Source: Eledone cirrhosa (lineage: Eukaryota). Taken from it: DNA of 64,000 nt. Shown piece after piece: positions 1-64,000 of the stretch. Numbering within the stretch: position 1 is the stretch's first letter; each line of letters starts with the position of its first letter. Where the stretch lies: contig OZ024742.1 of the NCBI GenBank assembly GCA_964016885.1, positions 280,302,001-280,366,000 on the forward strand, in the 5' to 3' direction. The translations under genes were made by a program, and so were the position numbers. Under the pieces are notes generated by a model that was not told where the DNA came from, ran no database searches, and saw nothing but the letters and a program-made list of their open reading frames with translations.

Positions 1-2
1 TA

Positions 3-1070
3 ATTGTTCTCCAAGATAAATTTGAGTCCCTTTATCACGAATTCTTTTTTGATGCGTTGTGGGAGTTCATTGTGGAAATTATCCAGCCAGAATTTGATAG
101 CTTCTATTCCTAGGTTGTGGGGGATGTTGGAGTATAGGTTGACTTCATCGAACGTCACTAGTAGGGTTTGTTCAGAAAGTGGCATATTAGGGAGGGGATT
201 GAGCATATCTAGGTCGTCCCTTATATAGCTTTTGATGTGCTTGAGGAAGGGTTTGAGAAGGGTATCAATGAAGTTGCTAAGACGGTGCGTTTCGCAAGCG
301 GGGCCTGCTATTATAGGTCTTAATTTGAGATCATTGGGTGAGGGGACATTGATGACTATGTCTGTGGCTTCCTTGCATGCCTTACTTATTGATTCGCTTT
401 TATGTACTTTAGGGATACCGTAGAAAAGGCTGGATTTACTTGTGAAGTCTGTGATGAAGCTGAATTCCTTGTTAGTGAGTCCTTCTTTGTATTGGTTGAT
501 TAGAGTTTTTAGGTTTCTCATAATTTTCTGTTGATTGTAGTGTTCAGCCTTTTCGTAGTATGTTTCGTTTTCCAAAGTGGAGAGCGCTAAGTTGATATAG
601 AATTCTGTCTCCATTAGGACTACTGTACTCCCTTTATCAGCCTCTTTAATTGTAATGGTTCTGTCGATTTTTAATCTATTTAATTCTTCCCATTCTTTCT
701 TGTTGAGGTTTGGCTTGTGTTTTTGTCTGTGCAAGTGTTGGTAAGGGAAGTTTGTGATGTGGTCACAGAATTCGTCCAGGATTTTATTTCTACCTTTTGA
801 AGGGGTATATTTGCTTCTATTTCTGGCTAATGATTCATCCTCATTGTACTGGTCGAATAGTTGTTCACTAAGTCGTAACTTTCTACAGAAGTCTGTGATG
901 TCTTCCTTCATTTCATAGTAGTTAGGACGTAGTGGGGTCGGTGTGAATTTAAGACATTTGGAGAGTAAGTTGATAAGGTTGGGTGTTGGTTCTGCACTAG
1001 TAAGATTGATAATTTTTGTTACTATCGGTCTCTCCTCCCTGTCTTGTGTTATTTTGTTTGGCTGTATCTG
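3..1070 (-). CDS. Penelope-like element reverse transcriptase ORF, N-terminal part; runs off the left window edge
   Basis: Manual minus-strand translation gives KIINLT..LLSKCLKFTPTP, ITIKEADKGSTVVLM, FYGIPKVHK, LRPIIAGP, LLVTFDEVNLYSNIPH and FILENN, all typical PLE RT motifs. No stop was seen in the stretches translated; it is absent from the ORF track because the stop lies outside the window. Confidence 0.9.
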
Positions 1071-1203
1071 TTAGCTGTGTCTAAAAAATGGTTGGGGTAG
1101 AGGGATATATATATATATATATATAACGAAGGAAATGTGGTAAGGAACCAGGTGGACCATAACGCACCAAAGTACTCAATACTTGAGGTAGTAGAGTGGG
1201 TAA

Positions 1204-1330
1204 TAGGAACCAGTAAGACCCCGACAGCTGAGCTCAAGCCGTTTCGACGGCTAATTCTGGAGTTCAGAATTCTGAGTCCAGAATTAGCCGTCGAAACGGC
1301 TTGAGCTCAGCTGTCGGGGTCTTACTGGTT

Positions 1331-1334
<4 letters not shown>
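1204..1334. repeat. Near-perfect ~130 bp palindrome at the 5' end of the PLE (inverted pLTR junction)
   Basis: aggaaccagtaagaccccgacagctgagctcaagccgtttcgacggctaattctgga is followed after a short spacer by its exact reverse complement, then (TA)n. Confidence 0.9.
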
Positions 1335-1418
<84 letters not shown>

Positions 1419-2384
1419 TACAGTACATAGTATAATTGAAGTTCATAATATAAAAAAAATACGTAATATATTAAAAAATAAGATAAAAATGAATTATATT
1501 ACGATTTGGAAATATATTCTTACAATTATAAGCAATATAACTTTAAAGCAATATAATTAAAAAAAAATATAATTTTAAAAAATTACAGAATATCTTAAGA
1601 TATAATTTTAAAATAAGAATATGTATAAAAAATTCAGTATAACATTTAAATTGTTTATAGAATATTTAACTCTCAGTATGTTTAACTTAATTTTATAACT
1701 ATAGATTTTTAATAATATATAGATCTCAACTTTTAATGTATAGATCTCAACTTTTAATGTATACATCTCAATAACATGATGGATAATTTAATTGAAAAAC
1801 TAATCTTTTAATCATATTTAAACCCTGCATAAAATTCATTTTCTATTCACGAGTATTTTCCATTCACGCTTAATTACTTATTTACTTTACTCATCCAAAA
1901 TTATTTATTTTTTCACTTCATCTTAAAAGTTATGCTAATACAACCTATCACTTAGGGCTTTCTCTTTCTCTTTCGCTTTCTCTTTTCTCTTTTCTTTTTT
2001 TCTTCTCTTTCTCTCTTTCTCTTTTTCTCGTTTTCTTATTTTCCTCTTAAAGCTGCCTTTTTCTTTTTTTTTCTTTGTTTCTTTTTTTCGTTTTTCTTTT
2101 TTTCTTTCTTTTTTTTCTTCTTTTTTTTCTTCTTTTTTTTTTCTTTTTTTTTTTCTTTTTTCTTTTTTCTTTTTTCTTTTTTCTTTTTTCTTTTTTTTCT
2201 TTTTTCTCTTTCCTTCTCTCCATACCCCAACGGCTTATTATAAATCTACTGTGATTTTAAAATATCCGACACTAATTTGCATAATAGTATAAATAAATGT
2301 ATAACCCCACTATCCGGGAGCTTCCAACAGAAATGGTCGCATTCTTTAAGGGTATGTCAATATTTATTTATAAAACTGATCTAT

Positions 2385-2458
2385 ATTATATGTTATCTGA
2401 TGAAAGCACACCATAATTTAACTTGGTGTCCTTGAAGTATGTATAATGAAATAAATAT
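2385..2458 (+). ncRNA. Type I hammerhead ribozyme-like motif, family A, diverged copy (GAAG instead of GAAA)
   Basis: tatgttat-CTGATGA-AAGcACACCA..TGGTGTcCTT-GAAG-TATGTA-TA-atgaaata. Confidence 0.6.
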
Positions 2459-2509
2459 GGTTTTATAAATATAGTCTCCATATGTTAATATCTCGTATAT
2501 ATATATATG

Positions 2510-2583
<74 letters not shown>

Positions 2584-2706
2584 AAAGTTCTATTTAAAAT
2601 TGTTGGGATACAACAAGTAAATATTTTTATAACTGATATAAAGCACTCGACAAGTATTTGGAGTAGATATACGATATTAATAAATGGAAACTATATTTAT
2701 AAAACC

Positions 2707-2782
2707 ATATTTATTTCATTATACATATTTCAGGGATACCAAATTAAATTATGGTATGCCTTCATCAGAAAAAATACAATAT
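2707..2782 (-). ncRNA. Type I hammerhead ribozyme-like motif, family A
   Basis: Reverse complement reads tatttttt-CTGATGA-AGGcATACCA..TGGTATcCCT-GAAA-TATGTA-TA-atgaaata. Confidence 0.7.
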
Positions 2783-3631
2783 ATAACAGTTTTACAAATA
2801 AGCTTTGACGTACCCTTTTAAAGTGCGACCATTATTTTTGGAAGCCATCTGGATAGTGAATTGTTTATATTATTTTAATAAGTCTTAGTGTTAAGGACAA
2901 TTAGAAAAAGACGGAGAGAAAGAAAAAAGACGGAGAGAGAGAAAAAAGAAAAAGAAAAAACGTGGAGAAATATCGGAGAGAGAGAAATGCATGGAGAAAA
3001 AAGGAAGAGATAAATAAAGACAGGAGGAAAGAAAGAAAAAAGAAAAAAGGAAGGAACAAGAAAAACAGAGGAAAGCAACAGAGAGATATCAAATCAACAG
3101 ACAGATAGAAAGACTCAAGAGAGAGAAATAATATATAGAGAAAGGGGGAGATAATGAAAACTTATTAAGTTGAGTTAACAATTTATATGAAATGAATAAT
3201 AAAAATATAAATATTAATATTCATGAATGGGACATAAATATATAATATGAGAAATTAAACATTGTTTAATAATGATTATATGTTTAGTTTAAAAATTGAG
3301 ATCAATATACTAAAATTTGAGTTTAAGCATCCAAAATGTACACATTGCTAGAGAAACCACTATCTTACGGCAAAGATACACAAATATATATATATAGATA
3401 TATATATATATATACGCACATCCTGAAAATAGAAATTATATCTACTCAAGCCTACAATATAGACATACAAAACAAATGATTTCTCTCTATCACTGCTATA
3501 CATTCCTTGGGTTATAAAAAATTCACAGAATATATACATAAATATATACGATTAACATTCATGCCTTCATATATACGATTACCATTCATGCATTTAACAT
3601 TCTGTTAAAATTATGCAAATCTGCAATCAAA

Positions 3632-3942
3632 ACTACAGAATTTAAATTTCGCTTCAATAATCATAAAAATTATTTCACAGATCCATACAAAAAATCTTCA
3701 ACTTCGCTATCTAGCCTACTATGGGACCTAAACGAGATAATGTTAAATATTCGATGACTTGGAATATTATTTCAGATGCTACTCCTTTTAATTCCTCTTC
3801 AGAAAATTGTGATCTTTGTATTGAAGAAATATTCTTTATATTAAAGTCCAAAATTTCCCTTAATTTAAGGAATAATTTATTCAGTTGCTACAGACATAGA
3901 TTGAACTCAACGTTTAAATATAAATATAAATTTAAAATGTAG
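3632..3942 (+). pseudogene. PLE GIY-YIG endonuclease C-terminal remnant (frameshifted)
   Basis: TTEFKFRFNNHK..SSTSLSSLLWDL, then YSMTWNII..CDLCIEEIFFI..LNLRNNLFSCYRH; resembles the FK.R..NH...W.I....C.LC..E...LN.R tail of PLE ORFs. Confidence 0.75.
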
Positions 3943-4234
3943 TATAATTAATTAATATAATTTAGTTAATATATGAAACCTGTTGATAAATCATTAGATT
4001 CCTTCACCTTTTTCTTTTTAAATTTTCTTCCTAAATATAAACATAGATATAATAAACTACTCTAAAATGTCTATACTTCCAATGTCTTAAATAAAATATA
4101 CGTAAGATAAATTTCTATACTAAATATAAGGATATCTGTAGTCATTGGGTTTTTAAAAATTTTTAAATTTTTAAATTTTTTAAATATTTAAATTTTTAAA
4201 TTTTTTAATTATATTGATATAATATTTATTTAAC

Positions 4235-4685
4235 TTTTATTTTTATTTTATTTTTATTTTTATTTTTATTTTTATTTTTATTTTTATTTTTATTTTTATT
4301 TTTATTTTTATTTTTATTTTTATTTTTATTTTTATTTTTATTTTTATTTTTATATTTATTTTTATTTTTATTTTTATTTTTAATTTTATTTTTATTTTTA
4401 TTTTTAAATTTATTTTTATTTTTATTTTTATTTTTATTTTTATTTTTATTTTTATTTTTATTTTTATTTTTATTTTTATTTTTATTTTTATTTTTATTTT
4501 TATTTTTATTTTTATTTTTATTTGTATTTTTATTTTTATTTTTATTTTTATTTTTATTTTTATTTTTATTTTTTATTTTTTTTTTTTATTTTTTTTTTAT
4601 TTTTTTTTTTATTTTTATTTTTATTTTTATTTTTATTTTTTTTTAATTTTTTTTTTTATTTTTATTTTTATTTTTATTTTTATTT
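4235..4685. repeat. (TTTTTA)n hexanucleotide microsatellite inside the PLE 3' region
   Basis: Direct inspection. Confidence 0.95.
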
Positions 4686-5429
4686 ATTAGGTTTGTTTTG
4701 ATTCTGATAGCTTCTCATAATTTTCATAAGTCTACCCTTTCAATATCTTGATTGAAAGATACGTAGGATAAATTTCTATACTAAATATATATGAAACATA
4801 TTATTTTAACTTAAGATACTCTATAGTGTTTTAAAGATATTTAGTGTTTTGATATTTCTAGAATTCGTTTGTCCTTTAGACTATACTGATATAATTGTAT
4901 TTCCAAAATATAATCCTTTGGTATTTTAAATGTATATTGTTATAATTATATTTCCAAAGTATAATCCTTTAGTAATATATTGATATTTGATTATCTCTAT
5001 ACAAATATGTATGTGTGTATTAACATGCATATAAAAGTGTTATATGTTTTTTTTATGATTGTATATCTGTCTGTATGTGTACATGAGTGATGTGGGTCTA
5101 ACAATTGGTGAAGACGCACGCAAATATTTATTTATACATATGTGTATATATATATATGTATATGTATGTGTGTGGGTGAGAGTTATGTGTGTGCATGCCT
5201 ACCCACACAGTTTTGATTGCAGATATGCATAATTTTAACAGAATGTTAAATGCATGAATGGTAATCGTATATATGAAGGCATGAATGTTAATCGTATATA
5301 TTTATGTATATATACTGTGAATTTTTTATAACACAAGGAATGTATAGCATTGATTAAGAGAAATCATTTGTGTTTTGTATGTCTATACTGTAGGCTTGAG
5401 TAGATATAATTTCTATTTTCAGGATGTGC

Positions 5430-5462
<33 letters not shown>

Positions 5463-6089
5463 TATGTATATATATTTGTGTATCTTTGCCGTAAGATAGT
5501 GGTTTCTCTAGCAATGTGTACATTTTGGATGCTTAAACTCAAATTTTAGTATATTGATCTCAATTTTTAAACTAAACATATAATCATTATTAAACAATGT
5601 TTAATTTCTCATATTATATATTTATGTCCCATTCATGAATATTAATATTTATATTTTTATTATTCATTTCATATAAATTGTTAACTCAACTTAATATGAC
5701 ATGACGTAAAGTTTCCATTATCTCCCCCTCTCTCTATATATTATTTCTCTCTCTTGAGTCTTTCTATCTGTCTGTTGATTTGATATCTCTCTGTTGCTTT
5801 CCGCTGTTTATCTTGTTCCTTCCTTTTTTCTTTTTTCTTTCTTTCCCCCTGTCTTTATTTATCTCTTCCTTTTTTCTCCATGCATTTCTCTCTCTCCGAT
5901 ATTTCTCCACGTGTTTTCTTTTTCTTTTTTCTCTCTCTCCGTCTTTTTTCTTTCTCTCCTTCTTTTCCTAATTGTCCTTAACAGTAAGACTTATTAAAAT
6001 AATATAAACAATTCACTATCCAGATGGCTTCCAAAAATAATGGTCGCACTTTAAAAGGGTACGTCAAAGCTTATGTGTAAAACTGTTAT

Positions 6090-6165
6090 ATATTGTATTT
6101 TGTCTGATGAAGGCATACCATAATTTAATTTGGTATCCCTGAAATATGTATAATGAAATAAATAT
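6090..6165 (+). ncRNA. Type I hammerhead ribozyme-like motif, family A, best-preserved copy
   Basis: Stem I tattttgt(6096-6103)/atgaaata(6153-6160); CTGATGA 6104-6110; stem II AGGcATACCA/TGGTATcCCT; GAAA 6141-6144; short stem III TATGTA; UH = TA 6151-6152. Confidence 0.75.
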
Positions 6166-6196
6166 GGTTTTATAAATATAGTTTACATTTATTAAT

Positions 6197-6255
<59 letters not shown>

Positions 6256-6395
6256 GATAAGAAATTATCGTTTTAGGTAATCCAGTTAGAGGCTGTGAGT
6301 ACTCTATACTTATTTTTTCATTATTATTTCCGTAATCATTTTTTTTTCATATTAATGTTTTCATTCACTTGATTCTGCGATGTATCTATAAATAC

Positions 6396-6511
6396 CAGTA
6401 TTCTGATGATTTGATCAGAGACACGCACTGTATTTAAGGTCGAGTGACGCAATTTCGAGTGATCAGCGACCTTTAGGCTTTGCCTGATCAATGAAACAAT
6501 TGTTAACACTG
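6396..6511 (+). ncRNA. Type I hammerhead-like motif, family B, long stem II, within a ~300 bp island (6253-6551) between (TA)n and (TG)n
   Basis: cagtatt-CTGATGA-tTTGATCAG..AAGGTCG..CGACCTT..CTGATCAAt-GAAA-CAATTG-TT-aacactg. Confidence 0.65.
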
Positions 6512-6549
6512 TAAATAAAAACCTTCTTGTACAGCCGACCATGTCACTC

Positions 6550-6667
<118 letters not shown>

Positions 6668-7124
6668 TATATACACAGTTTTTTCTCAGCTACAATTTAT
6701 AGTGATATACTATTTTCACTGTAATTGATGGGCATGCGCACACTTCTAATCTCATATATACGTATTTATATATTTTGATAAAAAAAAAAACTGCAAAGAC
6801 GTGAAATATATACGAGATAAATCAATGGAATTTTTTTCTATTAATTCTTACACAGTGTTTTGTCTTGCTCTGTAGTAAGATTGGAAGTAAATTTCTAAGC
6901 ATCAGAAAATAGCAATTTAATTGAAGTTTGAGGGGGAGGTAATGATCAGATAAATTATTGGTAGATTTTAATGTTGTATTTATTGATGGAACTAGTTATA
7001 GTGCAATTCTTTTATTAAATTCTTTATCACATTCTGTCGTTTAAAAATAGTTGTTTTAGCAATTATATCGATATATACCCTGATTTTGACGGATGTCTTA
7101 GCTGAAATGTTCAACGACATTGAT

Positions 7125-7224
<100 letters not shown>

Positions 7225-7327
7225 TATATATATGTATGTATGTGCGCGTGTGTTTGTGATGTGTATTATGAAAAGTATATATATATAGCCTAAACATATA
7301 TATATATACATATATATATATATAAGT

Positions 7328-7414
<87 letters not shown>

Positions 7415-7446
7415 TATACATATATATATATATATATATACATATG

Positions 7447-7547
<101 letters not shown>

Positions 7548-8129
7548 TTATATAGCAAACTCTCAATATAATAGATATGTTCATATTTTAAAACCTTAGA
7601 CCGAATATATTTCCGCTAATTTCTTTAATTCGAATAAAACAATATATCCTTGTTTTCATTGAAACAGAAGATCTAATTCCATTCATGTATTCAGTGATCA
7701 ATAACAAAGAGCATAATCACCATTTAAACCATATTCCCACTACTACTCTCATTACTATTAATAATAATATTATAAAAATAAAGGACCCTTAAGACCTCAT
7801 GGATCCACACGGCCTTTCTTGGGCATTTTAAACCTGGTAGAGCGCATTTCTCTCTAGGCCGAAATACAGTCGAAGAGAGAATGAGAAAGGAAATAATCTA
7901 ATATAGAGAGATAGACGAAGAATAATAGAACCTAATACAGGACTGGTATAATATTTGTTGAGAAAGTCAGAGTGGAGATCGGTGTAATTTGGACACGGAG
8001 CACAGTGAACCAGAACAAATACCACTAATCATGTTAATCTGATTCGCAAACGACTTCGCTAATTCGCTATATAATTAGTTATAGTCATGATCATTGGGTG
8101 GCGGCTCATGACCACAGTGATAGAGTGTT

Positions 8130-8510
8130 GCGAAAGGCCGATAACTGCTGCTGAGATACGGGAGGCGATGACAGAAATCGCTTGATTTGAATGGTATGCT
8201 CTACGAAATGTACGTTTACATGCCAAGCTTGTTCGGTGACCTCTTGGTAGACGTCAAATGCAACAGGCAGCAGAACGGGAAAATTTCCTATGCTGTGGGT
8301 TGAGGAACGGCGGTACTGCTCAGAAAGGACCAGAAAAAAGGTAAACATATTGATCATTTTAGGTCCATAATCCTGCTAAATGCACAGTTTAAATTTTCGG
8401 CTAAGGTTTTAGTGACGAGGATGGTGGTTGTGGTCAGTGTTCTGCACCATCCCAAACAGATCCTTTCACAACAACCTCCACCCCATGTGATACATCAGAG
8501 TATAGGTGGC
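8130..8510 (+). pseudogene. Decayed Tx1-clade ORF2 RT fragment related to the element at 14-20 kb
   Basis: GMLYEMYVYMPSLFGDLL..RQQNGKI..LLRKDQKKG..FRSIILLNAQFKFSAKVL and TIPNRSFHNNLHPM align by eye to 17640-17960. Confidence 0.75.
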
Positions 8511-8639
8511 TGAATAACTTGGAACTACTGGATCTCTGATCAACAGAGCGATCGAGAGATTTCGTTAGGGTAGGACATCATTATTTTTCAGGTGTCCTGT
8601 TGTTTAAAAAAGCCAGCCGAGATATCAAGCGGCAAAATA

Positions 8640-9450
8640 CAAACGCGTATATAGCCGTCCAGCCAAACGTGTTGTCGACAAAAGAAAACACCCTACCTTA
8701 CAGAAAGATTGCGATGATATCGAAACTGCCAGGCGTAGGAGCTCAAGGTTAGTTTGAAAGAGCATATTGCCAGAGCAAAACAATAGGCGGTCATTTCAAT
8801 ACTCATCCAAACCGAAGCAGTGGTCGTCAAGCATTATTTAATCCCCGTTCGGACAGACAAATAGGTGTTATATCCTACGTGCATAGGAACAACTGTAAGG
8901 GACGTAATCAGAGGTATCTCACCAGCTTTGGACGTCTGATGGATATTGGCAAGTGTGGTAAGAAAGTTTAGCGACACACTCTTGGAAGTCAGGTGCACCC
9001 AGATTTAACGTTAGTTGGGAATTTGGAAATTCTGTTATATATAAAATGCAAAAAAATGGAAAACATCACTGAGCTCATTTAGCTACCGGATGGCGTGGCG
9101 CTAAACGTTGTCATTGAGGGTAACGAATCCCTTTGTCATCTCAGCGAGAAACGGGTCACTTAAGAGCGTTTTGGTTTAATAAGACAGGAAATCACAGAAC
9201 ACCCTTGCTGTCCACACCAGGCCCTCAAAAGCCACAGCAACAACAAAAACAACAAAGAATGACACCCGCAGCAGTAGCAGCAGCAGCAATAGCAACAACA
9301 GCAGCAACAACGACGGCACCAACAAGATCAACAAAATCACCAGTATGAGCGGCTGAACCACCACCAATAAAAATCACCAACAAAACAACCGATTGGCTCC
9401 ATAAAGAAAGGTCTCTTTCTCATTGTCCACCACCCCCCTCTCGCCCCACA
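8640..9450 (+). pseudogene. Decayed Tx1-like ORF1 fragment
   Basis: LNVVIEG..ETGHLRAF resembles INLSVEGRRPSCYHCFSRGHLRASC of ORF1 and is followed by a similar Q/T/P-rich tract. Confidence 0.45.
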
Positions 9451-10736
9451 CGTTCTAAAGGCAAACACACAAAGCTACACACATACTAACACGTGGTATA
9501 TGGAACTTTATAGATGAAATCATATGAAATATTCGATTTTGTAGAGTCCTTAAGGCGTTGAATAATTGTTCCTTGTCTCTGACCTCTGAGTGCAAAATCA
9601 TGCTGAGTGTGAATTTGCATATTAACCTTTTAAGTTTGATACACAAATCATCAGTCATGTTTCGGTATATGAAAGGTAAATGGGTTGAGGTGTCTACATA
9701 TGCGCCTATATACCCTCAGTGAAAGCATGTCACATACTAGTCTTCAATACTCTATTGCAAGTAGCAGCCATAGTATATACAGAAGTAATGTGCTGTTAGC
9801 TATAAGCGTTGTGCTGCTGTGGTATCAAGAAAGTATTATCGTTGTTGCTTACCTATAGGTAACGCTAGCTATAGCAAACATTTGCTTAAAAGCGTTCCGG
9901 TCGTGTCCATCCCATACGGTTATATTTAGGAATACATAATGATTTCTGAAAAAAACGCGCAAGGACAGGAAATATCATCAATTGCCGTACTTGTCTTATA
10001 CTAAATTTTATCGACCACAAGAAGGATTAAAAGCAAAATTCACCCCAGCGGCATTTCTAGTCAGAATGTAATAAACCGTAATGAAATATCTCAAGACATT
10101 TTGCCCAGTACTATAACGCATCTCCATAATTTGGTATATATAATGAATCTGTATTGCGTAGGTATCAATTTGTATGGAAAATCTCCTGACCAAGGGGAAA
10201 ACTATTACAGCGTACACAAGGTAAACCAAGATTAATGCTTTCATCAGCCACTGGATGGAAATATAACGGAGTAGAGTGCAATCTTTTTATTATTCAAGAA
10301 TTTAGGTTGATCATCGTAGTAATTTGGCTATTATATAAAGCATGCCAATCAATCGTTCTCTAAAATGTATATTATGCAATGTGTTTTAACATACGTATAC
10401 AATGATGGAACCGTTTTGTATTATACAATATAATAAAATACAATATAATATAACATAATAGAATATAAAATAGTATAATATCTGTAGTGTTCACCGGTGT
10501 ATAGGTATGATGTAATAAAAAGGTAGGTAAGGGTATGATTGTGACGATGACGATGGTGACGGTGGAAATCAGGGTGGGGATATTGGGTAAAATAATTAGA
10601 CGGAAAGCTATAATTGACGATGTATTGAGCAATAAGATGCATAAAAATAAAAAAAATGTTTTGAGAAAATCATTGTAGTAGACACGCGCGGCAGTGAATT
10701 GCGTAGACATGCCTCTCTCTCACTCCCTCTCTCACT

Positions 10737-10819
<83 letters not shown>

Positions 10820-10848
10820 TACGCAATATATATATATATATATATAAA

Positions 10849-10900
<52 letters not shown>

Positions 10901-10993
10901 TTATATAAAGGGTGTCCCCCAAAATGTGTATACGTATATATGTACATACATATATATATACACATACATATATATATACATATATACATATAC

Positions 10994-11096
<103 letters not shown>

Positions 11097-11322
11097 TATA
11101 TACATATATATATATCAATATACATATATATAAATCAATGTAATGTCTATGAATGTATGCATGATGAATGTATGTATATATATATATTATATATATATAT
11201 ATACATACATTCATCATGCATACATCCATAGACACTACATTGATTTATTAATTGATTGCTTAGAAAATGCTTAATAAATCGTGAGAACATCTAAATATAG
11301 AAACTATTATATATACATATAC

Positions 11323-11390
<68 letters not shown>

Positions 11391-12264
11391 TGAGAGAGGG
11401 AGAGAGAGAGAAAGAGAGAGAGAGAGAGACTAGAATATGTTTGGAGGCATTTATTGCAGACGAAACGGAATAAAATATGTTTGACACGTTTGTGCTTAGT
11501 TATGTAATAGATTATTTGTCGAAAGAATCTTGAAATGAACATTTCTAATAACCACAGAATATAATTATATTTTTCTTACTGTGCATCTGTTAAGGCGAGC
11601 ATTAATGCATAGCTGGTAGCCATATTTTCTTCTCATCCGCTGTCGTCTAGAAAATACGCAATGTCCTCCAAATTTAAACATTTGGGAGAAGAAAAGTTTT
11701 GATTGATTGTTTCGGAAAGGACCATAATTTATAATGTAACAAAACTGCTTCACATAGCCACAAAGACAGCAGTTTTGGCCTCATTTAAATAGAAGTCAGA
11801 AGGATGGAATAGGAAACAAGGCAGATCTATCAAGATCTAGTTGAGATCTGTGGTGGAAGCAGTGGCAGAAAAAGGCCTGGCTCACCAAACGTCTTCGAAT
11901 GCCTCATAAAGAGCAAAAGGATGTAAATAAGAATATCATAGACATTATAACATATAGCTCTCAACTAGTGGATCGGCCTGTCAAAGTTATTCCTCATCAA
12001 TATGGAGTATAATGTAGTGGTTGAAAGTTGTTAGTTCTTAGTTTTCTGTTTAGGCAATGTAACCATTTGTTTAGCGATTTCCCAATACAAAATTCATATC
12101 ATACGATGTTAAACCAAAAGCATCAGACAACATGCATTTTTCAGTCAATTTGTATTGTTACCTCACCATTTTTCAAATTTGGCAAAAGTAAACTTAAGTC
12201 AGCATATTTCTGGTTTTTAGTATTATTGTTCTAAATTCACATTTTACATCTGCTAAAAGATCCT

Positions 12265-12451
12265 AGATCGGAACTATCGGTAGAGCGTCAGACACCATGC
12301 TTTGAAGCAAAGAGTTATGGCCATTTATGTTCTGAGTTCAAATCCCGCTGAGGTTAACTTTGCCTTTCATCCTTACGGAGTCGGTAAAATAAAGCACCAG
12401 TAATGCACTGGGATAATTGCTAGATTTGTGGTAAAAGTATAAACAATTATT
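12265..12451 (+). mobile_element. tRNA-derived SINE, family 1
   Basis: Head with B-box-like gagttcaaatcc, central ttgcctttcatccttacggagtcggtaaaataaagcaccag and tail aaacaattatt; about ten copies in the window. Confidence 0.85.
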
Positions 12452-12509
12452 TACATATCGCTAGATATTAGACTTTCTTGAAAAAACGTGTATATGTGCG
12501 AGCATCTTT

Positions 12510-12610
12510 ATGTGGTTAGGGAGTTCGCTTCGTTATCATGAGTTTTCGTTTTCAATTCCACTGCCTGACACTTTCAGCATATGTCTTCTACTATAGTTTC
12601 CAGTTGATCT
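12510..12610 (+). mobile_element. Decayed second tRNA-derived SINE head
   Basis: gtggttagg..ttcaattccactg..gtcttctactatag resembles A/B boxes plus a CORE-like segment. Confidence 0.4.
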
Positions 12611-12619
12611 TCTGAATGA

Positions 12620-13160
12620 GAGTATAAGTGCATCGATTTCAGAGTTGTTTGGATTAAATGTCAAAATATATGGCATAATCTTTTTTTCACTTTTCTTATT
12701 CTATTCGTTCTTGTTTCTCGGAATTCATGTGAGCTAATTTGCCTTGATTTTTTAGTACTCTTCTTGAATAAATTGAGAAGATCATTTCTCATGCTGCGTA
12801 TTTTTTTTACCCCTTCGAGTATGTGATCTATTGTTGTTCGATTTGAGAGTATTGTGTAAATTCGTCTAGATTAATTGGATGATATATCGATCCGAATGTG
12901 TTTTGAATCAGATGGTGTAAATGGTGTTATTGTCGGGGTTTTGGAGATTTGAAATATATATAAGATTTTGTATATTCTTTTATTGCTGGCATATCTATGA
13001 ATGGGAGTTTTTCGTCACTGATCTCAATATGGAATCGGATGTTAGTGTTTATATTTTTCATTACGGTTTGAACATTTTATCAATATTTGTTTCTCTGCAA
13101 ATTACGTAAATGACTAGGGATCGTTTCCAGCTTTCTTTTGTATGAAAGTGAATTCACCCT
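12620..13160 (-). pseudogene. Highly decayed PLE RT fragment
   Basis: Minus-strand NINTNIRFHIEISDEKLPFID and IMPYILTFNPNN motifs. Confidence 0.6.
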
Positions 13161-13586
13161 TCACCGAATAATATTTAAGGATTGTTTTACTAGCTGGAGC
13201 AATGAGGGGAAACACACGTAGTGAAGTATATATATATGAAGGATCCCAGAATGTTTAGCGACAGATTTTAGCCTCTCAGAGCATGCACTACTCCGGAACA
13301 AGACTTCTTTGAGTATAGCCAAATTTCTCAAAGGCCCCATCATGCGTAAGGAGTTCTAGTTCAAGAACACCAAGCTCTCTAATATGCAACTAAAAATAAT
13401 TTTTTTCAAAAACCAACTTGACATTCTGGTGTCTCAAATCTCAGATGAGTATATATTGCGACAATAAATAAAAATGAGGGCAACGGGCACAAAGACCTCA
13501 TTCATCAATGACCTACCAAAGAAGGACAAGGACGGCTAAAGACAGTATAGTAACATAGCGGTGACCCAGACACGTATCAGCGCCTT

Positions 13587-13712
<126 letters not shown>

Positions 13713-13825
13713 TACAAACGTACGTACCTCCATCCATTTACATACATTCATACATAAGATGGCTCCGTTGACTATGGTTGCATCTCCGTAAAACACAAGA
13801 AATGAAACTCACACAAACACACACA

Positions 13826-13911
<86 letters not shown>

Positions 13912-13984
13912 CCTCTCTCTTTCTCTCTCTCTTTTTTTTCTCTCTCTCTCTTTTTCTCTCTCTCTCTCTCTATTTCTCTCTCTT

Positions 13985-14021
<37 letters not shown>

Positions 14022-14039
14022 CTCCCTCTCTCTCTCTCT

Positions 14040-14081
<42 letters not shown>

Positions 14082-14305
14082 CTCTATCAGTCGTGTGTCA
14101 CTTCGCGGAGAAGTTTCCGTTAATTTATGTAAGGAAAAAACGTGAGTTTTTAGTTCAATTTTATATCATTGTGTAACTTGACCACCCGTCTGGACCTTCA
14201 GGTGGTGGGTCAACTCATTTTCGCCCCTTCAGGGGCGGAATATCCATTTAAAAAATTTTTCTCCATCGAATCTTGGAAAAAATATTGTAAAATTTTGATT
14301 ACGTT

Positions 14306-16222
14306 ATGAACGCTGCGTCCAACGATAATGGTGGTGGAGAGGCGGTAAGACTACAAAGCTCGCAGTCAACAACGTCTTCTTCACTAGATACTATAGAGAT
14401 GGAAAGACAAAATGAAAATAAAAAAACGAATTCACATCCAAACAACACAAATGACACCAAACAGCTCAATGACAACAAAAATAACAGCAAAACCAATAAT
14501 GATGATAAAAGCAACAATGATAACAACAACAAAGAAAAAAATAAAGACAACGCCAATAACACCAGCATCAAAGACAACAACAACACCAAGGAAAATACGG
14601 ATGATACCAACATCGGTGACAACAAGAATAACAACAAGAATAACAACAATAATGACAACACCACCAATACGGATTCCACAAAGAAACCAAAAATCTCCTT
14701 TGCGGAGAAAGTTCAAAAGAAAGAACAATTGATATATCTCGACATAACAAATGCTGAACACCTTTTAAAGGACGCTAAGAGATATGTCACCTTCGAAAAA
14801 AATGGTGCTTTCAACATCAATTCTCCGGTAGAAATTCGCAAGGAAACTGCTCTCAAAACGATAGTTTTTAGGACAGTTTCCAATTCTACCCGAAAACCAG
14901 TCCAATTGTCACAGAAAGATATTGAACTGGTTTTCAAAGATTCAATGAATGATATTGCATTCATTCAAAGAAGCAAACTTTTTGGGAGTATTTCGGTACT
15001 GATGAAGGATCAATTGACGGCCCAAAATTACTCTGTGTCGCCAATTGTATCCAACCTGTACACCTTTTTCCCTACATACATGGGAAAAAGGACACAAAAG
15101 ATCAGAATCACAAGTGTCACACCAAAGGTGAACATATGGTGGATACTGTGCGGCTTCATCAATTTTGATGAAGACAGAATACTGTCAGTAGGCAAGTCCC
15201 CCAGAGATGTATTCAATGGGACTAGCATTGAAGTTCTGGTGCAAATGAGCCCAGAGCGAATAGCTATGATCCCACAGCGTGTACTCCTGGACGGACTTAC
15301 CTACATAAACCTTTCGGTTGAGGGTAGGCGGCCTTCATGTTACCATTGCTTTAGCAGGGGTCACCTGAGGGCTTCCTGTCCTAAACTAATGAACCAAAAA
15401 AAGGCTCTTCTGCCAACACCCATCAAAACAACACAACCACCAACACCACCACTACAACAACAACACCAACACACAAAAATAACCACAACAAACACAGTCC
15501 CACCCAACCTCACTCCACCTAAAACCACTGCAAAATCACATACAGACACAACATCTCCCCAAGACATACCCCTCCCCAATCACACAGACGATACAACAGA
15601 TGAGGCTATCTCGCCATCACCCAGTGAAGACGAGGGAGAACCCCATCGCTCGAAAAGAAAGAAAAGACATCACAAAAGCAAAAAACCAGCAAACACTACC
15701 ACAAACATACAACCACCAACACAAACAACAAAAATATCACAAACAAAACCCCCACCTCCTGAAAACAAAATACCTACAACAAAACGAAAGCACACACAAG
15801 AACTACAGACAAAAACAAACACAACACAAGAAAATTACACTTACACTTACATAAACACTGAAAACAAAACACTAATGGAGACCATTACGAACGACCCTTC
15901 GGTTTTCACCGAAGGGAAAACTTTCGCCCACTCTATAAAAAATAGCAAAAAAATGAACCTAAAACTGATTAGTGTCCCTATACAAACTTATAGGTCCCTA
16001 AAAGAAACATTTGAGAAGGATGTGGGGAATTCCTGCGTGAAACCACTCAACCGCGTCCTTCTCAAATACCTCTCCACCCCAGACACCACCATTCCACCAG
16101 ACCCCACCCCACCAAACATCTGCGTCCCCACCCCGCCGGAAACCACCACCCATCCAGACAACCTCTCCAACACTCCCATGGAAATCGTGCGGCCTGGTCC
16201 CCAGGAGGCGAAGGGTGAATGA
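14306..16222 (+). CDS. Tx1-like ORF1 (gag-like nucleic-acid-binding protein, 638 aa)
   Basis: Intact ORF with CX2CX4HX4C knuckle CYHCFSRGHLRASC, an N-rich N-terminus and a T/P-rich linker; it directly precedes ORF2. Confidence 0.88.
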   Translation: MNAASNDNGGGEAVRLQSSQSTTSSSLDTIEMERQNENKKTNSHPNNTNDTKQLNDNKNNSKTNNDDKSNNDNNNKEKNKDNANNTSIKDNNNTKENTDDTNIGDNKNNNKNNNNNDNTTNTDSTKKPKISFAEKVQKKEQLIYLDITNAEHLLKDAKRYVTFEKNGAFNINSPVEIRKETALKTIVFRTVSNSTRKPVQLSQKDIELVFKDSMNDIAFIQRSKLFGSISVLMKDQLTAQNYSVSPIVSNLYTFFPTYMGKRTQKIRITSVTPKVNIWWILCGFINFDEDRILSVGKSPRDVFNGTSIEVLVQMSPERIAMIPQRVLLDGLTYINLSVEGRRPSCYHCFSRGHLRASCPKLMNQKKALLPTPIKTTQPPTPPLQQQHQHTKITTTNTVPPNLTPPKTTAKSHTDTTSPQDIPLPNHTDDTTDEAISPSPSEDEGEPHRSKRKKRHHKSKKPANTTTNIQPPTQTTKISQTKPPPPENKIPTTKRKHTQELQTKTNTTQENYTYTYINTENKTLMETITNDPSVFTEGKTFAHSIKNSKKMNLKLISVPIQTYRSLKETFEKDVGNSCVKPLNRVLLKYLSTPDTTIPPDPTPPNICVPTPPETTTHPDNLSNTPMEIVRPGPQEAKGE

Positions 16223-16255
16223 TCTCTTTTCCTCTTTTAACTTTTCAGCACCAAC

Positions 16256-19200
16256 ATGGCCAATATAAGAGTTGGATGTGTGAACGTACGCGGCCTGGGG
16301 ATGCCCTGGAAACAGGGCAAACTCTTAAACGACCTCAGGTCACACAGTTTGGATGTGGTAGCCATTTGCGAGTCCAGGATCCACGGCGAGCGACAGCTGG
16401 CCCCCATCTTCGATGACTTTGAAATCTACGCATCTCTCTGTCAACCGGGGGGTGGGGGCGGAGTTGCCGTTTTGCTGCGGAAACACCTGGGCCTCGTAAC
16501 ACAGACGGTACATCTGGACCCGGAGGGTCGACTGGTGGTCCTAGACGTTGACGGTAGTGAAGGTGGAGCCTTCAGGCTGGTGGCCGCATATGCCCCATCC
16601 GGGACACCGCGGCCAGACTTCTTCAAACGTCTAGAGACTTTTCTGGGAACGTCCCGCTCCTTGCTTTTAGTGGGGGACTGGAATGGAATCCTAGATGCAC
16701 GTTGGGACTATGTGGGAGCATGTCCCGACAAAGGGGGGTGTAACAGCCTCAAACAGTTAATCGACCGATTTGACCTGGCCGATAGATATCGACTAGATTT
16801 TCCGACTGCGCCAATGTGGACGTGGAGTAATCGTAGCGGAACATCTAGATCGTACCTAGATAGGGTTCTAGTTAGAAATAAGGATAGGGACATGTTAAGC
16901 TGTCCACAAATGTTCATGGTTGCCTATTCAGATCACAAACTAGTGACCTGCATGGCCAACCTTGATAGAACCCATAGACAAGGACCCGGCTACTGGAAGC
17001 TGAACTTGTCGTTACCGACAAGCAAAGCCTACAGTAGACGGATTAGCACTTTAGTTAAACAGCACTTGACAGGGGCCATTGTCAACAACAGATGGTGGTA
17101 CTCTCTCAAGAGGGCAGTTAGATTAGACTCGATAGTTTTTAGTAAAGAATTAGCGTTAGATAGAAATAGAACCGAGAAGGAACTGGTAGATAAAGTAGAA
17201 GAGGCAATTAGAAGTGGCAACGTAGCCAGCGTGCTAGCAACGAGAACGGCCTTGGACCAGTTCTTCGACGCAAAGCACGAGGGCTGCGTTGTCAGAAGCA
17301 AAATACGTGCTCTGGGAAACGAGGGAGCCAAAGCTGTTAGCTGGGCCCGGGTGACGGAGGCAAAAAGTGGCAACAAGTCCACGATTCGGTCTTTGAAGGA
17401 CCAAAACGGACGCGTGATACGTGAGCCGAAGCAGATGTGTGCGGCTTTTCAGCGGCACTTTGCTCGGCTGTTCGGGGGGAGCGGCGCGCCGGGAGAGGCT
17501 ATGGATTTCGGTCCATACCTCGACGGCCTACCGCGACTCTCGGACAGTGAGGCGAAGTTCTGCGAAAAGCCGATTTCAGCCACTGAGATAGGGGACGCGC
17601 TGAGCCAATGCGGCAAACGCAAATCTCCAGGTCTCGACGGTCTACCCTAAGAATTTTACGTAGCAATGCCGGACTTATTCTCCGGTCTCCTGGAAGCGGT
17701 CTACTGCAACTGGCAACAGAACGGGAGAATTCCCAGTTCTGTAACCGGGGGCGTGGTCACACTAATCAGGAAGGACGAGAATAAGGGGGATGACATAGGC
17801 AACTTCCGGCCCATAACTCTGCTAAACACAGAGTTACAGATTTTGGCCAAGGTGTTGGCAAAGAGGCTGGCGCTTGTCGTCGAGAACCTGGTGGGAGAAG
17901 CGCAGACATGCGCGATCCCGACCAGGTCCATACACGACAACCTCCACCTCATGCGATACATCATAGAGAGGGTAGGGTGTAAACCCGGCTTCGGTGGGGC
18001 CCTGATCAACTTGGATCAGTCTAAGGCTTTCGATAGGGTTGACCATCGTTACCTGGATGCGGTGCTCGAGGCGGCAGGCTTCGGACCCGTGTTCAGGGGC
18101 TGGATTGCTGCAATGCACAACAGCAACATCTGCTCAAGGGTCAAGGTGAACGGTTACCTCTCGGAGCCGTTCCATATTACGTGATCCATTCGACAGGGAT
18201 GCCCTCTCTCCTCCCTTCTGTACGTACTGACTCTCGAGCCACTACTGCGGAAGCTGGAGCTATTGCAGGGCATCCCTCTGGAACCGGGACTGCGGAAAGC
18301 GGCGTCGGCCTACGCCGACGACGTGACAGTAATGGTGTCGAGCGCCTCGCAAATCGAGGAAGTCGGCACCTTACTAAAGGAATACGAAAGTCTCACAGGA
18401 GCGAAGCTGAACCGGGACAAGTCCATCGGTTTGCAACTCGGATCGTGGAGAGGCAGACCGATGCCTTCCGATGGCGTCGTCGGACGCTGGACGGAAGGAC
18501 CGGTAAAGCTGCTCGGGGTCTGGTTTGGTCCGGACCTCCAGGTGGAGAAGAACTGGAACGAAGTGACGGCCAAGGTGTTTGCACTCACCCAGAAGTGGGC
18601 CGAGTGCAAACTATCCTTGAAAGGTCGAGCGGAGGTGGCGAACACTTTTATAGCGTCCGCCATCTACTACCGCTTGACCGTCGTGCCTTGTCCAGCCAAA
18701 ACGCTCGCCAAAATGGAGCGCGCCCTCTTCCGATTCCTTTGGAAGAGGCGGGCTCCTTTGGTAAGAAGATCCATCTGCTGCCAACACCCTTCTAACGGAG
18801 GGCTGGGGATGCCGTGGTTGACGATGCGCAAACACGCGCTCAGGCTGCGGCATCTCTACGTATTCCTCACCGGACAACCGGTGTGGGCCCCGTTTGTGAG
18901 GCGAGCCTTCCCACGACTCGTCTCGCTGACCGAGCTGCAGTCCTGGGTCAAGCAGAGACCGAGGAAAATGGGCGACTGGCACATCGAATGTGCTCAGGCG
19001 CTCACAGCCCTCTGGCAGGCGGACCCAGCGATCAGTGGAGACTCCACTTCGTCATTCTATAGAGGGTTGGTCCGCAGCGAGTGCGACGACGCGCTCGGTG
19101 AAACTCTAGGCGTGGAGGAAGATGAACTGGCCAGTCTGTTCGGTAGGAACTTCCGCCCGGGACCGATGGACAACTTCCAAAAGTCCCTGGCCTGGCAGTG

Positions 19201-19693
19201 CTACCGAGGAGCTCTACCAGTTCGAGACAAGCTCTACAGACATGGGCGCCCGGGCAGGGACCCTGCAAAAAAGATCTGTCCGAGGTGCGTGCGAGACGAA
19301 GAAACCGTCGCGCACGCATTCATACACTGCCCGGGCGTCACTGACCTGTGGGGCTATGTAGAACGACTATTGTCGCGGGTGGGACCAATCCAGTTGACCA
19401 CCGAGTCCATTGTCATGATCAAACCGCCACCCTCCTTCAAAAACGAAGGAGAGGCGGTTTTCCTTTGTGTGATAGCTATGGCGAAAGAGGTTGTATGGTG
19501 GACAAGGTTGAAAGGGCTGAGGTCAGACACCTTTCTCTCCGGCCAACAACTGATTCTTTTTTTCAAATACCACTTTGGAAGAAGAATCAGGATGGAGAGA
19601 GAGGTGCTGTACCCCAGCAAGTTTTATGAAAGGTGGGTGAAAGTGGCGAGAATGGCCCGAGTGAATGGGCCTTCTCTCTATATCAGCCTGTAG
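16256..19693 (+). pseudogene. Tx1-like ORF2 (APE endonuclease + RT + C-terminal Cys/His), one frame with two nonsense codons
   Basis: NVRGL, GDWN, YLDRVL, SDH (APE); SPGLDGLP, NFRPITLLN, DQSKAFDRV, RQGCPLS, YADD (RT); CPRC..ETVAHAFIHC. ORFs 16256, 17666 and 18263 share one frame, with stops TAA 17648-17650 and TGA 18182-18184. Confidence 0.93.
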
Positions 19694-19932
19694 GTTGAGG
19701 AAAAGGAGGAGGAGAGGAAAGGAGTACAAGCTCTTCGTACTCCTGGAGATGAGGGTTGCACATTTTTTTCGGGGGTCTGTGTTACCCATATAAACTGTCT
19801 CCCTCTATTGGGGAAAATCGACTAACTTTTAAATTCCATCTGTGATAACATTTTACACGTTTTTATTGTATGTAAACTTCCCCCTTTGTATTTGTCCCCT
19901 TCTTTTGTGCCCCTGTGGCTAATAAAGAAATA

Positions 19933-19971
<39 letters not shown>

Positions 19972-20642
19972 ATCTCTATCTCTCACTGTCCACCTTTAAA
20001 ACATCTCTCTTCATACACCACCACAACCACCACCACATCTTGCAGGACCACCACTTTGCTCATCACCAGCCTCATCAGCACTAATTCCTGTAGCACCATC
20101 ACCATCACCGTCATCATCGCCAACACAACCGCCACCATCACTAACACCAACACCATCATCACCATGAACTTGACGAGGACGACGACGACCACCACCACCA
20201 CCACCATTACAGTATAGTGAAAACATGAGAGAAGGAAAAGTAAAAGATACTTCCCAATCAGCAACAACAACATCAAAACAACAAATGCATCTAGAACAAC
20301 TTAACAACTAATATCGTCTGTCTGTTTAAATAAAGGAAGTGCAGCTATTATTTCTAGTAGAAGTGCCTTCTTTTTTTACATTTACAACGAACTACTAAAG
20401 CAGACTTGGAAAAACTAAAGTGTTTTCTGTTTTTAGAAAAATCCGTCCTATTCAATGAAATATATTTATATGTTTGTATGTATGTATGCATGTATGAATG
20501 TATGTATGCATGTAATGTATGTGTAACTACACCCCTCACACATATGCGTATATATATATATATAAATTTATATATATATATATCAATTTATATATATATA
20601 TTTCTAAACACAAATATATATATATGATATATGATATATATA

Positions 20643-20713
<71 letters not shown>

Positions 20714-20714
20714 T

Positions 20715-20794
<80 letters not shown>

Positions 20795-21412
20795 TCGTTT
20801 TTCTCCTTCTGCAAATGACTATTCTATCTTCACGACATTAAAACGTGTGTAGTTTTTGAGAGAACGAAGAAAATATATAAAAATAGAGATAAAAAAACAT
20901 ATACCACAGTGAAAGGTAAGTGAAAAAGAAATATGGCACCAAAAACAACTAGTGAAAACTACATGAAAAATGTAGGAAACAAGAACTTACCGCACATTAC
21001 AAACAAACGTTATACCTTACAAAACTAATTTCATTCAACAATATAAAGAACGTCAATAAAAACACAATAGTTCTACTTATGGGTATTTTTATACATTTTA
21101 TACTTTATTTTATGATATCAGTACTTCTTATCTGTTTATTATTATTTTTATTCGCTTTAATATATTTTTAGCTGCAGCTACTACCGTTTGTTGTAGTAGC
21201 CGGTGTTGTTTTTGTCGTACGAGTTGTTGTTCTTGCTGTGTATCTTTTAATTTTAGATGTTGTATATTCTTTCACTACTATTTGAAGCAAGCTCGTTTTC
21301 TTTAATTCCTGTTGTTCGAGTGTATATATGTATATGTGAGTGTGTGCTGTTATATAATATGTGTATGTATGAATATACATATATATATATATATGTGTGT
21401 GTGTGGGTGTGT

Positions 21413-21501
<89 letters not shown>

Positions 21502-21562
21502 AATAGATACACACACACGTGCACACACGCACATGCATACACCCCCCACACACACACACAAG

Positions 21563-21596
<34 letters not shown>

Positions 21597-22083
21597 GAGA
21601 GAGATGTATATATGTCTGTGTATGTGTATTCAATTCTATATGTATGGGTGTACATGTAGAAAATAAAATGGTGAGGGATAGATAAATAGATAAAAATTTA
21701 TATAGAGACTTATATATATAAAACGGACAGACGTGTATATACCACGCAGTCATTTTAATATATGTGTGAATATCTTTAGACAAGAACTCCGCCAGTTATT
21801 ATTGGATCTAGAGTAATTTAATAGTTTTCTATTGGAAATAGCAATAGCAATACGGAGAGAGATGACGGCGATAGAGAAAACAATATATATAGATTAAAGA
21901 ACTAAAGAACAAACTATGTATATACGTGTGGTGTGTGGGTATCTGTTAATATGTGATATTGTGTGTCAGTCTCTCTATGTAAGTGGGTATGTTTCTCACT
22001 TTCTTTTTCTCTTTCTCTTTCTCTTTCTCTTTCTCTTTCTCTTTCTCTTTCCTATTATAGCTCTCTTTTAACACTCTCTCCGC

Positions 22084-22152
<69 letters not shown>

Positions 22153-22212
22153 GCATGTGTGTAGAAATGCACAAGTAAATAGACATGTATATATATTTAT
22201 ATATAGATATAT

Positions 22213-22279
<67 letters not shown>

Positions 22280-22282
<3 letters not shown>

Positions 22283-22303
22283 AGTGAATATGCATGCTTG
22301 CGA

Positions 22304-22340
<37 letters not shown>

Positions 22341-22936
22341 AAAGTAGGTATGTGCATATGCATACTTATGCATACTTATACATATATATACGTATATATA
22401 TATGTATATAGTATAAACGAAGTTTCATACATTTAACATATATGCACTATCATTGTGGGCCAAACATGGACACCGCTGTATAATGGCGCAGACACTTTTA
22501 AAGTGCTCCTTCATTCAGGCTCGTGGACAAAAATATGAAAAATGTGAGGTTGTTGTCTCTAGGCTAATTCTCACTCCGAACTGCGGAGATGTATATTTGA
22601 AACTGGGGAGGCAAATTTGGTCTGAAATCTGCCTGTATACTAATTCGTGTTAATCCCTTGGACTATTCTTTCCATTGGGTAAAGGCATCTGATGAATTTA
22701 TCACGTATTTTGTAGATAGTTAAAATGATTAAGTATGCGGTTATATGAAAATGGAAACACTCACACACGGACACAAATTATTAAGATTGAAATATATAAT
22801 AGAGCTGCATTTGCACGCATACGTTTCCTCATACATGTATACATTTTTACACAGCTGTAAGGATAGCTATAAAAGTATGCATATGCACATACCTACTTAT
22901 GTATATATACATTCGCAAGCATGCATATTCACTCAA
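22280..22936. mobile_element. MITE/foldback-like element with ~65 bp terminal inverted repeats
   Basis: ttgagtgaatatgcatgcttgcgaatg(TA)n..aagtaggtatgtgcatatgcatactt (22280-22367) is the reverse complement of 22873-22936 apart from (TA)n length. Confidence 0.55.
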
Positions 22937-22984
22937 AGAATTCTGTCCTTATTGTAATTTAAATCGATTTGTTGACATGAAGGC

Positions 22985-23126
<142 letters not shown>

Positions 23127-24929
23127 GTGGGGGGGTATGTTTGTGTTTGTATATATGTATACATGTAAGTTAGTGAAAAGAAGAAAAGGTGCTGAGGGGA
23201 AAACTATTAGATACATGAAACGTATATATTTATACACATTTATACGCAGGTGCTTGTAGATGTATATAAATATACATAGGTTATTCACTACTCATGTATA
23301 TCTGTGTTGTTTTGTTTGATGTTTTATCTCTACATATTTTCAACTAATGACAGTGAAGGATAGTATGGGTCGATGCCGAGAGATTGAGAATAAGAACGAG
23401 AGATAGAGATTAAGAGAGAGAGAGAAAGATAGATTAGAAATCAACCCAATTGTTAAACAGCTACTTCTTTTATTCCCCCAAAACTATGAACGGTTTTCAT
23501 GGCTTTGGTGGAATTTGAACATCGAGTGCAAATAAATAGAATGAATATCACAGAGAATTCCAGCCGCCACTAAAACGACACTACCAAGGTTTCACCTAAC
23601 GCACCTTATTGACCGAGAATAGAGCGAAATGTGAAACAACGTAGTTCCAAATTTTTATGAATTAAAACCTTGATACATAAATTTTTATGCACGAGAGAAA
23701 GATTTTTTTAAAGCTATCGATTGAAGTGGCTCCTATTTTATTTATTTTATTTCTCTCCGTTTGAATCGTGTTTTAAAATAGTGCGATTTTGGCCATATAT
23801 ACTATTGGTAAATATCATTATCTATTTTTAATTCAGAAAAAGTCTATCAACATCCTGTTTAACATGAAATTTCATTAGCTAATGTAAGAGATAAAATACT
23901 GACGTCTACTGCTATCATTCTCTCAATCCATGGAGAAGCTCACGTTATGTTCCCACCAAATCCTAGACGTACATCAGATCTTTTATATAAGGGTTTTATA
24001 CATACGTGAAGTTTGAATAATGTAGCAATCTGATTTAGAAGCTGGGAATCAATTGTATAAACATTTTTACATTGTGCCAATAAATGACATAGCTATTTAC
24101 AGACAATTACAAATCATTTCTTGCCTACAATAATAAACAGGATCGCAGAAACTAATATAGTGTAAAATAGTGCCAATTATAACATATATATTCTTTTAAA
24201 AAAACTTTCGTCACATGCATTCGTGAAAATCGCTTGAGACCAAGAACAGCTTTTCTAATAATATACTCAAAGGGACAACATCTATAGACCTAATAAATTT
24301 TGTTTTCGTAATCTAATATGACAGAAAAATTATGTTGCATATAGGAATTCGATTCGATATATTACATTTCATGTCAACGCTTCAAATGTTGTATCACATT
24401 TTCGTACTTGAGTAATTAAATTTACTAGTCATATTGTAAATACTAAAAAAGGAGAGAATATTGTTTAAATAATGAAATAAAAATGTCTTTAGAATCAGCA
24501 ACAATATTTCCAATGCAAACACATGAAAAGAAAACGAAAACACGTAAAAATGTGAATTCAGCATTATGACAAGAAGAACACAATGTGAATACAGAATTCA
24601 ACGATGTAGAGATCTTTAAATGATTCCAATGGAATACGTATAAATTACTTCCTTTCTCAATAAATATTATAAAATTCGTTATAAAGTGGCCTAATTTTCC
24701 GAAATTTGTTTTTCATATAATGCAATTAAAGACTCGTATACATTTTTATATATTGATTAAATTTTTAATTCTATCACTTATCTTCTGCCCTTTAACCATT
24801 TTGTTAACACGTACCAAAACTTCCTTGTATATCCTTCTTGCTTTTCTTCTTTTTCAACGTCAGACATTTCAACACATATTCGTAGCCCCGCTTACAGCCA
24901 CTCCCAGATACACACATAACAGAGTTACA

Positions 24930-24977
<48 letters not shown>

Positions 24978-26399
24978 TCACTCCCTCTCTCTCCCTCTCT
25001 CTCTCTCTCTCCCTCTATCTCTCTCTCTCTCTCCCTATATATATATTCTGGGTTATAGAAGCTAACAAGATTAGCTAACAAGTTAAACGCTGTCTTAGAG
25101 TATTTTACATTACTAAAAAGAACCCCAATTTACGCGGATCTATAGGGCGAGTGCAGAATACCTATATAAGGATATATTCGAAATGTGCCTCAATGTGAGA
25201 CGAGGATGGTCATGTAACCAGACGAAGACAAACAAAATCAAGTGCGGATAGGAAATGGTGGAGTAATATAAAAGCCATGTTTAGCAAGTGTATAAGAACA
25301 ACGACGAAAGAACGAGACAATGGTGTACAGTTCAACAAATGGAGCGAGCTACTTGCGTCACAGATACTATTGCAAAATCGGCAATCAATACAAGAATTTC
25401 ATCAATCATTTCTTCAACGAACTATTGAATTTTAATTAAGAGAAACTTGTACGTATTCTTATAAATAAATATCCGTTCACTTTTAGATTGTGCTCTCTCT
25501 TGTTAGAAGCAACAAACAAATCTTAGTTAATACTAAGCTTCTTTTGTTGCACCCCTTATTAATGATACCTTTAAAATGTTGCACAAGCAATTTGATTTGT
25601 CTAGCAATTATATAGTGATTCGCCAAAAGAAAATTCATCAAAATCATTTATGGCAAGATACGGACTATCTTCTTAAATGAGTATGGTGGTGTTCATTTGC
25701 TCAGAGAAACAAAAACAATCCAGACAGCAACCTCAAATATGGACTAAAATTTAACATACTAGCCAGTTATGAACAAGCTACTCCAAGAATCATAAACACA
25801 AACTCTATCACATTCCCAAAACCCACTTCCCACAAATAAAAATAAAAGCAAGCTCCGATTATACAAGGTTGGAATATAACTCAACCGTCGAACCATCACG
25901 CCATATCGTTTGATACAAAGGAAATATAAAGTGAAATTAAATTTTCACGCCGCTCTGTTTTTTTTCTTTTTCAACAGCAGACTAACTGTTTTCCAGGATG
26001 CAAATACTGATTTTTATTTATTTATTCAGTCATTTATTCATTCAATTTAAGAGGAAGAGGGCGAATTACCTTCTCATGAAACTATGAATCTGACATGTAT
26101 ATAACTGAGCATTACACACATTCATGTGCCTTCGTCGTATATCTCAGGTGGAATCAGTGTATTAAGCTGACTACAACGTTCTCTACTCCACCGATGAGGT
26201 ATTGGCTCCTCATCGGCTTAAACATCCCGGTCCACCTCCAGATCCCAGACACATACACACACCTGAGCCTCAACCAGTTTACGTGGCCTCCAAGGAGGAC
26301 ATCATCTCTGCTGACGCGCCATCGTGACTCTCATCAACAGATTAATTCATGGCCACCTGGTCACTTTTCCCCGTTGTCTATTTTTTTCAGCCCACCTCA

Positions 26400-28030
26400 A
26401 CGCTCACAGACAGTAAGAAAGACAGTGGATACACCTGATCACGGTAGGTAATATCTTCCCGAGGCTCGCAGACAAGATCATCTGCACGTTTATTGCACCT
26501 GAGCTAGGCGAGGAACTCAGCCCTGTGCAGGAGGAGACTGGCATGGCCAGCGGCTGATAAGGAGTTTTTTTTTTAATGTCCTTCCGAGACACTGCCGAGT
26601 CCTCGCATCGTCAAGCTTGACATGAGAAACGCCTGCAACTTGTGCGCCATGACATCATGCTTGAAGCTTTACTCAGCCGTGCCTCAACGCCTACCTACTG
26701 GCCTACCTTTCATACCGGTCCCCGAGTATGTTCCTCACCGCAGAGAAGATCATACCATTCTCAACCGTCGTCCAATAGGGCGATCCATTGGGCTCCCTCC
26801 TCTTCACTCTCGGGGTTGTCAGCATTTCTTGGAGCATCCACACTCCTCTCAACGTCCGGTATCAGTCGTTCCTACTCTAGCGAGAATCGGCCTCGAGATC
26901 GTTTCATCCAAGTCGTAGGTCGTGAACGTCAATTATCATGCTGAGGGATTCGTAGCCTCCGTCTCGAACGTGTGATCATTCCTACATCAGATGCAGCTGA
27001 CCACCAAGGAAGAGGTCTTTATCCCCGGATAACAGATTCTCCCGCCTGTCATTAGCTCTACCCTTAGGTTCAGACAACGCCAGCTAGAATCCATGACGAG
27101 TAGACTGTGCTTGATCGACTCCCATCCGGCACTCTTTCTGTTGAAGAACTGCTTCACCATGCTGAAGCTATTATAAACATTGCTCTGCGCCGTGCTACAG
27201 CCAAACATCTCTCCTCGTAAATATCGATGCTTGCATCCGAGTGGCTGCGAAGGAAATATGTAACGTCCGGTTTGACGACACATGATGGCAGCAGGCCAAC
27301 TTACCGGTCTGTGGTTTGAGTTCCACTGGCCCGGTCATCTTTCTTTTCGATGGTGAACTTTATCCTCTCCTCATCAATAGGGTTCTCTTCGGAACAACTG
27401 ATTCTTCTGTAATCGAGGAGCATGAGATGTCCTAAGTGGCATGGAACCACATCAGCCACCGCTCAGTTAACGTCCACCTCCTTGTGCATTGGTGTTTCTC
27501 GAGGCTCGGCTTCCGCATCTGTGAACCTCACAAATGCGGTTGCGGTAATATTATGGCTCCTTTCGGTCTCCACTCACTGTCATGCTGGTACAGAGCTGGT
27601 CACTTCCCACGCCATGCTACTCTCAACGAGCACATAAAGAATGGCCTGGATAGTGCAGGCCTCCATTCCTTCTACGAGCCAGTATGCCTGAACCGATGGG
27701 ACGGCAAATGGCCAGACGGCATGACAATCATCGTGTTCGCGGGGTGGGTCCATTATCTGGGATGCTACATGCTGGGACACCTACTCAAATAGCAACCTGT
27801 TGCGTTCGGCTATCAGTCCAGGCTCTGCAACTCACCAAGCCGAAGAGTGTAAATTGTCTAAGTATCGGTCGCTCTCGAATAGGTTTGTGGTAGAACCTGT
27901 AGCTGTGGAGACCTCCGGAGTTCTTGACGTCGGACCACATCCGGACACACGGATATTGAGCTGGAGTTGACACCCGCAGGTGGAGTGTCTGTTTCAGGCA
28001 GAGGGAACGTTAGTTAGTAGTGGAGGATAC
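26400..28030 (+). pseudogene. Decayed CRE-clade (restriction-like endonuclease) non-LTR retrotransposon
   Basis: LGFRICEPHKCGCG..GLHSLSC..RHATLN..EPVCLNRWDGKWPDGMT, WDATC and EPVAVETSGV; many frameshifts; the 5' boundary is uncertain. Confidence 0.8.
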
Positions 28031-29489
28031 TCGTTCGGACGTCATTCTACAACTAAACTATATTTACACTTATACAACTGTGAACCTCAACGTTGAAAGC
28101 GTTATAGTGCATACAAAATATCAGGAGCTTTACTAACTCTCAACAGTTAAACAGAACTATCATCGGTGCCACATATTTTTCCATCAATAACACTATTTTT
28201 TTTTCATTTTTCCACCCACTCCTACGATCTTAACTTCATAACTACCAACAATATATTTTAATAATTAAACACGAGCCAGACTTTTAATAAAATCTTAACT
28301 TCAGCATTATGCTATTTATAAAAAGGAAGCACATAAATAAATAAATAAATAAATAAATGAATAAATTTAATAAATAAATAAAATAAAATTATATACGGAA
28401 AGAAAGAGGAGAAATGTGAGAGAAATATTAAATATTAAAAATCCGGTTGGTCGTCGCAACAACTGCCGTGTGTTGCCTCGGTAAATCTATGGTAAATTTT
28501 AGCTTTTATTTTTATATCTTATTTAATTTTATGTTTGTAAAATGTAAAGGACTTAATAAAATAATTTATATATAGCCAGTATTAATTTTCTATATAGGTG
28601 TTGTATGTTTAATAACATAGCATTATTTTATAAGATTCATGAAGTATATTATATTCAGATAATTGAACAATAGCTTTCATGCGAAATTAACAAATTCCAT
28701 ATAGGATATCATGAAATCATGAACCAAATATTTTGTACCATCTTGACAACATCACTTAACCTGGATTCCTATTGACATCTTTCTCAAGATATTAAAAGGA
28801 AACTAATTGAATCGCTTTAAACAAGATAAACTCTCAACGTCAATGAATACCTTCCGAACACTACAACAAATATAGATCTATAGTTTATATTTACAGAAGA
28901 TAAAGCGAAATTTTGACAATAAATCCTTTATTAGATAATGTTCAAGTATGATATTTCAGAGTATCATCTGCACTAACAGCACTATCAGCACTACTTATAT
29001 ATCTACCACCAACGGCACTATTATCAGCAACAGTACCAACACCGACCCGCGTATCCAACACAACCATCATCACTAAAACTACGATTAACAATCACACCTC
29101 CCATCACCAACTCCAACGATATTATAATCTCTAACACGACTATCATCACAATCACTATGAAGCACCAACAAACCCCCAAAACAATGACACCACCATCATC
29201 ATTATCACCATCAAATCCACCTCAACAAACAATCTACCACAACTAACAACATCAACAACATTAAACACTGCCACTATTGATGCATCCATATATACAATAC
29301 GTTCGCACACATATACGCACAGCACCCCACCACCACTGACAGTACCACAATCACCTCCACGGCAACCACCCCTTAAACCACAAAGATTATAACTATCATT
29401 AACATCACAAGGAAATTTCCATCACCACCATCATCACCAATACCGACACCAATACGCATCACTACAACCTTGACAAACACTGTCATCAG

Positions 29490-29600
29490 GAAAAGCCCGT
29501 CTGAGGAGGGAACCCCGCGAGGTTGGGTGGCTGTTGCAGCGGGTGTCACTGGCCATCTATCGGGGGAATGCTTTTGCCGTCTTTCCCGCGGGGCACAGCA
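29490..29600 (+). pseudogene. 3'-terminal fragment of a second CRE-like element
   Basis: EPREVGWLLQRVSLAIYRGNAFAV matches the QRxSxAxxRGNA C-terminal motif. Confidence 0.65.
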
Positions 29601-30895
29601 CTCCTTGCTTCTTGCCCTAGGTCCAAAGCCCCATCCCCTTCTCTCACCTTCTCTTCTGTGACACCAGAGTCCTTGCCATCCCCTTTCTTTCCCGTTCTTT
29701 TTCTTCTTTCTTTCTCTCTCTTTTTTTTTCTTTTCTATATTTCCCTATTCTTTCTTTCCTCGTGTTCCCCCTTTATTCTCTTTTTTCTTACTAAATAAGG
29801 TTTCTTTCTTTTGAATTCATTTCATTAAAATCATTTAAAAAAAAATTAAATAAATCAGAAATGTTAGAAAGCATTTAATAAATACTCAACCACAACAATA
29901 CGGTAATGATAAACAGAAATGGCAAAAAGTAATAGAGAGAAAGGAAAAAAAAAGAAAAAAAGCGTAAGGAAAGCAAAACATGGCGGTGATAGATTCCCCA
30001 CAGTGAACAAAATGGCGAAAACATTGTCGCAGAGAACAGTCAACGACACTTTTTGAATTAGCCATCCCTCCTCCTCCCGAGAGCCTCCTTTTTCGGGTTC
30101 AATGCCCTCCTCCGGGTTTCTCGGAGGAAAATGACGCCAGGGTCTGAGATCAACGAAGGAGTAATGACTAGCAATTTGAAATCCAACTATAAACCGACTC
30201 AAGGAATCAATAATCTAAAACATACGACAACATTCAATCTCAAATACAAACAAACACCACTATCGGTCGATCTATTCATACTCATACAATCACATAAATG
30301 TTAACACAACCAACACCAGAATAATATCCCCATTCAACAAAGTGTATATTGAACTAAAACTTGACCATACCCAAAACTATAATGCAATCTATAATAACCA
30401 AAATCATCTAAGCACAGCTACCACACAGCACTACCGATTAATTCATGCATATATACATCCTCACATACCCGCTTGAATTCGTTAACCGTTACCCGAAAGA
30501 CAGTAAAACAACAAGTAAAGCAGTAATAAGATTATTTCACCATTCACTAAGAATACCAAGCTACCTATAGCAAGAAATATTACAGACAAGAACGACGAAT
30601 CACGGCTACCACCAACCATTATCCCTACATACATAATTACAAACCCATTTAAATGTATACACTGCCGAGAACACACATATCATTCAACAAGCTTCCAAGG
30701 CTTTCTATGATCAAACTCAATTAAAGAATAAACTATAATAAACAATAGAAGCAATGAACCACAACTAATATCACCATTAGCAGTACCACCCATACATCCA
30801 AACATCCATCCATGCAACCCGTCTCACACACACACTGAAACTCGTCGTCTATTACAATAAGGACAAGCTAACAAAACAACCATGTTAAGAAGAAA

Positions 30896-30896
<1 letters not shown>

Positions 30897-30937
<41 letters not shown>

Positions 30938-30982
30938 AAGAAGAAGAAGAAGAAGAAGAAGAAGAAGAAGAAGAAGAAGAAG

Positions 30983-31016
<34 letters not shown>

Positions 31017-31037
31017 GCAACAACAACAACAACAACA
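30897..31037. repeat. Compound (AGT)n(AAG)n(AAC)n microsatellite
   Basis: Direct inspection; a similar (AGT)n(AAG)n tract lies at 59487-59591. Confidence 0.95.
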
Positions 31038-31362
31038 GAAACGACAAGTACAACACCAACGCATTGAGAGGAACTAAAAACACAGACAGCTGGTCACGTG
31101 GCTAGACGTTTTCGGCTTCACTTTCGCTATTGTTGCTTCTCCACTTGACAAAGCTTCAACGAATAAACGAATAGATTGGTGGACGGTGGGAAGGATCGTC
31201 TAGAAAACGTTGATAACTACTGACCCGACTTACTCAATGACACTCACACTGAAAGAACGGAAGCATGCAAGCGAACAGTCCGCCATTTTGGCACAGCCAA
31301 TACACTTATGAGTACAGGCACGGGCATACATACGCACACAAAATACGCACATTCACAGACAC

Positions 31363-31463
<101 letters not shown>

Positions 31464-31627
31464 CATATGTATATATAAGTGTGTGTGTGTGTGTTGATGC
31501 ACATTTTAGGACTAAGCGATCAAAATATTATACTTCATATATGTATATTGGCCAGAAGCGGCTAAATCTAAATTCTTCATATCTCTTTGATAATATATGA
31601 TAATGTGTTTGAATATGTCCGTCCAGC

Positions 31628-31691
<64 letters not shown>

Positions 31692-31834
31692 GTGTGAGTG
31701 TGTGATTGTGTGTTTCTGTATGTGTGTGAAGGCACGTATAATTCATGATTAAGCGAACTCACACCTTGATGTGGATCTTTATGCACACAGACATGAATAT
31801 ATATCTATATCATATTCCTGTGGTAATCTCAATT

Positions 31835-31898
<64 letters not shown>

Positions 31899-31973
31899 AT
31901 ATATATTTATTAAAATATATATATATGTGTGTGTATATGTGTGTGTATGTCTGTGTGTGTCCATCTATATATG

Positions 31974-32035
<62 letters not shown>

Positions 32036-32184
32036 TGTATATATGTGTATATATACATATATATAGAGAGAGAGAACGAGAGTGAGAGAGCGAGATAGAG
32101 AGAGGGGGGGAATAGATAGATAGATAGAATGATTATATATATGGGATAGAGAGAGCGAGAGAATGGGAGTGATTGAGAGAAAGA

Positions 32185-32254
<70 letters not shown>

Positions 32255-32746
32255 GCGTGACAAAGAGAGAGAAATACGTGTGTCTGTATGTGATTTTGTG
32301 TGTATCTACGTGGTTTTAATTTTATGTCTGCGAAGAGGTTTAGGTAAATGTTTATGTGGGTGAATACGAAACTAGTAATGGTACAGCACGTAATATAGTT
32401 AGGAGTTCAAAGTAATATGTTTGAATGTCTGTATGTACATATGTATATATATAGGTTTGTATGTATGTATGTATGTATGTATGTATGTATGTACGCACGT
32501 ATATATATGCATGAACGTGTCTATATATATATAACTTATATATATATATATGTGTGTGTGTGTACATATACATACACACACTTAAACAAATATATTTACA
32601 TGCATACACACTTACATATATGTATATATACTTATAGATATATATGCACATAGATATATATTATATATATATATATGAATGTGCACACATATGTATATAT
32701 ATATATTTTTTTTTCTTCCTAATAATCGTCTCTTTCTCGCTGTTTT

Positions 32747-32824
<78 letters not shown>

Positions 32825-33085
32825 CATGCATACATTTATAGATATATACGTCCATACATACATACATCTATACATAAATACATAAATACATACATACATA
32901 CATACATATATAGTACATACATACATACATACATATATACGTACATACATACATACATACGTGTATGCATATATAACTTACAACTTTAATAACTTACAAA
33001 GTTATACCGATTCAGAAAGCGGAAGAAAATGAACAGAGACACAAAGAAAAGAAAGAAACAAAGAAGGAATGAAGAAAGTTTTATG

Positions 33086-33323
33086 AGAAGAAGAAGAAGA
33101 AGAAGAAGAAGAAGAAGAAGAAGAAGAAGAAGAAGAAGAAGAAGAAGAAGAAGAAGAAGAAGAAGAAGAAGAAGAAGAAGAAGAAGAAGAAGAAGAAGAA
33201 GAAGAAGAAGAAGAAGAAGAAGAAGAAGAAGAAGAAGAAGAAGAAGAAGAAGAAGAAGAAGAAGAAGAAGAAGAAGAAGAAGAAGAAGAAGAAGAAGAAG
33301 AAGAAGAAGAAGAAGAAGAAGAA
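33086..33323. repeat. Long perfect (AAG)n microsatellite
   Basis: Direct inspection. Confidence 0.97.
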
Positions 33324-33761
33324 GGAAGTACTGTCGACATCGGAATGAGAATAAGAATGTAGAAGAAAGAAAAAAATTATGGAAAGAAATATTCATTATT
33401 ATTGTGTCTTTTATGTGTCTATTTTGAGAATTCCATTAAAATATGTTTACATAATTGCATTGGCTTACAATTGTATACCTTTGCTCACACCATACTTTTG
33501 CTACAACCTTCACTGCTTACATTTTTACATTTCTGTATTTATATATAACTATATTGTTTAATATGTTTGTCTGTCTGTCTGTCCGTCCGTAAGTATGTAT
33601 GCATCTTTGAATGTATATATATATATATATATAAGTACGTATGTATTTATGTATGTATATACGTACGCATGCATGTGTTTGGGTGTTTATGGGTGTTTAT
33701 GTGTGTCTGTACAGACGTAAGTATGTAAGTACTTGTGTACATATGTATATATCTATAGATC

Positions 33762-33829
<68 letters not shown>

Positions 33830-33946
33830 AGTCTCTCTCTCTCTGTCTCTCTCTCTATATATATATACATATGATCTATTTATCTCTATATATATCTTCT
33901 AATGTTTGTCTATCTATACACTGTATTAAATGAGTGTGTGTATATA

Positions 33947-34006
<60 letters not shown>

Positions 34007-34036
34007 CTTGTTGTATCCCAAGAATTTAAATATAAC

Positions 34037-34090
<54 letters not shown>

Positions 34091-34358
34091 TTGTGTGTGT
34101 GTTTGTGTATGTGTGTGTACATATTTATATATCCTAGACTGTAGATATATCTATACATCTATGTGGGTATGTGTGGTGCTTCTATTTCATATTTTGCCTA
34201 GAGATGAGATGAGGCTATTTATGCATGAGTATAACCTAACAGAACAAAACCTGTATATTTAGCTATATAACACAGGTATTGGGGCATGTCTAACGTGGCA
34301 TCCATTTTACCTTCTCACTCTCCATCACAGCATCTCTCTTTCCCTTACATTGTTTATT

Positions 34359-34410
<52 letters not shown>

Positions 34411-34435
34411 CATATATATATATTAAATGTATATG

Positions 34436-34517
<82 letters not shown>

Positions 34518-34560
34518 CGTTTATATGTTTATATATATATATAAATATATATATAAATAT

Positions 34561-34680
<120 letters not shown>

Positions 34681-35070
34681 CCAATTCTAAACGTTTTCAG
34701 TCTCTCTCTATCACTCTGTAGTCTGCAACTGGCTTCCTAGATTATCTATTTCTCTTAATATAAATGTAATAAACGTGTGCGCATGCGGCGGCGAGAGTAT
34801 GCGCGTGTTTGAATTTGTTTAATGTGCGTATGTGTTTGTGGATATATCAATTCGCTTATGCAGCAAGAGTTAATTATGAACGTCTAAGCATAAATTTAAT
34901 ATAGCCAGACAGCCATACAGCCGTACAGCCGTACAGCCGTTCAGATTAATGCATAGACATCGCCTATACACGTCAAAGCAATGGCCATGCACTTATAAAC
35001 ATAAGCATACATATCAAAATACACACGCGCGCACGCACACACACACACAGAGACACAGACACACTCGCAC

Positions 35071-35105
<35 letters not shown>

Positions 35106-35134
35106 AGTGTGTGTGTGTGTGTAAAGGACTGCAA

Positions 35135-35250
35135 CATAGTAGTTAAAATGTTTGACTTGCGATCGTAAATTTTTGAGTTCGACGCTCCGACCGGTTGATG
35201 TTCTGTGTCCTTTAGCAATATCCTTTATTTCACGTTGCTCCAGTTCACTC
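35135..35250 (+). mobile_element. Decayed tRNA/CORE-like SINE head directly upstream of the RTE element
   Basis: tagtagttaa..gagttcgacgctcc..gtgtcctttagcaa..ttgctccagttcactc. Confidence 0.4.
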
Positions 35251-35689
35251 CCTTGTAGAACTGTGTTGCGACGTCACTGGTGCCAAGCTGTATCTTCTGT
35301 TGCCTTTGCTTTGGTTAAAATCGATAGCAGTGAGAGGAGAGATGGGCAATGGGTGATACATGTAGCTCCCAAGATTACTCTCACAACCCACTAACGTAGC
35401 TATGACGAGGTGAGTAAAGGCCGCCTCTGAAACAAGTCGATATTTCGCAGATTTGAGAAAGTACCAGATTGGTGACTGAGCAAATAAGACCACCGAAACT
35501 GCAACTGATATATTTTGAGAGGAAGATAAAAGGAATCATGCGGTTAACAAGGCACAAGTTCATGCCTTAGGTTAAGGGTCTGTTCGAAAAATATATTTCA
35601 GTCACCATTGCATGCCACAAGAATTGGCGATGAGCCTGCAAGCTGTCTTGAGAGATGTGGGATGGACGTACAAAAATTGCTGATACTGA

Positions 35690-37800
35690 GACCCGAAACA
35701 GTGTCCGGAGGGGAGCAAACCTTCAAAATTGGAACCTGGAACATTACAACCGTTACCGGTAAGGAAGTGAAAATAGTGGGGAAAATAGTGGTTAGATGCA
35801 ACCGGCTAGATATAGTTGGGGTTTCCTAAGCACATTTCCGTAACTTTGATACTGTGGATGTGGCTGGAGGATAAATACACCACTATTCAGTCGTGGCGCC
35901 AGAAATGACTTCACTTGCGGGAGTGTGATAGTCACAATCCCCCTTCTTTCAGAATGTTTTATGGCCAGGATCCCACATGGATATATGAATGGAGGGGCCT
36001 TATTAGACGTTTGCTCAAGCAATGGATGATCTATTATGTACGCCGTCTTCCAGCACAGAGACATCCATAAACACAAATGGTTTATGGGAAATCAGGGACA
36101 AGGGTCAATATTTGATTTTGTTAGTGTCTCTGATCTCTTGGAAATAGGTTCTCCTTCTTTCAATCGCGATACAAGCAGGTACGGCGAATCTCAGCAGAGT
36201 CAGTATAGGCTTCCAAAGTTAAAATATGGAGGATGTTTAGGTTAAACTGGAATCCGACATGAGCTCAGAAAATAAATATTTTTGGCAGAGCCTCCAGCGA
36301 CATCGAAATAACAAGTATTTTCCTGCTATCAGTTCTCTCTTCAGAGATGTGCATCCTCGCGAGTTGGAGAGAATATATTATTGATTTCCTAAACGCGTTC
36401 ACAACAGCATCTTCTGATATACATGAAGTGCATCTGGGAGCGGTGACTTATCTCTAGGGGGCTGAGGTCACAAGAGTAGGTAAAGAGCTCAAATGTGGGA
36501 AGGCTGTTGAGGAAGATAAATTCCGGACTGAGATGTCAAAGGCCTTAAATAGAGAAAGTCTTCTCTGGCTGATTCGTTTGTGCCAGGTGGCCTGGATCTC
36601 TGGAAGGGCACCCAAGCAATGACAATCGGGTGTCATAATCCCAATTTTCAAAAAGGGAGACAAGAAAGATTATTCCAATTACAGTGGGATCTCCTTGTTT
36701 AGCTTCCCCGTTAAAGTCAATGCTAAATGTCTGGCAACAAGATGCAGGGAGATTGTGGAGATCAAGCCAGCTGATGAAATAAGCAGTTTTATCTTCGGAC
36801 GCAGCAGAGCCGACAAAATATTCAAACTGCGGCAGGTCTTCGAGAAATCGTGGGAATATTGCCAAGAGGTATATTCTTGTTTTGTGAACCTCGAAAAGGC
36901 CTCGGGACATGATATGGACCGTACTGTCACCACTCCTGTTCATCATATTCAAGAAAAGAATTGACATGCTCCTCCGGGTTGGAAATGGTATCACAACTGG
37001 CGGATGTAAAATCCGTTGGCTGGAAATTGCAAACATGTGTTAGTTAACTGGACAGCAAGGGATTTTCGACTTGCGATTGATAATTTTGATTCCGAATGCT
37101 GCATGTCTGGAATGAAAATCAGTGCGGAAAAACCGAGACACTCGTCCTCTCAAGGAAGCCTGCACAGTGCACACTACATGTGAATGGAGTTCCATTGAAG
37201 CAGGTGAAGGTCAAGTATCTTCGGCCGTGTTCAAGAGTGATGGAAGGTAGGAGGCTGAATTAAGTGCAAGAATTGAAGGAGCTGGGGCAGCAATGCGCGC
37301 CAGTTTCAGCTTTCAGTTATCAGAAGGGAGGCAGGTGTATAAGCCAAATTCGCTATCTTCCATTCATCATTCAGTAATCAGAAGAAGGGAGGTAGGTGTA
37401 TAAACCAAAGTCGATATCTTCCATTCGGCATTCGTGAAAACACTTGCCTATAGTCATGAATCTTGGGTAATGAAATGAATAGTATGATTTGAATACAAGC
37501 GACGAAATGGGGACGTTACTCGGTAGAATGCGTAGCTCGGAGATCAAAGAATCACTCCAGGTAGAACCACTACTTCAACGAATTGATAGATCACAGCTCA
37601 GATACTATGGGCATGTGGTTAGAATGTCTCAGGAAAAAAAATCGCTGGACAGATTTTACGGGCAAAACGAACCGGCAGGTGCTCCAGGGGTAGAGCCAGA
37701 GCAAGATAAGCGTTCTCATTCAAATGCTTTCAAAGCCAATTTGCCCTTTCCCCCTAAACATGTCACATTCTAGATGTTTCCGCTGGATCAAAGAGGGAGG
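35690..37800 (+). pseudogene. Decayed RTE-clade LINE (APE + RT)
   Basis: FKIGTWNI..LDIVGVS (APE); VIIPIFKKGDKKDYSNYSGISL and FVNLEKA (RT); IDRSQLRYYGHVVRM (RTE C-terminus); internal ~60 bp duplication at 37320-37432. Confidence 0.85.
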
Positions 37801-38434
37801 ATTGAGAGGGTGTTTGCATCTGCTAGCGACTACATGCTCACTTAATCTTATTAGCGAAATCCTGGTACACATTACCACGTCATCCTCGATCACGAAAGAT
37901 GGTTGTTAAACAACAAATACATATTTTTATTCATTATTTGCGTTTACTACAATAATGATTAAAATTTACTCATTTGTGTATGAGATGTTATCAAAATTAC
38001 AGGGTATTAGTCTGTTATTGATGAAACATATTCTCTAAAATGGGTTTCAAGTTCTAAGAAGCTTGAAACTCTTTCGTGAGACGTTCTTAGTTTCGGCATA
38101 CAGGAATTACCCCCAAAAGGTTCTAGCTTGGTAAAATCTAAAAAGAAATCACTTTGTGTGGATGAGTAGCAGTAACTCAAACATGCAAGTATCCACTTTT
38201 ATTTACCCTTAATTTAATCCTTAAGCGTAATCAGTGAGGCAGTGTGAAACAAACCTGTAATTATACAGGCAATGCATTATATTGTGAAGGAGGGTGGCTG
38301 AGTTGAAACCGTAGATAGTATTAGTAATTGGAAAGATTTGTCTGATTGGCTTCCTTGCACTTTTAGTTCAACATGATATGCTAGGTTGTTATTTAATAGA
38401 CGCGTATAAATATCATAACCAATATGTTAATCTA

Positions 38435-38608
38435 TAATTGTTTCTACTTTTGGCACAATGCCAGAAATTATCCCAGTGCATTACTGGTACTTTATTTTAT
38501 CGACCTCGTAAGGATGAAAGGCAAAGTTAATCTCGGCGTGATTTGAACTCAGACCGTAAATGTCCGTAACGATGCTGCAAAGCATGTTCGATGCTCTCCC
38601 GATATTGC
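38435..38608 (-). mobile_element. SINE family 1
   Basis: Reverse complement of the family consensus. Confidence 0.85.
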
Positions 38609-38769
38609 TACATAAGTATCGTTACAGGTATTGTAAGCTGTCAATATTCCACTACTACATAGGTACGTGTGAGAACACCAAACACATGCCTGTATGATGT
38701 TTATTACCTATAACTTATATGAAGTTTGCAGTTGAATCATTTGATATGAGGCATATATGAGTTTATTAT

Positions 38770-38981
38770 GGGCTGGTTGTATCGGTAGAGCGTCGGACAC
38801 CATGCTTTGCGGAATAGAGTTACGGCATTTTACGTTCTGAGTTCAAATCCCACCAAGGGTTAGCTTTGCCTTTCATTCTAACGGGGTTCATAAATAAAAC
38901 ACCAGTAATGCACTGGGGCCGATTTAATACATTTTCCTCTCTCCTACAAATAACTGGCCTTGTGCCTAAAGTAGAAACAAG
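38770..38981 (+). mobile_element. SINE family 1, longer-tail variant
   Basis: Consensus match with an extra ~25 nt before ctggccttgtgcc. Confidence 0.85.
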
Positions 38982-39667
38982 CATATTTTATATACTTCCA
39001 TATACACCTCTATTATGAAGAACACTATGGTATGTCTGCAGCTAATTAATTTGTCATGAGTTTCTTTTTTCGAACATCCAAAATTTGTTCTATTAATTAT
39101 CAACAACATTTGAACATTAGCGTGACAATAATTTTAATCAAAATCATTCTTCTGAAACTCTTAGCTAGCAACACACAGCGATGTTTATGTATAAAACAGA
39201 TATAACTAGATTTGGTAACAGTCACAGATGTTACTGTCACAAATACAAAAGTACTGGAACAAATAGCGCAAGGCCTATCGTCCAACGCTTCGACAATCCG
39301 ACACGCAATTCACCTCTCTGGAACGGTAATTTATTTATCGATCACAAAAAAATATAATCAATACATTTACCTCGGTGTTAGTCGAACACAGAGCGCAGTG
39401 TCAAAATAGTACGCGGTATTTAATCCGACGTTCTAATGGGTAATAGTTCACAGTATATATATGTATGTATATTTGCATCTGTGTGTCTGTGTGTGTGTGC
39501 AAGTATGGATGTACATAAATGAAGGCATTGCTCTATATCTATGAGCTACCATACAACTTATTATTCTCAATCTCCTTCACACCTTCTCACTTTCATCACG
39601 ATTTTATGTCCGAACTATAATTTTCTTATCGCTTTCCCCATTAGTTTTAGTAATATATATGTGTATA

Positions 39668-39753
<86 letters not shown>

Positions 39754-39795
39754 AATGTATACATATATGTATATATATATATATATGTACATATG

Positions 39796-39857
<62 letters not shown>

Positions 39858-39918
39858 TATATGTATATATATATATGTATATATATATAACCATATATGA
39901 ATATATATATATATATAA

Positions 39919-39955
<37 letters not shown>

Positions 39956-40098
39956 TATATATATATATATGCATATATATATATATGCATATATATATGT
40001 GTGTGTGTATACATATGTGTGTGTTTGCATGAATAAACGTATATGTGTGTTTATATATATAAATATATATATGTATATTTATACATATACCTATGTAT

Positions 40099-40150
<52 letters not shown>

Positions 40151-40989
40151 TACATATATGAGCACATAAATACATATACACTAACTTACATATAGATAGA
40201 CATACAGGGTTCTAATCAGTATGCAGTGTTAGAGCACCTGTTTTCTCTATAACTCACAGAGTCATACACATATGCACACAAACGTAAGTAAGTATGCAAC
40301 GCTTCACATACTTCACACACCGACACGTACATCTGGTTCGTTCGTATGATGATTTCAGCAGGAAATATAATATAATTCCAGCCTTTGTTTTGAATATTCA
40401 TGGCGGCCCATTTCAACCATTTTTAGTTTTATTTTTCTCATTTTATAATGTTACTTTCTCAAGACTCTCCTTTCATTTAATCGTTATAAATATATCGGAG
40501 TAAATGTAAAAATCTTAATTTAATCTCTCTAATTTCTTCAACTTTTATTTCAACTTTACACTCCACTGCCTTCAATTTGATAAGTTCCTTGAAACACTGT
40601 AAAATTATACATCGTAGGAAAAAGAGAATTTGTATTTTTTGACGAACGTTTTTGAAGAATGTATTGATGGCGGTGTCGGTGCAAATATATAACATGAAAC
40701 AGTAACTTGTGCTGATGGTGGCAGGAAGACAGTAGTAGTAGTGATGGTGGTGTATTTAACGACAGTGGTTCGGTGGATTAGCGTTATGGGTCATGCTTAG
40801 CAGAGTTGTTAGAGTGTGGGGTGAGATGCTTTATGTTATGTATTTATACTTGTCTATCGTGGGTTTGAATCTCACAGAAGCAACAGTTGATTTACATCTT
40901 TTTTTTTTAGAATATCACTTAAGAGGACTTATGTTATATGTTTCAGCTCTGCGTTCTGAGTTCTTATTCGGCTCTGGTCTACTTAAGTG

Positions 40990-41039
40990 ATCCAAGTGTC
41001 AGGGGTGCACGTTAATTGTGCACCACCTGACACTTGGAT
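40990..41039. repeat. 50 bp hairpin/palindrome
   Basis: atccaagtgtcagg-ggtgcac-gttaatt-gtgcacc-a-cctgacacttggat. Confidence 0.85.
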
Positions 41040-41217
41040 TGCTTTAACGGTGTCCACTCAGCTGTTATCGTTCAATTCAGCTCTCCTGTTTGAGAATATT
41101 TTCTGCCCTTTTCCCTTGTTGTAGAATGGTTCTTCAAAGTGGTCAATGACATCGTATGTTCTTCCTTAGCAAAATGTATAAGCAAAAAAGGAAAATGGGA
41201 TATCATTTATTATCGTA

Positions 41218-41603
41218 GGGGTGGTGGACTGGCAGTATCGGTAGAGGGTCGGACGCCATACCTTGCAGCAAAGAGTTACGACCCCTTATGGTCTGAGTTC
41301 AAATCCCGCCGAGGTTAACTTTGCCTTTCATCCTTACGGGGTCGATAAAATTAAGTACCAGTAATACACTGGAATAATTGCTGGCCTTGTGCCACAAGTA
41401 TAAACAAAGGGCGGTGGATTGGCAGTATCCGTAGAGGGTCGGACACCATACTTTGACGCATAGAGTTACGGCCCTTGCCATTCTAAGTTCAAATCCCGCC
41501 GAGGTTAACTTTGCCTTTCATCCTTACAGGGTCGATAAAATAAAGTACCAGTAATGCACTGTGATAATTGATGGCCTTGTGCCAAAAGTAGAAGCAATTA
41601 TTT
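41218..41603 (+). mobile_element. Head-to-tail dimer of SINE family 1
   Basis: Two complete copies at about 41218-41406 and 41409-41603. Confidence 0.9.
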
Positions 41604-42082
41604 ATTATCGTACAATAAGAAATGTGTTTCTTGTATTAATGTATAGCTGGTACTTCACAGTTGATAATATAAGTTATAGTCCTGTAAGGTTAGAGCTGTG
41701 GTTAGTGTAATTCTATCACTATATATCAGAATTTCTATCTGTTTGTCTATCTGTCTATCTATATATTTATATATATATATATATATATTATATATAAATA
41801 TATATGTATGTATGTATGTATGCATATATTTACATATATATATATATACGGGAGTGTATGTACGTATATAGATATATATATATAAATGAAACGTATAGAA
41901 AGTATTATATATATATATATATTTATTAAAATAACAGATTAAAGATTAAGCAAAGAATTGCTGCTTTCACCCTTAACTGGATGTTCTGAAACTCTATTTT
42001 TGCTCTACGGTTCTTATATATTTGATATATATTTATCCTTATCGAGCCCTCTTTCGATCTTAGTCTTCAAATTGATTATTAT

Positions 42083-42130
<48 letters not shown>

Positions 42131-42694
42131 TTATTCCTATCTATCTATCTATTTATATATCTAACTATTTCTCTTTCCCCCTTCTCTCAATCTATGTAGC
42201 TATCTATCTATCGATATATGCATACATACATGCATGTGTGTGTGTCTGTGTGCATGCGTGCATGTGTTTATGCTATATATATTATATAGAGATATGTGAA
42301 TTTACTTAAGCCACAGTAACAATGGAAAAAATCAACTATTTTGGAATATTGAACAAAGAAAAAATGTGACTATAATGAGAAATAACAATTAAATGAAAAA
42401 ATAAAAATGAATTAAAACTGAAATCAACAAATATTTATAAATAGGAAATATTACCCTAGGCGAGTGAGATAAAGACAGAAGATGGGAAAAGAGAAAGGGT
42501 GGCAGGGAGAAGAGTAGAAAGAGAATGAGTATAGATCTTATGAAAACAACATAATCCTGCACTTAATTAAAACATATATTACTAAAATTGAAATTGATGC
42601 AATACATACTTTCAATCACACATACACACACACATGTACGTACACATACACACATACATACACGCACACACCCAGACATACATATGTATTTATT

Positions 42695-42734
<40 letters not shown>

Positions 42735-42875
42735 CATATATATATATATACACATATATATGTATATATATACATATATACATACACATGTACACACATA
42801 TATATATATACATATATATACGTACATACATACGTACGTACATACATACACATACAGACAGATACATCACCCCCC

Positions 42876-42931
<56 letters not shown>

Positions 42932-43544
42932 ATGCCAAATAAGAAATACTTCATGAAAAAAGAGCAGCAACAAAAACAGGAATAATATAATTATAATACG
43001 AAGTGATAACTAGGATACCAGTTTCTAAAATTAGAACCAATGAAGTCTACGAAAATAACCTCAAACAAATACAATTATGGCAACAATAGCAAAACAACAA
43101 TAGCATCAATAGCATTAACATCAACATGAATTTCAATAATAGCAACAATAACAATAACAAAAATTGCAACGATAAAAATAAATTGAGAATATGTGAAATT
43201 GTTGCAAGTATTAAGAAATATATATATACATTAACAACATTACGATAAAGATTCTATTGTTTGAAAATAGACTAACAACAGTAGGAACTATAATGGTTTT
43301 CAATTTAGGTACAAGGTTAGCAACTTTAGGGAGGGGATAGATGATTAAATCGACACCAAATTTTCATTGGTACTTAATTGGTACTCGCCCAACGTTGAAG
43401 GGTAATTCAATTTAGCATTTATTTATATCGAGTAGCTTATTTACATTTTCATAAATGGATAGACATCAAGCATTGTTTTACTGGTGCATATTGATTGACA
43501 CACAAACACACGCGTACACATACGCGCACGCGCACACATACGCG

Positions 43545-43634
<90 letters not shown>

Positions 43635-43652
43635 CATACACACACACACACG

Positions 43653-43694
<42 letters not shown>

Positions 43695-43840
43695 AACCAA
43701 GATGGCTAGTATAAACTGAGCATCCTTCGTCCAGCATCTAGCTTACTCAACAAATCTAGTAAATTGCAGTTATGCAGCTGCAAACACCTGTTCGGAATGC
43801 ACACATTTAGATTTACTGTAGTGCCTTGGGGGCTGTGTCT

Positions 43841-43892
<52 letters not shown>

Positions 43893-44258
43893 TATAGAGT
43901 AAAGCATGTCCAGAGAATTATTTGATAATATATATACCTCATCTCTACTTAATTTATTAATTCTCCGTTGAGCCACATCGTGAAAAGTTGCAAAAACACA
44001 TATATACCTGTGATTTTGTTTCATTGGTGTATGTGTAAATATTTATATTATATATATATATTTATATATATATATATATATATATAATAAAGAATTTATA
44101 TCTAGTAACATATATATACATACAAATGCATATCGATGCTAGCAAATATATAGGTTTTGTCTTAATAACATTGTGGGTCAATGCATGGGGTTGCAGAACA
44201 ATAATATAAGAGACGTAAGATAAGAAAATTATAAAATTAACTTACTTACTAAAATATC

Positions 44259-44340
44259 ACTTCCAACTAATTAGTTTCTGGAATGGAGTAGATACATCTT
44301 CCGAAGAAGGTGTTGAGAAACATCCCGTCATCAGGAAAGT
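44259..44340 (-). ncRNA. Type I hammerhead-like motif, family C
   Basis: Exact reverse complement of 45023-45104. Confidence 0.75.
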
Positions 44341-45022
44341 CTATTCTCATATAAGTTTCCAGGCAAAGCGAGGACTCTGGAAGCTTATTAAAAAATAAAT
44401 CAGTGAATAGGAAATAGCAAAGCGTGGACTTATTCCTAGCCATTGAGAAAATCACTGCCTCTGTGTCTGTGGCAAATTCAAAAAGAATCGAACACGTGAC
44501 ATCGAGGTCAATCGGTGGAAAGTGGGTTGTTAATAAGACAGCGGCCAGCCTACTACCGTAGCAGCAGTCATGGCCAGTATTGCTCGACAAATATTTTGGA
44601 GATAATAATAAAGAATTTATATCTAGTAACATATATATACATACAAATGCATATCGATGCTAGCAAATATATAGGTTTTGTCTTAATAACATTGTGGTTC
44701 AATGCAGAAACTAATTAGTTGGAAGTGATATTTTAGTAAGTAAGTTAATTTTATAATTTTCTTATCTTACGTCTCTTATATTATTGTTCTGCAACCCCAT
44801 GCATTGAACCCAATGCATTGAACCCCATGCATTGAACCACTTTCCACCGATTGACCTCGATGTCACGTGTTCGATTCTTTTTGAATTTGCCACAGACACA
44901 GAGGCAGTGATTTTCTCAATGGCTAGGAAGTAAGTCCACGCTTTGCTATTTCCTATTCACTGATTTATTTTTTAATAAGCTTCCAGAGTCCTCGCTTTGC
45001 CTGGAAACTTATATGAGAATAG

Positions 45023-45104
45023 ACTTTCCTGATGACGGGATGTTTCTCAACACCTTCTTCGGAAGATGTATCTACTCCATTCCAGAAACTAATTAGTTGG
45101 AAGT
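45023..45104 (+). ncRNA. Type I hammerhead-like motif, family C
   Basis: ACTTTC-CTGATGA-cGGGATG..CTTC-TTCG-GAAG..CATTCCa-GAAA-CTAATTAG-TT-GGAAGT. Confidence 0.78.
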
Positions 45105-45152
45105 GATATTTTAGTAAGTAAGTTAATTTTATAATTTTCTTATCTTACGTCT

Positions 45153-45205
<53 letters not shown>

Positions 45206-45967
45206 TGAGGACGGGTTAAATACAGAGAGAGAGAGGGAGAGAAAGAGAGAGGGGAGAGACAGTTGGGGAAAGAGGATTAATTAAAGTACTCTACACGATT
45301 CGATATAATTGTAAGCGTTTGCCTCATGTGATACTCACAATGGTTACGAAGGTGGCTATGAACAAATTCGAAGAACGATGAATTCGAACTGGATCCGAAT
45401 TTCTAGAATATACCAGGAATTAATAAGACACGTAATGATAACGGGTACCAAATCGGTGGAAACGTAGCCTCGATGTAATTATTATGATGCGAAAGCAAAA
45501 TGATTAGTTCAAGACACTAAACAATAGACTAAACACCTACAGAAAGGAGATATATCGATCGTCAGACTGGATCAAGGAATCAATGTTTCAATTGGGCATT
45601 ACAATGCTGATACTACCTGTCGCTCGCAACACTGGCAGAAGATGCAGCATGGAATAAAATAATTAACTGAAGAACATCTCTCACTGCCCAGTAAAGGAAT
45701 CGAACATATGATGTTAGAATAGGAAGGCCAACACTATAATCTCTATGCCACAAACATTAACCCAAAATATTATTCCAAAATTCACAATCATATTAACAAT
45801 CACTTACGCCAGCTTTTAAACATTTAATTCATTTAATTAGTGTAAAGTTTACAATAACTGGTCGAGAAACGATTTATAGCATGCAATCGACTCTAGAAAA
45901 TTAATAATATATATATATGGATATACATATTCATATATATATATATGGTATGGTGGGAAAATATATA

Positions 45968-47582
45968 TATGGTATGGTGGGACAATAAACTTATGAAACA
46001 ATTAGAAGACAACAATCTCTTAACCCTGATTATGTACTCCGGCTACGTTGATGATATAAACATCGTAGTAAAAACACCCCCACTAGAGAAGAGACAGGAA
46101 CTAGAGAAGACAGCATGGAAAGCATCCAGCAAATAGCTAACTCCATCCACCAGTGTATCAAAGTTACTATAGACTACCCAAGCAAACACCCCAACCAACG
46201 ATTACTTGTACTAGACACAGATCTCTGGTTAGAAACCATCAATAACAAAAAACAAGTCCTCCATTCCCATTATGCCAAACCCATGTCTTCCAAATAATTG
46301 ATCCACCGAAACTCAGCTGTTTCGGATGACACCAAAATCAACATACTGATTGCGGATTTAGTAAGGGTGATGAGAAACGTGTCCCGCATGTCCAACCCCA
46401 AAGAATTAGTGACACACTTCATCCACCGTATGCAGTTCTCTGGCTACAATCAGAAAGATAAAATCAGAGTATATAGAGAAGCCAGGACCGAATGGGAAAA
46501 AATGGTGAATAATGATACAAATGGGACCTGCCCCTTGCATAGGAGCAAATTTTGGAATAGAATAGAAAGAATTAGGCATACGGTTAATAAAATAAACTCA
46601 TGGTATGTTAGCAATAAATACCAGAGTGTAATGTTCATCAATACAACCCATGGAGGTGAACTAGCATACACATTTAGAAGGGCCCTATATAAACTTAAAC
46701 TAAATATTAAGATAGGGGAAAGACCAGGTACCTCCATAAAAAACTAATCAGTAATACATACCCTTTTCAAAGACCTCCCTCCATAGATAGGAAATGCATC
46801 ATCTGTAAGCTAAGTCCCGTATTAACTGTAAAACTAGAAACATAGTATATAGCATAAGCTGTACTGAGGGACAGTGTAAACATATGAATATAATGTACAT
46901 AGGTGACACAGCTCGTAGCATAGGAGTATGATTAAGTGAACAATGGCGAGAACTCCAAGATAGTAAATACTCATCAATACTCCACCAACATGCTAAAATA
47001 GAACATGAGGGCAAATTAGAGAACATAGAGATAAAAATAGAATCTACACACAGAAAAGACGCAATGCTTAGACAAATCACAAAGGCAATAAACATAAATG
47101 AACTCCAACCAAAATTAAATAGAAAACATGAATGGAATAGCAACATCACAACTTATTATTAAGGACAAAATGAAAACACACACACACATAGAACAAACAA
47201 CTAACTAGTAACATGTAAATAAACAAATACATAAACACATAAAAACACACACAGACACCCGGATGTAACAAACTAAGAACAAAACATACACAAAAACAAG
47301 ATGGCGTAGGACAGAACATAGGAGAGGCACAAAGAAAATAATCCCCAGTCATTGAAGAGGTCACATAATGTGTGACGAAAGAACTTTGACAATATATGAA
47401 CAACCATCTGGTTGTGGAACCAACCAACCGAAACTGTATAAAATTTATAAAATTTATAATAAATTAAAGTGAAACACTGGTGCATGCGTTTCTTATTGGC
47501 AACTTGACCCTCCCAAAATATAACAATATCGGTTTCAACACACGTTTTCAGATAAAGAATCTTGCTAAACAAATTCAGAAAC

Positions 47583-47590
<8 letters not shown>
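45968..47590 (+). mobile_element. 5'-truncated Penelope-like element (RT C-terminal half + GIY-YIG + 3' pLTR), decayed
   Basis: YSGYVDDINIV, IKVTIDYPS..LLVLD, HSHYAKPMSS, NIVYSISC..C..MYIGDTARS and LNRKHEW; both ends lie in (TA)n. Confidence 0.85.
47348..47390 (+). ncRNA. Degenerate minimal hammerhead-like motif, family D, in the PLE 3' pLTR
   Basis: GTCA-TTGAAGA-g-GTCACA-taatg-TGTGAC-GAAA-GAAC-TT-TGAC; perfect stems I and II, with C3 replaced by T. Confidence 0.55.
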
Positions 47591-47623
<33 letters not shown>

Positions 47624-47993
47624 TATAAAGAAACGATACTGTCGAAGAGGACATATACACAGTCGGTCATTTTCCCACTCACTCAATAATTTAGTTTAAT
47701 CAACGTATCAAGACACCAACCCAAGTTTTAGACGTTAAATAGTGAGCAAAAGGATTTCGTATCGGTAGAAAACTTGATTTTCCGGCTCCGTATCAATGAA
47801 TTAGTTTCTGCAACTGCCACTGCTAGCGGAGTCTAAAAGGACGTACCATACACAGAAGCTAGGTAAAGCTATGAAGCATTACGTAAATGGCTATAACTTG
47901 CTTTATCAATGGGAAATTAGTGCCACTGGAACATTTCAGCTATCAATCCACTGCTCCGATGTATTTCCCCCATTAGTTTAACTCATGCAGAAA

Positions 47994-48182
47994 AATAACT
48001 TTTTCTACCTTTGGCACAAGGCCAGAAAATACCCAGTGCATAACTGGTACTTTATTTTATCGACCCCGTAAGGATGAAACGCAAAGTTAACCTCGGCGGG
48101 ATTTGAACTCAGAATGGCAAGGGCCGTAACTCTATGAGTCAAAGCATGGTTTCCGACTCTCTACCGATACTGCCAATCACCA
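47994..48182 (-). mobile_element. SINE family 1
   Basis: Reverse complement of consensus. Confidence 0.88.
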
Positions 48183-48534
48183 TATTTACCTGTTAGTAAA
48201 CGGAATTTGTGTGTGCGTACGTGCGTTGTTGTATATGTGTGTGGGTGCGTGCGTGCGTGTGTCTGTGTGTGTGCATGAATATGTATGGATATGCGTATGT
48301 GCATGGGTATATTGAATATCTGTGCGTGCACATGCATATGTGTGTATTATATGCCAATGTGCGAGAGTATATGTATGTGAGCATGCAAATGCACGTAAGC
48401 TTACATGTGTACATGCATGCACGTACATGCGTATATGTATACATGTTTTTATACACTATACCCTCGCTTACGCGTGCTTCTATATTGACCAACACATACT
48501 TATGTACGAGCCTTGTTCCTAAATCAGAAATCAT

Positions 48535-48727
48535 TGGTGGATTGGCAGTATCGGTAGAGGATCAGACGCCATGTTTTCCAGCATTGAGTTAATGTCCCTT
48601 GCCATTCTGAGTTCAAATCGCGCCGGGGTTAACTTTGCCTTTCATCCTTATGGGGTCCATATAATAAAGCACCAGTAATACACTGGGATAATTGCTGGCC
48701 TTGTGCCAAAAGTAGAAAAAATTATTA
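48535..48727 (+). mobile_element. SINE family 1
   Basis: Consensus match. Confidence 0.88.
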
Positions 48728-49023
48728 TTACATTTACTAACAATGAATACATTCAGTTTTGTTTATTTAATCATTTAACTTTTATTCACATCATTTTCCA
48801 TATATGGAAGCTGGAGATCTTTCAGCTATTCTAAAAAGCTTTTAATCTCCTGATTTTTTCATTGTAAAATGTGTTTTTTTTCATAGCAATAAATTGTTCT
48901 TCTCGCTCCACATATTGACGGAATTATTTACAGTTTGATTTTTCTCAGGTTCAGAAGATCCCGTATATGGTTATGGTGAAAGCATGTATTCTTTGCTTAA
49001 ACTCTACAAGTAGTGAACTAATA

Positions 49024-49066
<43 letters not shown>

Positions 49067-49626
49067 TAACACTGGAAGATAATATCCGTAGTGGTAGAGC
49101 ACTCAGTCGATGGGACGAGTTAGGTAGAAGTGGTTACACAACAGTTAGTTCACCATACCGAGAACAATTCTTTCACCTTAGCACATCCTCAGCTGGTAAT
49201 GGACATCGTTATACGGAACAGGAAGGACAACCGTACGAACGCGCATGCGCAGAAACGATCCCTTCACAGAGGCAATACTGAATTGCATACGAGAGGTGTA
49301 CGGGAGATAACTGCGAAAGTCCGAAAAATGTCTAGTTTATAAGAAAATTAGGATTGTGTTGTAATTCAATCCGGAGCTTTGTAGTTATGTAACAGGTGTT
49401 TCCAGACGTGTGGGCAACGTGTGTCGAATTCATTTCTCGTGTTTAGGCAATCACTATTGCGTAATCTCTTTACAATAGTTATTCGTTCATCAATACATAG
49501 TCCACACGACGGCTTGCCCCATGCGTATGGCTTGGACTTAGTGATGGATTTCCATTGAATGGAGTAGTCTATACTTGAGTCCTTGAGGGACCATACGAGG
49601 CTAGCGAGTTTCGTGGATTCTTCCTT

Positions 49627-50026
<400 letters not shown>

Positions 50027-50200
50027 GCTTACGCTCTGCTAACTCTCTCGCCCACTAAATATTAACACTTCTAAAATGTTTATAATGCCGGCACTAGTAT
50101 TGAGCACTTTTTGCATACGCTATTTGGCAAATAACTACATGTCTCACCTATCCTTCCTTTTCTTCTCTCTCTCGATACGCAAATACTTTATTATATATAA

Positions 50201-50262
<62 letters not shown>

Positions 50263-50312
50263 ATATATTTATATTTATATATATACAGTATATGTGTAGT
50301 TAAAAATATTTT

Positions 50313-50474
<162 letters not shown>

Positions 50475-50947
50475 CATAATCCATAATGGCGATACCTAGA
50501 GAGGCATAGGCACAGCCAAAGTCCAGCGTTGATTTCAATATTATCTGTATACCCGTTCAAATTTGTGAAAATCTGTGAGGTCTTGTGTTTATATCAGGAA
50601 CGATATTTTTCTCTAAATTATGAAAAAAATGTTCTTTTCTTTGATTGAAACTGTTCAAATCCAAAGGGAAATTAGAGAGAAAGTGAAAATTTCAAAACTA
50701 AATGGAATTCGTCGAGAAAATCTGAATTTATAATTGATTTTACATTAAAAAAATATCAAGAAACAATGATTGACAGCATGGGTATATCATAATAATTACA
50801 TTATTCTGTATATCTCACTTGATTGAATACTATAGTTTTGAATTGTCTTTTCTATAAGAAAAAATATACATTTTCAATACTACTTGAAGAATTCACTTAT
50901 CTCAAGACAGAAACTTTTTATTGAAAATCTCAGAGCCGCATGAAGCT

Positions 50948-51001
<54 letters not shown>

Positions 51002-51762
51002 CAGCGAGAATCGTATTTCGGCTGGTAGAAAAAGCGAAACGAAACGCAAAATCGTAGAAATGGTGGCAAGCGCTCAATAGTTAAAAAACCAGAGCTAAAC
51101 AATATGTTAAAACCCCATACAAACTGAAAAAGTGGTTAAGAAGGCATTAACCACCTAAGCCAAAAGACAAATCAAGCTAAACAGGTCAAACAAAATAAAT
51201 GATAAAAACCTGGACCCAATGGAACTGGTGGCAAAATCCAAATGCAGGGTTTCTATGACACCTAAATCAATAATACTATTCTGCTTAAAACTATATGCTT
51301 TCAGCATAAAGCTCGAACAAGGAATATCACGTTATCAACAGGTAATTCTACTCTGTAACCAACTTTGCGAGTGACGTAGAGCATAGTACACGCACATGCG
51401 TAAGTCACAAGGGGAAATTCCCTATATTTTGGCAAAGGATATATATATATATTATATTGCATTTGACAAAGGTTATATTTGTAAAGCTAACGTTGTCTAA
51501 CATAGAACCAAATACAAGGTCATGCATTTGGGGCTACAATAATGGCTTCTAATATTGACACACGCACACACATTTCGGGGGAAAGGATTCAATACTTTAC
51601 TGGTACTTCATCAAAAGGATGAAACTCAAAAGTGTTCTCAGAAAGTAAAGTAACGTAAATTTGGGCTAATATAATTAAAACAATTCTTCTCGATTGGAAA
51701 ATAAGGTTTCAATGCCATTCAAACAGGCCGTTAGCAACGCTCTATACATTGCCATATGTGAG

Positions 51763-51941
51763 ATAATTGTTTCTACTCTTGGCACAAGGCCAGCAATAAC
51801 CAGTACATTACGGGTACTTTATTTTATCGACCCCATAAGGATGAAAGGCAAAGTTAACCTCGGCGGGATATGAACTCAGAATGACAAGGGCCGTAACTCT
51901 ATGCGTCAAAGCATGGCGTCCAACCCCCTGCCGATACTGCC
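51763..51941 (-). mobile_element. SINE family 1
   Basis: Reverse complement of consensus. Confidence 0.88.
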
Positions 51942-52430
51942 TTAACAATTCATTGCACATTGTTTCATGAATAGTCCTTTTTAACAATTCATTGTACATG
52001 GCACTATGTAAGACGTTCTTCAAAAAGTCTGTATATCCCTCGATGTTAGATGCTCTTTAAATACTCTCTGTACATTATTCCATGTATGATAGCCTTTAGC
52101 GAGTCCTATTTAAGTGAATGTTTAACAACTGTTTTCACATTGCCTTATGTGCCTTTAGCGAGTATCTGCACTCTTAATCCCCGCGTAAGATGATAATTAA
52201 CATGTATCTGTACATTTCCCCATAAAAAGAATGGTTAACATCTCTTTGAACATCCCCTATGTAAGATAGTGTTTAATATCACTCTGTATATGACCCAATT
52301 TAAGATGATCTTTAGGAACCTAACTGTACATTGAACCATGTAAAATACTCTTAACCAATTCGCCTTACCTTGTCTTATGTAAGAAGTGTTTTAAGCAACA
52401 CTCTGTATCTTATTTCATCCAAGATACATT
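51942..52430. repeat. Ancient degenerate ~39 bp minisatellite, about 12-13 units
   Basis: Recurring tttaaca..ctctgtacat..ccatgtaagat motif at roughly 39 bp spacing. Confidence 0.65.
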
Positions 52431-54286
52431 TATCTCCTCTCATTTTCAACTGTACTAAACTAGGCGTAATGTAGCTGTCCAGATTTTCACTTTCCGTAGC
52501 TTTCATATAAATATTACTTTTGGTATAATGTTCTGGTATATTCTCAGCGTTTGTCCTAACCATCTGAGCTACAATTGTTGTATTTCAAGGACCACACTAT
52601 TGTAACAGGTAATATGGTACAGCTCCACATTCGACACTTTGTAGGTACACAGTATGCGGCAAATTTTATTCAGGTATTTTCAGATAGTTTCAAGTAGATA
52701 TCTCTGTTTATGACTTGCCAACACTCTAAACAATGGATTAGAACTGACTCAACAATAAATTATAGTGCTGAAGCTTAGTTTTAGACGGTCTCGTCTAAGT
52801 TTCCATATTGACTGAATTCTTGCGAATGCCTCATGAATTTTGGTAAAATGTGATTGATTGCATGTTCTTAATATTCTACTCCGTTGATTCTGCTGAGCAG
52901 ACTTATTAAGTATATAATATCCTTCACATAGAATAGCGATATTGCTGTTACATAGTACAATAGAGTATTATTTCACTTCTAGAATGCCTGACATTTTGCT
53001 GGCGCCCTGCAAGTTTTGGTAAACCTTGCTCAGATATCCAGTTTGGTTCAGTTAACATTGCAGAAAAAACATGCTAGTTACTTACCATCCACTACATATA
53101 ATAGCACCTCGATATTTGTAGTGATAGACGAAGTGGTGTTAGCGTTCATGCACCTAACTACGCAAAGCTAACTTTTACTTAATATAAAACATAAAATCAT
53201 TTGATAAAGAACCAGAAAAACATAGTCTAGTAGAAGGTTTTAGATTGCAAGACGGTATAATTGAATATTTTAGCGTTAATGTCTCGTAAGAAATGATATG
53301 TTTAATATTACTGTTAGTCTACGTGTAAGGTATATTGCAACAGAATAAATTGCTTGTTTGGGAGACATTATAATCATATTTTCTGTTAATTATTGAGAAA
53401 TTGTGCAATGTTGCTGTAATCTGAATGATAGAATTATCCATTATTTTGTACTTAAAGGGACAAAACTAATCATATAATCAAAATTAGCATTTTCTATAGC
53501 AATTTAGACAGCGGAATAACATTGTCAATTTTCTATAGATATAATCAGGTTTGTACGCATTCAAAGACACATATACCACTTATAGATACATAAGAATGTC
53601 TGTAAAATGTATATATATATAGGTATGTATGTGATTACATATTTAATATATACATATATATCATATATGTATATACACACATATACATATATACATATGT
53701 AGGTAGAAATATATTAATACATATATATATATATGCAGACAAAGAAGAAGAAGAAGAAGAAGAAGAAGAAGAAGAAGAAGAAGAAGAAGAAGAAGAAGAA
53801 GAAGAAGAAGAAGAAGAAGAAGAAGAAGAAGAAAACGACGACGATGACGACGACGACAACACCGACAACTAAACGACGACACAAAAACATCATATATATA
53901 TGATGTTAATTTTGAGATTGACGATATAGGGCATTATATATAACAAGAAACATTCAGTTTCTGTGCCATTTTCATATCCTGAAGATTTTCTATCACAGTA
54001 AAGCGCTAATACAATGACCACTGCTTAATGAGGGTGTTGGGCTCCTCCTGTCTGTATTTCTAAATTAATTGAAGCACATTCAATATACGTCTAGAGAAAT
54101 ATAGTCACGAAAGGAATTAGGCGGTATCATCTTCTCCGGTTTTGGAACGAAAGTGCCGTGAAAGCCATGTAGATTCTCGATTGAATTCAAGTAAATATTT
54201 GTACGAAATATTCTTCCTTCAGCTAATCTCACGTGATGACGTTTTTCACCGATGTGACGTTGATATGTTTCATGAATATCAATCTA

Positions 54287-54473
54287 CAGGGCGGTCCGAA
54301 AGTCTTGTTACCCCTACATATTGTTTTAACTTTCATGATTTATTTTTATTAACATCATATATAATATCATTAAATATAATATATAATAATGTTAATCGTT
54401 TAAGCCAACATTCGCCAACAAACTAAGCGATAACGACATGCACAAAGGGTTACAAGACTTTCGGACCACCCTG
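54287..54473. mobile_element. Tc1/mariner-type MITE, 187 bp
   Basis: TIRs CAGGGCGGTCCGAAAGTCTTGTTACCC / GGGTTACAAGACTTTCGGACCACCCTG with TA on both sides. Confidence 0.88.
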
Positions 54474-55510
54474 TATATTTGCTTTCACCAAACACACTGT
54501 ATCCTTTTTCTGATGAGATGTATAAATATATATTTGTTATATGTATGTATGTTCTGGTTATATTATTTTATAATTTTTCCCCATTAGAGAGAGAGATAGA
54601 GAGCCGGTTTTTAACATAGAAACAAGGAACTTTCACTGGAATTTAGACAACATCAACTTCGTAAATGTATGTTCTTGTGTGTGTGAATGTGCAGTTATGG
54701 ATGCTATTGCAGGCCAGCATCTGTATGTTTTGCTTTATATTTGTACACGCGTATATGTTTTTGTATCCATAACAGTGTATATGTAGTTATTATATGCTAA
54801 ATTTCTGAAATGTTTTACATTAATATTACTTTTCTTCTAATGTACTGTACTTGCAGCTTCCTAACTATACCTGGTCTCTCTGGTTGTGAAGCCCAGCTTC
54901 TCAAAATTTGACCAAGGCAGTTAGTAACATATAGTAGAGTCCAAATAATCACAAGTACACATTTAAAGTTATAGACAAGGTGGAGTATCTGCAGATTCCT
55001 CATTAATTCAGCATGAATGTTTTTCTTTTCACTCTTCTTTAGCATTATATTGACATCTGCTGATTATATTGACATCTGATTTTCCCTACTATGCATGCCG
55101 TCTTTTCTATGATTTACATCACTGTCTGGTGTTTTATTTGGCATATTTTATTAGGATATTGACTGGAACATTCCCCCAGTAATCTTTCGTATTCTGTAGG
55201 TATTCATATACTGTGAGCATCACTAACATTCTTTATGTTTATTCTCATGCCTTTACTTTCAACGGATTACATTTCATAGAGTTTTAACCAAAATATCATG
55301 CCTCAAGTTTAGATATTATCGTGATGAAATCTCTGGGAAGCTGCTTCGGATGACGGTGACACCCTCCATGTTTATTCAGAAGTCTGCATCTGTTCTCACG
55401 GCTACGTTTTTGCCTTCATTTCTCTCTCGTTTATTCATCAAGTATTTCGTTGTTATTACCTCATGTATGTATGTATGTATGTATGTTTGTATGTATGTAT
55501 GTATGTATGT

Positions 55511-56810
55511 TATCTCTTTCTCTTAATTTCGAGTATATTTTTTTTGACCGGCCACCTTCCTGGTGGCAAGGTTGTAAAAGAAAAGAAATTGTCATCCCTT
55601 GAATCGCAAGAATGTTTTGCAAATTTTGAAGGTGCCAGCTATCGCAGCCATTTGTAGACTATGAATTAGGGAGCTGTGCTTTTTGTCCGCAAATCCAAGT
55701 TCAGTCATACTTTGGTCCAAGCGGGTTGGTATATAACCCGTAGCTCCAATAATGATGGGTATGAAGCTAACGGTGTATCTTGGATACTGGATTTGTAAAC
55801 TCCTCATCAATGGTCCGTAGATGTCCTCCTTCTCCTGTATTTTTCTGACAACGTTTACATCAAGTGGGCAGCTGATCTCCACAACAGAACACGTTTTCAA
55901 TGTGTGGTCCCAAACAACAATATCAGGCCGGTTGTGCTTTAATTTGGTGGCAGTTTTTATTTTCAGGTTCCACCAGTATTCCTTAGTGCCATCTGTCTCA
56001 ATATATTCTACCTCGTTTATTGTTAATTTTGTTTTCCGAAGTGCGTTCGAGATGGTTCTAGCTATCCCATCGTGTCTCAAGGGGAGGTAGTAGCGAGATG
56101 ACATTCTTTCGCAGCTGGCAACAATATGGCTTACATCCTCGATCTTTGTTTTACATAGCCTACATTTATTGTCAGCTGCTGGCCCTCCTCTTTTGTGCAG
56201 CAGATATTTGGTAGGGATTTCTTGTTCCTGTATTGCATAGAGATATCCCTCAAGGTGTGATGTCATAAACATGTCGGAACTCCATGCCAGGCTTTTTGAG
56301 TGGTTTATCCCCTCTATGGTCTGTGTTTTACGTCTCAAGTATCCATGCACAACTTTTTCTGTAAATTGGTCAATTGTTTTATCTTGTTTGAACATTGAAT
56401 AGGATCTTCCGATTTCTCTGGGTGAGAGATTTATATCAGGCTTTATTCCATATCTCTCCTCCAGATCAGTCGCTATTCTAATGATATTTTTTTTCATGCT
56501 CATAAACCTGGGCAAGATGGTTGCCAACCTTTTTCCTCTGTTGAAGATGTTGCTTCAGTGTTACTATACGAGTCTCATATGTTGTTAATATTGATTTTTG
56601 ACCCGGCCACCTTCCTTGCGTGAGAAGTATAGCCTATCCACATCACCATTGATGTTAAATTTCCCAGAAACACTGAGAAGTTTGCGAGTTCTAACATCCA
56701 TCTCACTTAGTTCTTGCAATGACCAGTTCAGCAGGCCAAATGTTGGCGTAGGTATTGGCACAGCATAAGTATTGTGGGCAATGTATTTGTTGTACGCTGA
56801 CAGTTCTGAT
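55511..56810 (-). mobile_element. 5'-truncated R4/Dong-like non-LTR retrotransposon inserted in (TACA)n
   Basis: DVDRLYFSRKEGGR region plus ORF 55592..56527; (ATGT)n tracts at 55463-55510 and 56812-56895. Confidence 0.85.
55592..56527 (-). pseudogene. C-terminal CCHC zinc finger + restriction-like endonuclease of the R4/Dong-like element
   Basis: CRLC..EDVSHIVASC, RHD, NRPDIVVWD..VVEISCP..EK..Y and IPIIIGATG. Confidence 0.85.
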
Positions 56811-56959
56811 GATGTATGTATGTATGTATGTATGTATGTATGTATGCATGTATGTATGTATGTATGTATGTATGTATGGATGGATGGATGTATGTATATA
56901 GGTATGTTATCTTCGCAGTCATAAAGTGAGACCAGTGGTTGACTACCATGCTGCTGTTT

Positions 56960-57151
56960 GGAGATGATACTCATCATGCCTGCCAAGCATGTGGCAGAGA
57001 GTGTAAATCAGCAGGAGGGCTCAAACGACATGCAAAAGTACATGAACTCCAGTCACAACCGGCTATTCCCAGTGAATGTTTTGGTTGCAAACTCTGTGCA
57101 AGACATTTTAGATCATTGGCAGAGCTAAAAATCCACTTTCTATCGCAGCAC
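56960..57151 (+). pseudogene. Isolated pair of C2H2 zinc fingers, probably a retroelement fragment
   Basis: CQACGRECKSAGGLKRHAKVH and CKLCARHFRSLAELKIHFLSQH; no TGEKPY linker. Confidence 0.55.
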
Positions 57152-57187
57152 TGTTATCGTGTGTGTATGTATATATAGATATGTATA

Positions 57188-57230
<43 letters not shown>

Positions 57231-57257
57231 ATATCTGCATATATATGTTTTTTTTAT

Positions 57258-57443
57258 TATTGGCAGTATCGGTAGAGGGTCAGACGCCATGCTTTGACGC
57301 ATAGAGTTAAGGCCCTTGTCATTCTGATTTCAAATGCCGCCGAGGTTAATTTTGCCTTTCATCCTTACGGGGTCGATAAAATAAAGTACCAGTAACGCAC
57401 TGGGGTAATTGCTGGCCTAGTGCCAAACATAGAAACAATTATT
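57258..57443 (+). mobile_element. SINE family 1
   Basis: Consensus match. Confidence 0.88.
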
Positions 57444-58306
57444 ATTGTTATTATTACTATTGTCATTATTATGTTTTTGTTTTTTTTCGTGCAATGACCA
57501 TACTCGATAACGAGGGGCCAGCCATCAGGTTTAAATGTATGTATGTTAGATCGCTCCCGAGTGATACTGGTAACATATAACCCAGTCTCATGGTCGGGTC
57601 GTTGGAGAAGAGGGAGATATTTGGACGCCCTGCGGGATGAATTATAAGACCCGGCAAAGGGCGGAGGCTCAGCAAAGTTTTTTTTTTTCTTTTTTTTTCC
57701 CAACACATGGGTAGTGTTTTCGATGCTCAGAGAGTGGGCTTAGTCGAGTGCAATGCCTTCCCCAACTTAAAAACCCTTCAAAGCACAGGCATTGCTTGTT
57801 CAGGATCTGTTACAGGTTTGTGTGGCTGGAGGTAGCCTAAAAGTGCACCAAACTCTATAATCTGCAATACTCTTAGCCGAGATTGCAGCCATCATGTATG
57901 TATAGAGAGTTGACTGAATCAGTACGTTTTATTACCATGTATATTTGCTAATTCTTTTCAGAATTCTGATGTATAATTAAACAAAGCCAACGACAAACAC
58001 GACATCAACAACAACAATATAAATGATATTATATAGAGAGGCACTAATATATGTATATATAACAAAAATTAAATCAAACACTTTATATTCCTCTCACACA
58101 TATATAGGCACAGACAGACACACACACATGTGTTTGTGAGTCTGTCTCTCTCTGTGTGTGTGTGTGTGTGTGTACGAACATGTGTGTGCTTGTATGTTTG
58201 TATGCATTCATAATACATGATTGATAGGCATATAAAATGTTAGATACATAAGAGTAAATATGTGCATAAATACATATGTAGTTAGGAAGACAAGTGAAAA
58301 AAAAAC

Positions 58307-58338
<32 letters not shown>

Positions 58339-58643
58339 GCGTGTGTGTATATGTATATGTGTGTGTGTGCGTACATGTGTCTGTGTGAATGTGTGTATGT
58401 GTGTATGTATACATAGATTGATTGATTGACAGGGAGGTACAAAAAATTCGGTAACTACTACAAATAGAAAGAATATGTGTGTATTTGTGTATGTATTTAT
58501 CGTGACACAGGTAGACATAAATATTGGTTTGTCTTCTCTTTAAGCGTTTATCATCTTAATCTCATACAAGTACAAAGATATATATATGTCTGTGTGCGCG
58601 AGTAGTGTTGTATTGATGTATGAATTACGGGGCGAGATAAGGG

Positions 58644-58741
<98 letters not shown>

Positions 58742-58832
58742 GTGAGTAGAGAGAGAATGCAGAATAGTTTAGAAAGATAAATAGACGCATAGAGATGTAC
58801 AGAAAAAAACAGACTGTGTGAGAGAGAGAGAA

Positions 58833-58916
<84 letters not shown>

Positions 58917-59488
58917 GATGAGAGAGTGAGAAAGATGGCGGCTGGAGAGAAGGTGACAGATACATAGTAACAGAAAAGGGAGTGAGTATGTCCAACGTTC
59001 GACCAAGACACATAAAACAAACACATTTAGAGAGATTTACAAACCAATTCTTTGAAAGGCAATTTTTCATTGAAATCGTATGAAAAAAATGGAAGGGAAA
59101 AACAACGAACCATCCAAACAAAGACGAGAAGAAAGCGAAAGAAAATAGAAAGCAACCATGTTACAGCCGATAAAGTATAACAATAACAAAGAAAATGAAC
59201 AGAACACTTAAAAACAAACAAACGTAGTATTTGTTTATCGTCTGACATCAGCGTTTTTCCCGCCTTTGATTTTAGCAGACGATATCTCTTTACTGAATTA
59301 TTACAATTTAAACACACGCATATGTTTAGACATTTCAAGGAGTGAAGAGTAAAGTTGTAATGATGATAGTATCAATGGTCGTGCTAGATGTGTCTTATGG
59401 TAGAATTGTTGTTTTGGGTGGTGGGTGTGGTGGTGATATTGACGTGTATGTTGAGGTTGTAATAGATAACATTGAATAAGAGAAAAGT

Positions 59489-59542
<54 letters not shown>

Positions 59543-60248
59543 AAGAAGAAGAAGAAGAAGAAGAAGAAGAAGAAGAAGAAGAAGAAGAAGAAACACGAAT
59601 GAATATCAAATTGAAGGCTAATATGAAGAAATGGTATCAAATAACAAAACAAAATCATTATCAAACTGATGGGAATTATGATAATCATCACTATTGTATT
59701 TATAGCCATTATAATTGATGGCGCATCTACAACACCATCATATGTATAGTTAAACTTCTATCCTTTCCAAATCGATAAATAAAGCACAAATCCAACAATG
59801 TGTGTTGACTCCTACTTTATATATCCTTCCCACATTCTTTCCGTTGTGTTCAGATACGGAAAGGAATAATTTGCAGCAAGTTTACACGCCCAAACGTTAC
59901 CCTATATAAATGTGGTGACACTACACTCTATCAGGGATCATATATATATATATATAATTATTTATATATACACACACGAAGATATGTAAGGTTAACATTT
60001 GTTTGTGTGAATCAATGTGCAGTCAAAGTAAACAAGGAATATTACTTATCAAAGTATTTTTCTCGACATGGTCTTTGCAGGAGGTACGGTAACAGTCCAA
60101 TTTGAGAGTTCAATGTACAGTGTCAAAGTGGAAGATCACGGAGAAAATATTAATTTAAAGCTATAGTATAGGAAAAACAAAGAAAAATACAATGTCGCTT
60201 GTTTCTCCTAGTTCTATAACTTTATACACACACATACATATATATATA

Positions 60249-60440
60249 TAATTGTTTCTACTTTTGGCACAAGGCCAGCAATAATCCCAGTGTATTACTG
60301 GTACTTTATTTTAACGACCCCATAAGGATGAAAGGTAAAGTTAACCTCGGCAGGATTTGAACTCAGACCATAAAGGGCCGTAACTCTTTGCTGCAAAGCA
60401 TGGCGTCCGACCCTCCACCGATACTGCCAATCCTCCGCCC
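60249..60440 (-). mobile_element. SINE family 1
   Basis: Reverse complement of consensus. Confidence 0.88.
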
Positions 60441-60531
60441 TTATGTATATAATGTATAGTAATATAATGTATAGTAACATATATATATATATGGAGGAAA
60501 TTGTAGTTTACTTGAAGCATTGCGTAGTGAG

Positions 60532-60719
60532 ATATAAACGTTTGGAGTTAGATTATCAGCATGACTTGGCAAGCTAATTAGAACACTGGATTTTACTTCC
60601 CTTTGAAAAAGAGATATTAATAAATTTAAGGTAAAAGACTAATTGTCAGCAATATCTTTTCCATTTGTATTTATATTCTATATCCATGCCTGCATCGTTC
60701 TGATCTTCTAACTCCAAAC

Positions 60720-60728
<9 letters not shown>
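60532..60728. mobile_element. MITE-like element, ~190 bp
   Basis: TIRs tataaacgtttggagttaga / tctaactccaaacgtttata. Confidence 0.65.
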
Positions 60729-60774
<46 letters not shown>

Positions 60775-61164
60775 CAAACTGCCTGATCAGTCAGATATGC
60801 AAATTAGCAGATCCACTGATCAGTCAGATTCGCATATCAGCAGACTGGCCAGTCAGTTTCCTGTATACGAGCGATCAATGGCCGACTTTTCCATATTTAA
60901 AAAAAAAAAAAAAATTAGCAAAGCCGGTCAATGATCGTATATGTATGTATATATATATATATATATTTTACGAATTACAATATATATATATTGTAATTCG
61001 TAAAGTCGCAAAAAAGCGACCTCTTCATTTCAGATGAGCTGCAAGCTTACTGGCTTAGACACACTTCAAATTTCAAAGGAGAGGCCTCTCTGTTTGGAAA
61101 TTACAAACTAATATAATTACACGGTGCGGTGTGGGTGTATTATTCGAGATTGTTATTGTTAGGG

Positions 61165-61348
61165 CTCTGATTAGAAACCATGATCATTTTGCTCTCGGTT
61201 TTTAAGTGCAAAGTTCAAATCTCGGCGAAATCAGCTTTGCCTTCTATTCTTTCAGGAACGATAAAATAAATATCAGTCAAGTAATTAAGTCGATTTAAAC
61301 TAACCACCGTTCCAATTTGCAGGCCTTGCATCTAAAATAGAAACTGTT
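61165..61348 (+). mobile_element. Old, decayed SINE family 1-related copy
   Basis: gttcaaatctcggcgaaatcagctttgccttctattc..cgataaaataaatatcag..ggccttgcatctaaaatagaaac. Confidence 0.65.
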
Positions 61349-62499
61349 GTTACATAGGGTGTGGTGTTTTTGATCATGTTGTTGCTGCTGTTATATGTTT
61401 ATTATTCTTGGATGTTATTGTTACATATGGTGTAGTAGTGATGATGTTACTTGTAGTGTTATCAATTTACTCTATTGTGTACGTTTTATTGTTCATTTTG
61501 AGATTCATGTTGGATATAAATGTCTATCAGTTTGTCAGTTTGTTATTCTGCCTGCCCGCCAGTTAGTCAGTTTAATCTAGGATTTGTTTTGTTTGTTGTT
61601 AGTTGATTGTTACTGAATTTTAATTCGCTTGTGTCTGTGTGTATATGTGTGTGTCTGTGGGCTTCCATAGTATAGTATGATTTATGTCTCGTTTTTTATA
61701 TAATGTTGCCAATTTCTTTTATATAATTAGGCTTGTATTTATTTATGTTGCATTGTGCAAAGTGTACTATTAGATACATCTGTAATTATTTCGTTGAATA
61801 TTTGTATTGCTTCGTCTATGTTAATGAATTCTAAAAATAAAAAAAAAAAAAAAAAAAAATACCTTATTCAGTTCCGTTATGTCTGTTAATTATTGACTTT
61901 TGAGCTTTCTGAAATTGTGTGACGTGGACGCAGCATCGTCAATTGTTCCAAAAGTTCGCTTCGCAATCATATGTTCCCCTGCTTCATTGTAATGCTAGAT
62001 ATTTTGTACAAGTATTATCCATCATAGTGTTGATTCAACACATTGATTCAACCCATTGTGAGTGAAATTTGGTAGCGTCAAACTGCTTAGAAGCCCGCCT
62101 GGACTGTACATCTAATTCAAAGGTCCAGCCTTGACACTGTGTCAGGCTGATCATCCTTAAGGATACACGTTAGGGAATTTGCTATTTATAGAGAAAATAT
62201 TTTTTGTGGAATCAACTCATATCGATTGCCACATGAGTCCATTTCATATTAAATCTACATAGGCAAAAATACGAAAAGAGACAGATTTATTTAGGGGCTA
62301 CACAATTTGGGGCCTTTGGGTGCTTTTTTGAATACTACGCTTAAGAGAATGAAAAATAGTTACTTCAAAACTTGATGATTGTAGTCAGGTACCTCTACAT
62401 CACCACCGTCACCATTAACTACACCCCCACCACCACCACCAGTACTAGCATTTTAACACAACCACTGCCAATACCGTTATTATTCCCCCACCACCATAA

Positions 62500-62675
62500 C
62501 TAAATACACCTCTACCTTCAATTCCAACACCCACCATCACCAAATACACCTCTACCTTCAATTTCAACACCCACCATCACCTATCTCTACACCACCACCA
62601 TCACCAAAAACACCTCTACCTTCAATTTCAACACCCACACCATCACCTATCTCTACACTACCACCATCACCAAAA
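62500..62675. repeat. Short C/A-rich tandem repeats (~40 and ~67 bp units)
   Basis: acacctctaccttcaattycaacacccac occurs three times. Confidence 0.8.
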
Positions 62676-62749
62676 TTGCTCTCGTATTTTCTCTACCATC
62701 ACTTCGAACTCGGGAAGACAATTTCACTTGCCGCAAAAAATCCACTAGC

Positions 62750-64000
62750 GAGAACATCTAGGGAGTGTTGGGAGAATTGAAAATCCCAATCTAAACGGAA
62801 CAAGAAAACATTTACACTTCAACCAAGGAATTGTATAAGGAGTATTAATGATTGGAAAAAGAAAATAACACTGAATAATCACTGACAAAGCATTTGCAAA
62901 GCGTGAGGTTTGGAAAGGTGATCTTGAGGAAATGTTTGACAATGCAAGCCAGGACGTACTCGAACGAAAGGATGTCCCATCTGAAGACTAAGTTTCCTTC
63001 AGACACAGCGAGATGGTCAGATGTCTTCATTTATGGCTGGTGGGAGCCATTTAGGAGAAGGAAATGAAGATTCATGATTTAAAAGCAAGAAAGAGAAAGC
63101 AGGATGAAGAAGTCAAGAAGATGTTTAAGAAACTAGCTCTTGGAAGTTTGTCATCCTGATGATGATGATGAAATCTTCAAGTCAGCAACGCTCTGAAGAT
63201 CACCGCGATTACATCCGAATCTTCGCGCCTCTTTTGTTGCCAGATGGGAAAGAGAGAAACTATTAGTACGACAAGTAAGTACTTCTTACATCTCAACTGC
63301 AAACAATTTGGTCATGATGTGTGTGAACTCCCGATTTATCCCTCAACTGTTTATCGAGCAAGAACTAGTCACCGTGAGATGGCGGCTAAGGAAATCGAGT
63401 TATCAGATTTCCTACTTAAAGACAGAACCTAGCAGATCCTCCTGAGGGATGGAAAATTATTACAATCGGCTTCCGTGTCGAGCACACTCCAAGATTGCAT
63501 GGCAGTTTTAATTACAGGAAAAGGAAATGGCAGCTCATAAATGATCTGCTTACAAGAGATGGAACTGGGCAACAGTTGCTGAATTTGTTTTGAAAGAAAT
63601 TAAACGACTCAAAATTGAGGATAGAACAACTAGTATGACATTCAGTACCATTGCCCACGACACCAGCCTGCACCAAGGAGCTAATACGAGCATTGAAATG
63701 TTTCAGCTCTGAAGAAATTCATTTACTGGCAGACTTGCCGCTATCACATTCCTGAACAGGTTTGGCAGAAATTATTTGAAATATTTCACCTATCATCCGC
63801 TCACAGTCTCCCACTGTTCAAAAGGTTCAAGAACATTGGGTCTCCATAGATAAGTTTCATTGTAAAATTATCCTGTACGAGGATGAGCACGAGAAAAAAA
63901 GGAGGAAATAGTTGTATATCATCTAACTGTTCTGAGATCACCATCCCCGAGTTCATAAAGATCTCACTTCTCTATGTTAGTGGTTTGTCATCAACCTAGC
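62750..64000 (+). pseudogene. Decayed DNA transposase, hAT-like
   Basis: MTFSTIAHDTSLHQGA and YWQTCRYHIPEQV resemble the FDTTxxNTG..GA and WLACRHHIxE motifs; many stops. Confidence 0.5.

What the first reader, a model, noticed from the sequence alone, without database searches (positions are those of the whole stretch)
2290..6204. Three family A hammerheads with compensatory substitutions visible within the window
Seen: stem II is AGG-c-ATACCA/TGGTAT-c-CCT at 6111-6140 and 2707-2782(-), but AAG-c-ACACCA/TGGTGT-c-CTT in the diverged paralog at 2404-2433. That is two double substitutions preserving pairing, plus a retained C-C mismatch. Stem I is AU/GU-only and the predicted cleavage triplet is AUA. 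Inference: the RNA structure was under selection in two subfamilies that now sit tail to tail across a (TA)n tract.
Basis: partly seen in the sequence, partly recalled or inferred. Interest (0 to 1): 0.7.

Follow-up and report, generated by a model that had tools for sequence, protein, structure and literature searches.

The report
Hammerhead ends of Hydra-type Penelope elements
These three motifs are end-pieces of a very abundant jumping gene (a Hydra-type Penelope-like element) whose RNA is predicted to fold into a self-cutting hammerhead that likely works in pairs; the fold is conserved across subfamilies, but this is a known kind of arrangement and cutting is untested.

Summary
Real, and a known kind. 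The three cores are at 2397(+), 2768(-) and 6104(+), with stem II as described. They are terminal-repeat (pLTR) hammerheads of a Hydra-clade Penelope-like retroelement that inserts in (TA)n, with over 27,000 exact-pattern matches genome-wide. Selection on the fold is supported: across 22 subfamily representatives, 7 of 9 stem II pairs show double changes, and G·U intermediates exist. With the core left free in the search, only N7 and a palindrome-keeping helix III position vary recurrently. Corrections: 2768 and 6104 are the two arms of one insertion, so the window gives one comparison, not three. The 2397 copy has a private A15.1→G core mutation (19 versus 6,485 matches) and is probably dead. 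Tail-to-tail placement is just two insertions sharing one (TA)n. Insertions end 48 or 139 nt past the predicted cut, one of each per two-armed insertion (28 of 28), so the copied RNA must be uncut or re-ligated there. Cleavage is untested, and the AUA triplet and all-AU helix III predict weak, dimer- or protein-assisted activity. The scan had already noted Hydra-clade hammerheads and the twin end-hairpins on other DNA.

The parts
6096..6160 (+). Type I hammerhead, subfamily A, intact core (core 6104-6110, stem II 6111-6140, GAAA 6141-6144, helix III 6144-6151, predicted cut after 6152); stem I can extend over about 6076-6174
3635..6200 (+). Body of a 5'-truncated subfamily-A Hydra-clade PLE: end of the GIY-YIG endonuclease, 3' region with (TTTTAT)n, pLTR with hammerhead; short end 48 nt after the cut, then (TA)n
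3635..3935 (+). Broken C-terminal endonuclease fragment with CxxC..E..LN..CxH motifs (CDLC...CYRHR here, CCRHR in most copies)
2581..3634 (-). Inverted 5'-truncated arm of the same insertion (94.9% identical to 5209-6208), long end 139 nt after the cut
2712..2776 (-). Hammerhead of the inverted arm (core starts 2768, cut after 2720); private U-U mismatch in stem I
2581..2671 (-). 91-nt tail = 5' leader of the next unit in full-length tandem copies; holds hairpin 1 (ACTC..GAGT GCTT, 2664-2641)
2496..2580 (.). (TA)n target tract shared by two independent insertions
2389..2453 (+). Hammerhead, subfamily B (core 2397-2403, stem II 2404-2433, cut after 2445); A15.1→G at 2437, probably inactive
1691..2495 (+). 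Short-ended inverted arm of a subfamily-B insertion; its tailed partner arm lies about 3.7 kb before the window (L031:6320, minus strand)
1417..1703 (-). Continuation of the subfamily-B body on the minus strand; 13-nt overlap with the inverted arm at 1691-1703
6201..6253 (.). (TA)n flank of the subfamily-A insertion

Best explanation
The three motifs are type I hammerhead folds in the terminal repeats of a high-copy Hydra-clade Penelope-like retroelement, and in full-length source elements they likely act as slow, dimer- or protein-assisted self-cleaving RNAs, while the window's copies are truncated insertions of which at least one (2397) is probably dead. Shown: a full unit is about 4.15 kb, pLTR-ORF-pLTR, with a hammerhead in each pLTR, a leader of about 190 nt, then one RT plus C-terminal endonuclease ORF. 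Insertions sit in (TA)n, have two outward-facing arms and end 48 or 139 nt past the predicted cut, one of each per insertion. Inferred: a transcript holding both pLTRs lets the two hammerheads pair through the palindromic helix III (AUAUGUAU or AUAUAUAU) and cut after A17, trimming the RNA to unit length. The endonuclease nicks both strands of a (TA)n target, each 3'-OH primes at a UAUAU stretch just before one of two small hairpins in the leader, and the two cDNAs join head to head. The cDNA runs through the cut site, so the template must be uncut there (most likely, as shown for PAc in vitro) or re-ligated.
For: Carrier: the endonuclease fragment at 3635-3935 continues upstream in other copies into an RT-EN ORF. 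Units of 4,142 and 4,148 nt lie between same-strand hammerheads. The ORF has RWR, DKT, CxCx5C, CxxC and CxH motifs and no CCHH, as defined for Hydra PLEs (PMC8557442 section 11; alignment in its supplement). Abundance: 15,272 + 175 + 11,872 exact-pattern matches, reversed-pattern controls 0. Stem II: 7 of 9 pairs with double changes, 2 of 500 shuffles as high, slid controls 0-2. Core left free: in the first 100 of 7,351 hits, N7 is U 72, G 18, A 5, C 1, while the other six positions show 4 singletons (counted by eye). In the first 100 of 12,450 hits with GAAA-helix III-H17 free, 62 read AUAUAUAU, 37 AUAUGUAU and 1 has a core change (by eye). Contigs of two public runs show common variants only in loop II, stem II pair 2, the helix III palindrome and a stem I G·U/A-U position. 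The dimer fold is -22.6 kcal/mol versus -11.0 for two monomers. Ends: 168 of 176 classed copies are short or long, 161 of those running into (TA)n. One short plus one long end in 27 of 30 outward pairs and 28 of 28 in a position-ordered list (by eye). Hairpin 1 is present in 74 of 84 long or read-through copies; hairpin 2 in 4 read-through copies with A-U→G-C.
Against: No cleavage or expression data. AUA is described as up to orders of magnitude slower than GUC or GUA (review PMC3138052, passage). The helix III self-duplex is only -2.2 to -3.2 kcal/mol. The monomer hammerhead fold lies 4.7 kcal/mol above the minimum, and the dimer fold 2.6 above the co-fold minimum. RNAalifold recovers stem II but not stems I and III. 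Stem I shows only one-sided AU/GU changes and helix III pairs never vary, so neither has double-change support. One stem II pair is broken in 7 of 22 representatives, and the closing pair is A·C in 2 and U·U in 1. The shuffle control ignores relatedness: by eye there are about 7 independent double changes, 4 of them in the C/E clade behind one long branch. Rfam hammerhead models give no hit. Every intact end spans the cut site, so cleavage cannot be required there at reverse transcription. Long or read-through ends are 1,796 of 4,224 matches, not exactly half. Clade assignment rests on motifs, with no tree against reference PLEs.
Confidence: 0.85

Rival explanations
1. The fold is kept as a protein-binding or RNA-pairing element and rarely or never cleaves in vivo.
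For: Slow AUA triplet, all-AU/GU helices I and III, templates must span the site. For PAc, hammerhead mutants did not affect insertion in vitro and no RNA-seq reads ended at the site (PMC11167929). Naiads thrive without canonical hammerheads (PMC8557442).
Against: The conservation pattern is exactly the catalytic consensus, with N7 free and all other core positions fixed, which a mere binding site would not need.
Confidence: 0.2
2. Efficient cleavage at both pLTRs followed by ligation gives a 4.15-kb circular RNA that is the real template, so reverse transcription runs past one unit and rebuilds the 5' pLTR.
For: Proposed for PLEs by Cervera and de la Pena (PMC4209133). The 5' pLTR extends different distances upstream of the cut in L142 (about 100 nt) and L143 (about 520 nt). 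The two arms overlap on the unit.
Against: A circle junction has the same sequence as the genomic tandem, so DNA cannot tell it from uncut RNA. PAc used unprocessed RNA in vitro.
Confidence: 0.3
3. The double changes are a by-product of hairpin template-switch repair or chance in an AT-rich repeat, with no selection on RNA.
For: Very AT-rich sequence, folding z-scores only -2.0 to -2.4, no Rfam hit.
Against: Palindrome repair would erase the C-C mismatch, which is kept in 20 of 22. Amplified G·U intermediates are strand-specific RNA pairs. The core pattern matches the catalytic consensus.
Confidence: 0.03
4. The 1-kb inverted repeats mark a DNA transposon or MITE, or the hammerheads belong to a non-coding retrozyme.
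For: Long inverted arms; many short two-armed copies lack any ORF.
Against: Arm lengths vary from copy to copy, ends are asymmetric (short versus long), the interior is an RT-EN ORF end, and there is no small tandem unit.
Confidence: 0.02

Closest known systems
Hydra clade of C-terminal EN+ Penelope-like elements, including Hydra-1_Obim (Craig et al. 2021, PMC8557442; passages, section 11, supplement searches and part 2 of 59 read)
   Same: Single RT-EN ORF with DKT, CxCx5C, CxxC and CxH and no CCHH; (TA)n target; canonical 3' hammerhead; inverted 5'-truncated copy; tail at one end only.
   Different: A distinct family: five of its motifs were not found in the supplement, and the listed Hydra-1_Obim hammerhead differs. 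The unit is 4.15 kb versus generally under 3 kb, and the tail 91 nt versus 30-40 bp. All 26 Hydra rows of File S2 begin helix III with AC and end it with GU, whereas this family has AU..AU and an AUA triplet. Stem II is 9 bp with a C-C mismatch. RWR replaces RWK.
Minimal, dimer-type hammerheads of metazoan PLEs (Cervera and de la Pena 2014, PMC4209133; parts 1-2 of 4 read)
   Same: Type I, in pLTRs, thousands of copies in families with covariation, long helix II, small palindromic helix III, pairs on opposite strands 100-700 bp apart, predicted low activity.
   Different: No extra nucleotide after A9 and no G10.1-C11.1 in the favoured register (A-U here; the shifted register is about 5 kcal/mol worse for subfamilies A and B). 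Helix I is longer (8 or more pairs).
PAc, Poseidon element of Anolis (Frangieh et al. 2024, PMC11167929; parts 1-2 of 4 read)
   Same: Hammerhead near the pLTR-ORF junction, two internal start sites that define the tail, both target strands cut and extended, AT-rich target.
   Different: In PAc the hammerhead overlaps the ORF start and the start sites are reported as not homologous to the target. Here the ORF starts about 190 nt after the cut and both ends fall on 5-6 nt of UA repeat matching the (TA)n target.
Animal non-LTR retrozymes (bioRxiv 10.64898/2026.07.22.740005; part 1 of 5 read)
   Same: Type I hammerhead related to PLE pLTRs.
   Different: Those are small non-coding tandem units; these are ends of a coding 4-kb element.

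Membership tests
Type I hammerhead ribozyme | Core C3 U4 G5 A6 N7 G8 A9, G12 A13 A14, A15.1-U16.1, H17 (as listed in PMC3088659) in the 6104 and 2768 copies | tested here: met
Type I hammerhead ribozyme | The same core in the 2397 copy | tested here: not met
   G at 15.1; 19 versus 6,485 genome matches; its partner arm has A
Type I hammerhead ribozyme | Stem II supported by covariation | tested here: met
   7 of 9 pairs, 2 of 500 shuffles; not phylogeny-corrected
Type I hammerhead ribozyme | Stems I and III supported by covariation | tested here: inconclusive
   98.9% and 100% of cells paired, but only one-sided or no changes
Type I hammerhead ribozyme | Match to an Rfam hammerhead model | tested here: not met
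Type I hammerhead ribozyme | Self-cleavage after H17 | not testable with these tools
   needs an in vitro assay
Type I hammerhead ribozyme | Loop I-loop II tertiary contact | not tested
   loop II varies in 11 of 12 columns; no contact was modelled
Minimal PLE hammerheads (Cervera 2014) | Palindromic helix III allowing a dimer | tested here: met
   only AUAUGUAU or AUAUAUAU in 100 of 100 rows; dimer fold favoured
Minimal PLE hammerheads (Cervera 2014) | Extra nucleotide after A9 and G10.1-C11.1 | tested here: not met
   A10.1-U11.1 register favoured in subfamilies A and B
Minimal PLE hammerheads (Cervera 2014) | Located in both pLTRs of a PLE | tested here: met
   L142, L143
Hydra-clade PLE | Single ORF, RT with C-terminal GIY-YIG-type endonuclease | tested here: met
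   680-aa open frame in L142 with YRDD-type RT motif (YRDD in most copies) and VVY..YVG motif, read by eye; Pfam gave no significant hit
Hydra-clade PLE | DKT, RWK-like, CxCx5C linker, CxxC and CxH, no CCHH | tested here: met
   KSDKTN, RWR, CNCRNKSNC, CDLC, CRH
Hydra-clade PLE | Insertion into (TA)n | tested here: met
   161 of 168 short or long ends
Hydra-clade PLE | Generally under 3 kb | tested here: not met
   unit 4,142-4,148 nt; a tendency in the paper, not a strict criterion
Hydra-clade PLE | RT phylogeny within Hydra | not tested
Non-LTR retrozyme | Small non-coding tandem units each with a hammerhead | tested here: not met

The most novel reading that the evidence does not exclude
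The hammerhead dimer is the clasp that holds two template RNAs (or two units of one multimer) together in a dimeric RT-endonuclease complex. One RNA is primed at the first leader hairpin and the other at the second, on opposite nicked strands of (TA)n, which yields the strict rule of one short and one long end and the overlapping head-to-head arms. The ribozyme would then serve first as an RNA dimerisation signal, like a retroviral dimer-initiation site, and cut only late.
Probability: 0.12. Interest if true: 0.7.

Novelty: new member of a known kind. Interest (0 to 1): 0.3.

Why it matters
What PLE hammerheads do is an open question in the papers read. This family gives an unusually clean natural mutagenesis: over 27,000 matches in many subfamilies, where only N7, the loops and pairing-compatible positions drift. 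It is good evidence that the catalytic core is selected even with a weak AUA site and an all-AU helix III, and even though the copied RNA must span the site intact. The one-short-one-long end rule is quantified here and constrains models of PLE insertion. The arrangement itself is published, so the gain is a test case, not a new system.

Tried and rejected
(1) I first thought the 2397 copy was the inverted arm of the Neptune-type ORF at 1-1070. Rejected: that element is a separate family nested in a (TA)n of the subfamily-B insertion, and its ORF has no significant similarity to the Hydra-type ORF (best E 0.9). (2) An apparent strand bias of long versus short ends in my loci (23 versus 4) was a sampling effect: genome-wide 911 forward, 885 reverse. 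(3) A shifted stem II register with an extra A and G10.1-N11.1 is about 5 kcal/mol worse for subfamilies A and B; the H1 row of that script is not properly registered and is not used. (4) Rfam: only microsatellite-driven miRNA-type noise. (5) Pfam on five PLE protein fragments and the 680-aa ORF: nothing significant. The protein search gave 21 relatives at 33-39% identity, nearly all unnamed. (6) Sequencing runs: no RNA holder listed; contigs of 2 of the 4 listed runs, of unknown kind and one study, were laid and say nothing on expression. (7) Arm-junction overlaps: 21 of 32 show 1-12 nt overlap, but BLAST ends are imprecise, so this is not used as evidence. (8) Earlier-findings look-up by sequence returned nothing. 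(9) R-scape was not available. Supplements of PMC4209133 and PMC11167929 were not read, bioRxiv supplements are closed, and Repbase or Dfam could not be searched, so the family may already be catalogued there.
Full report
Observation. The three motifs are in the sequence as described: cores at 2397(+), 2768(-) and 6104(+), a 9-pair stem II with a C-C mismatch, GAAA, an 8-nt helix III strand ATATGTAT, and A17 at 6152. The 6104 and 2768 copies share stem II; the 2397 copy differs by G-C→A-U and U-A→C-G. Three things qualify the reading. First, 2664-3634 and 5209-6208 are inverted arms of one insertion, 94.9% identical over 1,000 columns, so the window holds one informative comparison. Second, the 2397 copy has G at A15.1, a position in the consensus core of PMC3088659 (passages). 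That variant has 19 scattered matches against 6,485 for A, and its partner arm has A, so it most likely arose after insertion. Third, Rfam finds no hammerhead here.

What carries them. The genome (G000, 3.0 Gb, rich in microsatellites) holds 15,272, 175 and 11,872 matches to three non-overlapping exact patterns of this motif, with reversed controls at 0. Between the arms, 3635-3935 encodes a broken endonuclease C-terminus. In other copies it continues upstream into an RT-endonuclease frame, open for 680 aa in L142. L142 and L143 show the whole unit: hammerhead, about 190-nt leader, ORF, 3' region, hammerhead, at spacings of 4,142 and 4,148 nt. The protein has RWR, DKT, CxCx5C, CxxC and CxH and lacks CCHH. 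These are the marks that Craig et al. give for the Hydra clade, with (TA)n insertion and canonical hammerheads (PMC8557442 section 11; supplement). The assignment is by motif; I built no tree with references, and Pfam gave nothing significant.

Local anatomy. The subfamily-A insertion is 2581-6200: a plus-strand body (3635-6200) with a short end, and an inverted arm (3634-2581) with a 91-nt tail. The tail is the leader of the next unit in full-length tandems. The 2397 copy is the short-ended inverted arm (1691-2495) of a subfamily-B insertion whose tailed arm lies about 3.7 kb before the window. That insertion is interrupted by an unrelated Neptune-type element. The two insertions meet at (TA)n 2496-2580. 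Converging neighbours also occur in 6 adjacent pairs among my loci, so tail-to-tail placement is target sharing. The B copy differs from a typical copy at 5 of 196 positions and the A arms at 2 of 188 and 1 of 191, which weakly suggests B is older.

Selection on the fold. From 207 de-duplicated hammerheads in the fetched loci I chose 22 real copies to represent stem II types: 14 recurrent in my loci, 8 single there but belonging to groups seen in search listings or having close variants. Stem II has 93.8% of cells paired and 7 of 9 pairs with double changes; 2 of 500 shuffles reach this, and slid registers give 0-2. That control ignores relatedness. On a tree built from flanks I count by eye about 7 independent double changes, 4 of them in the C/E clade. 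C-C is kept in 20 of 22. Against: one pair is broken in 7 of 22, the closing pair is mismatched in 3, stem I shows only AU/GU one-sided changes, and RNAalifold does not recover stems I and III.

Because my patterns fixed the core, I tested it with the core free. Among the first 100 of 7,351 hits, N7 was U 72, G 18, A 5, C 1, and the six other positions gave 4 single changes. Among the first 100 of 12,450 hits with GAAA to H17 free, 62 had AUAUAUAU, 37 AUAUGUAU and 1 a G12 change. Both counts are by eye. The only amplified variation is at the one free core position and at the helix III position that keeps the palindrome. Contigs of two public runs of unknown kind show the same set of common variants.

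How it likely works. The monomer fold is weak (-5.5 kcal/mol against a minimum of -10.2). A double hammerhead is -22.6 against -11.0 for two monomers and a co-fold minimum of -25.2. This matches the dimer-type PLE hammerheads of Cervera and de la Pena, which had low activity in vitro (PMC4209133, parts 1-2 of 4). AUA is described as a slow triplet (review PMC3138052, passage), and none of the 26 published Hydra rows has A at 16.2. A full transcript has two hammerheads 4.15 kb apart that could pair and trim it (inferred). In the window, the 6104 arm would instead fold back on its inverted arm (-447 kcal/mol for the terminal 300 nt), and the only other plus-strand copy is the damaged one, so activity in place is unlikely.

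Ends. Of 176 classed copies (of 207; the rest were other subfamilies or lacked flank), 89 end short, 79 long, 5 read through and 3 are other; 161 of the 168 short or long ends run into (TA)n. Outward-facing pairs have one short and one long end in 27 of 30, and in 28 of 28 adjacent pairs within 7 kb in a position-ordered list (by eye). Each end overlaps a 5-6 nt UA run, 2-3 nt before a small hairpin RCUC..GAGY-GCUU. Hairpin 1 is in 74 of 84 long or read-through copies; hairpin 2, with an A-U→G-C change, is in 4 read-through copies. I took the hairpin lead from earlier scan notes and checked it only in this family. Frangieh et al. showed two internal start sites, extension of both strands, protein-dependent hammerhead cleavage and use of unprocessed RNA for PAc (PMC11167929, parts 1-2 of 4). 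Craig et al. describe a 30-40 bp tail often at one end only. The ends here lie past the cut site, so the template is uncut or re-ligated; DNA cannot decide which.

Novelty. Five literature searches and five motif look-ups in the Craig supplement did not show this family, but Repbase and Dfam were not searchable. Hammerheads in pLTRs, Hydra elements in a cephalopod, inverted arms, (TA)n targets and one-sided tails are all published. New in detail are the family, its AUA and all-AU helix III variant, the 91-nt tail, the 4.15-kb unit and the strength of the natural covariation. Verdict: real, new member of a known kind, interest 0.3.

Noticed in passing
window 1-1070 (-), continuing to about 1,240 bases before the window (L031): Neptune-type PLE ORF with RT and GIY-YIG, broken by frameshifts, nested in a (TA)n of the subfamily-B insertion; its 3' region matches L004, L061 and L117.
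   Followed up: partly
window 1105-1335: Repeat with a 133-nt near-perfect palindrome (1203-1335) between (TA)n tracts, also in L041, L060, L088, L089, L091 and others; contains GAAAC and GUC-like words, not a canonical hammerhead by my scan.
   Followed up: no
window 44204-45159: A second two-armed element with 99.7% identical arms and another hammerhead-like core (44334 -, 45029 +) reading GAAG at the GAAA position in both arms.
   Followed up: no
window 49366-50026: Another Hydra-type endonuclease C-terminus (CGLC..LN..CPH) followed by a 298-nt palindrome.
   Followed up: no
window 14291-19693 (+): Near-complete two-ORF LINE with zinc-knuckle ORF1 and APE-RT ORF2 interrupted by two stops.
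   Followed up: no
window 12266-12458, 38430-38917, 41216-41605, 47991-48730, 51763-51941, 57259-57446, 60244-60451: About ten dispersed copies of a roughly 190-nt SINE-like repeat, 80-90% identical.
   Followed up: no
L123-L141, endonuclease end: 12 of the 19 closest subfamily-A copies share a stop codon at the same endonuclease codon, so an endonuclease-truncated source may have been amplified in trans.
   Followed up: no
L149, L107 and related subfamilies: Large subfamilies carry A·C at the stem II closing pair or an internal mismatch, offset by extra pairs in loop II; the C-run next to the C-C mismatch may allow a second register.
   Followed up: partly
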